From positions 180,001 through 212,000 of the forward strand of contig AP027133.1 of the NCBI GenBank assembly GCA_027925325.1: 32,000 nucleotides of DNA, written 5' to 3'. The translations under genes were made by a program, and so were the position numbers. Below the pieces are notes generated by a model. That model was not told the origin of the DNA. It made no database searches and saw only the letters and a list, made by a program, of their open reading frames with translations. This document shows, one piece after another, positions 1 through 32,000 of this stretch. Each line of letters opens with the position of its first letter. Within the stretch, counting starts at the first letter, position 1. The stretch comes from Candidatus Saccharimonadota bacterium (GTDB lineage Bacteria > Bacillota_I > Bacilli_A > Mycoplasmatales > Hepatoplasmataceae).

Positions 1-83
1 ATAAGAAAATAAATAATTTATTATTATCAATTTCTCACGAAAAAAATTATACAATTGCTTTTGTTATTTTGTTAGAAAATTAG
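1..83 (+). CDS. acpS: holo-[acyl-carrier-protein] synthase, 3' end only (partial at window edge)
   Basis: The frame starting at nt 3 is open to TAG at 81-83. The peptide ...LLLSISHEKNYTIAFVILLEN resembles the conserved C-terminal SISH..yA.A.vvLE end of AcpS. Only about 26 codons are visible. Confidence 0.5.
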   Translation, partial: KKINNLLLSISHEKNYTIAFVILLEN

Positions 84-103
84 TTGAAAGGTAAATTTAT
101 AAA

Positions 104-997
104 ATGATTGAATATATTAAAAATTTTTTTAGAATAATTTGATTTTCTTTATTTGAAGTTCACTCATTAAAAAGGGGATCTAAAAAGTTAAAAAAATGAA
201 TTAAAAAAAATAAAAAAGAACAAGATCCAAATCTACATCCTTTTTCCAAAAGATGAAAATACATTTATAAAAAGATACGTCAGTTTAATAAAAGAGCAGG
301 AATTAAGATTAAAGTAATTGGAGAAGAAAATATTCCTTCTGGTGCTACTTGAGTTACTCCTAATCATACTTCGAATTTGGATGGATTTTATTTGATTCAT
401 GCTTTAGGTTCAAAATTAGAATTAACTTCTGTTGCAAGAGATGGAGTTAAAAAATCACGTTTAACTAGTGGATATTTTTTAGGTTCAGATTCATTTTACT
501 TAAATAGAGCTAATATAAGAGATTCCTTTACGGTTTTAACACAAACTGCGCAATATATCAAAAAAAATAATCGTGGAGTAATTATTTTTCCAGAAGGGAC
601 AAGATCATTATCAACAGATCTTTTGGATTTTAAATGTGGCAATTTTAAATTCCCACAGAAATATGCAATACCAATTTTACCTGTTACTGTTCTTGGAACA
701 TTACAAGCAAAGCATTTCTTTAGTTTGAAGTATCGTGAAGTAACAGTTGTCATTCATAAAGTAATTAAACCAATTCAACATATTAAATTGCCAACCGATA
801 TTTTATGTAAAAATATCCGTAATATAATTAAAGATGAACTTGATAAATATCAAAAAAATCTTTCTGCAAAAGAATTAAAACATTTTCTTAAATTAAAAGA
901 AAAATCAAAAAAGAAACAATATAAAAAAAATCTTAAATTAAATAAAGAAATACAAAAATCATTAGAAGAAAATATAGAAGGTAAAGATGATAAATAA
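104..997 (+). CDS. plsC: 1-acyl-sn-glycerol-3-phosphate acyltransferase
   Basis: ATG at 104 joins track ORF 377..997 in the same frame through four in-frame TGA (Trp) codons. Acyltransferase motifs NHTSNLD (HX4D) and FPEGTRS are present. Confidence 0.85.
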
Positions 998-2279
998 TAT
1001 CACAGAAATTATTAATAAAAAAGCTAATAAAAAAGAACTAACAGATCAAGAAATTGATTTTTTTGTTAATAATTTACATAAAAATATTAAGAAATATCAA
1101 GTATCAGCGATGCTTATGGCAATTAAAATAAACGGTCTAAATGATCGCGAACTTATAACTTATCATAATGCTATTCTTAATTCAGGCAAAATTTTAGATT
1201 TAGATGAAAATAGATTTGATAAACACTCCACAGGCGGATTGGGGGATAAAGTTTCAATTATCCTTGCACCTATTTTAGAAGCAATGGGGATAAAATTTTG
1301 AAAATTAAGTGGAAGAGGACTTGGCTTTACCGGAGGAACGATTGATAAATTAGAATCGATCAAAAAATTTAATACAGATTATAGCCTTAAAGCAATTTTA
1401 AAAAAAGATAATGCAAATCATAATTTAATTATTGGACAATCAAAAAATTTAATTCCTGCTGATAAATATACATATTCAATTAGAGATACTTCTGGTTCGG
1501 TAGATTCAACTGAGCTTATTGCCGCTTCTGTTATGAGTAAAAAGATTGCAATGGGAGCAAAAAACATTTTAATTGATTTAAAAGTTGGAAGTGGGGCATT
1601 TTTTAAAACTTTAAACCAAGCGGAAAAATTAGGTAAAAAATTACGTTTAATCGGTGAGAAAAGCAATCGAAATATTTATATTATTTATACAAATATGAAT
1701 GAACCTTTGGGGAAATCAATTGGAAATTCAATTGAAGTAAAAGAAGCGATAAGTTTTTTAAAAAATGAATATAAAGATGAAAAATTAGAAAAAATTATAT
1801 CTAAAATTGCAATTGAATTTTACATCAAAAAAAATAATGTCTCTTTAAAAGAAGCACAAGAAAAATATGATCATATTTTAAAAAAACACAAAGGATATGA
1901 TGCTTTTTTAAATATTTTGCAAAATCAAAAGGTAAAAATTAAAGATTTTAATGAAGATAAAATTTTTCTTCCCAAGCATAGTTATAGAATAATTGCTAAT
2001 AAAAGTGGATATTTTAAATTTAAAAATTTGGAAGATTTAGGATATTTTCTAATTGAAATTAAAGCCGGAAGAAAAAATGATCACGATTCTATTTATAGTC
2101 ATGCAGGCGTTGATTTTTTCGTAAAAAATGGAGATTTTATAAATAAAGGAGATTTGCTTGCTAAAATTTATTCAAAAGAAAGATTAACAGAAGAGCAGAT
2201 CAGGCGATTTGAAAATACTTATTTTCTTACAGATAAAAAAGTAGAGATAGAGGAGATAATTCTTAAGGAAGAGAAATGA
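987..2279 (+). CDS. deoA: pyrimidine-nucleoside / thymidine phosphorylase
   Basis: Track ORFs 987..1301 and 1533..2279 share one frame and join through TGA at 1299. Motifs HSTGGLGDK, SGRGLGFTGGTIDKLES, PADKYTYSIRDTSG and IAASVMSKKIA are present. Confidence 0.9.
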
Positions 2280-3028
2280 TAGAAAAAGGACAATTTAAAA
2301 TTAATGAATATGAAGGTCCTTTAGATTTATTACTCGAACTTATTAAAAGTAAAAAGATGGATATTACAGCGATTTCAATTGTTGAAATCGCCGATCAATT
2401 TATCAAAATTGTAAATGATTTAGAAATTATTAATCTTGATCTTGTTTCTGAATATTTTTTATTAGCAACACAACTTTTAGATTATAAAACAAAATATTTA
2501 CTGGCAATAGAAGAAGGAAAAGATTTTGCTAAAAAAATAGAATTATCAGAAGAGGACCTTTTACAAAGATTGATAATTTATGAAAGCTATAAAAAAGCAA
2601 GTGAAAAAATTTTTAATCTTTACAAAAATAATTTTCTTTTTGGTCGAAAAGATGATCAACTTGAGGATTTTTTATTAACAAATACCGAAAAAAGATATCA
2701 ATTAGTTAGTAAAGGGGTAATTGATATTGAAAAGGCGATTGATCGTATTTATAAATCATTAGAAAAAAATAAGCAAGTAAATACAACTTTAACAATTAAA
2801 CGAATTTCAATCGAAGATCGCAAGAAGGAATTATCTTTATTTTTGCAAAAAAGAAAAAAAAATTATAAATTTTCTGATTTAATTAATTTTGAAAATTTTT
2901 CAAGATATGTGATAGCGATAACTTTGCTTTGTTTACTTGAAATGGCGGCAAATGATCAATTAGAATTAAGGCAAAATAATGATTTTTCTGATATTTTAAT
3001 TATAAAAAAAGCAAATTTAAATTTATAA
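2276..3028 (+). CDS. scpA: segregation and condensation protein A
   Basis: The N-terminal FKINEYEGPLDLLLELIKSKKMDI matches the ScpA signature (F.GPLDLLL.LI). The start overlaps the deoA stop by 4 nt, and scpB follows. Confidence 0.85.
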   Translation: MIEKGQFKINEYEGPLDLLLELIKSKKMDITAISIVEIADQFIKIVNDLEIINLDLVSEYFLLATQLLDYKTKYLLAIEEGKDFAKKIELSEEDLLQRLIIYESYKKASEKIFNLYKNNFLFGRKDDQLEDFLLTNTEKRYQLVSKGVIDIEKAIDRIYKSLEKNKQVNTTLTIKRISIEDRKKELSLFLQKRKKNYKFSDLINFENFSRYVIAITLLCLLEMAANDQLELRQNNDFSDILIIKKANLNL

Positions 3029-3057
3029 TATTTTTAAAATTTTAAAAAAAAGGATTT

Positions 3058-3759
3058 ATGATGGATATAAAAATTTTACAAGCTTTACTTTTTTTAAAAG
3101 GACAAGAAGGGATTAAAATTTCAGAATTAAGTGCGATTTTAAAGAAATCAAAAAAAGAGATAAATAATAATTTGAATAAACTTGAAGATTATTTTATCAA
3201 AACAGATTCTCCTTTTATTCTTAAAAAATTTGAAGATTTTTATTGATTATCAATAAATCAAGAAATTGGTCTTGCGCTTACAAAAATATTAAAAAAAGAT
3301 GTTTCAATCAAATTATCTAAAAGTTTAATTGAAACTCTTACGATAATAGCTTATAATCAACCAGCAACTAAAAGCGATGTTGAAAAGATTAGAGGTTTTG
3401 GTGCAGAATATGCCTTTGCAAAATTAATTGACTATAATCTGATTGAAGATTTAGGAATTGATAAAACAAGGCGTGGAAAACCGCATATTTATCAAACAAC
3501 ATCTTATTTTTTAAAGTTATTTAATTTAAAATCACTTGCTGAACTTCCTATTTTGAAAAAAGATTTTCTTGAAAAGACAGAAGAATTAAATCTTTTTGAT
3601 TATCAAAATGAAAAAGATTTGCAATTAAATTATGATGAAAATATAAAATTAAAATCTTCAGCAAAAATGCTTGCGAAGATTGAATTAGAAAAATTGTCAG
3701 AAAAAGAGATTGAAAATAATCTTGAAAAGACAATTGAGATAAACCAAAATGAATTATAA
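3058..3759 (+). CDS. scpB: segregation and condensation protein B
   Basis: ORFs 3058..3246 and 3553..3759 share a frame and join through TGA at 3244. The joined text contains LQALLFLKGQEGI and ETLTIIAYNQPATKSDVEKIRG, the ScpB winged-helix motifs. Confidence 0.85.
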
Positions 3760-4480
3760 AAAAAGTGAAAGAATCCAAAAATTAATTGCAAATTATGGCA
3801 ATTATTCTCGTCGCGAAGTTGAAAAATTAATATTAGCAAAGAAAGTCTTCAAAAATTCACAACTTGTTAAAATTGGTGATTTTGCTACAGTTGATGATAA
3901 AATCGTTATCAATAATGAAAAAATTATCTTTAATTTAAAACATGATTATTTTATTCTAAATAAACCAAAAGGTTATATTTGTAGTCGAATCGATCCAAAA
4001 AATCGTTCAGTTATTTCACTAATAAATAATTATAAAAAAAGGAATTTATTTACAATTGGAAGATTAGATGTAAATACAACCGGACTTATTATTGTCACAA
4101 CCGATGGAAATTTAAAAAAAATTGTGGAAGATCCAACAAGTAAAATTAAAAAAGTCTATCTTGTTTGATTACAAAAAAAAATCACAAGCAATGATCTTAA
4201 AATTTTACAAAAGGGAGTAAAATTAGACGATGGATATCTTACTAGACCGATTGAAAAAATTAAGATTATTAATAATAATGAAAAAATTTTAATAAAAATG
4301 ACAATTACTGAGGGCAAAAAAAATCAAATTAAAAGAATGTTTGATGCACTTGATAATAAAGTTATTAATTTAAAAAGAATAGAAATCGGACATATAAAAT
4401 TAGGGGCAATTAAATTAAAAGAATATCGTAAACTTAATAAACAGGAGATTTATCAAATGTTGTCAGTAAAAATAAATTAA
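3749..4480 (+). CDS. rluB: RsuA/RluB-family rRNA pseudouridine synthase with N-terminal S4 domain
   Basis: ORFs 3749..4168 and 4298..4480 share a frame and join through TGA at 4166. There is an S4-like N-terminus (RIQKLIANYGNYSRREVEKLI) and the catalytic motif GRLDVNTTGLIIVTTDG. The position after scpAB matches Firmicutes. Confidence 0.8.
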
Positions 4481-4492
4481 AAGAGAGGGAAA

Positions 4493-6202
4493 ATGGAAAA
4501 AATAGATGAAGGGAATAAAAAATTAGATTCATTTTATAATGATTCTAATCTTTGAAAAACCTATTTTCGAATTAGTATCCCTGTAATAATTTTGATGCTT
4601 TCTACAGCAAGTTATTCTTTAATTGATTCAATTATCGCAACTGTTTATGTAGATGGCGAGACTTTCTTTGGTAGTGAAACTTTAAATGCTGCAGATGTTT
4701 TAAGTATCGTAACTCCTTTTGTCGTCTTCATGTTTACAATTTCTTATCTTTTTGTCGTCGGCGTCGGTTTATTTATGCCGATAGTATTAGGGAAAAAAGA
4801 TTTTAAAATTGCTCATAAAATAATCGGTGAAGGGATGTCGCTTTCGATTATTTTTGGATTACTAACAATTTTACTTTTTTATTTTTTAGCTGAGCCTTGG
4901 ATGAATTTTTTTGCAAAAAAAAATGATGGGATAACAGATGAGGCGATTAGTCAAGGGATAATTTATATGCAAATTACAACTCTTGCTGTTGCTTTTAATG
5001 GGGTAAGAGATGTAATTGTACGTGCATTAAGAGTTGAAGGAAAAAATATTCCTTCTGCCCTTATTCCAATTATTGCCCTTCCTGTTAATTTAGGATTTGA
5101 TGTTATTTTTATGAATCCTAATCTAGTTGGAATGGGATTAGAAGGAGCGGCCTATGCGACTGTAATTGGCGCTTTTGTTGGTGCTCTTGCCGGTATTTTA
5201 TATGCCGTTTATTTAAATTATAAAAGAGATACTTATATTAGTTTTAATTTAAGATATTGAACTCTTACTTGAACAATTTCGACAACGATTATGTTGTATG
5301 GATTTAGTTCTTTTTATTATCGGGCAACGATTATGTTTTTTATCTTATGATATGTTTATTTTTTAAATTTATTAGATGGACAATTAAAAGATGCCGGAAC
5401 AGTTGCTTCCTTTAATAAGTATTCGACCGCTTCTATTCAAACGATCTTTTTTGTAAATGCCGTCGCCTCCGGATTTGCTCAAGGAGGATCGGTTATCTTA
5501 GCTTATCATTATGGTAAGAAAAACTATGATATAGTTGATCGTGGTTTAAAAATTTCATTTATTTACAATATTTTAGCAGAAGGAATTGTTGTGATTTTTA
5601 TGCTTTCTTTTGCTCGTTATATTATGCAAGTTTATGATGTAAATATCTTTTCGCCAATCGATAATCCGCAACCAGATCAATTAAGTCTTTATGCTAATTA
5701 TTTTAGATTAACCGTTCTTGGATTACCTTTGGTTTTATTACAAACACCAGAAACAATGTTTTATGGCTTACGGAAGCAACCAAGAATCCTCGCAATTCAC
5801 TCCACGGTGGCAAATGTCCTTGTCGGGCCCTTCTTATTTTGAGTAATGTATCAAACGATTGATGTACAATCAGCAGCAACAAATCCTAATTTAATTTTTC
5901 CTTATTTCACATCAATGATTATAATAGGAATTGTTGAGCTTACGATTACTTCGCCATTTATGAGTTATTCATATTACACGATCGGCGATGAAAAAACGAC
6001 TCTTTTACAGTATTGAAAACATAAATTTATCAAGAAAGATTATCAAAACCCTTATTTTGATAATAATAATCATAAGTTTTGATCATTAGATTTTATTAAG
6101 AGTAAACCAGAACAAAATGATCCTGAAAATAAAAAAGGAGATAAATTAGAAAATAAGAAGATAGAGAAAAAAAATAACAATGATAAAAAACACAAAAAAT
6201 AA
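4493..6202 (+). CDS. MATE/MOP-family multidrug-type efflux transporter
   Basis: ATG at 4493 follows GAGAGGGAAA. Fragments 4592..5260 and 5591..5842 are in the same frame and are linked only by TGA codons. The protein is a long run of hydrophobic segments by eye. The stop is TAA at 6200-6202, after a Lys/Asn-rich tail. Confidence 0.65.
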
Positions 6203-7040
6203 ATCTGAAAAATTTAAATTACAAAAAAATAAAAAATATCTTTTCGCAACCGATTTAGATGGGACTTTTTTGACATCTTATCGTGATTCGATGCATGTCG
6301 ATAATTATCAAGCTGTAAAAATGATTAAACAACATCATTTTCCATTTGTTATTGCAACCGGAAGAAGTTGATGATGAGCAAAAAAAATTTATGATCAATT
6401 AGGACTTGTCGATGCTTCGATTCATTTTTCAGGTGCACAAATTCATAATGTTAATAATAATGCATTTAAAGTTAATTTTAATCATAAATTTATTGAAATT
6501 TACACTTATATTAAAAAAGAAGAGATTATTGAACTTGTAAAAGAAAATGATTTAATTACAAAAGTTGATTTTTTTAGTGTCGTTGGAAAAGAACATCAAG
6601 CTGAATTTTCGGAAATGGAAGATATTGACAAATTATTTTTTGATGCCTTTGAATTTGTATGTGTGATAAAAAATAATCCGCGCTATGCTAATAAATTATT
6701 TTTAGATTTAAAGAAAAAATATCAAAAAAGATTTGTGATCAAATATTGAGAACATCAAAAAATGCGCGAGATTGTTTTTTCGCCTCCTGAAACAGATAAG
6801 GCAATCGCCTTAAAATATGTTTTAAAACAATATAATATGACAGAGGATAATTTAATTTATTTTGGTGATAATATAAACGATATAGAAGCTTTAAAATTAG
6901 CAAAAATGAGTTATGTACCTAAAAATGGCAATAAAAAAGCATTAGAAGTGGCAAAAGAAGTTTTAGATAATACAAATGATCAGGGAGCTGTTGCCAAAAA
7001 AATTATTCAATTAATAAATGATTTAGATAATGAAAAGTAA
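6180..7040 (+). CDS. Cof-type HAD-superfamily phosphatase
   Basis: ORFs 6180..6371 and 6762..7040 share a frame. HAD motif I FATDLDGTF and motif IV GDNINDIEAL are present. The join runs through three consecutive TGA codons (6369-6377) and one more at 6747. Confidence 0.8.
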
Positions 7041-7800
7041 TATCGATAAAATTACATCAATAAAAAATGTTAGAATCAATTATTTTTATAAATTAAAGCA
7101 AAAAAAATATATTTTAAAGGAAAAATTATTTTTGATTGAGGGTAGAAATATCATCGATGAAGCGATTAAAAAATCTTTCGTAGAGACGATTTTATTATTA
7201 GATAAAAATGATTATCAAAATTTTAAGGGCGAAAAGATTATTGTAAATCAAAAAATTCTTGATAAATTATCATTTAATAAAAAAGGGAACAAGGCGATTG
7301 CTATTTGTAAAATTAAAGATAAAATTTTTCTTGAAGATAATTTAAATTTTAAAAAAATCATTGTTTTGGATAAAATTCAAGATCCAATTAATTTGGGAGT
7401 GATTATCAGAACAGGGTTGGGTTTTAATTTTGATGCGATCTATCTTACGGAAGAAAGTGTTTTTTTATATAATAATCGCGTAATTTCAGGATCGCAAGGA
7501 GCTATCTTTTCGCTTCCTGTTTTTTATATAAAAGATTTAAATTTATTAAATGATTATCAAAAATATCTATTTGTAATTGATAAATCGGCACAAAAATTAA
7601 CTGATATTAAAAAAATACCAGATAAAATGGCTCTTATTTTTGGTAACGAAGGATCGGGGATAAGCAAACCTTTTTTAAGCCTAAATGATAGTAAAAAAAT
7701 TTATATTCAGACCGCAAATAATCTTAATTCTTTTAATGTCGCAATTTCAGCGGCAATCGCTTTTTATTATTTTGAAATTATTGCTAAAAATGTTTTATAA
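7030..7800 (+). CDS. TrmH/SpoU-family RNA 2'-O-methyltransferase
   Basis: SpoU motifs are present: LDKIQDPINLGVIIRT, LIFGNEGSGIS and NSFNVAISAAIAFY. Confidence 0.8.
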   Translation: MKSNIDKITSIKNVRINYFYKLKQKKYILKEKLFLIEGRNIIDEAIKKSFVETILLLDKNDYQNFKGEKIIVNQKILDKLSFNKKGNKAIAICKIKDKIFLEDNLNFKKIIVLDKIQDPINLGVIIRTGLGFNFDAIYLTEESVFLYNNRVISGSQGAIFSLPVFYIKDLNLLNDYQKYLFVIDKSAQKLTDIKKIPDKMALIFGNEGSGISKPFLSLNDSKKIYIQTANNLNSFNVAISAAIAFYYFEIIAKNVL

Positions 7801-7841
7801 TTATTCTATGAAATTTTAAAATTTTGTTAAAGGAGTTTTTT

Positions 7842-8159
7842 ATGATTACAGAATTTAGTGAAAATAAATTCAATCAATTTATTAAAGAAAAGAAACTATT
7901 TGTAGTAGATTTTTTTGCTGTTTGATGCGGACCTTGTAAGATGTTTGCTCCAGTTTATAAAGAAGGATCTGATCAGTATGCATCAAAAGGTTTTACTTTT
8001 TTAAAAGTTGATGTTGATGAACATACAAATTTTGCCGCAAATCAAGGAGTAACATCTGTTCCTACGATTGTTATTTATAAAGATGGAAAAGAATTTAATC
8101 GTTGATCAGGGGCAACAAATTTAGAAAATTTTAAAAAGCGATTAGATGAAGCGCTTTAA
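7842..8159 (+). CDS. trxA: thioredoxin
   Basis: This gene is absent from the ORF track. ATG at 7842 follows AAAGGAG. The active site W-C-G-P-C is encoded TGA-TGC-GGA-CCT-TGT at 7923-7937. A second TGA lies near the 3' end, and the stop is TAA at 8157-8159. Confidence 0.9.
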
Positions 8160-8166
8160 TTAAAAA

Positions 8167-9210
8167 ATGAAATTAGAAATTGAGAAAATTATTGGTTTAT
8201 TAAAAGAAGAAATAAAGCAAATTAATAATTTAGAAGAATGAAAAAAAATAAAGGCAAAATTTCTTTCAAAGTCAAGTTTTTTAAATAAATTGCGATCAGA
8301 TTTAAAAAATGCAAAAGATAAAAAAGAACTAGGGCAATATGTTCAATATTATTTGCAAAATATAAATGCAATTTTATATGATAAACGTGAACAGTTAGAA
8401 GGCAAAAATATTTTTACTAGCGAAAATAATATTTTACTTGCTAAAAATATTCCCGAAATCATAATTCAAAGTAATGATAAGGGAAAAATTCATCCTTTGA
8501 CAAAAATTTCCTTCATTATAAATCAATATTTTGATAATTTAAATTTCAATTATGTTTATGGTAATGAAATAGAGATAGAAAAATTTAATTTTGACTTATT
8601 AAATATTCCAAAAAATCATCCAGCAAGAGAGATGCAAGATACCTTTTATCTTCTTGATGAAAATAAACTTTTGCGAACTCATACTACAAATATAACAGCG
8701 CGAAAATTATATGATGATAAGAGTAATTTGCTTAAATATTATACGATTGGAACGGTATATCGTAATGATGATAATGATTCTACACACTCATTGCAATTTA
8801 ATCAATTAGATTTCTTTATGCTTTCAAAATCAACTTCAATTGCGCATTTTAAATACATATTATCAAAATTATTAGAAAAAATTTTTGGGAAGGATCTTGA
8901 AATTAGATTTAGATTATCTTATTTTCCATTTACGGAACCATCATTTGAAGTAGATATAGGTTGTTTTCATTGTCATAAAAAAGGCTGTTCAATATGCAAA
9001 AATAGTGGTTGAATTGAGATTTTAGGATCAGGGATGATAAGTGATGAAGTTCTTAAGTTAACAGATAAAGATGTAAATCAAATGCAGGGGTTTGCAGCAG
9101 GGGTTGGAATTGAAAGATTGGCGATGATTCGTTTTAATGTAAAAGACATTCGTGATTTTTATCTAAATAATCTTAAATTTTTAAAAAATTATGATCAGAA
9201 AGAAAGATAG
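8167..9210 (+). CDS. pheS: phenylalanine--tRNA ligase alpha subunit
   Basis: ATG at 8167 is in the same frame as ORF 8290..9012, with TGA joins at 8239 and 9010. Class II aaRS motifs are present: HPAREMQDTFY, LRTHTT, FPFTEPS and GAGVGIERLAM. Confidence 0.92.
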
Positions 9211-9212
9211 TG

Positions 9213-11249
9213 ATGAAAATATTATTAAATGAACTAAAAAAATTTGTTAATTTAGATGGTGTTTCAAATGAAACATTATTTAAATCTTTAAATTCTTTGG
9301 CTTACGAAGTTGAATATTTTCATAAAATTAATAATCTTAAAAATAAATCATTAATAAAATTAGCAAAAGTCCTTAATTGTAAAAAACATCCCAATGCTGA
9401 TCGATTATCTGTTTGCAATATTTTAACAGAAGATAAAGAATATCAAGTTGTTTGTGGAGCAAAAAATATTCAAGAAGGACAGACTGTAGCACATGCCCTT
9501 CCTGGTTCTATTGTTAATAATTTAAAATTGCAACAAAGAAAAATTCGTGGTATTTTATCAAATGGAATGATTCTTTCTTTACAAGAAATTTTAGATTTAA
9601 AAAAAGAAATTGTTGAAACAGAAGAAAAAGAAAATATTTTTGTTTTTGATAATCGAATTTCACTAAAAAATAATTTTTTTGATTTATTAAAGATAAATGA
9701 CTATTTAATTGATATCACAATTTTACCTGATCGTAATTATGCTAATTCTTATCAATTTCTCGCAAGAGAAATTGCTGCTTATTTGAATTTAAAATTTGTT
9801 GATGATGATAAGGATTTACTTTTAAATTTTAATCCGGAAATTAATTTAAAAACAAAATCAGAAGATTTAATTTTAACAGAGGATGCTGTTGCTTTTGCTA
9901 TTAGTAATGTTTTACTAAATAATAAAGGAAAAAATAAAACACCTTTTGAAATTAAACTAGTTCTTTATTTAAATGACATTAAACCACAAAATAACATCTT
10001 AGATTTAATTTTTTATTTTAAATTAATTTATGGATTATCAATTTATCCGATTAAAGAAAAAGATAAGTATTTTTTTGATGGAGAACTTATTAACGATAAA
10101 ATTAATATTTTTGAATCTGATCCCTTTAAAGATTTTGATCAATTTTCTGAAAAATTTAATTTGATTGCTTTTGCTAGTAAAAAGAAAAAAAATATTACTA
10201 TTGAAAAAAATATTAATCATTTTTTTGGCAAGCAAAATGCAAAAGGAACTGAATTTAGTCAAGTTTCTTTACTTGAATTATTTTTAATTTATGCTAAAAA
10301 ATATGACTATTTAAAATCATATTCAAATATTTTAGTAAAGAATTTACAGATGAATGATTATTCAAATCAAATTAAAACAATTTCACTTTCGGAAGATTAT
10401 TTAAAAAATTACGTTGGTGAAAAAATAAATTTAATTAATATTAATGAGAAATTAAAAATATTAGGATTTGATTATATTCAAGATAAACAAATCTGAAAAA
10501 TTCCTAATTATCGTTTTGATATAAATGCAAAACAAGATTTAATTGAGGAAATTATTCGATATTATGGAATTGAAAATATAGCTGGACAAAAATATCCGAT
10601 TGTAAAAGAATTTGTCAAAATTGAAAATAATAAATATTTTATTGAAAAAGTAACAAATTTATTGATTGGATATGGTTTTAATGAGGTTAAAAATACTTCT
10701 TTTATTAATCAAAAAGAATTTGATAAATATAATTTATGAGATATTAAAAATCCGATCTTACTTAGTAAAAGATATTCGATTGCCAATAATATTTTAAGAA
10801 ATTCCTTACTTAAGGGATTATTAAATAATCATAATTTAAATTATAAAAATGATTTTGAGGATATTCGGTTATTCGAGTTTGGTAATATTTATTTTTCAAC
10901 ACAAGAAAATGATTTTAAACTTGCTTTTGGCTTAATTTTTGATGACAAAATTAAATATGAACTAAAAACAGAGGATAAAAATCAACAAAAATCACCACTT
11001 TTGATCGGTGATAAGATTATAAAAGAGGTATTTAAGATTATCGGGCTAAAGACAGATTATAAATATCTTGTTTATAAAGAACTCACGACTAAAACAGATA
11101 TTTTTAATCAAAATCAAGCTGTTGAGGTTTATTATAATGGCGATTTGGTAGCCTATTTTGGTGAATTAAATCACAGCATTTTACGAGCTAATAAATATAT
11201 AAGATTAGATAAAATAAAGGCTCAGTTGTATTATTTAGAAATGATTTAG
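9213..11249 (+). CDS. pheT: phenylalanine--tRNA ligase beta subunit
   Basis: ORFs 9210..10496 and 11001..11249 share a frame and join through TGA codons. There is an N-terminal tRNA-binding domain (KHPNADRLSVCNI...VVCGAKN) and a B5-type segment WKIPNYRFDINAKQDLIEEIIRYYG. Confidence 0.9.
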
Positions 11250-11270
11250 CAAATTATTTACAAGTTTTTT

Positions 11271-11305
11271 CTCTTACTTTTTAAATTTTTTTGTAAGAGT
11301 TTTTA
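11271..11305 (+). terminator. candidate intrinsic terminator after pheT
   Basis: CTCTTAC (11271-11277) and GTAAGAG (11293-11299) form a perfect 7-bp inverted repeat followed by TTTTT. The loop is long at 15 nt. Confidence 0.4.
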
Positions 11306-11324
11306 ACTTTTTAGGATGGTAAAA

Positions 11325-12908
11325 ATGAAAATAAAAATCAAAAAATTTTTTATTGATGTTGAGTGAACATTTTTTTTAATAATTCTTTTTTCACTCCTGA
11401 TTCCATTTACTTATAAATTTATTCGTTATTTTTGATTATCAAAACAATCAATCGAAGATTTTTCTAATATTTTGGGGATTCTTTCAACTATTAATTTAGT
11501 TTTTGAGACAGCTACGGTTTTTTTAATTGTTCCTGTTTATTCTTTTGTAAATAAAAATATTAAAAATAAAGTCGAACAAAAGGAAAAATTTTTAATTTCC
11601 TTTGCAATTGTCTTTGTTACCCTTATTTTTATTAATTTAATAATGGCTGTTTGTGCCTATCCATATGTTATCTATGTACTAGATGGAGGAGCGCAGATGA
11701 ATCAATTAGCCTTTACATTTATCATAAGTTCGATTGGTTTTTCTTTCTTGTTATTTGATCATTTATTTATTGCTTTTTTGGTTTTAAAAAGAGATAAGAT
11801 GAGTGCTTTTTTACTTACATTTATTGGAATACTGATTCTTTTTCTTTCCGATTTTTTCTTGATATCAGGAATTTTTATTGAGAACCCAGATTATTTTATT
11901 CTTTCGATTTCTTTTTTATTGGGACCTTTAATTTATTTTGTTTTAATTTTTGGATGAGTTTTTATTAAAGAATTTAAAGAGTGAAAATTAGCTTTTAAAT
12001 CCTTTTCATTTAAAAAATGAAAAAAAGATTTAAAAATTTATAAAAAAACAAGTTTTTTTGTCGGAATTGAAACCTTAATTTGAAATTTACTTTGATTTTT
12101 AGGCGTTTCAATGCCTCTTTATATTGGCTTTGATGAACCCTATATCGAAACGGCTTTTATTTTAAGTGATGCGATGTTTTGGACAATTCTTACCGTTCCG
12201 CTAACGGCATTTACTTATCTGCAAGCAGAAAGGCACTCTCGTGTTTATGATTGAAAGGAACATAATTTTGTCTTATTTAATGGTTTTATTTTTGTCTTTT
12301 TAATCGGTATTAGTTGGCTAATTCTTGGTCCGATCTTGATATTTTTAATTTATCCTCATTATATTTCTGTTGATTATGCTTATGCAATTTCACATCTCTC
12401 TGATTTTGTTACCGTGAACGATTTATCTGGAGGAGTTGTAAATTCAATTGGAGTATTAGGTGATAATTATTATGATGTAGCCTACGGTTATTTAAGATCA
12501 TTTTGTTTAATTTTATTGCCATTTTTCTATATGATGCTTATTATTAGAGTTATTTATACTTATTGAGTATCGGTTGGAAATGCTTTTAAGACATTGATTG
12601 GAACGATAATTGGAGCAGGGGTTGTTTGAATTCCATCGACAATTATTTTTTCAACACTTGCAATAATTGGAATAGATTTTTCTCCTTATTTCCTTATTTT
12701 TATCTATGGTTTTGGTATTTTAGCGATGGCAATAAGTTATTCTTACCAATTGTATCTTGAAAATAAAACAGATCCTTCTTATTGAAAATGATATGAAAAG
12801 TTATTGGTAATCGATGAAAATAAATCTTTATTGGCAGCAGATGGAATCAGAATAAAGGAACAAGAATTATCGATAATTGATGAAAATAAGGGAGAATTAG
12901 AAAATTAA
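11325..12908 (+). CDS. polytopic membrane protein, MOP/MATE-like transporter candidate
   Basis: ATG at 11325 is in the same frame as ORFs 11472..11957 and 12336..12566. All gaps contain only TGA codons (I counted at least nine). The protein is highly hydrophobic throughout. The stop is TAA at 12906-12908. Confidence 0.55.
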
Positions 12909-12953
12909 TTATCATTAAATAAAGTATAATGAAGTTATATTTGATTGATTATT

Positions 12954-14249
12954 ATGATAGATAGATATAGTACAAAAGAGATGAATATGATCTGAAATGA
13001 AGATCATAAATTTAAGATTTTTTTAGAAATTGAACTTAAAGTATTGGAAGTCTTTTCTGATTTAAAGATTATTCCTCGTGCTGATTTTTTAAAAATTAAG
13101 GATAATATCACCTTTGAAGTTAAAAAAATTAAAGAGATTGAACAGATAACAAAACATGATGTAATAGCTTTTATTAAAAATATTTCAGAAAATTTAGGTG
13201 AAGAAAAGAAATGAATTCATTATAGATTAACTTCAACCGATATCGTTGATACGGCAAATGGATTATTGTTAAAAGAAGCAAATGTTTTAATTAAAAAAGC
13301 CTTAAATGATTTTATTAAAGTTTTAAAGGAAAATGCCTTAAAATATAAAAATACATTAATTATTGGCAGAACACATGGGATTCATGCCGAACCAACTTCA
13401 TTTGGTCTTAAATGACTGCTATGATACGATGAAATGTTAAGAAATAAAAAGCGTTTTTATCAAGCAGCAAAAGAAGTTGAGGTCGGTAAAATTTCAGGAG
13501 CGGTAGGTAATTTTGCTAACATTTCAAGCAAAGTTCAAGATCTTGTTTGCAAAGGCTTAAAATTAAATTCAGCCAAGATTTCAACACAGGTTTTACAACG
13601 TGATATTTATGCAAATTATTTGCATACAATCGCTCTTATTGGAACAACACTTGAAAAAATAGCGGTTGAAATTCGTACATTACAACGAACTGAAATTGGC
13701 GAAGTTGAAGAAAGGTTTTTGCAAACACAAAAAGGATCGTCTGCGATGCCACATAAAAGAAATCCGATTTCTTCTGAAAACATCACCGGACTTGCACGAA
13801 TTTTGCGAAGTTATGTTTATCCGGCTTATGAAAATATTATTTTATGAAATGAACGAGATATCTCACATTCATCGGTTGAGAGAATTATCTTTCCTGATGC
13901 AACAACACTTATTGAATATGCTTTAAAAAGATATGAAAAAATTCTTCAACAATTAATTGTAAATAAAGATGTAATGGAAAAAAATTTACAAAAAAGTAAA
14001 GGATTAATTTTCTCTCAGCAAATTCTTAATTTACTGATTGAAAAAGGAATCGAACGAAACTTAAGTTATGATCTTGTTCAAAAAGTCGCTTTAAAAGCTT
14101 TTATCGCCAAAAAAGATTTTAAAGAATTGCTATTAAAAGAAAAAGAAATAATTAAAATTATTTCTAAAAAAGAGATCAACGAAATTTTTTCATATCAAAG
14201 ATTTTTAAAAGCAGAAGATGATATTTATAAACGGGTTTTAAAAAATTAA
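12954..14249 (+). CDS. purB: adenylosuccinate lyase
   Basis: ATG at 12954 gives [14 protein letters not shown].... It is in the same frame as ORFs 13434..13847 and 13974..14249, joined by TGA codons. The fumarate-lyase signature [11 protein letters not shown] is present. Confidence 0.9.
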
Positions 14250-14273
14250 TATTAATAAAATAGGAGATAAATA

Positions 14274-15563
14274 ATGAATTTAAATTCACTTGCGATAATT
14301 GGAACACAATGGGGAGATGAAGGGAAAGGTAAAATTACAAATTTTTTAGCAAGAAAAGCTGATTTTGTTGTCCGTTATCAGGGCGGAAATAATGCGGGGC
14401 ATTCAATTATTGTAAATAATAAAAAATTTTCTTTACATTTACTTCCTTCTGGTATTTTTTATAAAAATGTTACTAATGTCTTAGCAAATGGCGTTGTCGT
14501 TGATTTATTTGGTTTAATTGATGAATTAGAAAAATTAAAGCAAAATAATTTTAATGATTTTAAACTTATAATTTCAGATCGTGCCCATGTTGTTTTTCCT
14601 TATCATAAAGAAATCGATGGATTATTAGAAAAAGCAAAGGCAAAGGATTCAATTGGAACGACAAAGCAAGGAATCGGTCCTGCCTATACCGATAAGGCTA
14701 GTCGAATTGGAATAAGAATAATTGATTTGTTTGATGATAAATATTTAAAGCAGAGATTACAAGAAAATATTATTCTTAAAAATGCCTTATTAAAAACTTT
14801 AAAAATTGATTACGAGATAAATTTTACTTCTTTATATGCAAAAATAATCGAAGCACGAGCAAAGATTAAAGATTATGTAAAAGACACTGCAAAAATTGTT
14901 TATGATGCTATAAATCTTAATAAAAGAGTTTTATTTGAAGGAGCACAAGGGGTTTTACTTTGTTTAGATCATGGAACTTATCCTTTTGTGACCTCTTCTT
15001 CTCCTACTGCTTCTTCTATTCCATTAAATGTTGGAATTCCTTGTAATTATATAAACGAAGTATTAGGGATTGTAAAGGCCTATACAACAAGAGTCGGAAA
15101 TGGTGTTTTCCTTACAGAAATTAATGATCAAATTGCAAGCAAAATACGGATAAAAGGGAATGAATTTGGGACAACAACAGGAAGAGCACGTAGAATCGGC
15201 TGGTTTGATGCAACGCTTATAAGATATGCAAAACGGATCAATGGAATTACAAAAATTTCAATTACGTTACTTGATGTTCTTTCAGGATTAGATCAAGTAA
15301 AAATTGCTATTAACTATCGACTTGATGGCAAAATAATCGATAGTATTCCTTTACTTGCAAAAAATCTTGCAAGAGTAGAGATTGAATATCTAACATTAAA
15401 AGGTTGAAAAGAAGATATTTCAAATGTTAAATCATTCGATCAACTTCCACTTAATGCTAAACAATATCTAAAAACGATCGAAAAATATAGCGAAATTAAA
15501 ATTGCTCAGTTTTCTGTTGGTCCTAAAGCTGAACAGACAATCGAAGTTTTAAAAATTTGATAA
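14274..15563 (+). CDS. purA: adenylosuccinate synthetase
   Basis: Motifs QWGDEGKGK, GGNNAGH, GIGPAY and TTGRARR are present. The ORF continues past TGA at 15405 and ends ...KIW then TAA at 15561-15563. Confidence 0.93.
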
Positions 15564-15594
15564 ATTAAGCAAAAGTTTTAGCAATTAAAATAGT

Positions 15595-15600
15595 TATAAT
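15595..15600 (+). promoter_or_regulatory. candidate -10 box (TATAAT) for nfo, with spacing typical of a leaderless mRNA
   Basis: TATAAT ends 6 nt before the nfo ATG at 15607. No Shine-Dalgarno sequence lies in between. Confidence 0.3.
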
Positions 15601-15606
15601 AACATT

Positions 15607-16470
15607 ATGAATACAGAACAAAAACCATTAATTGGAGCACATGTCTCATTTAAAAAAGAAGATCAATTATTGGGTTCAATTCGAGATTTTTTAGCAATCG
15701 ATGCCACTTCTGGTGCTTTTTATATTTCTAATTCTCGTGCTTATAAAAAGACAATGATATTAGATCAAAAAAAATTACAAGAAGCAAAAGAATTAGCAAC
15801 TAAAAATAAATTTAATCTTAAAAATATTATCGTTCATGCCCCTTTAGTTGGCAATCTTGCAAATATCGAACAAGATCAAAAAACATATATTTTAACAAGA
15901 GAATCATATTTAGATGACTTAAAGTTAATGGAAAAAATTGGCCTTTCTTTATTTAATTTCCATCCTGGTTCCGCAAAAGATAAAAAATTAGGAATCAAAA
16001 AATGTGCAGAGGGAATTAATTATTTAATCGAGCATACAAAAAATGATCACACGATTGTTTGCATTGAAACAATGATGAAAAAGGGTAATTATATCGGAAG
16101 TAATTTTTCGGAGATTAAAGAAATAATTAATCTTGTAATTAATAAAAAAAGAGTCGGTGTTATTATCGATACATGTCATATTTGAGATGCTGGTTATGAT
16201 TTAAATGATTTTGATAATGTTTTAAAACAATTTGAAATGATAATCGGTCTTAAATATTTAAAGGGATTACATATAAATGATTCTAAAAATCCATTGGGTT
16301 CAAATAAAGATCGTCATGCTAATATCGGTAAGGGTTATATAGGATTAAAAAATCTTAAAAATATCATTTTTCATCCTAAAATAATTAATTTACCAAAAGC
16401 ATTAGAGACTCCATATGGAAAAGACGATTTTAAAAGATGAAAAGAAGAAATTTCACTTTTATTAAATTAA
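15607..16470 (+). CDS. nfo: deoxyribonuclease IV (endonuclease IV)
   Basis: ORFs 15607..16185 and 16237..16440 share a frame and join through TGA codons. Metal-ligand motifs are present: IGAHVS, VHAPL, FHPGS, DTCHIWDAGY and HINDS. Confidence 0.9.
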
Positions 16471-16505
16471 TTAATTTAATAAAATATTTATAAGAAAGAG
16501 AAATA

Positions 16506-17525
16506 ATGAATTTAGAAGATAATAAATTAAATTTTAATAAAGAAAAAGAAATTTATAATGAAGAATTACTGTTCCGTACGGTAGAAAAATATTTTGGCGC
16601 AGATAAATTATATTCATATAATTTAAGTTTTTTGGTAGGAAACGATTTTTTTAAACTGGTAGAAGGATATGATTATGAAGATTTTTATCAAAAATTAAAA
16701 AAAACAAAATCTTATCGTCGAAAAAAAACAACAATTAAAAATTTAGATAAATTATCAAAAAAAATCGGTGCAGAATTTGATATTAATTTTACAGAAGGAT
16801 TATTACAATTAAATAAAAAGAAAAAATATTTTGATTTCACAGATAAATCTCAGTTAATAAAAGAGCTTTATTATCCTTTTTTAAAGATTGTAAATAATTA
16901 TTTGGATAATAGTTTTCAAAGTGAAGTTAATATATTAACAATTGATTTTAGTAATTTTTTTGAGAATTTATTTACACCGAGCCGTTTTGAATTAAAAAAA
17001 TATAATTTTAATCAAGTGAATGAAGAAGAAGCAAATAAGAAAATAAATTTATATAAGATCTTTGGTGATATTGAAAATCCAAAAGAGATAAAATTACCAA
17101 AAGAATTTAAGAAAAATTATCTTCCCTTTTTTGCTTTTGATCAGTTGCGGATTTTTACAAATAAAATTAATCAGAAAAACTCAGTTCTTGTTGTCTTTGG
17201 TTATGATTTTTCCGATCAATATTTAAATAATTTAATTTTAAATTTAAAAAATAATCAAGCGATTAAAGTTTTGCTTTTGGTTGATAATAAAGATAAAAAT
17301 AAAGAGATAATTTATCAATTTTTACAATATCAAAAGATCTTTTTAATTAAATTCATCGATTATCAAGATAAGGATTATCTAATTAATTTAGAGAATATTT
17401 TATATTCAAAAATAGAATTGATGTTTAAAGCTTTAACAGATTTAAATCAAAAAAAAGATCAAGAGAAAATTAAGGGGAAGAAAAAAAATCTAACAAGAAA
17501 GGGAAAAAATAAAAAAAATGAATAA
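16506..17525 (+). CDS. SIR2-like (SIR2_2 / DHS-like fold) protein with substituted catalytic signature and a Lys-rich C-terminal tail
   Basis: Four segments occur in the order and spacing of SIR2_2 motifs. FLVGNDF (aa 42-48) corresponds to fhGAGxS. ILTIDFSNFFE (aa 143-153) corresponds to iiTTNYDnllE. LYKIFGDIENPKEIKLPKEF (aa 182-201) corresponds to KlHGs...p.ivlT..dY. VLVVFGYDFSD (aa 227-237) corresponds to lvflGYSl.D. The ORF is intact and its stop overlaps the next gene's ATG. The assignment was made by eye only. Confidence 0.45.
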   Translation: MNLEDNKLNFNKEKEIYNEELLFRTVEKYFGADKLYSYNLSFLVGNDFFKLVEGYDYEDFYQKLKKTKSYRRKKTTIKNLDKLSKKIGAEFDINFTEGLLQLNKKKKYFDFTDKSQLIKELYYPFLKIVNNYLDNSFQSEVNILTIDFSNFFENLFTPSRFELKKYNFNQVNEEEANKKINLYKIFGDIENPKEIKLPKEFKKNYLPFFAFDQLRIFTNKINQKNSVLVVFGYDFSDQYLNNLILNLKNNQAIKVLLLVDNKDKNKEIIYQFLQYQKIFLIKFIDYQDKDYLINLENILYSKIELMFKALTDLNQKKDQEKIKGKKKNLTRKGKNKKNE

Positions 17526-19431
17526 TTTTGATAATTATATTTTTGGCGTAATTGATTTTGCAAAAGGAAATGAAATTGTTGTAAAAAGCAATAAAGAAAA
17601 AATTTTACAGCGAAATTATATAATCGGTCTTGATCAACTTTTTCTTGCTCCTCGAATTGATCGATTCATCAAATTTTTATTCAATAATCAAATTTTTATT
17701 TATAAAATATTTCAAATTGAAGAAAACGAAAAAAATATCTTTTATCGTTGTTACTATGTTGGTAGATTAATAAATAATAAAGTTATTGAAAATGAAACTT
17801 TTATTGCAAAATTAAATGAAAAGGTTTCACTTATTTCAATTAAAGAATTAAAGCAATTTGATCAAAATTTTGCAAATGATCGATTAAGGATATTAAATAT
17901 CGCAAAAACCTTAGATACAGAAAATGAAATAGATTTAAATTTAAATTTCTTTTCATCTAATAATATTTTATTAGGAAAAAAAGGGAGTGGGAAAAGTAAT
18001 ACGATTAAGAATTTATATCTAGCTTTTTTTAATCAATACTTAAAAAGTTTTAATCAAAAATTTCATAAATTTATTTTCTTTGATTTAAAAAATCAATATC
18101 ATGCTTTTTTTGAAAATAATTTGAATTCTTCATTATTGCCACAATTAATTAAGGTTGATCTAAAAGAGCGTTTAGAACAAAGTGATGTTGCTTTTTTTAA
18201 TTTTAAAAAATTAAGCAAAAAAGAACTTGCCTTTATTTTTAATCTTTCAACAGAGGAAGAAAAAAAATTGCTTTATAATTTTTTAATTTGAATCGAAAAT
18301 TTAAAGCAAATTTCATTTATAAAAATTATCAATGAGGCAATTTTAATTGATCGTAGTTTTGAGATTGTTAAGGTCTTTTTATTAAAACTTTTAAAAATTT
18401 CAACAAAAGAACAAAATCTTAAATTTAATCATTATTTTATTATTTTGCAAGAAATTTTAAATAAATTATCTTTAGATAATAATTTATTTATCTTAAATGA
18501 TGCCTATGATCAATATTCTAATTTTATCGCTAAGGAAAAAAATAAAAATATAAATTACAAGAAAAAGGGTAATAATTTATATTTTGAAAAAGATCATTTT
18601 AATCTCTTTTTAGATTTAATTAAAGGAAAATATTTGAATTTAGAAAATGATAAGAATTTATTAGAACGATTTAATAATTTCATAAATTATGACTTTAATT
18701 CTTTATTAATTTTATTTCAATTGCAAACAATTATTGATAATGACAAATTAGATAATTTTATTCTTAATGAATTTATCGATAAATTAACATTAAAAAAAGA
18801 TAATGATAATTATTTAATTATCAAACATTTTGCTTTAAATTTAAAAGGGTATGAAAAACAAAATGACATTTTATCATCATTTGAAAAAAACAATTTAATT
18901 ATTTTAACATTTGATTATCTTTCAATAAAGGTAAAAAAGAGATTAATTTATCTTTTACTAAAATTATTAACGATTGAAAATTGCTTAGATTTACCAGAAG
19001 AAAAAAGATATTTAAATATTATTCTCGATGATTTTGATCACTTTTTTGAATTGTCACTTATTACAAAAAATCTTGATTTAATTTTATTTGAAAAATTGAT
19101 TTTACAAAAAGCAATTTATAAAACTTTTTTTACGATTGCTGTCGAAAATGTAAATTTATTACGCGAAAAAATCTTTGCTGATTTTGATAATTTCTTAATT
19201 CATCAAATTTTAGATCGGGAAGAATTAGAATTAACAACACATTATTTAAAAAATGTAAATGAACATCAATTAATGCAAACTTTTAAATTTAAAAATACGG
19301 AAGCAATTTTTTATGGAAAATCATTTAAAAGATTATATCCGGTTGAACTTCTAGATTTTTCTGAGAAAAAAGTAATCAATAATGAATCATCTAAGGTTAT
19401 TTTTGATATTTTAAATCAAAAAAGTCAGTAA
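17518..19431 (+). CDS. HerA/FtsK-like P-loop ATPase (637 aa)
   Basis: ORFs 17518..18291 and 18445..19431 share a frame and join through one TGA at 18289. The N-terminus is HAS-barrel-like (YIFGVIDFAKGNEIVVKS). Walker A is LLGKKGSGKSNTIKNL (17974-17997). The Walker B-like segment is YLNIILDDFDHFF (from 19021). The C-terminal pattern FTIAVENVN...NFLIHQILDREE...TEAIFYGKSF..YPVELLDF follows the HerA layout. Confidence 0.65.
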
Positions 19432-19463
19432 AATTATTTTTGTTGTATAATAAAATTAGATTA

Positions 19464-19501
19464 GAAAATGTCACTTTTTTAAAGTGTCATTTTCTTTTTT
19501 T
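19464..19501 (+). terminator. intrinsic terminator after the HerA-like gene
   Basis: GAAAATGTCACT (19464-19475) pairs with AGTGTCATTTTC (19483-19494). This gives a 12-bp stem with one T:T mismatch and a 7-nt loop, followed by a T7 run. Confidence 0.6.
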
Positions 19502-19528
19502 AATCGAAGTCAAAGTTTTTATATTACG

Positions 19529-21220
19529 ATGAAAAAAAGCAGTATTTATATTTTATTTTTATCTTTATTTTTTCTATTTCTTGTTCCGTTTGTTATTTTA
19601 TTTTCAATAGATAATAAGCAAAATAAATTAACTGCTGAAGTTAATGCTAATTTTATTGACCAACATATTGAAAAAAGTTATCAATTTGATGAAGGTGATG
19701 CAGCTGCTGTTACTAGAGATCAAGATGGCTATGATCATCTTTATATGTGGGGAGATAATAGTCACTATCAATTAGGTTTAAATTATCAAACCGCTTATTT
19801 TCCTGATTCAAGCGATTTAAATCTTACAGCAAAAAATTATTATTATTATCCGCAGGAGGTAGCAATTACAAAAGATAACAAAGGGATGATTGATGATTTA
19901 AAATCAACAAAATTTAATACAATTGTCTCTTTTATTGATCAAGATGGTAATTATCATCTTTATATATATGGATCAAATGTAAATGGACTATTAACAAAAG
20001 ATCAATTATATTTAAATTCATCAGATCCAATTATTATTGATATTCCAACTAATTTAAAAATTGAAGATCTTGCGCTTACCGATGATAATGTTTATCTTTT
20101 ATTAAAAGAAAAAAGTGGAAAGAAGCAATATCTTTATAGTTGGGGATTAAATATTAATGGTCAATTGGGATTAGGATTTAATGATAATTTTATTCATAAA
20201 ACTCCTAATGTATCAAAATATATAAATGGTTTAAGTACAGATGATTATGAAATAGAACAAATCTATGCCCAAAATGATGCCTTATATTTAGTTACGAAAA
20301 ATAAAAATGAAGATGATGATTTTGAAACAATTTATACTTTAGGATCAAATCACGATGAACAATTAGCGATTACTGGGTTAGATTATGATGATAATATTTT
20401 AATTCCAACTGAAATTCCTTATTTTGAAGAAATTAAAGCTAATAATATCTATCTTGATGGCAATAATCATTATGGAATTTATGCGCAATATCAATTATTA
20501 AATCAGACCTATTTGGTTAGTTGAGGTAATAATAGAAATAATCAATTGGTTAACATTAATCAAAATATAATCAATCAACCAACAGGCGTCTTTGCTGATC
20601 AAATTGGTGATAGTGGTGAACCTATTTATGATCCGCAAGAAAAAGATTTATTATTTTCTAATTATGGTTATGAACAATCTTTTTTAATTTATCAATATCA
20701 AGATCAATATCAACTTTATGGTTGAGGATTAAATAATCACTATAGTTTAGGAATATCTGATAATCAGATTCATAATACTGAACCTATTGCTATCAAGAGT
20801 ATCAATAATCAAAATTATCAAGTAAAAGGATTATCAACCGGTAGTCATAGCAGTAGTCTTATAATAGAAGATCAAGATAACAATCAAAGTTTATACACAT
20901 GAGGATATAATCAAACCGGACAATTAGGAAATGGAGAAGAAGCATCATTTACTGCAGAACAAAATACCACTTTTTATCTTTCTTTACAAACTTACATTGT
21001 AAAAGAAAGTAGTAATAATTATTATAAATTGCCTCTTGCTATTTTTATTGTAATAGTAATTTTATTATTATTAGTTCTTATCACTTTATATATCAGCGTT
21101 AAGAGATATAAAGTCCTTGAGGCTAAAAAAAAGCAAACAGGACAACAACAAAATGAAGTTTTGAATCAAGAATTAACAGCAGAATTAACAACACAAAATT
21201 TAGATTTGAATGTAGATTAA
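19529..21220 (+). CDS. membrane-anchored RCC1-like 7-blade beta-propeller protein
   Basis: ATG at 19529 gives MKKSSIYILFLSLFFLFLVPFVILFS, a signal peptide or signal anchor. There are seven [LY]Y.WG.N..GQLG-type blades: HLYMWGDNSHYQLG, HLYIYGSNVNGLL, YLYSWGLNINGQLGLG, IYTLGSNHDEQLA, LVSWGNNRNNQLV, LYGWGLNNHYSLG and LYTWGYNQTGQLGNG. Three blade Trp residues are TGA-encoded. A C-terminal TM segment LPLAIFIVIVILLLLVLITLYI is followed by a short charged tail. Confidence 0.75.
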
Positions 21221-22320
21221 TTTTTAAAACTTATATTTTCATTTTTAGCTTTAATTAAATCGATTTTTTGTTTATCTTTTGCTTCAAATAAAAGATAAAT
21301 TTTTCCTTTTAAGTCGTTAACACGATTTGTTCTTCCGATTCGATGTTTAAAATAATTTAAATCAATCGGTAAATCATAATTTATGATGTGACTAACATGA
21401 TTAAAATCAATTCCTCTTGCATATAAATCAGTTGTAATGAGATAAATAATTTTTTCGTTTTTTGCTTCATTAAAAACTTGTTTTCTTTTTCTTGGATTTA
21501 AATCAGAATTAAAATATCTAATATCTTTAAAATTATTTTTATTTAAGAAATTATAGATTTTTTTAACTTCTTCATTTTTATTAGCAAAAATGATCACAAA
21601 ATAAGGATTTATTTCATTACTTTCTAACAATTCTTTTAATACTTGTAATTTATCGTTCTCGATAACTTTAATTAATTTGATATCAACTTTTTTTGTTAAT
21701 TTATTATCTAAATCAATTAATTTAGGATTAATTTTAAATGTTTTTTTAATTTTATTTTGTAAATCACCAGAAAGTGTAGCTGAAAAAAAGGCGTAGGTAA
21801 TTTTGTTTTTTAATCTTAAATTTTTAACAAATTTTGCAATTAAATCTAATTGTTTAAAATGATAAATCATATCGATTTCATCTACTATTAAATATTTTAA
21901 TTCTCTATAGTCAATTGGTGATTTATTTTGCAAAGCAAAAATTTTTTCAATCGTTGTAACAATTATTTTGCTTTTTTTGTGATATTTCCTTTTTTCTCAT
22001 TCATAATCAAGATTTTTGGTAATTGCAAAAAAATCAAAATTAAAATATTTATTTAGCTTTTGTAATTGATTTTTTAATTGTTGTACAAGTTCATTGGTTG
22101 GAACGATAATAATTGCTTCAACATTATTTTTACTTTTATCTAAATTATTGATAATCGGTAGAAGATACGCTAATGTTTTTCCTGTTCCGGTCGGTGATTG
22201 ACAAAAAAGATCATCATTTTTTAGCAAAATCGGAAATACTTCTTTTTGTACTTGTAACAAATCAGTAAATTTTTCTGCCTTTAAATAATTATTTAAATTT
22301 TCTTTCAATTCTAGTTTCAT
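21217..22320 (-). CDS. DEAD-box ATP-dependent RNA helicase
   Basis: Minus-strand ORFs 21997..22320 and 21217..21933 share a frame and join through one TGA (21997-21999 on +). Motifs SPTGTGKT (I), IVDEID (II variant), SAT (III), TDLYARGID (V) and HRIGRTNR (VI) are present. Confidence 0.88.
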
Positions 22321-22357
22321 TTATAATTATTTCCTTTTAATTTATTATATATTTAAT

Positions 22358-22903
22358 ATGAAAATTAATTTTGGAAAATATCGTAATACTAATTTAGTTG
22401 TCGGCAAAAATGAAAAAATGCGGCCAACAACAGCAATCGCAAAAAAAATAATTTTTAATACTTTAAAAATTAGGGAAGATGATTTAGTGATTGATCTTTT
22501 TGCAGGAACAGGAGCATTGGGATTTGAAGCTTGATCATTAGGTGCTAAAAAAATTATTTGAATCGATAATAACTTAAAATCTTATCAAGCAATTAAAAAA
22601 AATATTTCGGATCTAAAATTAAGTAAAAATGACTATCAGGTTTTTCATACTGATTTTCGAAGAGCTCTTAAAAAAATTCCTTTTGCTGCAACAATCATCT
22701 TTCTTGATCCACCTTTTATTTCTGAAAAATATTATGATCTTAGTTTAAAAATAATTAATGAACATAATCTTTTATCAGATCAAGGAGTAATTATTTTAGA
22801 AAAACCATCGACTTACAATCTTAATAATCTTAAATTGTATAATATATTTATCAATAAAAAAGTAGGAGTTAACCAAGAAATATTTTTTCTAAGAAAAAAA
22901 TAA
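22358..22903 (+). CDS. rsmD: 16S rRNA (guanine966-N2)-methyltransferase
   Basis: This gene is absent from the ORF track because of two internal TGA codons. Motifs MRPTTAIAKKIIFN, DLFAGTGALGFEAWSLGA and FLDPPF are present. It is followed by coaD, the usual rsmD-coaD pairing. Confidence 0.8.
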
Positions 22904-22909
22904 TAAAAT

Positions 22910-23416
22910 ATGGAAAAAACAAACAACGAGATAAAAAAAGAGGAAATAGCGATCTTTCCTGCTTCTTTTAATCCCATTCATATCGGTCATATCGAATTAA
23001 TCAAAATGTCAGCGACAATTTATAAAACTTTATATGTTTTTGTTGCTGATAACGAAAGTAAAAATTATCAAGTAAAATTAGAAGATCGTTTTAAAATCGT
23101 AAATAAAGCTATCTCTTTTTTAAATATGAGTAATATAATTGTTATTAAACAAAATAATTTGCAAACAACGGGGTCTTTTACAAAGGATAAAAAGATTGAT
23201 GTCGTAATAAGAGGAAATCGAGAGATTAAATTATCTTCTTATGAATCAATTCTTGCTGATAAATATTTAGAAGATAATGAGAATTTAAAATTCCATTTTT
23301 TTAGTTTTGAAGATGAACAGACTTCCTCTACTAAAATTAGAGAATTAATTGCAAATGATCAATCAATAAGCGGACTTGTTCCTAAAATTGTTGAAAAAGA
23401 TATAATAAAACTATGA
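22910..23416 (+). CDS. coaD: phosphopantetheine adenylyltransferase
   Basis: FPASFNPIHIGHIELI (nucleotidyltransferase HxGH motif) and SSTKIRE (ISSTxxR motif) are present. Confidence 0.88.
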   Translation: MEKTNNEIKKEEIAIFPASFNPIHIGHIELIKMSATIYKTLYVFVADNESKNYQVKLEDRFKIVNKAISFLNMSNIIVIKQNNLQTTGSFTKDKKIDVVIRGNREIKLSSYESILADKYLEDNENLKFHFFSFEDEQTSSTKIRELIANDQSISGLVPKIVEKDIIKL

Positions 23417-23979
23417 AAAAACGCGGAAAGATAATTATTTTTGCAGGTCCTAGCGGTGTCGGAAAGGAAACCGTTAAGAAATTATTTATAAATGATCCTC
23501 GATTTAAACTTAAATATTCAATATCTGCAACTTCAAGAGAAAAAAGAATCGGAGAAAAGAACGGCGATAATTATCACTTTCTAACAAGAAGTAAATTTGA
23601 GAATTGAATCAAAAAAGATCGATTTTTAGAATGAGTTACTTTTGCTAATAATTATTATGGTACTCCTTATAAATTTTTAGAGAATCATTTAAGAAAAGGG
23701 CAAAATGTTTTATTAGAAATAGATTTGGTCGGTGTAAAAAAAGTAATCAAAAAATATCCAGATGCTGTTACAATTTTTTTATTGCCACCGACAATTGCTG
23801 ATTTAGAAAAAAGATTACTTGCAAGAAAAACAGAGAATATTACAGAAATCAAAAAAAGAATTGATATTGCGCGAGCAGAAATAAAAGAGAAAGATTTATT
23901 TAAATATCAAGTTATAAATAAAACACCAGAAAATTCTGCGCAGAAAATAATTGAAATTTTAAAAAAGGAACTTTTGTAA
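23413..23979 (+). CDS. gmk: guanylate kinase
   Basis: ORFs 23413..23607 and 23725..23979 share a frame and join through two TGA codons. The P-loop GPSGVGK and TSREKRIGEKNGDNYHF are present. Confidence 0.9.
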
Positions 23980-23982
23980 ATA

Positions 23983-24714
23983 ATGAAATTTAATTTTGCT
24001 GGAAGAACAGTTAAGGGAGTACGGGTTGAAAATCAAGATAACTATACTGTTTTTTTAGCAAAAAATAAATCTTATTTCGTTGCTGCGATCGCTGATGGGA
24101 TGGGTGGATATCGTGGCGGTAAATTAGCATCAGAGGTAACGATAAATTTTATTGAAAGAGATTTTAAGGATCTTAATTTAGAGTATAAAACAGATAATGA
24201 TATCTTTAATTTGATGATTAAAGAGATTAGATTGATTCAATTAAAATTGATTAATTTAGTAAAAAAAGAAAATGCTCCCTTCAATATGGGAACAACAATT
24301 AATTTCAATTTAATTTATAAAAATAAGATATATACTTTAAATATTGGTGATACAAGATCAACAAATTATTATCAAAAAGAGTTAAAAGATATCTCAGAAG
24401 ATCATAATTTAGCAGCACTTGCCAAAAAAAATAAGTCTTTTCGCAAGTATTATAAATATACAAATTATCTTACTTCTGCCCTTGGGCCAAAAAAAGAATC
24501 AATATTAGATATTTTTATAACAAATATCAAACAAAAAGGGATTTTAATTGTTGCATCAGATGGGATTCATAATTTTGTAAAAACAAAAGAATTATTAAAA
24601 ATTTTAAAGACAGATATTTCACTTTCCAAAAAAGTTGATAAGATTATTTCTAGAGCTATGAAGAATCAATCAAATGATAATATGACATGTGTCTTGGTGG
24701 AGTATGGAGTTTAA
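23983..24714 (+). CDS. prpC: PP2C-family Ser/Thr protein phosphatase
   Basis: Motifs NQDN, ADGMGGYRGG, GDTR, ASDGI and DNMTCVLV are present. It lies immediately upstream of, and overlaps, the kinase gene. Confidence 0.85.
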   Translation: MKFNFAGRTVKGVRVENQDNYTVFLAKNKSYFVAAIADGMGGYRGGKLASEVTINFIERDFKDLNLEYKTDNDIFNLMIKEIRLIQLKLINLVKKENAPFNMGTTINFNLIYKNKIYTLNIGDTRSTNYYQKELKDISEDHNLAALAKKNKSFRKYYKYTNYLTSALGPKKESILDIFITNIKQKGILIVASDGIHNFVKTKELLKILKTDISLSKKVDKIISRAMKNQSNDNMTCVLVEYGV

Positions 24715-25726
24715 ATCAAATGTAATTATTAATAATAAATATAAAATTGTTTCGGAAATTGGAAAGGGAGCTTCTGCTGTTGTCTATCTTGGATATGACT
24801 TACTAAATAATAAAAATGTTGCTTTAAAAATTCAAAATCAAAAAGATGAATTTTCTAATATGGATAAAAGATTTAAATTAGAGGCAAATACTTTGCTTAA
24901 TTTAAATCACCAAAATATCGTCGATACATATGATTACTTTACTTGAAATAATCGTCGTGTGATTGTAATGGAATATTTAGATGGGAAAACACTTGAGAAA
25001 TATATTAGAGAAAAGCAATATCTTTCTTCAAAAGAAGTTGCAACCTTTGCAATTGAAATTTTGGAAGGATTAGATCATGTTCATCAAAATGGAATTATGC
25101 ATCGTGATCTCAAACCAGCTAATATTACGATTACCGTTGATAATAAACTCAAATTAATGGATTTTGGTATTATTCAAACTTCAATTAATCAAGAATTAAC
25201 AAGGCAGGCAAGCATCATTGGAACGATCCAATATTTAGCACCTGAGATATTTAAAGGTGAAAAATCTTCTCCTCCTTCAGAAATGTTTTCAATTGGGGTA
25301 TTACTTTATCGAATGTCAACCGGAGTTTTACCATTTAAGGGAATATCACACGAAGATACAGCGAAGAAAATTTTAAATGATGATCCGTTACCACCAACAA
25401 ATATTAATAAGATGCTTGATTTAGAATTAGAAAAGATAATTTTAAAGTTATTGCAAAAAGATTATTATAATCGTTACCAAACGGCGCGCGAGACGATCAA
25501 TGCTCTTAAGGATTATTTAATAAACCGGGAGCAATATAAAATCAATCAATCAACGAAATTTCTGCAAGATAGGCAAGTTATCGAAAATAATAATCAGACC
25601 TTATCAAAGAGTAAACAAAAAATAAAAAAGAAAAAAGCAAAAGAAATTAAATTAATAAATTATTTGCTTTTTTTTATTGTAATTTTTTTAATATTAGCAC
25701 TTATTATGATTCCTATTTTTATTTAA
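24704..25726 (+). CDS. prkC: Hanks-type Ser/Thr protein kinase, C-terminally membrane-anchored
   Basis: ORFs 24689..24946 and 24959..25726 share a frame and join through TGA at 24944. ATG at 24704 is the likely start. Motifs GKGASAVVY, VALK, HRDLKPAN, DFG and APE are present. A single C-terminal TM segment (LLFFIVIFLILALIMIPIFI) ends at the stop codon. Confidence 0.88.
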
Positions 25727-25798
25727 AATTTTTAAAATATTTTTTAAATTTATCTTAATAATTTATTTTCAAAAAAATTATAATTTTTGTGATAAATT

Positions 25799-26212
25799 AT
25801 GAATAAAAATAGAAAATTAAATTTTAATCTAGAGTATCAGAAATTTTTTAAAACTCCCAATTGGGAGTTAATAGAAATTTTATATTCAAGAAATAAATAT
25901 AGCATTTTAAGAGAAGATCATATAGCAATTAAAATTAATACTAGAAAAAGAAAATTAGAATTTTTACAAATTTATTTATATTTACAAATTGTAAAAAATG
26001 GCAATATTAATCCAATTGAGATTATTGAAGTATATGATAATTTTTCCGATTATATTGATTCGATTTTATCTAAAAATATTGATGAAAAACATAAAAATGA
26101 TTTTGAAATAAAAATAATTAATTTAATTTTATGCTTAAGAAATATTAATACAAAAATTTCTTCTATATTGTATTCTTATATATTTTCATTTGAAAAAACA
26201 TTAATTATTTAA
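25799..26212 (+). CDS. hypothetical protein (137 aa), first ORF of the accessory island
   Basis: The ORF is intact with an ATG start, and TATAAT lies at 25779-25784. I see no recognisable motif. Its 3' end overlaps the open frame of the next ORF. Confidence 0.4.
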   Translation: MNKNRKLNFNLEYQKFFKTPNWELIEILYSRNKYSILREDHIAIKINTRKRKLEFLQIYLYLQIVKNGNINPIEIIEVYDNFSDYIDSILSKNIDEKHKNDFEIKIINLILCLRNINTKISSILYSYIFSFEKTLII

Positions 26213-26889
26213 TAAATCATAAATTTATAAGTAATAATTTAAATATTTTAGAAATTATTTCTCATAATAAAAAGATTGAAATTTCAAAAAATAAAATTAA
26301 AAATTTACAAGAAAAAGATTATATAATTACGGAAAAAAATCTTTTTGTTAAAAATGCAAAAATTATGGAAGAATTATATTTTAAAGAAAAGATATCAATA
26401 TTAAAATATCTGCAAAATGAAAAATTTTTAACTTTACAAGATTTGATAAAAAGAAAATTTATTAGTTCAGGGAAAATAAAGGAAAGAGAAAATTTTTTTA
26501 GAAAAAAAGGTTTTAGTGAAGAGGGAATAAAAAATGGAATATGAAATTATTTTATAGAAAGATTACAAAAAACTAGTGATTTGAGAAATAAAATATCTCA
26601 TCTTGATAATTTAATTATTAAAAAAAATGATTCCGAGGATTTATTAAATTATTTTTATGGTCAGTTCGATCTCTTAAGAAATGATTATACAATAGAAATT
26701 TTTTATAAGATTAAATTAATTTTTTTGAAAAATAATTTAATATCTAGAAATGATATTTTAAGAAATCATTATGAAGATTTCTTTGCTTTTAAAATGAAAA
26801 AGAACAAAAATAATAAAAATGAACAATTCTTAAAAGAAAGAATTGTTCAAGATAAACATACAAATTTGTCTTTAAATTCACACAACTAA
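26149..26889 (+). CDS. HEPN-motif (RNxxxH) protein, Abi-like candidate; start codon unresolved, possibly frameshifted from the upstream ORF
   Basis: Read with code 4, this frame is open from 26149 to TAA at 26887-26889 through two TGA codons. The track shows only 26581..26889. R-N-K-I-S-H lies at 26584-26601, in the context WNYFIERLQKTSDLRNKISHLDNL. The first in-frame ATG is at 26365. The region upstream of that ATG reads like winged-helix segments (LNILEIISHNKKIEISKNKIKNLQEKDYII). Confidence 0.4.
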
Positions 26890-26940
26890 ATGTGCTACAG
26901 TAAAGGATTTATGTTCCTTCACACAACTAAATGTGCTACA
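26877..26940. repeat. perfect 23-nt direct repeat x2 (TTCACACAACTAAATGTGCTACA) separated by an 18-nt unique spacer
   Basis: Copy 1 is 26877-26899 and copy 2 is 26918-26940, identical at 23/23 positions. The spacer GTAAAGGATTTATGTTCC is 26900-26917, giving a 41-nt period. Copy 1 contains the stop codon of the HEPN-motif ORF. Confidence 0.9.
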
Positions 26941-27020
26941 TATCTATTATATATAAATTTTATTTTAAAAATAAAATATTTAAAAAATTAGATAAAATTA
27001 TCATAATTTTACTATTAACT

Positions 27021-27040
27021 TATAATTATTTTAAAAGGAG
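27021..27040 (+). promoter_or_regulatory. candidate -10 box plus strong Shine-Dalgarno for the hidden propeller gene
   Basis: TATAAT is at 27021-27026. AAGGAG is at 27035-27040, 6 nt before ATG at 27047. Confidence 0.4.
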
Positions 27041-27046
27041 AATTAA

Positions 27047-28414
27047 ATGAAGAAATATTATGGAATTTTATTAATTCCACTACTAGGAATAATTCCTATT
27101 AATAAAAATATAATTAACAAAGATAATACTAATTTTGAAGGACAGAATGGTGTAATTATTGATATTTCAGCGCAAGAGACCTGAACAGGAGCAATATTAG
27201 ATTCAGATTTAGATGGATATGGTGATTTTGTTTATATTTGGGGTAATTTTAATTCAGAACCAACAAAATTTGATTTTGCTTGAAATGGCAATTTGATTAA
27301 TTTAGAATTAGGCTCATATTTATCTGCAGGAGTTACGGTTGATATCGATTATGATGGATATGCTGATACTTTATATATGTGAGGAAATAATCAACATGCG
27401 CAATTAGGAAATGGAACTTATGGAAATTATGATTTAAATGATCCAATTAAAATAACTCCCGAAGGACAGGATAATTGAAATGGTAATATTATTGATTTAT
27501 CATTAGGTAGTTATAATACATCAGTTATTATTGATACCGATTATGATGGATATGCCGATACATTTTATTCATGAGGAGATAATATCGGAGGGGAAAATGG
27601 TAATGGTCAAAATGGACTTAATACAGAAGGAGAAGATCAATATGTTTTATATCCTCAAGAAATAGCTCCAGAAGGAAGAGGGGGTTGAAATGGTAATATT
27701 ATCGATCTTGATTTAGACTCAATTACCTCTGCTGCAACTGTTGATGGAAATTATGATGGATATTCCGATACCTTATATATGTGAGGAACCGGTGTTTATA
27801 ATTATTATGGACATGGTCCTGTTTTATATCCAACAAAAATAATCCCAGAAAGAGAAGATGATTGAAGAGGAGATATTGTTGATTTTGATACAGATTATCA
27901 TAATACAGGGGTTGTTGTAGATACAAATTATGATCATATCGGTGATACTCTATATATTTGAGGTTATGCAAGTGAAGGTCAAATTGGGAATGGATATTTT
28001 GAAGATACTAGAGAAAATTTTCCGATTCAAAATACCTTTTTTGTTGATAAAAATATTATAAATCTTGAAATTAAAGATGATGCCCTTGCTGTTTCAACCG
28101 ATGAGAATTTAGATGGTTATGCCGATACCCTTTATATGTGAGGATATAACAATAAAGGTCAACTTGGTGATGAAACAACGATAAGTAAAAGCACACCAAC
28201 AAAAATAATTCCCGATCAAAAAGATAATTGAGGCGGAAACATTATCGATGTATCATTAGGTGGAAGAGATTCAATGGTTTTAACCGATCAAAATAGTGAT
28301 AATTTAGGAGATACAATTTATATGTGGGGTGATAATCAGTTTTATCAATTAGGATTTTTATCAGAAGATGAAATCGTTTCAACTCCCTATCAAATAATTA
28401 CAACAATTTTTTAA
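27047..28414 (+). CDS. secreted 7-blade beta-propeller protein, RCC1-like with a DxDxDG-type loop in every blade (455 aa)
   Basis: No + strand ORF appears in the track because 12 in-frame TGA codons break it. Read with TGA=Trp, the frame is open from ATG at 27047 to TAA at 28412-28414. The N-terminus is MKKYYGILLIPLLGIIP. Seven repeats follow the pattern W.G.IIDL.LG...(D.[DN].D[GHN]..D)TLY.WG.N..GQLGNG. TGA falls at the conserved blade Trp positions. Confidence 0.8.
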
Positions 28415-28560
28415 TATTTTGATAATTTTAAATATATAAGATAAAATTAATTTGTTTGTCTTAAATATTATCTTTATTATTTTATAATACTTACATTGTA
28501 GTTATTTGAATTTAGTTTAAATAATGGATAAATAGATAATAGAATAGAAAGAAGTAAAAA

Positions 28561-28860
28561 ATGAATAAAAAATACAGTCCTTATCTTGGTCCCTTGCAAG
28601 GGACTGAAATTTTAAAAAAGTCACCTTTTGAAGTAGAGGATGATGATGGAAAATATAAAATAATTAAATGCAATTGTGGATCAACTGAATTTAAAAAAAC
28701 AAAAAATTATTATGGTGATAATGAACTTTCTTGTGAATACAATATATATTGTATTAAATGTAATAAAAGAATATGATTTCGTGATGATGATAATACCATC
28801 GGAGGAAAAGAAGATCATAGATTTTTTTATAAAGAAACAGTAGAATATAAGAAAGTTTAA
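28561..28860 (+). CDS. small zinc-ribbon protein (99 aa), hypothetical
   Basis: ORF 28561..28776 continues through TGA at 28774 to TAA at 28858-28860. Cys pairs C-N-C and C-I-K-C lie about 27 aa apart. An AGAAAGAAG purine tract precedes the ATG. Confidence 0.5.
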
Positions 28861-28878
28861 TAAATTTTTTATATCTAG

Positions 28879-28904
28879 AAATTTATTAATTCTTTAATAA
28901 ATTT
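28879..28904 (+). terminator. AT-only hairpin, weak candidate terminator closing the island
   Basis: AAATTTATTAA (28879-28889) and TTAATAAATTT (28894-28904) form a perfect 11-bp inverted repeat with a TTCT loop. T-rich sequence follows. The stem has no G:C pairs. Confidence 0.3.
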
Positions 28905-28986
28905 ATTTCTTTGAATTATTTTATTTAAAAATAAAGAAGAAATTTTTAAGAAATTAAAAATAATTCAAATTTCATTTTTTTTATAA

Positions 28987-28995
28987 TGTTATAAT
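28987..28995 (+). promoter_or_regulatory. extended -10 promoter (TGtTATAAT) for the rpmF operon
   Basis: TG is at 28987-28988 and TATAAT at 28990-28995. It lies about 53 nt upstream of the rpmF ATG, which is preceded by AAAGGAG. Confidence 0.4.
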
Positions 28996-29048
28996 TTATT
29001 GAAAACTTTTATTATTTATTAAGTTATTTTATAAAGGAGTAGTAGATT

Positions 29049-29234
29049 ATGGCGATTCCATTTCGTAGAACATCAAAAACACGTAAAGCTAAAAGACGTA
29101 CACATCAAAAAGCAAAAACTCCCACAATGATTCAATGTTCAAATTGTGGTGCATCAATTAAACCACATACTGTTTGTAAAGAGTGTGGTTATTATAATGG
29201 CAAAAAGATTCTTGATGTTAAAAATAAAAACTAA
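29049..29234 (+). CDS. rpmF: 50S ribosomal protein L32
   Basis: The sequence [19 protein letters not shown]... with CxxC...CxxC is the canonical zinc-ribbon form of L32. Confidence 0.95.
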
Positions 29235-29632
29235 TGAGTACAAAATTTGATCATTTAAATCGAGAACAAAAAATATATTTTATTTATAAACAATTTCTTC
29301 TTGCAAAATCTAAAGATGAGATGATAGAGGATTTACATCAAAATTTTATTGAATATAATTTTTCGGAACAAGAAGAACATGATATTTTAAAAATCATCGA
29401 AGATTTTGATGATTTAAAAGCAAAGGTAGAAAAAGCCCTACCGAGTGATTGAAAATGAACAAGGATTAATAATTTAGAAAAGGCAATTTTAATTTACACT
29501 GTTGCTGAAATAGTTATTTTTAAGCAAAAAAAGGCAATCGCTATCGATAATGCGATTAGATATGCTAAAAAATATTGTGACTTAAAAACTTATCGATTAT
29601 TAAATTTAATTCTTGATAAAGTTGAAATATAA
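29234..29632 (+). CDS. nusB: NusB-like transcription antitermination factor
   Basis: ORF 29234..29452 continues through two TGA codons to TAA at 29630-29632. The C-terminal half (WKWTRINNLEKAILIYTVAEIVIF...AIDNAIRYAKKY...LLNLILDKV) follows the NusB pattern (r....e.aiLr.a.yEl....inEaielak.y....fvNgvLd). Its start overlaps the rpmF stop (TAATG). Confidence 0.6.
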
Positions 29633-29689
29633 AATATCTAGATATAAAAAATTAGCTATTTTATATAATTCTTTATATTTAGGATTAAA

Positions 29690-30598
29690 ATGATAAATCA
29701 CGAAACTATTTTATTAAAAGAAGCAACGGAAAAATTACGAATTAAAGAAGACGGGATATATGTAGATGCAACTTTAGGGTTGGGCGGACATAGTAAATCT
29801 ATTTTAAAAAAATTGGTATCAGGAAAATTAATTGCAATTGATCAAGATCTTGATGCGATTAATTTTGCAAAAGAAAGATTAAAAGAATATCAAAATGTTA
29901 TTTTTATTCATGGTAATTTTAAAGATTTAAAAATGCATCTTGAAAAAATAAATATTAAAAAAATTGATGGAATTATTTATGACTTAGGAACAAGTTATTA
30001 TCAATTAACCGATCTGGGAAGAGGATTTACATATCGATCAAAAGATATTTTTCTTGATATGCGAATGGATCAAAAAAATCAAAAATTAACGGCGTCAATG
30101 ATTTTAAATACCTATCCAGAAGAAAAATTACTTTTTATTTTTAAAAAATATGCAGAAGAAAAATTAGCAAAAAAATTGGTACAAGCGATTATTGAATATC
30201 GAAATGAGAAAAAAATTGTTTTTAATCATCAATTAAATGAAATAATTGTAAAAATAAAACCTTATAATAAACAAAAAAATCGCTTTCGAAATATTTATCA
30301 AGGATTAAGAATAGAAGTTAATAATGAAATTGATGCCATTTCAAAATCTCTTTTAGAAGCTGCTGAGCTTTTAAATAAAAATGGCAGAATTTTAGTAATT
30401 ACTTTCCATTCTCTTGAAGATCGAATTGTGAAAAATATTTTCTTTAAATTTAAGAATCTTAAAAAAGAAACACAATATCAAATTATTAGAAATTTTCGAA
30501 CTTTAAAAACGGTTTATCCATCTAAAAAAGAAATTGAGAAAAATAATTCTTCTCGTTCATCAAGAATGCGAATTTTAGAAAAAATCAATGAATTCTAA
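29690..30598 (+). CDS. rsmH: 16S rRNA (cytosine1402-N4)-methyltransferase
   Basis: Motifs HETILLKEA, DATLGLGGHS, DLGTSYYQL and FHSLEDRIVK are present. Confidence 0.92.
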   Translation: MINHETILLKEATEKLRIKEDGIYVDATLGLGGHSKSILKKLVSGKLIAIDQDLDAINFAKERLKEYQNVIFIHGNFKDLKMHLEKINIKKIDGIIYDLGTSYYQLTDLGRGFTYRSKDIFLDMRMDQKNQKLTASMILNTYPEEKLLFIFKKYAEEKLAKKLVQAIIEYRNEKKIVFNHQLNEIIVKIKPYNKQKNRFRNIYQGLRIEVNNEIDAISKSLLEAAELLNKNGRILVITFHSLEDRIVKNIFFKFKNLKKETQYQIIRNFRTLKTVYPSKKEIEKNNSSRSSRMRILEKINEF

Positions 30599-30604
30599 AA
30601 AAAA

Positions 30605-30629
30605 TTAAATTTTATTAAATAAAATTTAA
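30605..30629 (+). terminator. AT-only hairpin after rsmH, weak candidate terminator
   Basis: TTAAATTTTAT (30605-30615) and ATAAAATTTAA (30619-30629) form a perfect 11-bp inverted repeat with a 3-nt loop. There is no clear T-tract. Confidence 0.25.
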
Positions 30630-30725
30630 ATTAATAAAAATTATTAAAAAAAACATTTAGATATTATAATTATATTTAATGTTTATTGTAATATTTATTA
30701 TGTAAAGGAATTTTCAAAAATTTAT

Positions 30726-31916
30726 ATGAATTTTAAAACAACTGAATTTGATAAATTCACAGCCGACGAGGATCGCGGTGCACGTATAAAAATCTTTGGT
30801 ATTGGAGGCGGAGGATCTAATGCTGTAAATAAAATGATTGAAGCCAAAATTACAGGACTAGATTTTTATGTTGCTAATACCGATGTACAGGCATTGAATG
30901 ATTCAAAGGTAAAATCAGAAAATAGAATCGCACTAGGAAAAAATTTAACAAAAGGACTAGGCGCAGGAGCAAATCCTGATATAGGAACAAAAGCAGCACA
31001 AGAATCAATTGAAGATATGAAAAATATCATTAAGGATACTGATCTTGTATTTATTGCCGCTGGAATGGGTGGAGGAACAGGAACCGGAGCCGCTCCTATT
31101 ATTGCAAAAGCAGCAAGAGATTTAGGATGTCTTGTTGTGGGAATTGTTACTACACCATTTGATTTTGAAGGGAAAGCAAGATCACTTAATGCTAAGATTG
31201 GTTTAAAAGCTTTAAAAGAAAATGTTGATTCTATAATTGTTGTTTCTAATAATCGTTTGTTAGCTGAACTTGGTGATTTTTCAATTACTGATGCCTTTAA
31301 ATTTTCCGATGCAACTTTAAAAAATGCTGTTCGAACAATTACAGATTTAATTAATAAGCATTCACTTATCAATTTAGATTTTGCTGATGTAAAAGCTGTT
31401 CTTGCAAATCAAGGATTATCTTTAATTGGAACAGGAAAAGCATCAGGAGAAGATGGGGCGGTAGAGGCAGCAATCAATGCTATTCAATCACCTATCTTAG
31501 AATCATCAATTGAAGGGGCTAAAAATGCAATTGTTAATGTATTGGGTTCACCAACTTCACTTACATTAAAACAAGCACAAGAAGCTGTACAGACAATTAA
31601 AGAAGCAGCAAATTCAAATGTTGATGTTATCTTTGGTGTTACGATTAACGAAGATATGGGAGAAGAAATCGTTGTATCTGTAATTGCTACAGGATTATCA
31701 CAGATCAAAGATTTTGATTTTGATAGTGTTACTATCAATCCAGCTATCCAAAAAGATAATTTTGAAGATTCCGATCTAGAGACATTTAAACAAGTAATTA
31801 CACAAGAGATGAATTTACGCGGAAAGAAAGCAAAAAACCAAAAAGAATTAGATTTACAATTAACTAAGGAGGAAACAGATATTTTCTCAGGATTATCTCT
31901 TTTAGATGATGAGTAA
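30726..31916 (+). CDS. ftsZ: cell division protein FtsZ
   Basis: Motifs GIGGGGSNAVN, the tubulin signature GMGGGTGTGAAP, and NLDFADV are present. The ORF is a single uninterrupted reading frame. Confidence 0.97.
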   Translation: MNFKTTEFDKFTADEDRGARIKIFGIGGGGSNAVNKMIEAKITGLDFYVANTDVQALNDSKVKSENRIALGKNLTKGLGAGANPDIGTKAAQESIEDMKNIIKDTDLVFIAAGMGGGTGTGAAPIIAKAARDLGCLVVGIVTTPFDFEGKARSLNAKIGLKALKENVDSIIVVSNNRLLAELGDFSITDAFKFSDATLKNAVRTITDLINKHSLINLDFADVKAVLANQGLSLIGTGKASGEDGAVEAAINAIQSPILESSIEGAKNAIVNVLGSPTSLTLKQAQEAVQTIKEAANSNVDVIFGVTINEDMGEEIVVSVIATGLSQIKDFDFDSVTINPAIQKDNFEDSDLETFKQVITQEMNLRGKKAKNQKELDLQLTKEETDIFSGLSLLDDE

Positions 31917-31928
31917 ATAGTAAGTTTT

Positions 31929-32000
31929 ATGAGTAAAAATTCTTTAAATCAACAACAAACAATTGAGTTGAATCGTTTACTTTTAATGAAAAGCAATCGA
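31929..32000 (+). CDS. hypothetical protein, 5' end only (runs off window)
   Basis: ATG at 31929 lies 12 nt after the ftsZ stop. The frame is open to the window end (MSKNSLNQQQTIELNRLLLMKSNR). This is too short to identify. Confidence 0.3.
   Translation, partial: MSKNSLNQQQTIELNRLLLMKSNR

What the first reader, a model, noticed from the sequence alone, without database searches (positions are those of the whole stretch)
16506..19431. Translationally coupled SIR2-like + HerA-like ATPase gene pair (candidate SIR2-HerA-type defence module) in a reduced Mollicutes-type genome
Two intact ORFs of 339 aa and 637 aa overlap by 8 nt: ATG at 17518 lies inside the last codons of the first gene. They sit between nfo and a hairpin terminator at 19464-19501. 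The second protein has the HerA layout. Its N-terminus is HAS-barrel-like (YIFGVIDFAKGNEIVVKS). Walker A is GKKGSGKS. The Walker B-like segment is IILDDFDH, where DE-A-H is expected. The C-terminal part reads ...NFLIHQILDREE...TEAIFYGKSF. The first protein carries the four ordered motifs of the SIR2_2 family. Gene order, sizes and coupling match the known two-gene SIR2+HerA anti-phage architecture. However, the Walker A to Walker B distance is about 345 aa, filled with N/K/L/I-rich sequence and no motif I recognise, and the SIR2 signature residues are substituted. If this is a defence system, it is a highly diverged variant in a lineage with very few described systems. If it is not, it is an uncharacterised HerA-family machine retained in a minimal genome.
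Basis: partly seen in the sequence, partly recalled or inferred. Interest (0 to 1): 0.85.

Follow-up and report, generated by a model that had tools for sequence, protein, structure and literature searches.

The report
Catalytically degenerate SIR2–HerA pair in Hepatoplasma
Two overlapping genes in an isopod-gut mollicute descend from the SIR2–HerA anti-phage system, but the first has lost the residues needed to destroy NAD+ and the second most of those needed to burn ATP, yet both are conserved as tightly as housekeeping genes, so a former suicide-type defence module seems to have been kept for another job.

Summary
Under genetic code 4 the window (Candidatus Hepatoplasma scabrum) encodes a 339-aa and a 637-aa protein that overlap by 8 nt, between nfo and a hairpin terminator.

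Both are true homologues of the two SIR2–HerA components. The first passes the Pfam SIR2_2 threshold and matches SIR2 partners of canonical HerA (hhalign 95–97%). The second matches canonical SIR2-associated HerA (hhalign 98.4%, 451 columns). The long Walker A to Walker B spacer is the helix bundle normal for this HerA subfamily.

The chemistry of the known system is gone. The SIR2-like protein has no histidine in any of five lineages, the catalytic Asn is Asp, and the NDGF motif is deleted. The HerA-like protein keeps its P-loop but has DEAH→DDFD and lacks both conserved arginines and the sensor Gln.

Even so, the pair sits at the same place in all five lineages, with dN/dS of 0.13–0.29, like purB, nfo and gmk. 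The H. vulgare lineage carries a solo HerA-like gene elsewhere.

Most likely this is a vertically fixed, NADase-dead derivative of SIR2–HerA and not a working NAD+-depletion system. Its present function is unknown. I rate it a new variant of a known kind, of moderate interest.

The parts
16506..17525 (+). SIR2-like gene (339 aa; HPPSJP_1880): SIR2_2 fold-family protein without the catalytic residues
   Evidence: ORF under table 4. Pfam PF13289 E = 1.3e-9, 38.7 bits against a cutoff of 24.5, residues 143-277. PADLOC SIR2 models at about 1e-8. hhalign to 32 or 76 canonical SIR2 partners gives 94.8% local and 97.3% global. Zero His, Cys and Trp. dN/dS 0.13-0.21.
16629..16652 (+). Degenerate Rossmann Gly-rich loop FLVGNDFF (aa 42-49), where canonical has FLiGSGxS
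   Evidence: hmmsearch and hhalign alignments to the canonical SIR2 profile. The second Gly is Asp47 and the Ser is Phe49.
16935..16952 (+). LTIDFS (aa 144-149), equivalent of canonical FTTNxD: the catalytic Asn is Asp147 and the Asp is Ser149
   Evidence: The Asn and Asp are invariant in canonical partners and correspond to N226 of SaSir2 and N163/D165 of Paenibacillus SIR2.
17055..17069 (+). KIFGD (aa 184-188), equivalent of canonical KxHGS: the catalytic His is Phe186 (or, in the other register, the His strand is deleted)
   Evidence: hhalign global alignment. HMMER prefers the alternative register, with NPKEIK aligned to NPTKxK. Either way no His exists. KxHG is present in 76 of 76 canonical partners.
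17199..17222 (+). GYDFSDQY (aa 232-239), equivalent of canonical GFSFxDEH: the best-conserved SIR2 segment, with His replaced by Tyr239
17518..17525 (+). 8-nt overlap ATGAATAA (start codon of the HerA-like gene inside the end of the SIR2-like gene)
   Evidence: Conserved in L002, L004 and L089.
17518..19431 (+). HerA-like gene (637 aa; HPPSJP_1890): beta-barrel, split RecA-like domain and helical insertion, with degenerate ATPase motifs
   Evidence: ORF under table 4. PADLOC HerA PDLC04105 at 7.6e-6 and PDLC04097 at 2.4e-4 over the full length. hhalign to canonical HerA 98.4%, E = 5.2e-15, 451 columns. hhalign to the solo Hepatoplasma-type HerA 97.7%, 578 columns. dN/dS 0.16-0.29.
17974..17997 (+). 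Walker A / P-loop GKKGSGKS (aa 153-160), retained
19018..19041 (+). Walker B-like IILDDFDH (aa 501-508), where canonical has IIIDEAHN: Asp504 is kept, the catalytic Glu is Asp505 and the His is Asp507
   Evidence: This is a high-confidence hhalign block, and the residues are invariant in all five orthologues.
19102..19164 (+). QKAIYKTFFTIAVENVNLLRE (aa 529-549), equivalent of canonical KEGRKFGxFLTIxSQRPSDIS: both conserved Arg and the sensor Gln are replaced (A532, E543, N544)
   Evidence: The motifs are present in all solved HerA structures.
19463..19502 (+). Intrinsic-terminator-like hairpin (14 bp with one bulge) followed by U7, ending the transcription unit
   Evidence: -18.2 kcal/mol, z = -3.1. 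The generic scanner misses it because it has few G-C pairs.

Best explanation
The two genes are a vertically inherited, highly diverged descendant of a two-gene SIR2-HerA module that entered an ancestor of the Hepatoplasma scabrum/crinochetorum clade.

Shown:
- Both proteins are homologous to the two components, in the canonical order and with the canonical translational coupling.
- The SIR2-like protein lacks the sirtuin-type NADase site: no histidine at all, Asn replaced by Asp, the NDGF motif deleted, and a degenerate Gly-rich loop.
- The HerA-like protein keeps the P-loop and the Walker B Asp, but has lost the Walker B Glu, both conserved arginines and the sensor Gln.
- Both genes are under purifying selection as strong as their housekeeping neighbours, at a fixed chromosomal position.

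Inferred:
- The proteins probably still assemble into a HerA-like ring capped by the SIR2-fold partner.
- The ring probably binds nucleotide but hydrolyses it poorly or not at all, so it would act as a nucleotide-dependent switch or scaffold.
- The complex no longer kills the cell by NAD+ depletion.
- I therefore read it as a disarmed, domesticated defence module retained for a host function that does not need the NADase. The most plausible role is on nucleic acid: the partner has a conserved Lys-rich C-terminal tail, HerA ancestry is DNA-directed, and the pair probably shares a transcription unit with nfo.
For: Homology:
- Pfam SIR2_2 is above threshold, and PADLOC SIR2 and HerA models hit.
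- hhalign of B against canonical HerA gives 98.4%; A against canonical SIR2 partners gives 94.8% local and 97.3% global.
- The canonical sets are anchored to solved SIR2-HerA structures 8yhx, 8j4u, 8w9l and 8wiv.

Architecture:
- 77 of 78 canonical HerA loci have an abutting upstream 324-475 aa ORF, and 32 of 32 tested are SIR2_2.

Loss of chemistry:
- There are 0 His in five lineages. KxHG is present in 76 of 76 canonical partners.
- N135 is replaced by D147 and D137 by S149.
- Only 10 of 49 near-invariant SIR2 positions and 21 of 101 HerA positions are kept. Losses include E→D505, R→A532, Q→E543 and R→N544.
- Mutating this His abolishes NADase, and catalytic mutants of either protein abolish defence (PMC11514289; PMC11472057).

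Constraint:
- dN/dS is 0.13-0.21 for the SIR2-like gene and 0.16-0.29 for the HerA-like gene. Compare purB 0.10-0.19, nfo 0.15-0.19, gmk 0.17-0.21 and the DEAD helicase 0.20-0.28.
- Synteny purB-purA-nfo-SIR2-HerA-RCC1-DEAD is identical in all five lineages.
- The substituted motif blocks are themselves invariant among orthologues.
- Neighbouring enzymes keep their canonical motifs: purA GDEGKGK, gmk GPSGVGK, and the DEAD helicase PTGTGKT, SAT and HRIGRTNR. Compositional drift alone therefore does not explain the losses.
- There are no flanking repeats or structured RNAs that would mark a mobile island.
- A related solo HerA-like gene is retained without SIR2 in the H. vulgare lineage.
Against: - No structure could be obtained. 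The AF2 models have pLDDT 34 and 36, so complex formation and pocket geometry are inferred only.
- The N-terminal half of the SIR2-like protein aligns weakly, and two registers exist for the His region.
- Asp505 could act as a weak catalytic base, and invariant Arg549, five residues after the lost Arg, could be a displaced arginine finger. ATPase activity is therefore not excluded.
- A defence role through a non-NADase output is not excluded either. A HerA nickase is essential in type III systems (PMC13434337), and the S. aureus complex shows no ATPase and uses ATP as a ligand.
- dS of 0.5-1.0 is near saturation, so dN/dS values are approximate.
- Co-transcription with nfo is inferred only from 35-nt spacing and the absence of a terminator.
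- Hepatoplasma does keep CRISPR-Cas9 and R-M systems, so phage pressure exists.
Confidence: 0.45

Rival explanations
1. Still an anti-phage system, but with a non-NADase output. The HerA-like ring senses infection or ATP level through its intact P-loop, and the complex acts on DNA (nicking or nuclease). The SIR2-fold protein serves only as a regulatory cap.
For: - The pair descends from a defence system.
- In E. coli type III Sir2-HerA, a HerA nickase (D218) is required for defence independently of the NADase.
- SaSir2-HerA showed no ATPase and is regulated by ATP binding.
- The P-loop, D189 and D504 are retained and invariant.
- The SIR2-like protein has a conserved Lys-rich tail.
- Hepatoplasma keeps other defences.
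Against: - In every characterised system the SIR2 catalytic residues are also required for defence.
- The pair shows housekeeping-like constraint and fixed synteny rather than the turnover typical of defence genes.
- The nickase residue could not be mapped onto this protein.
Confidence: 0.27
2. A fully functional canonical SIR2-HerA abortive-infection system. Its catalytic residues are merely obscured by extreme divergence and AT bias, so it still depletes NAD+ on infection.
For: - Gene order, sizes and coupling are canonical.
- Pfam SIR2_2 is above threshold.
- Both genes are intact and under selection.
Against: - There is no His anywhere in the SIR2-like protein in five lineages.
- Asn is replaced by Asp, the NDGF motif is deleted, and about 55-60 aa are missing between the TTNxD and GFSF equivalents, where canonical spacing is rigid (59 aa in 31 of 32 partners, 60 in one).
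- In HerA the Glu, both Arg and the Gln are lost within high-confidence alignment blocks.
- Neighbouring enzymes under the same compositional pressure keep their motifs.
Confidence: 0.07
3. A non-functional relic: two genes that are decaying but have not yet been interrupted.
For: - Catalytic motifs are lost.
- GC content is lowest in the neighbourhood, 0.18-0.22.
- B is extremely isolated in sequence space, with 11 hits among 1.84 billion representatives.
Against: - The ORFs of 339 and 637 codons are intact in five lineages separated by dS of about 0.6-1.0, with dN/dS 0.13-0.29, equal to housekeeping neighbours.
- The 8-nt overlap is conserved.
- The substituted motif regions are invariant.
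- In a genome of about 600 kb with a deletion bias, 2.9 kb of dead sequence would not persist.
Confidence: 0.05
4. Not related to SIR2-HerA at all: a chance resemblance of low-complexity, AT-biased proteins that happen to carry a generic P-loop.
For: - Single-sequence searches against PDB and Pfam give nothing significant for B.
- Both proteins are rich in K, N, L, I and F.
Against: - The profile-profile matches are collinear over 451-578 columns at 97.7-99.3%.
- Six of the nine non-self hits in the unbiased 1.84-billion-protein search are bona fide PDLC04097-type HerA.
- Independent evidence for the partner comes from Pfam SIR2_2.
- The gene order matches that of 77 of 78 canonical loci.
Confidence: 0.03

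Closest known systems
SIR2-HerA (Nezha) two-gene anti-phage systems; PADLOC HerA model PDLC04097 type; solved examples from Paenibacillus sp. 453MF (8w9l/8wiv), S. aureus (8yhx/8yho) and E. coli (8j4u)
   Same: - The SIR2_2-family gene lies immediately upstream of, and overlaps, a HerA-family gene of about 600-640 aa.
- HerA has the N-terminal beta-barrel, a P-loop, and a long helical insertion splitting the RecA-like domain.
- The SIR2 C-terminal Rossmann half (LLRIxxN...GFSFxD) is conserved.
   Different: - The SIR2 Asn/His dyad, the Asp, and the NDGF motif are absent, and about 55-60 aa are deleted.
- HerA Walker B DEAH is DDFD, and KEGRKFG and SQRPSD are lost.
- Only 21 of 101 (HerA) and 10 of 49 (SIR2) near-invariant positions are retained.
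- The pair has a fixed chromosomal position and housekeeping-like constraint, rather than accessory distribution.
- The host is a mollicute with a genome of about 600 kb.
S. aureus Sir2-HerA (PMC11514289)
   Same: HerA acts as an ATP-binding regulator without detectable ATPase or helicase activity. This is a precedent for a HerA ring that binds but does not turn over ATP.
   Different: SaSir2 keeps N226 and H287 and is an active NADase. SaHerA keeps the canonical Walker B and arginine motifs.
E. coli type III Sir2-HerA (PMC13434337)
   Same: It shows that a HerA in these systems can have a non-ATPase, non-NADase output (a nickase) that is essential for function.
   Different: It is still an active NADase system. 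The nickase residue D218 could not be mapped onto the Hepatoplasma protein.
Archaeal and bacterial HerA-NurA DNA end-resection machinery
   Same: A HerA-family ring ATPase encoded next to a partner gene. In this window it sits beside a DNA-repair gene (nfo).
   Different: There is no NurA, the partner is a SIR2_2-fold protein, and the HerA subfamily is the defence-associated one with the extended helix bundle.
Solo HerA-like genes of the Ca. Hepatoplasma vulgare lineage (HPAVJP_1640 and relatives)
   Same: Same length, full-length homology (97.7%, 24% identity), and the same losses: Walker B Glu, arginines and sensor Gln.
   Different: They have no SIR2 partner and sit at a different locus (M42 peptidase - HerA-like - ppa). 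Constraint is somewhat weaker (dN/dS 0.33).

Membership tests
SIR2-HerA anti-phage system | Two adjacent co-oriented genes, SIR2 upstream of HerA, tightly coupled | tested here: met
   The genes overlap by 8 nt. The same arrangement occurs in 77 of 78 canonical loci.
SIR2-HerA anti-phage system | Upstream protein belongs to the SIR2_2 (PF13289) family | tested here: met
   38.7 bits against a gathering score of 24.5, covering profile positions 3-137 of 141. hhalign to canonical partners gives 94.8% local and 97.3% global.
SIR2-HerA anti-phage system | SIR2 catalytic Asn/His dyad (SaSir2 N226/H287; Paenibacillus N163/D165/H212) | tested here: not met
   Asn is Asp147 and Asp is Ser149. There is no His in the whole protein in five lineages. 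KxHG is present in 76 of 76 canonical partners.
SIR2-HerA anti-phage system | Downstream protein is homologous to SIR2-associated HerA (beta-barrel, split RecA-like domain, helix bundle) | tested here: met
   hhalign 98.4%, E = 5.2e-15, 451 columns. PADLOC PDLC04097 matches over the full length. The N-terminal barrel is supported transitively through the solo type.
SIR2-HerA anti-phage system | HerA reaches the Pfam DUF87 (PF01935) threshold | tested here: not met
   There is no DUF87 hit, and the best Pfam hits have E > 0.1. Six of the nine distant relatives found by the profile search do hit DUF87.
SIR2-HerA anti-phage system | HerA Walker A lysine (K173 in Paenibacillus; required for defence) | tested here: met
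   GKKGSGKS, with K159 invariant.
SIR2-HerA anti-phage system | HerA Walker B Asp-Glu, conserved arginines (KEGRKFG, SQRP) and sensor Gln | tested here: not met
   DEAH is DDFD, R is A532, Q is E543 and R is N544. All are 100% conserved in 78 canonical HerA and present in solved structures.
SIR2-HerA anti-phage system | Protects against phage with NAD+ depletion | not testable with these tools
   This needs biochemistry or heterologous expression, and the organism is uncultured.
SIR2-HerA anti-phage system | Accessory, patchy distribution (typical of defence systems, though not strictly defining) | tested here: not met
   The locus is identical in all five lineages found, and dN/dS equals that of housekeeping neighbours.
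HerA-NurA end-resection system | NurA nuclease encoded next to HerA | tested here: not met
   The neighbours are a SIR2_2 protein, nfo and an RCC1-like protein. There is no NurA hit.
DUF4297-HerA defence system | DUF4297 partner protein | tested here: not met
   The partner hits only SIR2 models in Pfam and PADLOC.
FtsK/SpoIIIE translocases | Significant match to PF01580 with the gamma domain or membrane anchor | tested here: not met
   PF01580 scores E = 0.22, limited to the P-loop.

The most novel reading that the evidence does not exclude
A suicide-type immune module (SIR2-HerA) was disarmed and domesticated in a minimal-genome symbiont. It would now be a NAD+-independent ring-plus-cap complex that binds ATP but does not hydrolyse it, and has become part of the core, vertically inherited cell machinery of Hepatoplasma, for example in DNA maintenance. 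The ring alone would suffice in the sister H. vulgare lineage. This would be a documented case of a bacterial abortive-infection system being turned into a pair of pseudoenzymes with a housekeeping role.
Probability: 0.3. Interest if true: 0.75.

Novelty: new variant of a known kind. Interest (0 to 1): 0.55.

Why it matters
SIR2-HerA is a well-studied NAD+-depleting abortive-infection system. In every characterised member the SIR2 Asn/His site is essential, and mutating HerA's Walker A lysine also abolishes defence.

Here both partners have lost core catalytic residues. Yet they are kept intact, coupled and as constrained as purine-metabolism and repair genes, in a genome of about 600 kb where useless DNA is rapidly lost.

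If confirmed, this would show that defence modules can survive as non-catalytic complexes with a different role. It would provide a natural separation-of-function variant for asking what the SIR2-HerA scaffold does apart from NAD+ hydrolysis. It would also add a defence-derived element to Hepatoplasmataceae, whose genome description lists only R-M and CRISPR-Cas9.

It is also a practical caution: automated defence-system annotation by domain content alone would call this pair an active SIR2-HerA system.

Tried and rejected
- AlphaFold2 on both proteins, using the only available shallow alignments, gave unusable models (pLDDT 34 and 36). I therefore ran no Foldseek comparison, because the matches would be meaningless.
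- Single-sequence and shallow-profile searches of PDB sequences gave nothing significant for B and only E = 0.03 for A.
- NCBIfam gave only a sub-threshold SIR2_antiphage hit.
- Two JGI metagenome scans, one with each Hepatoplasma profile, found no relatives.
- The sigma-70 promoter scan found fewer sites than shuffled controls, so it is uninformative. The terminator scanner missed the AT-rich hairpin, which I confirmed by folding instead.
- Rfam found no families in the window.
- The repeat search found only AT-rich chance matches and no island boundaries.
- hmmalign in glocal mode could not place the N-terminal half of the SIR2-like protein. I used local hmmsearch and global hhalign instead.
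- I rejected the idea that the long Walker A to Walker B spacer is anomalous.
- I rejected a pseudogene status.
- I rejected a HerA-NurA or DUF4297-HerA assignment.
- A literature search for SIR2 defence in Mollicutes returned nothing.
Full report
**Origin and observation.** The 637-aa product is identical to HPPSJP_1890 and the 339-aa product to HPPSJP_1880 of the Candidatus Hepatoplasma scabrum MAG. This is a mollicute with a genome of about 606 kb from the isopod Porcellio scaber (PMC10928387). The genome reads TGA as Trp, so the table-11 ORF list breaks nfo, purA and the second gene. With table 4 there are intact ORFs at 16506-17525 and 17518-19431 that overlap by 8 nt. Upstream lie purB, purA and nfo, all on the + strand and separated by 24-43 nt. 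Downstream, a hairpin at 19463-19495 followed by U7 folds at -18.2 kcal/mol, z = -3.1.

**Is the first protein SIR2-like?** Yes.
- Pfam SIR2_2 (PF13289) scores 38.7 bits against a gathering score of 24.5, covering residues 143-277 and profile positions 3-137 of 141.
- Eleven PADLOC SIR2 models hit, the best at 7.8e-9.
- To compare it with true partners of HerA, I collected 80 loci encoding canonical HerA from GTDB genomes. In 77 of 78 usable loci, a 324-475 aa ORF ends within -143 to +19 nt of the HerA start. All 32 that I aligned are SIR2_2.
- That profile matches the solved SIR2 proteins of the S. aureus (8yhx), E. coli (8j4u) and Paenibacillus (8w9l) SIR2-HerA systems at 1e-19 to 1e-28.
- hhalign of the Hepatoplasma alignment against it gives 94.8% (E = 5e-8) locally, over the C-terminal LLRIxxN...GFSFxDEH block. 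In global mode it gives 97.3% with a collinear full-length mapping.

**Is the second protein HerA-like?** Yes, but it is extremely diverged.
- Pfam finds nothing significant. PADLOC HerA models hit weakly: PDLC04105 at 7.6e-6, and PDLC04097 at 2.4e-4 over residues 82-634 against model positions 97-612.
- An exhaustive profile search of 1.84 billion representative proteins returned only 11 hits at E ≤ 1e-3. Six are bona fide HerA, with DUF87 in Pfam and PDLC04097 at up to 1e-189. Three are diverged proteins with no Pfam hit.
- hhalign against five canonical HerA gives 98.4%, E = 5.2e-15, over 451 columns (96-610 against 109-589).
- The canonical profile matches solved SIR2-associated HerA structures (8wiv at 9e-57, also 8yho and 8j4u_M).
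Canonical members have about 300 aa there. In the Paenibacillus structure this segment is the alpha-helix bundle (aa 228-396) inserted in the RecA-like domain (PMC11472057).

**What has been lost in the SIR2-like protein.** In canonical partners R120, T133, N135, D137, D154-G-F156, K193, H195-G-S197, W200, P277, K281, G313-F-S315, D318, H320 and N331-P332 are invariant.
- In the Hepatoplasma protein, FTTNxD is LTIDFS (Asn→Asp147, Asp→Ser149). GSGxS is GNDFF, the NDGF motif falls in a deletion, and KxHGS is KIFGD (His→Phe186) in the hhalign register.
- HMMER prefers a register in which IENPKEIK matches IVNPTKxK and the His strand is deleted.
- The ambiguity does not matter, because the protein contains no histidine at all in any of five lineages. 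At the local His frequency of 1.37%, the probability of that is about 0.009.
- Canonical spacing is rigid. TTNxD to KxHGS is 59 aa in 31 of 32 partners (60 in one), and TTNxD to GFSF is at least 141 aa. Here the distance is 87 aa, so about 55-60 aa are missing.
- Only 10 of 49 near-invariant positions survive, all in the C-terminal half.
- The literature describes the Asn/His dyad as completely conserved, and mutating the His abolishes NADase (PMC11514289). Mutations of the catalytic residues of either protein abolish defence (PMC11472057).

**What has been lost in the HerA-like protein.** Of 101 positions that are at least 95% conserved in 78 canonical HerA, 21 are retained.
- Kept: the P-loop (G153, G156-S-G-K-S160, T162), D189, Y194, the Walker B Asp504, N558 and H562.
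- Replaced: Walker B Glu→Asp505, Ala→Phe506 and His→Asp507 (DEAH→DDFD). The Arg of KEGRKFG is Ala532, and the Gln-Arg-Pro of SQRPSD is Glu543-Asn544-Val545.
- These substitutions lie in high-confidence, ungapped hhalign blocks and are invariant among the five orthologues. They are selected states, not noise.
- An invariant Arg549, five residues downstream of the lost Arg, could conceivably act as a displaced finger. I therefore call the ATPase impaired rather than certainly dead.
- Neighbouring enzymes under the same compositional pressure keep their signatures: purA GDEGKGK, gmk GPSGVGK, and the DEAD-box helicase PTGTGKT, SAT and HRIGRTNR.

**Evolutionary behaviour.**
- The pair occupies the same position (pheT - hypothetical - purB - purA - nfo - SIR2 - HerA - RCC1-like - DEAD - rsmD - coaD - gmk - PP2C) in H. 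crinochetorum Av (CP006932), in one ENA assembly and in three Logan assemblies. Together with the window these represent five lineages, all with the 8-nt overlap.
- Nei-Gojobori dN/dS is 0.13-0.21 for the SIR2-like gene (76-82% identity) and 0.16-0.29 for the HerA-like gene (67-74% identity).
- For comparison: purB 0.10-0.19, nfo 0.15-0.19, gmk 0.17-0.21, DEAD 0.20-0.28 and the RCC1-like gene 0.33-0.53. dS is 0.5-1.0, close to saturation, so the comparison between genes is more trustworthy than the absolute values.
- No repeats or structured RNAs mark a mobile island.
- The family is not a Mollicutes core gene; outside Hepatoplasma-type genomes it has no close relatives.
- The Hepatoplasmataceae genome paper lists only R-M and CRISPR-Cas9 as defences and mentions neither SIR2 nor HerA.

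**A solo relative.** One of the diverged hits is HPAVJP_1640 of Ca. Hepatoplasma vulgare.
- With two relatives of 71% and 45% identity, it lies between an M42 peptidase gene and ppa, with no SIR2 gene nearby.
- It is homologous over its full length to the paired protein (97.7%, 578 columns, 24% identity) and to canonical HerA (99.3%).
- It has the same losses (Walker B D-S or D-A, no QR) and a dN/dS of 0.33.
- A fourth type (P0010) also appears solo.
- Database searches found no close orthologue of the paired proteins in H. vulgare, nor of the solo protein in H. scabrum or H. crinochetorum. I could not inspect those genomes directly.

**Interpretation.**
- Shown: descent from a SIR2-HerA module; absence of the sirtuin-type NADase site; degeneration of the ATP-hydrolysis motifs with a preserved P-loop; strong purifying selection; and fixed synteny.
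- Inferred: the proteins still form a ring-plus-cap complex; the ring binds but barely hydrolyses ATP; and the module no longer works by NAD+ depletion.
- I favour (about 0.45) a disarmed, domesticated complex with a host function, possibly on DNA.
- A non-NADase defence role (about 0.27) is the main rival. A HerA nickase is essential in type III systems, and S. aureus HerA works without detectable ATPase.
- A canonical NADase system (0.07), a decaying relic (0.05) and chance resemblance (0.03) are unlikely.

**Novelty and score.** SIR2-HerA is known, and H. crinochetorum orthologues already carry the names 'SIR2 family protein' and 'Helicase HerA' in public databases. What appears new is the combination: a catalytic-site-deficient pair, housekeeping-like constraint in a minimal genome, and a solo HerA-like gene in a sister lineage. 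I found no description of this. I rate it a new variant of a known kind, with interest 0.55.

Noticed in passing
window 19484/19529-21220 (+): The downstream gene encodes an RCC1/WD40_RLD-repeat protein with hydrophobic N- and C-terminal segments. It is the fastest-evolving gene of the neighbourhood (54-61% identity, dN/dS 0.33-0.53). Its 36-nt direct repeats at 19718, 19937 and 20870 reflect the blade repeats. The GTG at 19484 lies inside the terminator hairpin, so the ATG at 19529 is the likelier start. A 973-aa paralogue lies further downstream in H. crinochetorum (L002 17605+). It may be a surface or host-interaction protein family.
   Followed up: partly
L085 8001-9914 (Ca. H. vulgare AP027131); L087 8001-9917; L086 8001-10016; L088 342-2216: Solo HerA-like genes without a SIR2 partner sit at a different locus (rsgA - P-type ATPase - M42 peptidase - HerA-like - ppa; in L088 proS is downstream). 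They show the same loss of the Walker B Glu and the arginines, and a dN/dS of 0.33. It is unresolved whether they are relocated orthologues of the paired gene or a separate acquisition.
   Followed up: partly
window 15607-16470, 14274-15563, 17518-19431: The genome uses genetic code 4 (TGA = Trp). Table-11 ORF calling splits nfo, purA and the HerA-like gene into fragments.
   Followed up: yes
window 17446-17525 (aa 314-339 of the SIR2-like protein): A Lys-rich C-terminal tail (QKKDQEKIKGKKKNLTRKGKNKKNE) keeps its basic character, and the KGK.K..E ending is conserved across lineages. It has no counterpart in canonical SIR2 partners and may bind nucleic acid.
   Followed up: no
window 19162-19164 (Arg549 of the HerA-like protein): An invariant Arg lies five residues downstream of the position of the lost canonical SQRP arginine. 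It could be a displaced arginine finger, but this cannot be judged without a structure.
   Followed up: no
window 26001-27000; ORFs 25799-26212 and 26365-26889 (+): This is the lowest-GC kilobase of the window (GC 0.167). It overlaps the end of one small unannotated ORF and contains another.
   Followed up: no
window 21217-22320 (-): The DEAD-box helicase has DEID instead of DEAD but keeps all other helicase motifs. It served as an internal control showing that AT drift does not erase catalytic motifs in neighbouring genes.
   Followed up: partly
window 16001-19000: The SIR2-like and HerA-like genes have the lowest GC of their neighbourhood (0.18-0.22, against about 0.23-0.29 for flanking genes).
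   Followed up: no

Follow-up and report, generated by a model that had tools for sequence, protein, structure and literature searches.

The window analysed here, a 32,000-nucleotide stretch of DNA, originates from Candidatus Hepatoplasma scabrum, a woodlouse symbiont belonging to the Mollicutes, with a tiny genome that is read in genetic code 4. A reduced genome of 606 kb has been reported for Ca. Hepatoplasma (PMC10928387), the bacterium itself being uncultivated. Open reading frames were called with code 4; table 11 breaks up the neighbouring genes. On the forward strand, a gene for a SIR2-like protein of 339 residues (16506-17525; HPPSJP_1880, BDV03467.1), recognised by ORF calling and the Pfam SIR2_2 profile and free of in-frame TGA codons, is followed immediately and in the same orientation by a gene for a HerA-like protein of 637 residues (17518-19431), recognised by ORF calling, PADLOC HerA models, hhalign and BLASTP. 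The second gene contains one TGA-Trp codon (residue 258, nucleotides 18289-18291). At the junction between them (17498-17525, forward strand), a Shine-Dalgarno-like AAAGGGA (17498-17504) precedes the HerA-like ATG at 17518, so that the HerA-like start overlaps the end of the SIR2-like gene, stop codon included, by 8 nt. The conservation of this junction in three genomes suggests that the two genes are translationally coupled. Synteny of the pair is perfect across the same number of genomes, where it is flanked by nfo and a gene for an RCC1-like surface protein, with housekeeping genes around it and outside any defence island. Scans of the window returned 59 promoter-like sites, below the 66.7 expected, and no terminator, and neither tRNAs nor Rfam families were detected in it.

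Judging from its sequence, the product of the first gene is a true SIR2_2 protein. The Pfam profile (PF13289) is matched at 38.7 bits against a cut-off of 24.5 bits, with residues 143-277 aligned to positions 3-137 of the profile's 141. PADLOC contributes eleven SIR2 models, which fall on the C-terminal half of the protein, mainly over residues 199-283 and in a few cases to about residue 332, and the NCBIfam SIR2_antiphage model (NF042942) gives 21.6 bits, below its 500-bit cut-off. When the PDB was searched with the family profile, the only matches were SIR2 chains of SIR2-HerA complexes (E-values of 3.5e-15 for 8yhx, 8.8e-14 for 8w9l and 1.8e-9 for 8j4u); the single sequence gave a weak C-terminal match to 8w9l only (E 0.032). 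The AF2 model is of low confidence (pLDDT 46.6, pTM 0.52), as the tiny family limits the depth of the alignment, and its strand order fits a SIR2/Rossmann fold. Foldseek searches with this low-confidence model filled the top 29 positions with SIR2 chains from SIR2-HerA complexes (E-values down to 4e-8, TM 0.35-0.51), with DSR2 ranked after them, and the matches to characterised SIR2 proteins share 13-16% identity. The motif FGYDFSD (G-Y/F-x-x-x-D; residues 231-237, 17196-17216, forward strand), listed as retained in the initial annotation, is indeed kept in the alignment of relatives, where G232 and D237 are invariant in all eight aligned sequences.

Within this scaffold, the positions associated with NAD+ binding and cleavage have been replaced. 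MAFFT alignments place the sequence G45-N-D-F-F49 (16638-16652, forward strand), preceded by a strand at residues 39-44 in the low-confidence AF2 model, under the GSG/GAG of intact relatives, as the remnant of a Gly-rich NAD-phosphate loop that reads G-[SA]-G-x-[ST] in those proteins. Further along the forward strand, BLASTP and the PDB-profile alignment show T145-I-D147-F-S149 (16938-16952) in place of T-x-N-Y-D and K184-I-F186-G187 (17055-17066) in place of K-x-H-G. D147 thereby falls in the column of the catalytic Asn (PsSIR2 N163, SaSir2 N226) and F186 in that of the catalytic His (PsSIR2 H212, SaSir2 H287), and S149 lies in the column of PsSIR2 D165, the Asp of TNYD, which makes it a fourth lost residue. 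Mutants of the N and mutants of the H are both devoid of activity in the FAM118 sirtuins. The catalytic N, D and H have been defined experimentally in PsSIR2 and SaSir2, with the inactive SaSir2 mutant H287A lying behind the structure determination (PMC11472057, PMC11514289). All of these substitutions are invariant in the ten full-length Hepatoplasma variants. None of the ten carries a conserved His; nine have no His whatsoever and the tenth has two, at the variable positions 113 and 329.

The register of this alignment had initially been set by eye, with GNDFF at residues 45-49, TIDFS at Asp147 and KIFG at Phe186, and the residues are found exactly there. Four independent results (BLASTP, MAFFT, the PDB profile and the absence of His) confirm it. 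Against the Ca. Tyloplasma litorale protein (BLASTP E 5e-18), the closest intact relative, NILT-ID-FSNF aligns on NILT-PN-YDNF and INLYK-IF-GDIEN on INLFK-PH-GDIEN, and the register is fixed by the identity of the flanks around GSGIS, TPNYD and KPHGD in that protein. The family profile likewise puts the D147/S149 columns on PsSIR2 N163/D165 and the F186 column on H212. One supporting argument has nonetheless fallen away, since the 39-residue spacing between Asp147 and Phe186, taken at first as support for the register by comparison with ThsA, is coincidental: the corresponding Asn and His are 49-64 residues apart in intact relatives, and the Hepatoplasma protein has undergone a deletion of about 13 residues between the two positions. 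It could be argued, from the weak AF2 model and from the mere 13-16% identity to characterised SIR2 proteins in the fold matches, that the genuine Asn/His pair, like the Gly loop, is found at other positions and that NADase activity persists, or that the fold is NurA-like. This is extremely improbable, as a hidden Asn/His pair was looked for and not found, each substitution has the same flanking residues as in the intact protein of Tyloplasma, no His is conserved, and the Pfam, PADLOC, PDB-profile and Foldseek searches all led to the SIR2 of SIR2-HerA and none to NurA. With sister homology, profile alignment, fold search and lack of His in agreement, the earlier prediction of a pseudo-enzyme in which the Gly-rich loop, the catalytic Asn and the catalytic His have all been replaced is supported, and canonical NADase chemistry is very unlikely.

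The HerA-like partner has been altered in a comparable manner. Its family assignment comes from two PADLOC HerA models (E-values of 7.6e-6 and 2.4e-4) and from alignment to the Tyloplasma HerA, which hhalign covers with 92.5% probability over the N-terminal 200 residues only; the register of the C-terminus was taken from BLASTP (E 6e-6) and a small local HMM (3e-8). Pfam DUF87 was not matched in this protein, and its profile retrieved no HerA from the PDB. The N-terminal barrel, the P-loop Lys and both the nucleotide and Mg2+ aspartates are kept, and the barrel is the domain on which SIR2 docks in solved complexes. Walker A is also retained in the alignment as GKKGSGKS (17974-17997, forward strand), reading GKK[GD]SGK[ST] across three genomes. 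Walker B is degenerate, with IILDDFDH (19018-19041, forward strand) instead of IILDEAHN in the invariant columns of the MAFFT alignment, so that the catalytic Glu, at the position of Sulfolobus islandicus HerA E356, is replaced by D505. Downstream on the same strand, LQKAIYK (19102-19122; BLASTP and local HMM) replaces REGRKF, with A532 in the place of the trans-acting arginine finger (R381 in S. islandicus), a position held by Ala in the window and by Glu in two orthologues, and AVENVNL (19138-19158) replaces in the alignments the conserved HerA/FtsK sensor motif SSQRPSD. The initial annotation spoke of a partner ATPase with an intact Walker A and overlooked its degeneracy; as a premise of an intact ATPase this is only half right, since Walker B has lost its Glu and neither the arginine finger nor the QRP sensor is left. 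Studies on S. islandicus HerA have shown that R381K abolishes ATPase activity, and that E356D leaves about one fifth of the activity and fails in vivo (PMC4351679). By analogy with such E-to-D mutants, which keep partial ATPase, the HerA-like partner may not be fully dead; most likely, it binds ATP with weak hydrolysis at best. On the evidence of these motifs, both subunits are degenerate, rather than a dead effector being joined to a live motor.

Despite these losses, both genes have been maintained. Among three closely related lineages, separated by a dS of 0.6-0.9, the dN/dS of the SIR2-like gene is 0.14-0.26 (bootstrap CI 0.09-0.38) and that of the HerA-like gene 0.17-0.28 (bootstrap CIs below 0.4), values on par with those of the neighbouring housekeeping genes purA, nfo and pheS. 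Synonymous codon differences are present at the invariant motif residues. In three genomes both reading frames run uninterrupted over their full length, as the SIR2-like frame does in ten full-length variants. It might be supposed that the shrinking genome is shedding a defence system and that the substitutions represent early pseudogenisation, considering the reduction to 606 kb (PMC10928387), the loss of catalytic residues in both genes, the apparent lack of an orthologue in Ca. H. vulgare and a frameshift on one metagenome contig. The frameshifted contig is only 1.9 kb long, however, and the frameshift is probably an assembly error; the reading frames are otherwise undisrupted, the overlap between the genes is conserved, and omega lies far from 1, with confidence intervals to match, at a considerable dS. 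AT-biased reduced genomes delete neutral DNA quickly. A decaying relic is therefore very improbable. Since the genes appear to be coupled and are under purifying selection at the level of housekeeping genes, they are in all likelihood expressed and functional as proteins.

Selection is strongest in the former active-site blocks of the SIR2-like protein, which are 95% invariant with an omega of 0.02-0.06, and this degree of constraint, beyond structural need, could point to a cryptic enzyme in which the remodelled pocket (D147, S149, F186, GNDFF and their invariant neighbours) accommodates a new ligand or reaction. Within the pocket, Asp147 and further acidic or polar residues that are conserved could serve such a different ligand or chemistry. 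The blocks in question nevertheless form the strands of the Rossmann core, where conservation is always highest, and an Asp with two Phe in the loop, together with the change of His to Phe, would fill and acidify the dinucleotide site. Cys, Trp and a conserved His are absent from the protein, and no new conserved His/Cys/Lys cluster is evident, which leaves a cryptic enzyme a distinctly improbable explanation.

The distribution of the pair is narrow. No orthologue was detected in Ca. H. vulgare in any protein search, and the SIR2-like/HerA-like pair may thus be dispensable within the genus. A large-database search with a five-sequence alignment returned no additional relatives, and scans of genomes and metagenomes recovered the Tyloplasma locus already known and otherwise added only one further fragment from Hepatoplasma and a distant match in Companilactobacillus. 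There is no sign of an origin as a mobile or phage-encoded decoy, as tblastn against phages and plasmids gave no match.

The SIR2-like protein has also shifted markedly in charge, with a pI of 9.3 and a net charge of +13 to +15, compared to pI values of 5.5 and 6.9 in intact relatives. The gain, of about 18-20 positive charges, is localised to the small domain and the C-terminal tail. The small domain, a helical insertion spanning residues 50-138, has a net charge of +8, against -2 and 0 in intact relatives, and the alignment shows within it a conserved basic stretch, KLKKTKSYRRKKTTIK (16692-16739, forward strand). The unusual Lys-rich C-terminus pointed out in the initial annotation is real: residues 316-339 (17451-17522, forward strand) hold 12 K/R in 24 residues by composition, the highest K/R content among the 31 ORF tails in the window and a level reached by 0.04% of 24-residue windows, and such a tail is absent from intact relatives. 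Its composition is kept in three orthologues (11-12 K/R), with a fast-evolving sequence. The codons of its conserved KGK (AAAGGGA, 17498-17504) are the likely ribosome-binding site of the overlapping HerA-like gene, and part of the conservation of the tail may reflect that role. The proteins encoded in the window are generally basic (median pI of about 9.2), and one other ORF has a similar Lys-rich tail. An explanation of the tail as mere composition has been rejected in part, the tail being an outlier and yet not without a similar case in the window. Considering the basic proteome and the overlap with the ribosome-binding site, the evidence for nucleic-acid binding by the SIR2-like protein is only suggestive.

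On a cautious weighing of these results, the pair is probably a degenerate SIR2-HerA descendant, repurposed as a non-catalytic complex and possibly binding nucleic acids. The lineage of Ca. Hepatoplasma crinochetorum/scabrum would have kept the descendant of an anti-phage SIR2-HerA module of two genes. In this descendant, the SIR2-like subunit would have kept the Rossmann scaffold and lost canonical NAD+ cleavage, because neither the Gly-rich loop nor any of the three catalytic residues (Asn, Asp, His) is left, and is probably devoid of canonical NAD+ binding as well; the HerA-like subunit would bind ATP with little or no turnover. The subunits may still assemble into a SIR2-ring/HerA-ring complex that would act without catalysis, its likeliest role being that of a nucleotide-gated nucleic-acid-binding scaffold or a sequestering module. 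An assembly of the 12:6 SIR2:HerA kind is indirectly favoured by the conserved gene overlap and by the HerA barrel domain still being present. Binding of nucleic acid is proposed because of the positive charges gained by the SIR2-like subunit in its small domain and tail, and a scaffold, sensor or nucleic-acid-binding role is consistent with both the purifying selection and this gain. A bolder version, put forward tentatively and rather less probable, holds that an abortive-infection module has been domesticated into an ATP- and nucleic-acid-binding ring with both enzymatic centres erased and the remodelled NAD pocket under selection for a new binding role, serving a cellular function, for instance the binding of DNA ends or of the nucleoid, or the non-abortive sequestration of invading nucleic acid. 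If true, it would be the first case on record of a SIR2-HerA defence system exapted as a pair of pseudo-enzymes, and this in a symbiont with a near-minimal genome.

An immune function could also have been conserved in the form of a sensor-only module, which would recognise a component of the invader, such as a phage protein or DNA ends, and either block it sterically or signal to an effector encoded elsewhere. The ancestry of the pair in a defence module, the orthologous Tyloplasma pair lying in a restriction-modification island and the strong selection on both subunits agree with this, as do the CRISPR-Cas9 systems which Hepatoplasma genomes keep, and which indicate that mobile elements are faced (PMC10928387). 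Phage proteins and DNA ends are, moreover, triggers of known SIR2-HerA systems (PMC13434337). The Hepatoplasma pair has left the defence island, however, to lie between nfo and the RCC1-like surface protein, no candidate effector is adjacent, and the searches of these Hepatoplasma genomes did not reveal an active SIR2 alongside it. The dN/dS at housekeeping level also lacks the diversifying selection typical of immune sensors, and a sensor-only module is accordingly considered unlikely.

The repurposed complex would thus represent a natural SIR2-HerA system whose NADase and ATPase centres have been erased, yet which purifying selection holds at the level seen in housekeeping genes, within a genome of some 600 kb. 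In print, the defence systems listed for these genomes are restriction-modification and CRISPR only, and the pair was overlooked (PMC10928387). Annotation of defence systems by homology would call the locus SIR2-HerA, and functional NAD-depleting defences would thereby be over-counted. From the selection acting on a catalytically degenerate pair, it can be argued that the SIR2-ring/HerA-ring architecture may have a selectable function independent of catalysis, and both subunits probably serve a new, non-enzymatic job. The pair can in this sense be regarded as a candidate natural separation-of-function variant, bearing on what the assembly does besides the destruction of NAD+, and the intact sister system in Ca. 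Tyloplasma litorale makes a direct paired comparison possible.

Among known systems, the SIR2-HerA (Nezha) modules (Escherichia coli 8su9 and 8j4u; Paenibacillus sp. 453MF 8w9l and 8wld; Staphylococcus aureus 8yhx) have the same two-gene order, SIR2_2 followed by a HerA-family P-loop protein, and share with the Hepatoplasma pair the G-Y/F-x-x-x-D motif, the C-terminal half of the SIR2 domain, the HerA barrel and Walker A. These modules are regarded as abortive-infection machines, and their defence requires four activities together: NADase, ATPase, helicase and nickase. Catalytic mutations in either protein abolish defence (PMC11472057). When compared to them, the Hepatoplasma SIR2-like protein has no Gly-rich loop or Asn/Asp/His and is basic with a Lys-rich tail, the HerA-like protein has no Walker B Glu, arginine finger or QRP motif, and the locus lies outside a defence island. 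ThsA of Thoeris, DSR2 and vertebrate FAM118 have a SIR2_2-type Rossmann fold in common with the SIR2-like protein but all require the Asn and His, neither of which it retains (for DSR2, H171A appears in the title of a PDB entry), and their partner domains (SLOG, or MID/CTD) are different. The archaeal DNA-end resection machine HerA-NurA (S. solfataricus HerA, 4d2i) combines a barrel with a RecA-like core and serves as the reference for K154, D176, E356 and R381; the Hepatoplasma pair has no NurA nuclease and no equivalents of E356 and R381, both of which are needed if S. islandicus HerA is to work in vivo (PMC4351679).

The closest relatives outside Hepatoplasma, in a search covering 1.8 billion representative proteins, are TYPL_3800 of Ca. 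Tyloplasma litorale with the HerA downstream of it (AP027078.1), and a code-4 contig from SRR32062212. Ca. Tyloplasma belongs to the same family as Hepatoplasma (Hepatoplasmataceae). Both pairs have the overlapping two-gene layout, 33-35% identity and motif flanks identical to those of Hepatoplasma, and keep the GSG, TPNYD, KPHGD, ILDEAH, REGRK and SQRPS that Hepatoplasma has lost. Their Asn-His spacing is 52-53 residues, compared to 39 in Hepatoplasma, and their SIR2 is acidic to neutral. The Tyloplasma pair is located between two restriction-modification systems, whereas that of Hepatoplasma sits among housekeeping genes. In the Logan contig, SIR2 likewise adjoins a DUF87 HerA, with canonical motifs. 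Since the Tyloplasma and Logan-contig pairs both have canonical motifs, the ancestral pair is taken to have been intact.

With a G+C content of about 24%, the window contains housekeeping ORFs that are interrupted by TGA when read with table 11; its ORFs were re-called with code 4, giving a dense array of nearly all co-directional genes. The SIR2-like gene, SIR2L (16506-17525, + strand), is a 339 aa ORF without in-frame TGA, its product matching HPPSJP_1880 (BDV03467.1) from Candidatus Hepatoplasma scabrum Ps-JP with 100% identity. This Mollicute, whose genome measures 606 kb, lives in symbiosis with the woodlouse Porcellio scaber (PMC10928387). SIR2L overlaps by 8 nt the gene of a HerA-like partner, HerAL (17518-19431, +; 637 aa with one TGA read as Trp). 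Both this overlap and the synteny purB-purA-nfo-SIR2L-HerAL-RCC1-like-DEAD helicase are fully kept in Ca. H. crinochetorum Ps and Tokyo2021.

The initial annotation described SIR2L as substituted at three signature sites, and each residue that it cited was found at its position. The protein matches the Pfam SIR2_2 profile (aa 143-277 against profile positions 3-137; 38.7 bits, threshold 24.5), with PADLOC SIR2 models matching its C-terminal half. A HMMER search of all 1.84 billion representative proteins returned only five matches, the nearest outside Hepatoplasma being TYPL_3800 of Candidatus Tyloplasma litorale, of the same family, whose motifs are canonical (GSGIS, TPNYD and KPHGD). BLASTP against this protein (E 5e-18) places NILT-ID-FSNF on NILT-PN-YDNF and INLYK-IF-GDIEN on INLFK-PH-GDIEN, the motif flanks being identical and the differences confined to functional residues, while multiple alignments set GNDFF under GSG or GAG. 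A profile built from the eight relatives found just three distinct significant sequences in the PDB, all of them SIR2 subunits of SIR2-HerA complexes: 8yhx (Staphylococcus aureus, 3.5e-15), 8w9l (Paenibacillus, 8.8e-14) and 8j4u (Escherichia coli, 1.8e-9). In the 8w9l alignment, with numbering checked, D147, S149 and F186 of SIR2L occupy the columns of N163, D165 and H212, the putative catalytic residues of the Paenibacillus protein (PMC11472057); the S. aureus enzyme uses N226 and H287, and its H287A variant is catalytically inactive (PMC11514289). The Asp of TNYD has also been lost (S149), a fourth change beyond those initially listed.

An AlphaFold2 model of SIR2L was poor (pLDDT 46.6, pTM 0.52), with the three sites coming right after strands 39-44, 140-145 and 179-184. 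In a Foldseek search with this model, each of the best 29 matches was a SIR2 chain from a SIR2-HerA complex; DSR2 came next, and no NurA-type fold was among the matches. Nine of ten Hepatoplasma SIR2L variants lack histidine altogether and the tenth has two, both in variable positions, so that no other register can supply a catalytic His. These lines of evidence agree on the substitutions, neither a hidden Asn/His pair with a Gly loop nor a NurA-like fold having been found, and a misalignment is scarcely credible. The Asn-His spacing had been likened to that of ThsA (40 aa) in support of the register, a resemblance that proves coincidental, given that intact relatives have 49-64 aa and the 39 aa of SIR2L result from a deletion of about 13 aa. 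Judging from its residues, SIR2L is very likely to lack canonical NADase activity.

The pair had been pictured as a dead effector with an intact ATPase, a view that calls for revision. HerAL matches PADLOC HerA models weakly. Its N-terminal 200 aa, covering the barrel and Walker A, align with Tyloplasma HerA (hhalign probability 92.5%), and its C-terminal register was set by BLASTP (aa 523-630, E 6e-6) and a small local HMM (aa 519-604, E 3e-8). The HerA of Tyloplasma and that of another intact pair, encoded by a code-4 contig of SRR32062212, strongly match solved HerAs (4d2i, 6.7e-25, and HerA chains of SIR2-HerA complexes), whereas a profile of Hepatoplasma HerAL matched no solved HerA in the PDB. 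In Sulfolobus islandicus HerA the critical residues are K154, D176, E356 and R381; R381K abolishes ATPase activity, and E356D leaves about one fifth of it and does not support function in vivo (PMC4351679). HerAL keeps Walker A (GKKGSGKS, with K159) and Asp189, the equivalents of K154 and D176, while E356 is replaced by D505 (IILDDFDH under IILDEAHN in MAFFT) and R381 by A532, or by Glu in the other two genomes. LQKAIY stands where intact HerA has REGRKF, and AVENVNL where it has SSQRPSD; the Walker B Glu, the Arg and SQRPS are all gone. Compared with the S. islandicus critical set, HerAL probably binds nucleotide with little or no turnover, and by sequence both members of the pair are degenerate.

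Nonetheless, the pair is not decaying. Under code 4, Nei-Gojobori dN/dS among the window genes and the orthologues from Ca. H. crinochetorum Ps and Tokyo2021 was 0.14-0.26 for SIR2L and 0.17-0.28 for HerAL, indistinguishable from purA, nfo, pheS and gmk of the same window, with all bootstrap 95% intervals below 0.4. Since dS was 0.6-0.9, decay would have had ample time. The former active-site blocks of SIR2L (aa 41-60, 141-160 and 181-240) are 90-95% invariant (omega 0.02-0.06), their invariant motif residues show synonymous codon differences, and the four motifs are kept in 10/10 full-length variants from public assemblies. Purifying selection thus acts on both genes, and a decaying relic is highly improbable. 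A further Hepatoplasma copy, on metagenome contig JACCDS010156460.1, retains purA-nfo-SIR2L synteny and carries a frameshift at about aa 128, after NPFLKI, with the remainder in another frame and TIDFS intact; as the contig is only 1.9 kb, the shift probably stems from a mistake in assembly or at a homopolymer and not from pseudogenisation.

The intact Tyloplasma SIR2 and HerA genes overlap by 17 nt and have a DpnII-type restriction-modification system on one side and an MjaI-type one on the other, a typical defence island. In the same locus (from AP027078.1; positions are those on the excised stretch L003), the HerA (10944-12833) bears a six-fold tandem NSKLKE repeat in a helical-bundle insertion, and the pair is preceded, at a distance of about 3 kb, by a PnuC-type NMN transporter gene (5860-6885). 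The HerA of the SRR32062212 pair has Pfam DUF87. In the simplest history, Hepatoplasmataceae would once have had an active SIR2-HerA module, both catalytic centres having been lost on the branch to H. crinochetorum and H. scabrum, where SIR2L would also have acquired an insert of about 19 aa behind the former Gly loop, together with its basic tail, and the pair would have become fixed amid housekeeping genes. Protein searches gave no SIR2L orthologue from Ca. H. vulgare (Av-JP, AP027131.1), the fourth described Hepatoplasma species, and did return sister-MAG proteins from the same study; the pair may consequently be absent there. A scan of species-representative genomes gave one other match, in Companilactobacillus bobalius (NZ_MYFM01000005.1, 4001-4225), a distant SIR2_2 C-terminal region with 30% identity over aa 186-258.

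The neighbourhood has further features. Directly 3' of HerAL in 3/3 genomes lies the 19529-21220 (+) gene, the fastest-evolving of the neighbourhood (56-63% identity, dN/dS 0.34-0.54), encoding an acidic repeat protein (pI 4.45) with a hydrophobic segment at both termini and RCC1/WD40_RLD Pfam matches in its orthologues; its fast evolution would suit a role at the surface or in host interaction. The 27047-28414 (+) product (pI 4.05) resembles it in visible GxNxxGQLG-type repeats and acidity. PP2C phosphatase and Ser/Thr kinase genes (23983-25726, +) overlap by 41 nt (24674-24714), and an antisense ORF within the kinase gene (24934-25218, -) is probably spurious. Downstream, 25799-29632 carries ORFs of 137, 174, 455, 99 and 132 aa, unlike the single 241-aa or 403-aa ORF of the two H. 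crinochetorum loci, and over 26001-27000 the G+C content is down to 16.7%. The region may be variable or stem from a lineage-specific insertion.

The Lys-rich tail noted initially is a true outlier, with 12 K/R in 24 aa, the most basic of 31 ORF tails in the window; among 24-aa segments of the window's proteins, only 0.04% are equally basic. Its composition is kept (11-12 K/R in all three orthologues), and its sequence evolves fast (dN 0.42-0.49). The invariant KGK is encoded by AAAGGGA, which, lying 14 nt upstream of the HerAL ATG, probably doubles as its ribosome-binding site. SIR2L has shifted in charge to a pI of 9.3 (net +13 to +15, against pI 5.5-6.9 and net -5 to 0 in intact relatives), with gains of +8 in the helical small domain and +9 in the tail. 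The 4493-6202 (+) ORF ends in a comparable tail (NKKGDKLENKKIEKKNNNDKKHKK, 11 K/R in 24 aa), which makes such tails rare, not unique, in the window proteome.

As HerAL retains the barrel, the SIR2-docking domain of solved complexes (PMC11472057), the two proteins probably still assemble. HerAL would bind ATP without efficient hydrolysis, and the complex would work through binding instead of catalysis, most plausibly of nucleic acid, although as the selected function this is suggested only tentatively. A sensor-only immune role is unlikely, and less likely still is that the former SIR2L pocket cryptically serves another ligand or chemistry, a reading which the strong constraint on that pocket would favour.

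Ancestry and architecture place the locus with SIR2-HerA (Nezha) systems, yet the defining catalytic features are absent in both proteins, and SIR2L scores 21.6 against the 500-bit NCBIfam equivalog threshold. The label of a functional NAD-depleting defence system should be withheld from it. As defence genes, the genome paper names restriction-modification and CRISPR-Cas9 systems alone, leaving this locus unmentioned (PMC10928387). In the literature searched, whose coverage is incomplete, no naturally dead SIR2-HerA pair was found to be reported. Pseudo-enzymes and inactivated defence modules are established concepts, so that such a pair does not constitute a new category. That a near-minimal genome keeps a pair with both catalytic centres lost under constraint of housekeeping strength is nonetheless notable to specialists, and having an intact system to set against the dead one makes the question accessible to experiment.

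What the first reader, a model, noticed from the sequence alone, without database searches (positions are those of the whole stretch)
25799..26889. HEPN-type RNxxxH ORF with no ATG start, overlapping the upstream ORF in the -1 frame (frameshifted, phase-variable or non-canonical start)
Read with code 4, the frame containing L-R-N-K-I-S-H (26581-26601, a canonical R-N-x3-H HEPN RNase motif) is open for 246 codons from 26149. The first ATG is only at 26365. The upstream ORF (25799-26212, a different frame) overlaps it by 64 nt. The overlap begins at an A5T3 tract (ACAAAAATTTC, 26150-26160). A single-base gain in that tract would fuse the two ORFs into one protein of about 365 aa. The motif context (W..F...L....DLRNKISH...L, about 95 aa from the C-terminus) resembles Abi_2/AbiD-type and other HEPN abortive-infection or toxin proteins. 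The preceding sequence reads like two winged-helix segments. Further RN motifs occur downstream: RNDYTI, and RNDILRNH (an Rx6H motif) at 26746-26769. This suggests a HEPN RNase in an accessory island, possibly switched on and off by a homopolymer tract.
Basis: partly seen in the sequence, partly recalled or inferred. Interest (0 to 1): 0.7.

Follow-up and report, generated by a model that had tools for sequence, protein, structure and literature searches.

The report
Frameshift-split orphan gene with HEPN-like motif
The two overlapping reading frames are one roughly 363-codon gene of a family found so far only in Hepatoplasma (isopod gut mollicutes), split by the loss of one A from a poly-A run; the family keeps an invariant RNxISH motif that looks like a HEPN RNase site, but no fold or homology evidence confirms that.

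Summary
With code 4, ORF_A (25799-26212) and the ATG-less frame B (26149-26889) overlap by 64 nt, and L-R-N-K-I-S-H sits at 26581-26601.

They are one gene. Five uninterrupted homologues of 342-502 aa, all from Hepatoplasma, align end to end with ORF_A joined to ORF_B. The closest one reads ...YIFSFEKNINYLI... straight across the junction.

The window is Ca. Hepatoplasma scabrum Ps-JP, assembled from Illumina reads only at about 20x. The public record annotates the two halves as separate hypothetical proteins, HPPSJP_1970 and HPPSJP_1980. The gene lies in a 3.2-kb island that is absent from strain Ps.

The block [YF]RNxISHL[ED]N is the most conserved stretch in the family. However, Pfam, NCBIfam, PADLOC, PHROGs, PDB sequence profiles, Foldseek on an AlphaFold model (pLDDT 74) and hhalign against Abi_2 all give nothing significant. 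The HEPN reading therefore rests on the motif alone, and Abi_2 membership is not met.

A 23-nt hairpin motif, usually in pairs about 40 nt apart, flanks the three closest family genes and occurs nowhere else in 104 kb.

The most likely explanation is a recently inactivated copy. Phase variation and sequencing error cannot be excluded without the reads.

The parts
25799..26197 (+). N-terminal 133 codons of the gene, in frame A. Publicly annotated as HPPSJP_1970, whose ORF runs on out of frame to the stop at 26210-26212.
   Evidence: BLASTP against P0003 residues 12-136 gives E=2e-25. Codon-usage log-odds are positive. Exact match to BDV03476.1.
26193..26198 (+). A6 run (GAAAAAAC) where one A is missing. 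This is the true frameshift site.
   Evidence: Frame A ...YIFSFEK joins frame B NINYLINHKF..., and together they match P0003 ...YIFSFEKNINYLIDSKF. At the aligned site the homologue DNA carries A8 in L004, A7 in L005 and A5 in L003; in L002 an A7 run at gene position 475, inferred to be the same site.
26197..26889 (+). C-terminal 230 codons plus the stop, in frame B. Base 26197 is shared with the last frame-A codon because of the missing A. The public annotation HPPSJP_1980 starts only at the ATG at 26365.
   Evidence: BLASTP against P0003 residues 125-333 gives E=1e-45 and includes the 57 codons before the first ATG. Codon log-odds for 26212-26364 are +0.52. P0001 is identical to BDV03477.1.
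26392..26511 (+). Winged-helix-like segment (ISILKYLQNEKFLTLQDLIKRKFISSGKIKERENFFRKKG).
   Evidence: Pfam HTH_24 at E=0.049, 13.7 bits, below the 21.9-bit cut-off. The equivalent P0003 residues 194-234 are modelled as three short helices at pLDDT around 90. This is weak evidence.
26584..26610 (+). RNKISHLDN, the family's invariant HEPN-like R-N-x-I-S-H-L-[ED]-N block.
   Evidence: R263, N264, I266, S267, H268, L269 and N271 are invariant in 6 of 6 sequences. It lies in the top-scoring 12-residue window of the alignment, 92% mean column identity against 41% overall.
26820..26849 (.). Perfect 12-bp-stem palindrome inside the non-conserved C-terminal extension of the gene.
   Evidence: Flagged as terminator-like on the minus strand. 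Its function is unknown.
26877..26899 (+). Copy 1 of the 23-nt motif TTCACACAACTAAATGTGCTACA. It covers the stop codon of the gene.
   Evidence: 0 expected by chance. Related copies lie next to the homologous genes in L002 and L003.
26918..26940 (+). Copy 2 of the 23-nt motif, 41 nt after copy 1.
   Evidence: The 4-bp hairpin CACA-N6-TGTG is kept in 7 of 7 copies, with compensatory changes at 2 of 4 pairs. The covariance model finds no other copy in 104 kb.
25735..28921 (.). Strain-variable island holding this gene, an RCC1-repeat protein (27047-28414) and a small Cys-rich (zinc-ribbon-like by eye) ORF (28561-28860).
   Evidence: blastn of the window against L001 (Ca. H. crinochetorum Ps) shows synteny ending at 25734 and resuming at 28922. 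Strain Ps carries 0.84 kb of unrelated DNA there.

Best explanation
ORF_A and ORF_B are the two halves of a single gene of about 363 codons from a protein family found so far only in Hepatoplasma. Known members are:
- P0003 from Ca. H. crinochetorum Tokyo2021;
- P0002 from Ca. H. vulgare;
- P0004, an intact paralogue in the same Ca. H. scabrum genome;
- P0005 and P0007 from Logan assemblies.

In this genome an A7 run has contracted to A6 at 26193-26198. Translation from the ATG at 25799 therefore leaves the correct frame after Lys133 and stops four codons later. The remaining 230 codons are stranded without a start codon; they carry a winged-helix-like segment and the invariant RNxISH block.

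Shown: one gene, the position of the lesion, the conservation of the motif, and the location in a variable island.

Inferred:
(a) The deletion is real and recent, giving a young pseudogene or an 'off' allele. The reasons are that the assembly is Illumina-only and that the downstream frame is still fully open.
(b) The intact family protein is a helical nucleic-acid-binding protein whose RNxISH block is a HEPN-type RNase centre. I put this at about 35-40%.
(c) The protein may act with, or be regulated through, the paired 23-nt hairpin motif that accompanies the three closest family genes. I put this at about 15-25%.
For: Single gene:
- A full-HMMER search with the C-terminal piece found homologues of 342-502 aa.
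- The six-sequence alignment is collinear over the whole fused protein, at 33-47% identity.
- ORF_A matches P0003 residues 12-136 (E=2e-25) and ORF_B matches residues 125-333 (E=1e-45).
- The junction peptide FEK|NINYLI is identical in P0003.

Lesion site:
- At the aligned site the homologue DNA carries an A8 run in L004, A7 in L005 and A5 in L003. In L002 an A7 run at gene position 475 is inferred to be the same site; the script printed a different site for L002.
- Codon statistics favour frame A through the overlap and frame B afterwards, including the pre-ATG stretch.

Real rather than a sequencing error:
- The MAG was assembled by SPAdes from HiSeq reads only, at about 20x (PMC10928387).
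- The other 28 or so genes in the window are intact.

Recent:
- There is no second lesion in 363 codons, even though the region is only 17-24% GC.

Functional motif:
- RNxISHL.N is invariant, and the 12-residue window containing it is the most conserved in the family.
- RNxxxH occurs 0 times in the other 9,798 aa of the window.
- The same RφxxxH pattern (φ = a polar residue: N, H or D) is the catalytic signature of HEPN RNases, for example RNQCAH in the Clostridioides difficile AbiF protein, AbiFCd (PMC12373285).

Variable island.

Associated DNA/RNA motif.
Against: - No read-level data were available, so an assembly error or population heterogeneity at the A run cannot be excluded. Coverage is only about 20x and the assembly was not polished.
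- Nothing beyond the motif supports HEPN. There were no Pfam, NCBIfam, PADLOC or PHROGs hits for any family member.
- There was no hit to PDB sequence profiles.
- Foldseek on the pLDDT-74 model gave no match better than E=0.9. The solved AbiF structure PbAbiF (PDB 8vz6_A) reached only E=4.4 and a query-normalised TM-score (TMq) of 0.27.
- hhalign against Abi_2 gave probability 0.2-0.5%.
- In the model, the motif sits at the C-terminal end of a long helix and its local confidence drops. Residues 266-270 have pLDDT below 50.
- A short motif can be invariant for reasons other than RNA cleavage.
- The hairpin in the 23-nt motif has only 4 bp, and its position varies: 3' of the gene in the window, 5' of the gene in L003, and on both sides in L002.
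Confidence: 0.7

Rival explanations
1. Phase-variable contingency gene. Slipped-strand mispairing at the poly-A run toggles the gene between A7 (on, full-length 363-aa protein) and A6 (off), and the assembly happened to capture the off state.
For: - The lesion is exactly a one-unit change in a homopolymer.
- The homologues from L005 and L004 keep A7 and A8 at the same codons, and L002 probably A7 (gene position 475), so the tract is ancestral and mutable.
- The downstream frame is completely intact.
- The gene is accessory and may be toxic, which is the type of gene often held under on/off control.
- The paper reports 30 Illumina-detected variants in this MAG, so some heterogeneity exists.
Against: - From my own knowledge, A6/A7 is short for a high-frequency switch. 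Characterised mollicute phase-variable tracts are usually longer.
- Every family gene holds 7-11 runs of seven or more A or T, and the window gene itself has five such runs. The tract is therefore just ordinary AT-rich coding sequence.
- L003 has only A5 at this site, so the run is not conserved as a device.
- No read data were examined.
Confidence: 0.12
2. Assembly or sequencing error. The true genome has A7 and the gene is intact and functional.
For: - The genome is an unpolished metagenome-assembled genome at about 20x Illumina and about 5x ONT coverage.
- The only defect in 363 codons is a single homopolymer length.
Against: - From my own knowledge, Illumina HiSeq reads rarely miscall A6 versus A7, and SPAdes takes a consensus over about 20 reads.
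- All other genes in the 32-kb window, which contain many comparable runs, are intact.
Confidence: 0.12
3. Programmed recoding. A -1 ribosomal frameshift or transcriptional slippage on the A run makes the full-length protein from the A6 allele, with the 137-aa product as the default.
For: - A P-site Lys-tRNA on AAA (26195-26197) can re-pair perfectly at 26194-26196. The next -1 codon, AAC, then gives exactly the homologues' ...FEKNINY sequence.
- From my own knowledge, A-rich endosymbiont genomes can rescue poly-A frameshifts through polymerase slippage.
Against: - All five homologues are uninterrupted, so the frameshift is not a conserved feature.
- In frame A the site reads GAA-AAA-ACA, which is not an X-XXY-YYZ heptamer.
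- From my own knowledge, A6 is well below the roughly 9 nt needed for efficient transcriptional slippage.
- No stable downstream stimulator is evident in the sequence.
Confidence: 0.04
4. Two genuine separate genes, as in the public annotation: HPPSJP_1970 (137 aa) and HPPSJP_1980 (174 aa, from the ATG at 26365).
For: Both are annotated as CDSs in AP027133.1. The 174-aa product would still contain the winged-helix-like segment and the RNxISH block.
Against: - The 57 codons before the ATG are homologous to P0003 and have the strongest coding signal in the locus.
- The Met at 26365 aligns with Ile or Leu in the homologues.
- The break falls in the middle of a helix modelled as 50 residues long, P0003 residues 97-146.
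Confidence: 0.02

Closest known systems
Abi_2 / AbiD-AbiF abortive-infection HEPN toxins (Pfam PF07751), with their abiF-motif ncRNA antitoxin (Rfam RF03085), for example AbiFCd/RCd22 and PbAbiF (PDB 8vz6)
   Same: - Single-gene, all-helical proteins of about 290-360 aa.
- An invariant R-N-x-x-x-H block about 85-100 residues from the C-terminus, preceded by a helix bearing an aromatic or Trp residue.
- Found in accessory regions.
- AbiF is accompanied by two short repeated RNA hairpin motifs 19 nt apart. Here, two 23-nt hairpin motifs 18 nt apart accompany the gene.
- hhalign puts RN..H in register with RN.CAH.
- PbAbiF has the highest query-normalised TM-score among the weak whole-chain Foldseek PDB hits.
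   Different: - No statistical similarity was found. Pfam Abi_2 gave nothing at E<=1 for six members. hhalign gave probability 0.2-0.5%. Foldseek gave E=4.4 and TM about 0.3.
- None of the other Abi_2 invariant residues is present: Y45, Y69, R76, E87, P151, W153 and R210.
- There is no RF03085 match, even at E<=10 in the window region and at gathering threshold in the whole window and L002-L005.
- The repeats here are shorter, with a 4-bp stem, and lie 3' of the gene in the window rather than 5'.
HEPN superfamily in general: HepT/DUF86 toxins, Csm6/Csx1 (CARF-HTH-HEPN), RnlA/LsoA, Cas13
   Same: - The [hydrophobic]-R-N-x-[ILV]-[AS]-H signature.
- All-alpha architecture.
- A possible HTH module directly upstream, as in Csx1/Csm6.
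   Different: - No HEPN family model matches.
- The N-terminal half is helical and not CARF-like.
- There is no adjacent MNT, antitoxin or cas partner.
- One subgroup (P0004, P0005, P0007) holds a stable chromosomal position between uvrA and uvrB. From my own knowledge, that is atypical for mobile toxins.
Poly-A-tract frameshift pseudogenes and contingency loci of AT-rich host-restricted bacteria (own knowledge: Buchnera/Blochmannia poly-A slippage, mycoplasma phase-variable genes)
   Same: A one-base change in a coding A run splits the gene. The downstream frame is still intact. The genome is small, AT-rich and host-associated.
   Different: The tract is only 6-7 nt long. No evidence of heterogeneity or rescue is available.

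Membership tests
Abi_2 / AbiD / AbiF (PF07751) | Significant match to the Pfam Abi_2 HMM | tested here: not met
   No Abi_2 hit at E<=1 for ORF_A, ORF_B, the fused protein or any of the five homologues. No hit at E<=10 for the six C-terminal segments.
Abi_2 / AbiD / AbiF (PF07751) | Profile-profile homology to Abi_2 alignments | tested here: not met
   hhalign of A1 against A5 (25 AbiFCd relatives) gave probability 0.2%. Against A6 (20 sequences including 10 diverse plasmid Abi proteins) it gave probability 0.5%, E=0.11, with only the RN..H stretch aligned.
Abi_2 / AbiD / AbiF (PF07751) | Structural similarity to solved AbiF (8vz6) | tested here: inconclusive
   Whole-chain Foldseek gave 8vz6_A at rank 8: E=4.4, probability 0.12, TMq 0.27. 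A domain-level comparison was not possible.
Abi_2 / AbiD / AbiF (PF07751) | Associated abiF RNA motif (RF03085) upstream of the gene | tested here: not met
   Rfam scans gave no RF03085 match: the whole window at gathering threshold, 25650-27060 at E<=10, and L002-L005 at gathering threshold.
HEPN superfamily | Conserved Rx4-6H motif with a polar residue after R (RφxxxH) | tested here: met
   RNKISH at 26584-26601. R, N, I, S and H are invariant in 6 of 6 family members, and the motif is in the most conserved window of the alignment.
HEPN superfamily | Four-helix up-down HEPN bundle with the motif at a dimer interface | tested here: inconclusive
   The AlphaFold2 model of P0003 has pLDDT 74 and pTM 0.68 and is all-helical. 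The motif lies at the end of helix 239-268. No significant Foldseek match was found in PDB or BFVD. The single-sequence model of the window's C-terminal piece has pLDDT 57 and also gave no match.
HEPN superfamily | Metal-independent RNase activity that depends on R and H | not testable with these tools
   Needs biochemistry on a repaired protein recoded from code 4.
Type III toxin-antitoxin (protein toxin plus repeated RNA antitoxin) | Tandem short repeats adjacent to the toxin gene and transcribed with it | tested here: inconclusive
   Two perfect 23-nt copies lie 41 nt apart at the 3' end of the gene. Pairs or single copies lie beside P0003 and P0002 on the same strand. The 4-bp hairpin shows compensatory changes, with 8 of 500 shuffles scoring as well. 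No transcription data are available, and the position is 3' in the window rather than 5'.
Phase-variable contingency locus | Simple-sequence tract at the frameshift point | tested here: met
   The A6 run at 26193-26198 is the break. L005 has A7 and L004 A8 at the aligned site, and L002 an A7 run at gene position 475 that is probably the same site.
Phase-variable contingency locus | Tract-length heterogeneity within or between populations | not testable with these tools
The paper reports 30 variants for this MAG without positions in the text I read.
Programmed -1 ribosomal frameshift | The frameshift is conserved in homologues and uses an X-XXY-YYZ slippery heptamer in the 0 frame | tested here: not met
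   All five homologues are uninterrupted. The 0-frame codons are GAA-AAA-ACA.
Winged helix-turn-helix (HTH_24-like) | Match to an HTH profile above threshold | tested here: inconclusive
   HTH_24 gave E=0.049 and 13.7 bits against a cut-off of 21.9, for ORF_B residues 82-121 only, and was not seen in the other members.

The most novel reading that the evidence does not exclude
The Hepatoplasma family is a previously unrecognised HEPN-type RNase lineage that works together with its own short paired-hairpin RNA, the 23-nt CACA-N6-TGTG motif usually found in pairs about 40 nt apart. This would be an AbiF-like or type III toxin-antitoxin-like protein-RNA module that arose, or diverged beyond recognition, in a minimal-genome gut symbiont. 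The copy in this window would be switched off by slippage at a coding poly-A run.
Probability: 0.1. Interest if true: 0.6.

Novelty: new variant of a known kind. Interest (0 to 1): 0.38.

Why it matters
The finding has three practical consequences.

First, it corrects a public annotation. HPPSJP_1970 and HPPSJP_1980 are two fragments of one gene, and HPPSJP_1980's start codon is an annotation artefact.

Second, it defines a lineage-restricted protein family that is absent from Pfam, NCBIfam, PADLOC and PHROGs. Its one invariant block is the HEPN catalytic signature.

Third, it links that family to a conserved short hairpin motif. If the HEPN and RNA-partner reading is right, it would add an RNA-associated RNase module to the very small defence repertoire reported for Hepatoplasmataceae; the genome paper lists only restriction-modification and CRISPR-Cas9. 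It would also give a compact system to compare with AbiF, the proposed ancestor of Cas13.

If the reading is wrong, this is an ordinary young pseudogene in an AT-rich symbiont.

Tried and rejected
- A k-mer-seeded homology search with the fused protein found nothing, and with the family alignment it found only two members. The exhaustive HMMER search with the table-11-legal C-terminal piece is what found the family.
I therefore modelled homologue P0003 with an 8-row alignment instead.
- tblastn of the fused protein against the plasmid and phage collections gave no match.
- PDB sequence searches gave only an annexin A4 match at E about 0.7, which is noise.
- Scans of viral and JGI metagenome contigs for relatives found none. 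The metagenome scan for the 23-nt motif returned only a 1.1-kb contig equivalent to the rplO-downstream copy in L002.
- The repeat region at 26860-26960 folded as RNA gave z=-0.34, so there is no stable structure beyond the small hairpins.
- I rejected CRISPR remnant as an explanation for the repeats. They are 23 nt long with an 18-nt spacer, only two copies exist, and there is no Rfam CRISPR-DR hit at the repeats.
- I rejected a match to the abiF RNA motif RF03085.
- I looked for a conserved protein partner. The neighbours differ in every locus. The small hydrophobic ORFs next to some members show no obvious similarity to one another on inspection of their translations.
- The conserved GC-rich stretch after the stop codon of the uvrA-uvrB subgroup genes gave no Rfam hit and only a weak two-sequence consensus fold.
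Full report
**1. What is in the sequence**

The window has about 24% GC and uses TGA as Trp. With table 4 it resolves into a dense array of ordinary mollicute genes.
- ORF_A runs 25799-26212 and encodes 137 aa.
- A second frame, -1 relative to the first, is open for 246 codons from 26149 to 26889.
- The first ATG in that frame is at 26365, and the two frames overlap by 64 nt.
- L-R-N-K-I-S-H is at 26581-26601.

A codon-usage log-odds score trained on 28 genes of the window is positive for all three coding segments:
- frame A over 25799-26148: +0.33 bits per codon;
- frame B over the ATG-less stretch 26212-26364: +0.52;
- frame B over 26365-26886: +0.23.
Each segment scores strongly negative in its other two frames.

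Inside the overlap, frame A scores +0.25 and frame B scores -0.31. That already suggested the frame change lies near the end of ORF_A rather than at its start.

**2. Where the window comes from and what surrounds the locus**

A scan of species-representative genomes with the neighbouring Ser/Thr kinase found Ca. Hepatoplasma crinochetorum Ps at 82% amino-acid identity. Exact look-ups then identified the window as Ca. Hepatoplasma scabrum Ps-JP.
- ORF_A is HPPSJP_1970 (BDV03476.1).
- The ATG-started part of ORF_B is HPPSJP_1980 (BDV03477.1).
- Both are annotated as hypothetical proteins.

The genome paper states that this MAG (AP027133.1) was assembled by SPAdes from HiSeq reads alone. Coverage was about 20x and no polishing was done (PMC10928387).

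blastn against the strain Ps locus shows collinearity for window 14762-25734 and again from 28922 onward. The stretch 25735-28921 is replaced in strain Ps by 0.84 kb carrying an unrelated 246-aa orphan. That stretch holds this gene, an RCC1-repeat protein and a small Cys-rich (zinc-ribbon-like by eye) ORF.

**3. One gene, and the exact lesion**

Pfam, PADLOC, NCBIfam, PHROGs, PDB sequences, plasmid and phage tblastn, and a k-mer-seeded search of 5.8 billion proteins all gave nothing for the two ORFs or their fusion.

An exhaustive HMMER search of 1.84 billion representatives succeeded. I used the only piece the tool would accept, the table-11-legal C-terminal 114 aa. It found the annotated 174-aa fragment itself plus five full-length relatives:

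| Protein | Length | Source |
|---|---|---|
| P0003 | 360 aa | Ca. H. crinochetorum Tokyo2021 |
| P0002 | 342 aa | Ca. H. vulgare |
| P0004 | 360 aa | HPPSJP_4700, an intact paralogue in the same genome |
| P0005 | 346 aa | Logan assembly |
| P0007 | 502 aa | Logan assembly |

ORF_A joined to ORF_B aligns with all five from the first Met to the C-terminal domain, at 33-47% identity. By BLASTP, ORF_A matches P0003 residues 12-136 (E=2e-25). ORF_B, including the 57 codons before its first ATG, matches residues 125-333 (E=1e-45).

P0003 reads ...IYPYIFSFEKNINYLIDSKFLSNNL. The window reads ...LYSYIFSFEK in frame A and NINYLINHKFISNNL in frame B. The switch therefore lies between the Lys codon at 26195-26197 and the Asn codon, inside the run GAAAAAAC (A6, 26193-26198).

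At the aligned site the homologous DNA has A8 in L004, A7 in L005 and A5 in L003. In L002 an A7 run at gene position 475 falls where this site is expected, but the script printed a different site for L002, so that one is inferred rather than shown. The window copy is one A short.

Frame A between that tract and the A6 run (KISSILYSYIFSFEK) is conserved in the homologues.

**4. Pseudogene, switch or error**

The assembly is Illumina-only, and the other 28 or so genes in the window are intact. I therefore take the deletion as real, while noting that coverage is modest.

There is no second lesion in 363 codons of sequence with about 20% GC, so the event is recent.

All five homologues are uninterrupted, and the 0-frame codons GAA-AAA-ACA do not form a slippery heptamer. 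Conserved programmed frameshifting is therefore unlikely.

A poly-A on/off switch is possible but not indicated. The run is short. Each family gene contains 7-11 runs of seven or more A or T. One homologue has only A5 at this site. Only the reads can decide between these options.

**5. What the protein is**

The 12-residue window RNKISHLDNLII is the most conserved in the family, at 92% mean column identity against 41% overall. R, N, I, S, H, L and N are invariant.

RNxxxH occurs nowhere else in 9,798 aa of window proteins, and in 4% of composition-matched shuffles.

The pattern hydrophobic-R-N-x-[ILV]-[AS]-H is the HEPN catalytic signature. One example is RNQCAH in the Clostridioides difficile AbiF protein AbiFCd, where R202 and H207 are needed for toxicity (PMC12373285).

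All other tests were negative or uninformative:
- None of the six members hits any Pfam HEPN or Abi family, even as isolated C-terminal segments at E<=10.
- A family profile finds nothing among PDB sequences.
- An AlphaFold2 model of P0003 built with the 8-row family alignment has pLDDT 74 and pTM 0.68. The central and C-terminal parts reach 80-94. It is entirely helical and places the motif at the end of helix 239-268.
- Foldseek finds no neighbour with E below 1 in PDB or BFVD. The solved AbiF structure PbAbiF (8vz6_A) appears only at E=4.4 and TMq 0.27.

To test Abi_2 directly, I took AbiF from phage phiC2. I collected 25 relatives and ten diverse plasmid Abi proteins, then ran hhalign. Probabilities were 0.2% and 0.5%. 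In the second run the RN..H stretches aligned in register, but at E=0.11.

Abi_2 membership is therefore not met. HEPN remains a motif-level inference, which I put at about 35-40%.

A winged-helix-like segment precedes the motif domain. Support is weak: HTH_24 at E=0.049, plus three short helices modelled with high confidence. P0007 duplicates this segment.

**6. Genomic behaviour of the family**

The three closest members sit in different places:
- the window gene lies after pknB;
- P0003 lies after rplO;
- P0002 lies between ecfT and truA.

P0005 and P0007 share a position between uvrA and uvrB. P0004's locus could not be retrieved. No protein-coding neighbour is shared.

**7. An associated short element**

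The 23-nt sequence TTCACACAACTAAATGTGCTACA occurs twice, 41 nt apart. The first copy covers the stop codon of the gene.

Related copies lie on the same strand beside the close homologues:
- a pair just downstream of P0003 (L002 about 9103 and 9142);
- another pair about 380-420 nt upstream of P0003 (L002 about 7578 and 7620);
- one copy 63 nt upstream of P0002.

All seven copies keep a 4-bp hairpin, CACA-N6-TGTG, with C-G to U-A changes at two of the four pairs. All cells are paired, and 8 of 500 shuffles score as well.

No Rfam family matches, including the abiF motif.

The arrangement recalls the two abiF hairpins spaced 19 nt apart in the RCd22 antitoxin RNA. However, the stem is tiny, the position relative to the gene varies, and there are no transcription data. 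Other readings remain open: a protein-binding DNA site, or a boundary repeat of a mobile cassette.

**8. Verdict**

The 'frameshifted gene in an accessory island' reading is right, with a corrected break point. The HEPN reading is plausible but unproven, and the Abi_2 link fails.

The object itself is an ordinary, recently broken gene. The modest interest lies in the unclassified family with an invariant HEPN-like centre and its companion hairpin motif.

Noticed in passing
window 16506-17525 and 17518-19431: Two overlapping genes look like a SIR2-HerA anti-phage defence pair. The first hits Pfam SIR2_2 (E=1.3e-9) and PADLOC SIR2 (E=7.8e-9). The second hits PADLOC HerA (E=7.6e-6) and has a Walker-A-like GKKGSGKSN. 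The region is conserved in strain Ps (L001). The genome paper lists only restriction-modification and CRISPR-Cas9 as defence systems.
   Followed up: partly
window 26877-26899 and 26918-26940; L002 about 7578, 7620, 9103 and 9142; L003 7916-7938; L007 1087-1109: A 23-nt motif with a covarying 4-bp hairpin, usually in pairs about 40 nt apart. It was found only beside the three closest family genes, on the gene strand. It could be an RNA partner, a regulatory site or a cassette boundary.
   Followed up: partly
window 26820-26849: A perfect 12-bp-stem palindrome (TGAACAATTCTT-AAAAGA-AAGAATTGTTCA) inside the non-conserved C-terminal extension of the gene. It scores as an intrinsic terminator only on the minus strand, and no minus-strand gene lies downstream of it.
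   Followed up: no
window 27047-28414 and 19529-21220: The gene at 27047-28414 encodes an RCC1-repeat protein with a hydrophobic, signal-peptide-like N-terminus (Pfam RCC1, E=3.7e-28). It lies inside the variable island and is built from about 180-210-nt DNA repeats. The protein encoded at 19529-21220 reads as RCC1-like by eye only (no domain search was run on it). An unusual eukaryote-like repeat protein family in this symbiont.
   Followed up: partly
L001 11084-11827 (Ca. H. crinochetorum Ps): Strain Ps carries an unrelated 246-aa orphan ORF at the same insertion point between pknB and the nusB-like gene. It has no Pfam or PADLOC hit. The junction therefore appears to be a hotspot for gene gain and loss.
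   Followed up: partly
L004 2185-2260 and L005 6660-6735: A conserved, relatively GC-rich stretch of about 70 nt lies directly after the stop codon of the uvrA-uvrB subgroup genes P0005 and P0007. It contains a GGGC...GCCC hairpin with one compensatory change and ends in CGCAACCTAAATATAGTATA, which faintly resembles the 23-nt motif. There is no Rfam hit.
   Followed up: partly
L005 5151-6659 (P0007): This family member is 502 aa long because of an internal duplication of about 140 aa covering the winged-helix-like segment.
   Followed up: no
L001 15670-17379: A 569-aa ORF downstream of ftsZ in strain Ps looks DUF262/GmrSD-like, that is, like a type IV restriction enzyme. I judged this by eye and did not test it.
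   Followed up: no
window 25799-26889 (public record AP027133.1): Annotation issue: HPPSJP_1970 and HPPSJP_1980 are fragments of one frameshifted gene. The annotated start of HPPSJP_1980 (ATG at 26365) aligns with Ile or Leu in the homologues.
   Followed up: yes

What the first reader, a model, noticed from the sequence alone, without database searches (positions are those of the whole stretch)
26877..26940. Perfect 23-nt direct repeat pair with an 18-nt unique spacer straddling the stop codon of the HEPN-motif ORF
TTCACACAACTAAATGTGCTACA occurs twice, 23/23 identical, with a 41-nt period. Copy 1 encodes the last codons and the TAA of the HEPN-motif ORF. Copy 2 lies 106 nt upstream of the propeller gene ATG. 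The sequence after copy 2 does not resemble the spacer, so this is not a simple tandem duplication. Each copy contains a small CACA(N6)TGTG stem. The repeat is relatively G/C-rich for this intergenic context, and I found no other full copy in the window. Several readings are possible. It could be an operator pair about four helical turns apart for the adjacent winged-helix-like/HEPN protein. It could be a processed-RNA module acted on by the HEPN RNase, by analogy with type III toxin-antitoxin repeats or CRISPR-like repeat-spacer-repeat units. It could also be a recombination site.
Basis: seen in the sequence. Interest (0 to 1): 0.65.

Follow-up and report, generated by a model that had tools for sequence, protein, structure and literature searches.

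The report
Conserved 23-nt motif escorting HEPN-motif gene
The perfect 23-base repeat pair is real and is a conserved non-coding signature that accompanies one small, unannotated gene family (with an RNase-like RNxxxH motif) in isopod-gut Hepatoplasma bacteria, most likely as the gene's nucleic-acid partner in a toxin/RNA-antitoxin-like module, although this is unproven.

Summary
In detail: TTCACACAACTAAATGTGCTACA occurs at 26877-26899 and 26918-26940, with no third copy in the window.

The context needed correcting. The genome is a Mollicute that reads TGA as Trp ('Candidatus Hepatoplasma scabrum'). The "HEPN-motif ORF" is the C-terminal half of a 363-codon gene, broken by a 1-nt frameshift in an A6 run (26193-26198).

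That gene belongs to a tiny family. Seven relatives were found among 1.8 billion representative proteins, and every one whose source I could trace is Hepatoplasmataceae or an unnamed AT-rich contig. It shares an invariant RNxISHL motif and matches no Pfam, NCBIfam or PADLOC model.

The key result is that near-identical copies of the 23-mer lie within 400 nt of family genes in two other Hepatoplasma genomes. They differ by 1, 3 and 6 mismatches, sit on the gene's strand, and occupy non-syntenic chromosomal sites. One genome again has a tandem pair, with a 39-nt period. No copy occurs elsewhere in about 200 kb sampled.

So gene and motif form a module. My best reading (about 0.4) is an RNA partner, like the two-motif ncRNA antitoxin of AbiF. 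Membership in Abi_2/abiF was tested and failed, and RNA structure in the window itself is weak. A DNA operator or a cassette boundary remains possible.

The parts
26877..26899 (+). Motif copy 1 (R1), TTCACACAACTAAATGTGCTACA. It contains the TAA stop of the family gene at 26887-26889.
   Evidence: Exact match. Scores 31.6 bits with a PWM trained only on copies from other genomes, against 11.2 for the next best site in the window.
26900..26917 (+). 18-nt spacer GTAAAGGATTTATGTTCC. It can form a small AAGGA/TCCTT hairpin.
   Evidence: It is not conserved in the L007 tandem pair, where the spacer is 16 nt and unrelated in sequence.
26918..26940 (+). Motif copy 2 (R2), identical to R1. It is followed by TATCTATTATATA, which resembles the sequence after the L007 and L008 copies.
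25799..26889 (+). Family gene (363 codons after repair). It carries the invariant R263-N-x-I-S-H268-L motif and is split into ORF137 (25799-26212) and ORF174 (26365-26889).
   Evidence: Code-4 translation and frame-3 continuation. Full-length alignment to P0122-P0127, 47% identity to P0122. Repair by adding one A gives a 1092-nt ORF. Family found by exhaustive phmmer.
26193..26198 (+). A6 run where one A is missing relative to the reading frame of the family. This is the frameshift site.
   Evidence: The assembly is Illumina/SPAdes only (PMC10928387), so a long-read homopolymer error is unlikely.
26820..26849 (+). Perfect 12-bp stem with a 6-nt loop (TGAACAATTCTT-AAAAGA-AAGAATTGTTCA), 27 nt upstream of R1, inside the non-conserved C-terminal tail of the ORF.
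   Evidence: It dominates the z = -3.75 fold of 26810-27050. Relatives also have a hairpin directly after the gene.
25755..25784 (+). Best promoter-like site for the family gene (TTAATA-18-TATAAT), ending 14 nt before the ATG.
   Evidence: Consensus scan only. Promoter-like matches are not enriched over shuffles in this AT-rich region.
25735..28921 (.). Variable island between prkC and rpmF that holds the module, the RCC1 propeller gene (27047-28414) and ORF99 (28561-28860).
   Evidence: The flanks are collinear with H. crinochetorum Ps at about 80% identity. The island is replaced there by an unrelated 246-codon ORF.

Best explanation
The two 23-mers are the window's copies of a family-specific non-coding element that belongs to the adjacent gene. 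Gene plus motif form one inherited module in Hepatoplasmataceae.

Most likely the motif acts at the RNA level. It is transcribed on the gene's strand as part of the 3' (or, in other genomes, 5') untranslated region or a short ncRNA. It presents two equivalent recognition units about 40 nt apart, each with a small CACA/UGUG stem and an A-rich loop. The protein, probably a dimer that forms a composite RNxxxH (HEPN-type) site, binds or cleaves these units. This is analogous to the AbiF toxin held inactive by an ncRNA carrying two abiF motifs 19 nt apart (type III toxin-antitoxin logic).

Shown:
- The repeat is real.
- The gene family exists and the window's copy is frameshifted.
- Motif and gene co-occur across three genomes in non-syntenic sites, always co-oriented.
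- The tandem two-copy layout recurs in a second genome.

Inferred:
- The motif is transcribed.
- It works as RNA.
- The protein is a HEPN RNase.
- The pair neutralises or regulates the protein.

In this window the gene is broken, so the module may be decaying or may depend on slippage at the A-run. The 23/23 identity of the two copies points to a recent local duplication or gene conversion on top of the conserved layout.
For: 1. Cross-genome conservation tied to the gene.
- L007 (H. crinochetorum Tokyo2021) has copies with 1 mismatch (11135-11157, 52 nt after the stop of P0122) and 3 mismatches (9613-9635, upstream).
- L008 (H. vulgare) has a 6-mismatch copy 63 nt upstream of P0123.
- All are on the gene's strand.
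- Chance expectation in 141 kb x 2 strands is 4e-7 for <=1 mismatch and 4.5e-4 for <=3.
- The PWM scan shows a clean gap: true copies score 24.7-36 bits and the best background site scores 14. Nothing lies away from family genes, including near RCC1 genes in L001, L004 and L005.

2. The three Hepatoplasma family genes sit in different chromosomal contexts: after prkC, after rplO, and between cbiQ and truA. The motif therefore travels with the gene, not with a locus.

3. The tandem layout recurs. The L007 downstream copies start at 11096 and 11135 (period 39 nt; 16/23 identical to each other). Both sit inside two-tier hairpins, with a region fold z = -5.08 and flank-shuffle p = 0.001 and 0.054.

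4. More distant family members (L009, L011) have the related TTACCGCAACCTAAATATAGTATA preceded by a GC hairpin with an ATC/GAT to GTC/GAC exchange, immediately after the stop codon.

5. The inner 4-bp stem is kept through double changes. C7-G16 becomes T-A in L007_up and L008_up, and C5-G18 becomes T-A in L007_d1. On alignment A5, 80% of cells are paired against 73.5% in shuffles (1/500), and slid controls reach at most 50%.

6. The motif (22/23 between W and L007) is as conserved as the single best-conserved 23-nt coding stretch of genes that are only 47% identical in protein.

7. The protein has an invariant RNxISHL at about 72% of its length and is all-alpha. The highest TM-score in the listed PDB fold-search matches is PbAbiF bound to ncRNA, although it is not significant.

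8. Published precedent: AbiF/RCd22 has two motifs 19 nt apart, and the ncRNA region is better conserved than the gene (PMC12373285, PMC13064643).
Against: - In the window the repeats fold no better than shuffles (z = -0.74 and -0.46). Their outer stems are no better than shuffled flanks (p = 0.40 and 0.33).
- RNAalifold finds no consensus structure over six modules.
- The upstream copies (L007_up, L008_up) have no outer stem.
- The double substitutions are all GC-to-AT changes. I estimate they would fall on paired positions by chance about one time in three per event.
- No Rfam family matches, including abiF RF03085.
- The protein shows no Abi_2 or other HEPN profile match. HHalign against real Abi family proteins gives probability 0.2%, and Foldseek hits are not significant.
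- In known type III and AbiF systems the RNA lies upstream of the toxin. Here it lies downstream in most loci.
- In L008 the motif lies about 47 nt upstream of the best -10 box, so it needs its own promoter to be transcribed.
- No expression data exist.
- Only 3-5 independent genomes are available.
Confidence: 0.4

Rival explanations
1. DNA operator pair. The 23-mers are binding sites for a DNA-binding (possibly winged-helix) region of the family protein or another regulator. Two sites four helical turns apart allow cooperative binding that autoregulates the module or controls the downstream RCC1 gene.
For: - What is conserved is primary sequence rather than demonstrable RNA structure.
- CACA-N6-TGTG is a classic dimer half-site layout.
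- The 41- and 39-nt periods are close to four helical turns.
- In L008 the motif lies upstream of the gene's likely -10 box.
- A TATTAT -10-like hexamer follows W_R2, L007_d2 and L008_up at +4/+5.
- There is a weak HTH_24 hit in the conserved ILKxLW..L..L region (E = 0.085).
Against: - In five of the seven motif placements the site lies downstream of the family gene. In L007, L009 and L011 it faces a convergent gene, so there is nothing obvious to regulate.
- The best RCC1 promoter candidate (26998-27026) is 57 nt beyond R2.
- No motif occurs upstream of RCC1 homologues elsewhere.
- Three different half-site variants coexist in one genome (L007), which fits base pairing better than one protein's specificity.
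- The HTH hit is below threshold and absent in the other six members.
Confidence: 0.25
2. Boundary or recombination site of a small mobile cassette. The motif marks the ends (att-like or terminal direct repeats) of a gene cassette that inserts at different chromosomal sites. The window pair is a scar or duplicated end.
For: - Family genes occupy non-syntenic positions at synteny breakpoints in every genome.
- In L007 motif copies flank the gene on both sides in direct orientation.
- In L010 the gene and its 3' region are flanked by a 153-nt, 87%-identical direct duplication of the uvrB 3' end, which is a typical insertion signature.
Against: - No recombinase or transposase lies in or near any cassette, and the family protein matches no such family.
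- W and L008 carry the motif on one side only.
- The L010 flanking duplication is uvrB sequence, not the motif.
- The two window copies are only 18 nt apart, so nothing is enclosed between them.
Confidence: 0.15
3. Ordinary 3'-end hairpins (tandem intrinsic terminators or mRNA stabilisers) inherited with the gene. The window's perfect pair is a recent neutral 41-nt slippage duplication with no specific recognition role.
For: - The downstream copies sit right after the stop codon, can form stem-loops and are followed by U-rich sequence.
- The 23/23 identity indicates a recent event.
- The gene next to it is already broken.
Against: - Terminators do not keep a 23-nt apical sequence at 22/23 between genes that are 47% identical while the stems and flanks change.
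- Copies also occur upstream of genes without any hairpin (L007_up, L008_up).
- The consensus terminator scan reports no + strand terminator at the repeats.
- A simple 41-nt tandem duplication would give 82 nt of repeat, not 64.
- The two-copy layout is independently present in L007.
Confidence: 0.12

Closest known systems
AbiF (Abi_2/AbiD-F) HEPN toxin with abiF-motif ncRNA antitoxin, e.g. C. difficile AbiFCd/RCd22 and PbAbiF (PDB 8vz6)
   Same: - A single all-alpha protein of about 300-360 aa with RNxxxH at about 70% of its length.
- A short conserved non-coding element physically linked to the gene and conserved as well as or better than the gene.
- Two motif copies on one strand separated by about 18-19 nt.
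- Location in variable or defence-type genome regions.
   Different: - No Abi_2 Pfam match, and HHalign probability 0.2% against real Abi family proteins.
- No RF03085 match.
- The motif is 23 nt with a 4-bp stem, not a stable 33-37-nt hairpin.
- The element lies mostly downstream of the gene, not upstream with its own terminator.
- Nothing has been tested experimentally.
ToxIN/AbiQ/CptIN/TenpIN type III toxin-antitoxin systems
   Same: Protein gene plus adjacent short direct repeats that would act as RNA.
   Different: - Those repeats are complete head-to-tail units of 34-50 nt (2-5.5 copies) upstream of the toxin and are cut by it. Here only 23 of the 41 nt repeat.
- The toxins there have the ToxN/AbiQ fold, not an RNxxxH helical protein.
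- No ToxN-type Pfam hit.
CRISPR repeat-spacer-repeat unit or Cas13-ancestor-like mini-array
   Same: Two identical direct repeats with a small internal stem, a unique spacer, and a neighbouring protein with a HEPN-type motif.
   Different: - The spacer is only 18 nt.
- I recognised no cas gene among the window's ORFs (no cas-specific search was run).
- The equivalent pair in L007 has diverged to 16/23, which is unlike an array.
- The genome's own CRISPR system is type II-A and is not in this window (PMC10928387).
Autoregulatory operators of type II toxin-antitoxin or HTH-fused defence genes
   Same: Short sites containing a palindrome, in two copies spaced by whole helical turns, next to the regulated module.
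   Different: The sites are mostly downstream of the gene, and there is no supported DNA-binding domain.

Membership tests
AbiF / Abi_2 type III TA | Protein carries the Abi_2 (PF07751) domain or is detectably homologous to Abi family proteins | tested here: not met
   No Pfam hit in the window protein or in six relatives. HHalign of the family alignment A1 against five genuine 'Abi family protein' sequences (A4) gives probability 0.2%, E = 0.29, and the RNxxxH motifs are not aligned. A profile search of PDB sequences does not find 8vz6.
AbiF / Abi_2 type III TA | Associated RNA matches the abiF motif (Rfam RF03085) | tested here: not met
   cmscan with E <= 10 over window 25000-29500, L009 2150-2450 and L010 10900-11460, plus gathering-threshold scans of L007-L011 and the window, gave no RF03085 match.
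AbiF / Abi_2 type III TA | ncRNA encoded upstream of and co-transcribed with the toxin gene | tested here: inconclusive
   Position only. The motif is upstream in L008 and L007, and downstream in the window, L007, L009, L011 and possibly L010. Transcription cannot be tested with these tools.
AbiF / Abi_2 type III TA | Structural similarity of the protein to the AbiF HEPN dimer | tested here: inconclusive
   The AF2 model of P0122 has pLDDT 71 and pTM 0.64. 8vz6_A has the best TM-score in the Foldseek PDB list (0.26/0.30), but E = 2.7 and probability 0.16.
AbiF / Abi_2 type III TA | Protein is toxic and the RNA neutralises it | not testable with these tools
   Needs expression experiments.
HEPN superfamily | Conserved Rx4-6H motif, typically R-N/H/D-xxx-H | tested here: met
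   R263, N264, I266, S267, H268 and L269 are invariant in all 7 family sequences.
HEPN superfamily | Four-helix up-down HEPN fold, recognised by profile or structure comparison | tested here: inconclusive
   The protein is predicted all-alpha, but no significant Pfam, PDB-sequence, Foldseek PDB or BFVD match to any HEPN protein was found.
ToxIN-type type III TA | Array of complete tandem repeat units upstream of a ToxN/AbiQ-fold toxin | tested here: not met
   Only 23 of the 41 nt repeat, and TRF reports no array at 26877-26940. The repeats lie downstream of the gene. There is no ToxN-type Pfam hit.
CRISPR array | Near-identical repeats with similar-sized spacers (usually >= 21 nt) and associated cas genes or leader | tested here: not met
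   There is one 18-nt spacer. The code-4 ORF list of the window reads as housekeeping genes plus the island, and I recognised no cas gene in it, although I ran no cas-specific profile search. The homologous pair in L007 is only 16/23 identical.
Dispersed genomic repeat (REP/MITE-like) | Many copies scattered through the genome, independent of one gene family | tested here: not met
   No further copy in the 32-kb window (<= 3 mismatches) or in about 200 kb of Hepatoplasmataceae loci (PWM). The rest of the H. scabrum genome could not be read.

The most novel reading that the evidence does not exclude
A previously unrecognised protein-RNA module confined to Hepatoplasmataceae. It would consist of a divergent single-HEPN RNase whose cognate RNA is a two-unit repeat encoded after the gene (a 'toxin-first' type III TA). 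Alternatively, it could be a minimal repeat-spacer-repeat RNA analogous to the AbiF-to-Cas13 transition, and it would be mobile between chromosomal hot spots in very small symbiont genomes.
Probability: 0.25. Interest if true: 0.7.

Novelty: new variant of a known kind. Interest (0 to 1): 0.5.

Why it matters
If the motif is the RNA partner of this protein, the pair would be a new branch of HEPN/ncRNA toxin-antitoxin-type systems. These are the class now thought to have given rise to Cas13. It would have a different gene-RNA order, and it would be found in Mollicute symbionts with genomes of about 600 kb that were reported to encode no toxins (PMC10928387). The finding also gives a function-linked handle (gene plus 23-mer) for annotating an orphan family. 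Finally, it corrects the local gene model by applying code 4 and identifying a frameshifted gene. If the motif is only an operator or a cassette scar, it is a modest annotation point.

Tried and rejected
- Exact 23-mer scans of GTDB genomes, JGI metagenomes and IMG/VR found nothing. The source genome is not in those collections, and relatives differ by at least 1 nt.
- Exact-protein look-ups of window L32, window FtsZ and paralogue P0004 found nothing on record.
- The word-indexed homologue search with ORF174 returned only itself. Only the exhaustive phmmer search found the family.
- Family searches in JGI metagenomes, IMG/VR, plasmids and phages found nothing.
- Rfam gave no match.
- Promoter reading was rejected. 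TTCACA as -35 is 12 nt from the TGnTACAnn -10-like part and 21 nt from the TATTAT hexamer, and the -10-like hexamer lacks the final T in most copies (my reading).
- Association with the RCC1 gene was rejected. RCC1 homologues in L001, L004 and L005 are non-syntenic and have no motif.
- Island-flanking duplication of the prkC 3' end or upstream region was rejected. The local alignment score of 42 equals the shuffled mean of 42.8.
- Simple 41-nt tandem duplication was rejected. The sequences following the two copies match at 1 of 18 positions.
- Abi_2 homology was rejected.
- RNAalifold found no consensus structure.
- Outer stems around the window copies are not better than shuffled flanks.
- A single-sequence AF2 model of ORF174 was too poor to use (pLDDT 45).
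- From memory only, the reverse complement of the 23-mer shares TAGCAC and TTGTGT with a Mycoplasma type II-A CRISPR repeat. I could not obtain the Hepatoplasma repeat to test this, so I give it no weight.

Full report
**Observation**

The sequence TTCACACAACTAAATGTGCTACA is present at 26877-26899 and 26918-26940 on the + strand. The two copies are separated by the 18-nt GTAAAGGATTTATGTTCC. No third copy exists in the window at up to 3 mismatches on either strand, and none appeared in 100 shuffles. The spacer is unique. Copy 1 contains the TAA at 26887-26889, and copy 2 ends 106 nt before the ATG at 27047.

**Context, corrected**

- The window has 24.6% G+C, and in-frame TGA codons split its genes, so it is a Mollicute using genetic code 4.
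- Names attached to paralogues of the neighbouring RCC1 gene identify the genome as the 606,194-bp MAG 'Candidatus Hepatoplasma scabrum'. This is AP027133.1, an Illumina/SPAdes assembly from Porcellio scaber (PMC10928387).
- Under code 4 the "HEPN-motif ORF" is 174 codons (26365-26889).
- An exhaustive phmmer search of 1.84 billion representative proteins found seven relatives of 310-502 aa (plus one weak, unrelated long protein). ORF174 aligns to their C-terminal halves.
- The upstream ORF137 (25799-26212) and the frame-3 continuation align to their N-terminal halves. Adding one A to the A6 run at 26193-26198 restores a 363-codon gene that is 47% identical to P0122 over its full length.
- The family shares an invariant R-N-x-I-S-H-L motif and has no Pfam, NCBIfam or PADLOC match.
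- The last ~30 codons of the window gene, including those in copy 1, lie beyond the conserved end of the family. The overlap with the stop codon is therefore incidental.

**The island**

prkC and everything upstream, and rpmF and everything downstream, are collinear at about 80-88% identity with H. crinochetorum Ps (L006). The segment 25735-28921 is replaced there by an unrelated 246-codon ORF. RCC1 homologues in other Hepatoplasma genomes are elsewhere.

**The decisive comparison**

The exact 23-mer is absent from the GTDB, JGI and IMG/VR collections. The loci that encode family members do carry close variants:

- **L007** (H. crinochetorum Tokyo2021, P0122, between rplO and a MIP gene):
  - TTCACACAACTATATGTGCTACA (1 mismatch), 52 nt after the stop codon.
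  - A 7-mismatch copy 39 nt upstream of that one.
  - TTCACATAACTATATATGCTACA (3 mismatches), 365 nt upstream of the gene.
- **L008** (H. vulgare, P0123, inserted between cbiQ and truA): TCCACATACCTACATATGCTTCA, 63 nt upstream of the start.

All copies are on the gene's strand.

The chance expectation in 141 kb x 2 strands is 4e-7 for <=1 mismatch and 4.5e-4 for <=3. A PWM separates true copies (24.7-36 bits) from the best background site (14 bits) in about 200 kb. A PWM trained without the window scores R1 and R2 at 31.6 bits against 11.2 for the next window site.

More distant members (L009 and L011, from Logan assemblies) have TTACCGCAACCTAAATATAGTATA a few dozen nt after the stop. It is preceded by a GC-rich hairpin with one compensatory exchange. 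L010 has a weaker version.

The motif is therefore neither a private accident of this genome nor a dispersed repeat. It travels with this gene family through at least three non-syntenic insertion sites.

**Is it structured RNA?**

Evidence in favour:

- In L007 both downstream copies sit in two-tier hairpins. These have different outer stems, a shared CU bulge, a 4-bp inner stem and an A-rich loop. The region folds with z = -5.08, and flank-shuffle p is 0.001 and 0.054.
- The inner stem is preserved by double changes in three copies. On a six-module alignment, 80% of cells pair against 73.5% in shuffles (1/500), and slid controls reach at most 50%.

Evidence against:

- The window copies fold no better than shuffles.
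- The upstream copies have no outer stem.
- RNAalifold finds no consensus structure.
- The double changes are all GC-to-AT, so they are weak evidence.

What is robustly conserved is the primary sequence and the two-copy, ~40-nt layout. A stable fold is not.

**What the protein is**

An AF2 model of P0122 built with the 7-sequence alignment is all-alpha (pLDDT 71). Foldseek against PDB and BFVD gives nothing significant. The best TM-score in the PDB list is 8vz6, PbAbiF bound to its ncRNA (TM 0.26/0.30, E = 2.7).

I fetched five genuine 'Abi family protein' genes from plasmids and ran HHalign against the family. The probability was 0.2%. Membership in Abi_2 is therefore not supported, and 'HEPN' rests on the RNxxxH motif alone.

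**Mechanism**

The best-supported reading is that the 23-mer pair is the nucleic-acid partner of this protein.

I favour RNA (0.4) for four reasons:

- The copies are always co-oriented with the gene.
- They usually sit directly after its stop codon.
- They show some pairing conservation.
- There is a close published analogue. AbiF toxins are neutralised by an ncRNA, C. difficile RCd22 carries two abiF motifs 19 nt apart, and the non-coding region of AbiD/F genes is better conserved than the genes (PMC12373285, PMC13064643).

The alternatives are:

- **DNA operator pair (0.25).** This fits the sequence-level conservation and the helical-turn spacing. It fits poorly with the sites being downstream of the gene and facing convergent genes.
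- **Cassette boundary or recombination site (0.15).** This fits the non-syntenic positions, the flanking copies in L007 and the 153-nt uvrB duplication around the L010 gene. No recombinase is present.
- **Inherited terminators plus a neutral duplication (0.12).** This does not explain 22/23 identity between genes that are 47% identical, nor the upstream copies.

The perfect identity of the two window copies, compared with 16/23 in L007, indicates a recent local duplication or conversion. Because the adjacent gene is frameshifted, the module here may be decaying or may depend on slippage at the A-run.

**Verdict**

- The association with the gene is real and conserved.
- The mechanism is unproven.
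- It works like, but is not a demonstrable member of, the AbiF/type III toxin-antitoxin kind.
- Interest is moderate (0.5).

Noticed in passing
window 26193-26198: The family gene is broken by a single missing A in an A6 run (GAAAAAAC where the frame needs A7). The assembly is Illumina-only, so this is probably a genuine frameshift. It could be a pseudogene, or it could be rescued by polymerase slippage at poly(A), as described for other AT-rich symbionts.
   Followed up: partly
window 26820-26849: A perfect 12-bp stem with a 6-nt loop lies inside the non-conserved C-terminal tail of the ORF, 27 nt before R1. The terminator scan calls it on the minus strand, although no minus-strand gene ends there.
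   Followed up: partly
window 25735-28921 vs L006 11032-11870: The whole prkC-rpmF interval is a replaceable island. H. crinochetorum Ps has instead an unrelated 246-codon ORF (FxWIRKIEF...) with a 253-codon paralogue at L006 18627-19388. Both are without annotation.
   Followed up: partly
L010 9751-9902 and 11144-11294: In H. vulgare the family gene P0126 and its 3' region are flanked by a 153-nt direct duplication (87% identity) of the 3' end of uvrB. This is an insertion-type signature without any recombinase gene nearby.
   Followed up: partly
L009 2265-2310: Downstream of the motif there is a 21-nt tandem repeat, ATTTGTGCTACTTTTTTTAA / ATTTGTGATACTTTTTTTAA. Its core resembles the 3' half of the 23-mer (AAATGTGCTACA). 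It is absent from the closely related L011.
   Followed up: no
L007 9671-9874 (-); L009 2398-2622 (-); L011 6801-7025 (-): Small, strongly hydrophobic ORFs (67 and 74 codons, 2-3 predicted membrane helices) lie next to family genes on the opposite strand. It is unknown whether they are part of the module.
   Followed up: no
L009, L010, L011: Three of the six family genes whose loci I could read sit next to uvrA or uvrB (between uvrB and uvrA in L009/L011, directly after uvrB in L010). This suggests an old insertion hot spot or a functional link.
   Followed up: no
window 27047-28414: The RCC1-type propeller gene has an N-terminal hydrophobic segment and at least four paralogues in the same genome (P0003, P0004, P0012, P0014). 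Homologues in other Hepatoplasma genomes sit in arrays of ~990-aa versions (L001).
   Followed up: partly
window 28561-28860: ORF99 has CxC and CxxC cysteine pairs (zinc-ribbon-like) and no family match apart from sub-threshold Lar and DpdG hits. It is part of the island and absent from L006.
   Followed up: no
L006 15679-17379: A 566-codon ORF with the IPxFQRxYxW signature (DUF262/GmrSD-like by eye) follows ftsZ and a short 114-codon ORF in H. crinochetorum Ps, so defence-type genes may cluster near this region. I did not run a profile search on it.
   Followed up: no

Follow-up and report, generated by a model that had tools for sequence, protein, structure and literature searches.

The signature Dx[DN]xDG-xx-[DE] was defined by Rigden et al. 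2011 (PMC3123361) for 'calcium blades', hairpin loops in propellers of the FG-GAP/VCBS lineage, which include those of integrin alpha, the rhamnogalacturonan lyase of B. subtilis, PilY1 and a fungal lectin. There is a strong bias of Dx[DN]xDG sites towards secreted and surface proteins, and their prediction from sequence alone is described in the same work as still in progress (PMC3123361). As a linear motif that is short and rich in Asp, Dx[DN]xDG gives false positives when predicted from sequence alone. The DxDxDG motif belongs to the VCBS lineage, and RCC1 and BLIP-II form a separate lineage (PMC9218822). Ten "RCC1-like" genes, HPPSJP_1900 and HPPSJP_1990 among them, were listed for H. scabrum by Kawato et al. 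2024 (PMC10928387, Table S5), the RCC1-like genes having surfaced in a screen for eukaryote-like proteins. Those authors presented a ColabFold propeller for a homologue; one of the proteins they report, HCTKY_2170, has a propeller and four Ig-like domains. They judged the resemblance to RCC1 to be at the level of the fold, termed it 'slight', and considered these bacteria to be ectosymbionts (PMC10928387). The text of that paper contains no mention of calcium or of a loop motif, and the literature on RCC1 with DxDxDG, calcium or Mollicutes yielded no earlier description of the loop reported here. Nowhere have we found described the combination of an RCC1-type propeller with what appears to be an integrin-style Ca2+ loop motif in every blade.

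This combination is predicted for a 455-aa protein encoded within the window, the 32,000-nucleotide stretch of DNA that was analysed. Region 27047–28414 is an ordinary, expressed-looking gene of Candidatus Hepatoplasma scabrum, an isopod gut symbiont, with the following features:

27047–28414, + strand: coding sequence, 455 aa under translation table 4, with a TAA stop, 11 TGA (Trp) and 2 TGG codons
27035–27040, + strand: Shine–Dalgarno sequence AAGGAG, 6 nt 5' of the ATG, read directly from the sequence
26998–27026, + strand: promoter-like site (TTATCA, 17-nt spacer, TATAAT), 10/12 matches; weak evidence
27723–27971, − strand: antisense 82-aa ORF with a TTG start, seen in the standard code; a chance ORF
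27047–27100, + strand: signal-like N-terminus MKKYYGILLIPLLGIIPI, from hydropathy; conserved in relatives, pLDDT <50
27101–27148, + strand: polar N/K-rich linker, aa 19–34, mostly low-confidence in the AlphaFold2 model
27149–28411, + strand: seven-bladed RCC1-like β-propeller, aa 35–455, from PF00415, AlphaFold2 and Foldseek

As the initial annotation had stated, the 455-aa frame is unreadable under the standard code: it is open only under table 4, where it ends in TAA. In the standard code no piece into which the + strand frame splits exceeds 46 aa, and no ORF in the region is longer than the antisense one at 27723–27971, in keeping with the report that nothing but an antisense ORF appears there. 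As a gene this ORF was rejected; it lies wholly within the conserved + strand coding sequence. The strong AAGGAG Shine–Dalgarno sequence that had been noted is present. Matches of the promoter-like type are not enriched in this AT-rich region (20 against 15.5 expected from shuffles).

The frame contains 11 TGA codons and not 12 as first counted, the twelfth asterisk being the TAA stop. The accompanying observation, that almost all of them fall at two Trp positions of the blade, holds for 10 of the 11 (five in Y-x-W-G and five in W-x-G-[ND]), the remaining one being W46. Reading of TGA as Trp in Candidatus Hepatoplasma scabrum, a Mollicute, is supported by three lines of sequence evidence. Under table 4 the window becomes a series of closely packed housekeeping genes, most of them running in the same direction; Trp is encoded in the window's other genes by 53 TGA and 7 TGG codons; and the TGA positions of the gene line up with the Trp that is invariant in the Y-x-W-G strand of UVR8, HERC2 and bacterial RCC1 proteins that use table 11. 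No tRNA-Trp(UCA) gene was found within the window. That the standard code breaks the frame 11 times could be taken to mean that the region does not code or is a decayed pseudogene, its long table-4 ORF being fortuitous. We put the probability of this at practically nil: the conservation of Trp at 10 of the 11 TGA positions extends to homologues from table-11 organisms, genes throughout the window code only under table 4, homologues of the 455-aa protein align over the full length at E = 1e-107 to 1e-114, and the AlphaFold2 model is confident. Table-4 re-annotation, together with the placement of TGA at conserved Trp, rules the non-coding reading out.

Nor is the gene hidden, as had been claimed. 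The public protein collection already contains an identical protein, on a 606,194-bp genome contig, and a search of NCBIfam with the 455-aa protein gave no match. The practical point is that the gene is in public annotation and is lost from view only if the standard code is applied to a Mollicute sequence. Its most probable identity is HPPSJP_1990 (BDV03478.1) of Ca. Hepatoplasma scabrum Ps-JP, since the window holds two RCC1 genes with eight between them, the spacing of HPPSJP_1900 and HPPSJP_1990 in Table S5. Almost certainly, then, it is one of the ten H. scabrum entries and shares their predicted seven-blade propeller, whereas the published model is of a longer paralogue only (PMC10928387). 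The 455-aa protein comprises a signal-like N-terminus and the propeller only and is the minimal member of its family; other members have C-terminal transmembrane anchors or extra C-terminal domains. The family is lineage-specific, with about ten dispersed paralogues per genome. The gene neighbourhood of P0006, an H. crinochetorum relative, is a different one, and synteny defined no one-to-one orthologue. Our scan of GTDB genomes took in loci with the word DTLYMWGxN.

Sequence models, structure prediction and fold comparison agree that the 455-aa protein is a seven-bladed RCC1-type propeller. PF00415, the RCC1 repeat, matches in four stretches with 98.3 bits against a cutoff of 21.7; the whole-domain model PF25390 scores 105 bits, under its cutoff of 150. 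The AlphaFold2 model (pLDDT 87.1, pTM 0.86) has 27 strands in a 7 x 4 arrangement, with the strand order IIDxxLG, SGVTID, TLYMWG and PTKI in a blade. Whether RCC1 or FG-GAP propellers are closer was a question raised at the outset, and the structural search answers it in favour of RCC1: the best 49 of the 50 Foldseek matches listed from the PDB are all RCC1-like domains, led by UVR8 (E 4.7e-25, TM 0.86 normalised to the target). UVR8 is also matched in sequence, at 4.5e-11, as is HERC2.

The protein is thus a member of the RCC1-like domain propellers, a group that holds UVR8, RPGR, the HERC2 RLDs, RCC1 itself and the bacterial 'alpha-tubulin suppressor-like RCC1 family' (PF00415/PF25390). It shares with them the repeat HMM, the seven-blade, four-strand fold and the strand signatures L-Y-x-W-G-x-N-x-x-G-Q-L-G and H-S-G-x-T. 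Y-x-W-G is found in all seven blades; N-x-x-G-Q-L-G is complete in blades 2, 5 and 6 and partly retained in 3 and 7, and it is deleted from blade 1 and degenerate in blade 4. The 455-aa protein differs from the other members in several respects. The 4-residue x-D-G-x turn that precedes Y-x-W-G has become a 9-residue loop in all seven blades, an additional conserved Trp is found in the blade-to-blade connection (W-x-G-N-I-I-D), and the protein is probably exported rather than nuclear or cytosolic, GEF activity not being expected of it.

Export would proceed through a Sec-type, signal-like N-terminus. An MKK n-region is followed by YYGILLIPLLGIIPI, with a hydrophobic core of 14–15 residues that reaches 2.8 in 11-residue Kyte–Doolittle windows. 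The description of this N-terminus as signal-like and free of a lipobox Cys was accurate: it has no Cys, hence no lipobox, and no A-x-A site is obvious by inspection. In the AlphaFold2 model pLDDT is below 50 for residues 1–27 and, after a short disordered linker, the first strand begins at residue 36. We infer export because this signal anatomy is conserved, family members carry transmembrane anchors and extra domains, Dx[DN]xDG sites are biased to surface proteins and these bacteria are regarded as ectosymbionts (PMC10928387). The hydrophobic core may instead be an uncleaved anchor.

A different destination would be implied if the protein were a eukaryote-like RCC1 effector, cytoplasmic or injected into the host and mimicking a Ran/GTPase exchange factor in the manner of the Legionella RCC1-repeat effectors. 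The RCC1 repeat family does include GEFs, and the genes were found in a screen for eukaryote-like proteins, but the study that ran the screen itself places the similarity at the level of the fold and takes the bacteria to be ectosymbionts (PMC10928387). Bacterial RCC1-like proteins are moreover abundant (78,497 representatives at E<=1e-3), and the closest bacterial relatives are of surface type, with signal or transmembrane segments and Ig-like domains. The signal-like N-terminus also argues against an effector, and no effector-injection machinery is known in Mollicutes. We therefore regard this reading as very unlikely. For an exported propeller that binds rather than catalyses, BLIP-II offers a precedent, being a secreted bacterial seven-blade propeller of the RCC1 lineage whose only role is to bind protein, not to catalyse (PMC9218822). 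It is absent from the sequence and fold matches listed for the 455-aa protein. BLIP-II is not known to have Dx[DN]xDG loops.

The loops that set the 455-aa protein apart from other RCC1-like domains lie as follows:

27200–27226, + strand: blade 1 loop DSDLDGYGD (aa 52), canonical Dx[DN]xDG-xx-D; D52 and D60 invariant in the relatives' alignment
27341–27367, + strand: blade 2 loop DIDYDGYAD (aa 99), canonical; D99 and D107 invariant
27533–27559, + strand: blade 3 loop DTDYDGYAD (aa 163), canonical; D163, D167 and D171 invariant
27743–27769, + strand: blade 4 loop DGNYDGYSD (aa 233), canonical; absent in one H. crinochetorum lineage
27920–27946, + strand: blade 5 loop DTNYDHIGD (aa 292), degenerate, His for Gly at position 6; D292 and D300 invariant
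28100–28126, + strand: blade 6 loop DENLDGYAD (aa 352), canonical; D352 and D360 invariant
28286–28312, + strand: blade 7 loop DQNSDNLGD (aa 414), degenerate, Asn for Gly at position 6; D414 and D422 invariant

All seven had been listed correctly, in sequence and in order. The further claim that each directly precedes TLY(M/I/S)WG.N..GQLGNG is right for Y-x-W-G, which follows every loop, and too strong for the rest: T[LFI]Y-x-WG follows in six blades and FVYIWG in blade 1, and only blades 2, 5 and 6 keep N..GQLG whole. The exact Dx[DN]xDG-xx-D signature is found in five loops (blades 1, 2, 3, 4 and 6). The relaxed form D-x-[DN]-x-D-[GHN]-x-x-D occurs seven times, against a mean of 0.03 and a maximum of 2 in 20,000 composition-preserving shuffles.

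The loop occupies the same place in each blade. By DSSP on the AlphaFold2 model, position 1 ends one strand and position 9 stands one residue ahead of the next in all seven blades, and the loop joins the second and third strands of each sequence unit. In the alignment with UVR8 it falls against gaps at the 'DG' turn, and every generic bacterial RCC1 match has a short turn. On these alignments the nine-residue loop, with the consensus D-x-[DN]-x-D-G-[Y]-[AG]-D in the family, is an expansion of the tight x-D-G-x RCC1 turn between the second and third strands. Judged from the sequences compared, 9-residue loops are confined to a narrow group of Mollicute proteins, of which those with an organism name are Hepatoplasma and 'Mycoplasmataceae bacterium' entries.

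Within this group the loop matches the core strands in conservation. The conservation score is 0.67 for the loop, 0.63–0.64 for the core strands and 0.47–0.55 for other loop classes, and the length of the Dx[DN]xDG loop is fixed across the family, whereas other loop classes range from 4 to 21 residues. In 91 of 96 Hepatoplasma-family blades, position 1 is Asp (100%), position 3 Asp or Asn (100%), position 5 Asp (85%) or Asn (15%) and position 9 Asp (100%); in the same blades Gly (77%) or Asn (11%) is found at position 6 and Ala or Gly (97%) at position 8, and positions 2 and 4 are variable. Among relatives that are 36–50% identical, Asp1 and Asp9 are invariant in six blades. Thr, an uncommon ligand, occupies loop position 3 in the GLR43 group. 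One H. crinochetorum lineage has kept the protein but lost the blade 4 loop, and no single site is therefore essential. The claim that every blade carries a signature loop of the integrin Ca2+ type is thus borne out, with five exact and two degenerate copies and ligand positions conserved family-wide.

From this pattern we infer that the loops bind Ca2+. The confident modelling of the loops by AlphaFold2 without ions (10-residue blocks over them score 91–97) fits a different reading, in which the Asp/Asn-rich loops would be a metal-free, lineage-specific hairpin extension, held by Asx turns, the conserved Tyr at position 7 and the neighbouring Trp of W-x-G-N. Alternatively they would be a surface for ligand contact, for example an acidic patch for a basic host protein, a mineral surface or another divalent metal; in either form the likeness to calcium blades would be incidental to composition. 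The lack of Gly6 in two loops and the loss of the blade 4 loop in one lineage point the same way, as do the N/D/K-rich proteome and a comparison of the loop profile with solved Ca2+ sites that is not significant (best E about 0.2). Yet conservation falls on positions 1, 3, 5, 6 and 9, the ligand positions hold O-donors only (D, N and T) and the residue at position 8 is small, whereas L, Y, K and N are tolerated at positions 2, 4 and 7. This pattern fits a chelating loop and not a general acidic patch. The fixed loop length across the family is a further argument against the metal-free reading, and composition does not account for the motifs, as the shuffles show. We consider it unlikely, although far from negligible, that the loops are metal-free or serve in contact only.

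If the loops do bind Ca2+, one ion would be chelated by each of them outside the cell, with positions 1, 3, 5 and 9 contributing their side chains and position 7 its backbone carbonyl, and the 455-aa protein would have seven sites, five of them canonical and two weaker. As the repeat position is the same for all seven loops, they would be arranged in a ring on a single face of the propeller. The Ca2+ ions would rigidify this face, and the more variable loops could provide a surface to which a host or luminal ligand binds; that the protein acts like an adhesin or a lectin is speculative. Taken as a whole, an exported RCC1 propeller with a convergent ring of up to seven Ca2+ sites, five of them canonical, and with host-ligand binding as its probable function, is the explanation we find fairly probable.

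The likeness of these loops to calcium blades is one of form. As in the known calcium blades, the 9-residue signature has an acidic residue two after position 7, lies in a β-hairpin of a propeller blade, is repeated in several blades and would be found in an extracellular setting (PMC3123361). By analogy it probably works in the same way, with one structural Ca2+ per loop. Nonetheless, the 455-aa protein belongs to the RCC1/BLIP-II lineage of propellers, not VCBS; it has no profile or fold link to the calcium blades and is not a member by descent. All seven of its blades carry the loop, rather than three or four. The strand connection may also differ: the Ca2+ loop of integrins connects the first two strands of the blade, whereas the loop described here lies between the second and third strands of the AlphaFold2 model.

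The protein had been proposed to be a hybrid propeller. Read as shared ancestry with FG-GAP, this finds no backing in the searches. No Pfam match of the 455-aa protein to FG-GAP (PF01839) or VCBS (PF13517) was obtained even at E<=1, neither is present among the precomputed domains of the Hepatoplasma family, and no integrin or FG-GAP structure is among the 50 Foldseek matches listed. A profile of the loop with 6-residue flanks, following the criterion of Rigden et al. 2011 (78 sequences, 21 columns, a single hmmsearch pass), retrieved no integrin, PilY1, lectin or lyase calcium blade from all PDB sequences (best E 0.22); its sub-threshold matches are mainly EF-hand-type Dx[DN]xDG sites.

A true hybrid would consist of FG-GAP/integrin blade segments grafted into RCC1 blades, with loops homologous to those of integrin calcium blades. 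The 9-residue signature is indeed identical in form (PMC3123361), the flanks are superficially alike in that a hydrophobic strand, the loop and a hydrophobic strand ending in Gly follow one another, and a precomputed match to PF13517 exists for P0035, a related Mollicute protein, but for a different loop. Against such grafting stand these negative searches and the apparent difference in strand connection. Moreover, the strands that flank the loop carry the RCC1 signatures H-S-G-V-T and L-Y-x-W-G, common to RCC1 proteins that have no loop, and 'Mycoplasma sp. Bg1' and the in-window paralogue have loops of intermediate length, roughly 7 residues, suggesting stepwise growth in place. We judge a graft to be extremely unlikely and favour a convergent origin of the motif inside the RCC1 lineage over recombination with an FG-GAP propeller.

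In a second Mollicute subgroup a Dx[DN]xDG loop is located in another blade connection, and this placement suggests repeated selection for such sites. A wider proposal, which seems to us possible rather than probable, is that the RCC1 lineage independently invented the integrin-type calcium blade. The turn would have grown stepwise from 4 to about 7 and then to 9 residues in isopod-associated Mollicutes, giving up to seven Ca2+ sites on one face; the loop of the second subgroup would lie in the neighbouring connection, presumably on the same face, and the products would be Ca2+-dependent surface modules for host binding, ten per genome.

Repeats between blades at the DNA level had been reported and are found at the places given, but they are weak, with 62–82% identity over at most 61 nt and a longest exact shared word of 15 nt. 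That they are a substrate for blade-number variation does not follow: the blades share little DNA identity, and seven is the blade number of all intact family members. Comparison with homologues showed no blade-count polymorphism among intact relatives, and we reject it. The only short family member, P0013, has five blades and is apparently a decayed fragment.

If the loops bind Ca2+, a motif present in every blade, with apparent evolutionary intermediates extant, would be a natural example of the convergent building of metal sites in a repeat protein. It would provide the motif Dx[DN]xDG with a new structural setting, in which the convergent evolution of metal sites can be traced, and possibly a design template for symmetric metal-binding propellers. 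The RCC1-like family is one of the few expanded families of surface proteins in the Hepatoplasmataceae. Were the proposal true, the surface propellers, ten per genome, would be Ca2+-dependent host-binding modules on a symbiont whose host has large calcium fluxes to manage. They would thereby offer a testable handle on the host interaction of the Hepatoplasmataceae, uncultured symbionts of isopods and other crustaceans.

The frame at 27047-28414 (+) runs for 455 codons to a TAA end and is interrupted by TGA alone. Its Trp codons comprise 11 TGA, one fewer than the 12 counted in the initial annotation, and 2 TGG. As that annotation had seen, the TGAs fall almost entirely at the two repeated Trp positions (10 of 11): the Y-x-W-G strand and the W-x-G-[ND] segment, both repeated, account for five each, and W46 for the last. 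Read with the standard code, the plus strand is reduced to fragments of at most 46 aa and only an antisense ORF is left, as previously described (82 aa; 27723-27971). Translated with table 4, the 32-kb window as a whole (GC ~24%) becomes a tight gene array, nearly all on the plus strand; among its products are guanylate kinase, a PP2C phosphatase/Ser-Thr kinase pair, NusB, a DEAD-box helicase, and RsmD-like and cytidylyltransferase-like proteins. Trp codons in the other window genes are TGA in 53 cases and TGG in 7, and alignment places the TGAs of the propeller gene at the invariant RCC1-repeat Trp of plants, animals and table-11 bacteria. Hence the gene is real and TGA encodes Trp. Two features precede it, the first being the strong Shine-Dalgarno sequence already reported:

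27035-27040, + strand: AAGGAG, 6 nt upstream of the ATG
26998-27026, + strand: promoter-like site, TTATCA-17-TATAAT, of a kind that occurs here no more often than in shuffles

The choice between an RCC1 and an FG-GAP propeller, for which structure prediction and a Foldseek search had been proposed, is settled by the model in favour of RCC1. Pfam RCC1 (PF00415) matches the protein with 98.3 bits against a cutoff of 21.7, and the nearest solved structures by sequence are UVR8 (4.5e-11), the HERC2 RLDs and RPGR. The AlphaFold2 model, built from a 32-sequence alignment (pLDDT 87.1, pTM 0.86), has 27 strands in seven four-strand units, with residues 1–27 disordered. When this model was compared with the PDB, the 49 best Foldseek matches were all RCC1-like domains, headed by UVR8 (E 4.7e-25; TM 0.86 normalised to the target) and followed by RPGR, RCC1, HERC2, WBSCR16, RCC2, Prp20 and Kti13; the 50 PDB matches listed include no integrin or FG-GAP propeller. 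The predicted fold is thus that of RCC1, not FG-GAP.

All seven loops quoted in the initial annotation are present, starting at aa 52, 99, 163, 233, 292, 352 and 414, against 0.03 expected from composition-matched shuffles. In the model each loop joins the second and third strand of its repeat unit (IIDxxLG / SGVTID / loop / TLYMWG / PTKI), and the predicted DSSP pattern around it is identical in 7/7 blades. Aligned with UVR8, the loop lies opposite gaps, where the usual 'DG' turn sits. Searched exhaustively with a profile, 1.84 billion representatives yielded 78,497 RCC1-like proteins (E<=1e-3). The loop is found at the equivalent position in only 33 proteins of the 120 best word-indexed and 150 best profile matches. 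Those with names are all Ca. Hepatoplasma proteins or 'Mycoplasmataceae bacterium' MAG proteins, and the remainder have a Mollicute-like composition. All other bacterial RCC1 proteins among the best matches examined, giant multi-propeller ones included, have a short 'K-x-D-G-x-LW-x-WG' turn.

Residues at the nine loop positions in 91/96 blades of the Hepatoplasma family. The filter used to collect loops constrained positions 1, 3, 5 and 9; since 95% of blades satisfy it, the resulting bias is small.
Position 1: D 100%
Position 2: variable (T, S, Q, others)
Position 3: D 58%, N 42%
Position 4: variable (L, Y, N, others)
Position 5: D 85%, N 15%
Position 6: G 77%, N 11%
Position 7: Y 68%
Position 8: A or G 97%
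Position 9: D 100%

In six blades D1 and D9 never vary among the aligned sequences, which are just 36–50% identical. The loop, fixed in length, is conserved at 0.67, compared with 0.63–0.64 for the core strands, while the other three loop classes reach 0.47–0.55 and range from 4 to 21 residues. These data show a clade-specific, fixed-length loop conserved at chelating positions. Blade 4 alone has lost its Asp loop (IINNSRTGEDQLYMWG) in two Ca. H. crinochetorum proteins (P0005 and P0006) and two metagenome-assembly proteins (P0008 and P0010); the six other blades retain it, so individual sites are dispensable.

Rigden et al. 2011 defined the Dx[DN]xDG motif and the 'calcium blade', in which this motif, with an acidic residue two after residue 7, lies in a blade hairpin (PMC3123361). 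Integrin alpha, rhamnogalacturonan lyase, PilY1 and a fungal lectin are their examples; they argued that these have a common, FG-GAP-related origin, noted a strong extracellular bias and did not mention RCC1 (PMC3123361). Pereira and Lupas 2022 keep RCC1/BLIP-II apart from the VCBS/integrin lineage, whose hallmark they take to be DxDxDG (PMC9218822). The earlier proposal of an integrin-like Ca2+ loop on RCC1 blades survives in part: the calcium-blade signature is exact in 5/7 loops, position 6 being H or N in blades 5 and 7, but kinship with FG-GAP fails every test of ancestry. No FG-GAP or VCBS Pfam match to the protein was found at E<=1, no integrin-type fold is among the 50 Foldseek matches listed, and a 78-sequence loop-plus-flank profile retrieved no calcium blade from PDB sequences (best E-value 0.22), its sub-threshold matches being mostly EF-hand-type Dx[DN]xDG sites. 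The strands flanking the loop bear RCC1 signatures. Shared ancestry with calcium blades was therefore rejected: the protein probably acts in the manner of a calcium blade without descending from that family, and convergence in situ is the most likely origin of the motif.

Intermediate loops, for example N-D-G-x-N-D-x-LY-x-WG, occur in 'Mycoplasma sp. Bg1', in the related Mollicute proteins P0040 and P0044, and in the paralogue encoded within the window:

19529-21220, + strand: second RCC1-like gene, 563 aa, probably HPPSJP_1900

The comparison suggested for this paralogue reveals only distant similarity (local identity of 26–41% over 46–79 residues, and 59–69% over stretches of 16–27). Its product has a hydrophobic segment at the N-terminus, a TM helix at the C-terminus, and a charged tail. 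The loops at the corresponding blade position are intermediate in length (RDQDGYDHLYMWG, IDQDGNYHLYIYG, EDQDNNQSLYTWG), short of the full motif, and may mark a stage in evolution from the short RCC1 turn to the 9-residue loop. The RCC1-like protein of the MAG 'Mycoplasma sp. Bg1' (517 aa, seven blades; LSMX01000003.1, 1450-3000 of the locus retrieved, L007) likewise has loops of intermediate length (VINDGTNDSLYMWG, IVNDGQNDYLYTWG) in place of the complete motif. A second, independent gain of Dx[DN]xDG loops in Mollicute-type RCC1 proteins is suggested by three NCBI MAG proteins (P0027, P0035 and P0099), where a different loop, 'PTPIDVDGDGTxGNEKIIDxxLG', joins a unit's fourth strand to the next unit's first in 3–5 blades, by topology on the same face as the loops described here; P0035 has a precomputed PF13517 (FG-GAP-like) match.

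Repetition at the DNA level had been put forward as a substrate for blade-number variation. The blades are only 62–82% identical over at most 61 nt, with a longest exact word of 15 nt, and every intact relative has seven blades, which does not bear this out. At 360 aa, P0013, from the same genome (HPSSJP_2380 in Table S5, PMC10928387), has only five blades; a signal-like N-terminus is missing, and its C-terminal end is garbled and rich in Cys and Trp (…HSEWCYCWYWFGWIC). It probably represents a copy that is frameshifted or decaying. Next to P0006 (H. crinochetorum CP006932.1, L001 4001-8561), on the opposite strand, is an RCC1-like gene of 990 aa, and four short-chain dehydrogenase paralogues lie upstream of P0006. 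This neighbourhood is quite different from that at 27047-28414, indicating that the family is dispersed rather than syntenic.

Within the window, a PP2C phosphatase gene is followed by a Ser/Thr protein kinase gene whose product has a C-terminal hydrophobic segment (23983-25726, +); from its first possible start (TTG, 24635), the table-4 kinase ORF overlaps the end of the phosphatase gene. Directly upstream of the propeller gene are ORFs of 137 and 174 aa (25799-26212 and 26365-26889, both +) with no Pfam match, and window GC is lowest at 26001-27000 (16.7%). Just downstream, a 99-aa ORF (28561-28860, +), also with no Pfam match, has a C-x-C … C … C-x-x-C pattern suggestive of a small zinc-ribbon-like protein. 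The DEAD-box helicase gene (21217-22320, −) is the sole convincing minus-strand gene in the 32 kb, and cumulative GC skew climbs monotonically over the window, apart from a slight dip at 21–22 kb.

The gene, described as hidden, is concealed from a standard-code reading only, and an identical protein is already in a public collection. Most closely related to it are paralogues from the same genome ('Candidatus Hepatoplasma scabrum HPPSJP_...') and proteins of H. crinochetorum that bear the name 'RCC1 domain-containing protein'. Kawato et al. 2024 reported the Ca. H. scabrum Ps-JP genome (AP027133.1, 606,194 bp; host, the woodlouse Porcellio scaber), with ten proteins of 'slight similarity' to the RCC1 repeat, HPPSJP_1900 and HPPSJP_1990 among them in Table S5, and a seven-blade ColabFold model of a longer H. 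crinochetorum homologue (PMC10928387). Eight genes separate the two RCC1 genes of the window (19529-21220 and 27047-28414), exactly fitting this pair, so the protein is most probably HPPSJP_1990 / BDV03478.1. Gene, RCC1 family assignment and propeller fold are thus already public. In the literature searched, no RCC1-lineage propeller is described as carrying a Dx[DN]xDG-xx-D loop in each of its blades, and the loop's tight conservation and restriction to a small Mollicute clade are likewise absent.

The N terminus (MKK, a 14–15-residue hydrophobic core, then a disordered N/K-rich linker) is conserved in relatives, other family members have C-terminal TM anchors or Ig-like domains, and Hepatoplasma bacteria are regarded as ectosymbionts (PMC10928387); the protein is therefore likely to be exported, although the hydrophobic core could instead be an uncleaved anchor. 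We lean towards one Ca2+ being bound per loop, with ligands supplied by the side chains of residues 1, 3, 5 and 9 and by the position-7 carbonyl; this would give five strong and two weaker sites. Because consecutive connections of a beta-meander alternate between two faces, we infer that the seven loops and the W-x-G-N connections between blades occupy one face, and that the A-B and C-D loops, which vary, occupy the other. At every moult isopods turn over calcium in large amounts, and metals are stored in their hepatopancreas. A speculative and rather tentative idea is that the propeller, stiffened by a ring of Ca2+, serves in the isopod digestive gland as a binder of adhesin or lectin type. 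As judged from sequence and predicted fold only, this protein is a probable example of a metal site evolved by convergence, and its Dx[DN]xDG-xx-D loops are a useful lead for Hepatoplasma biology.
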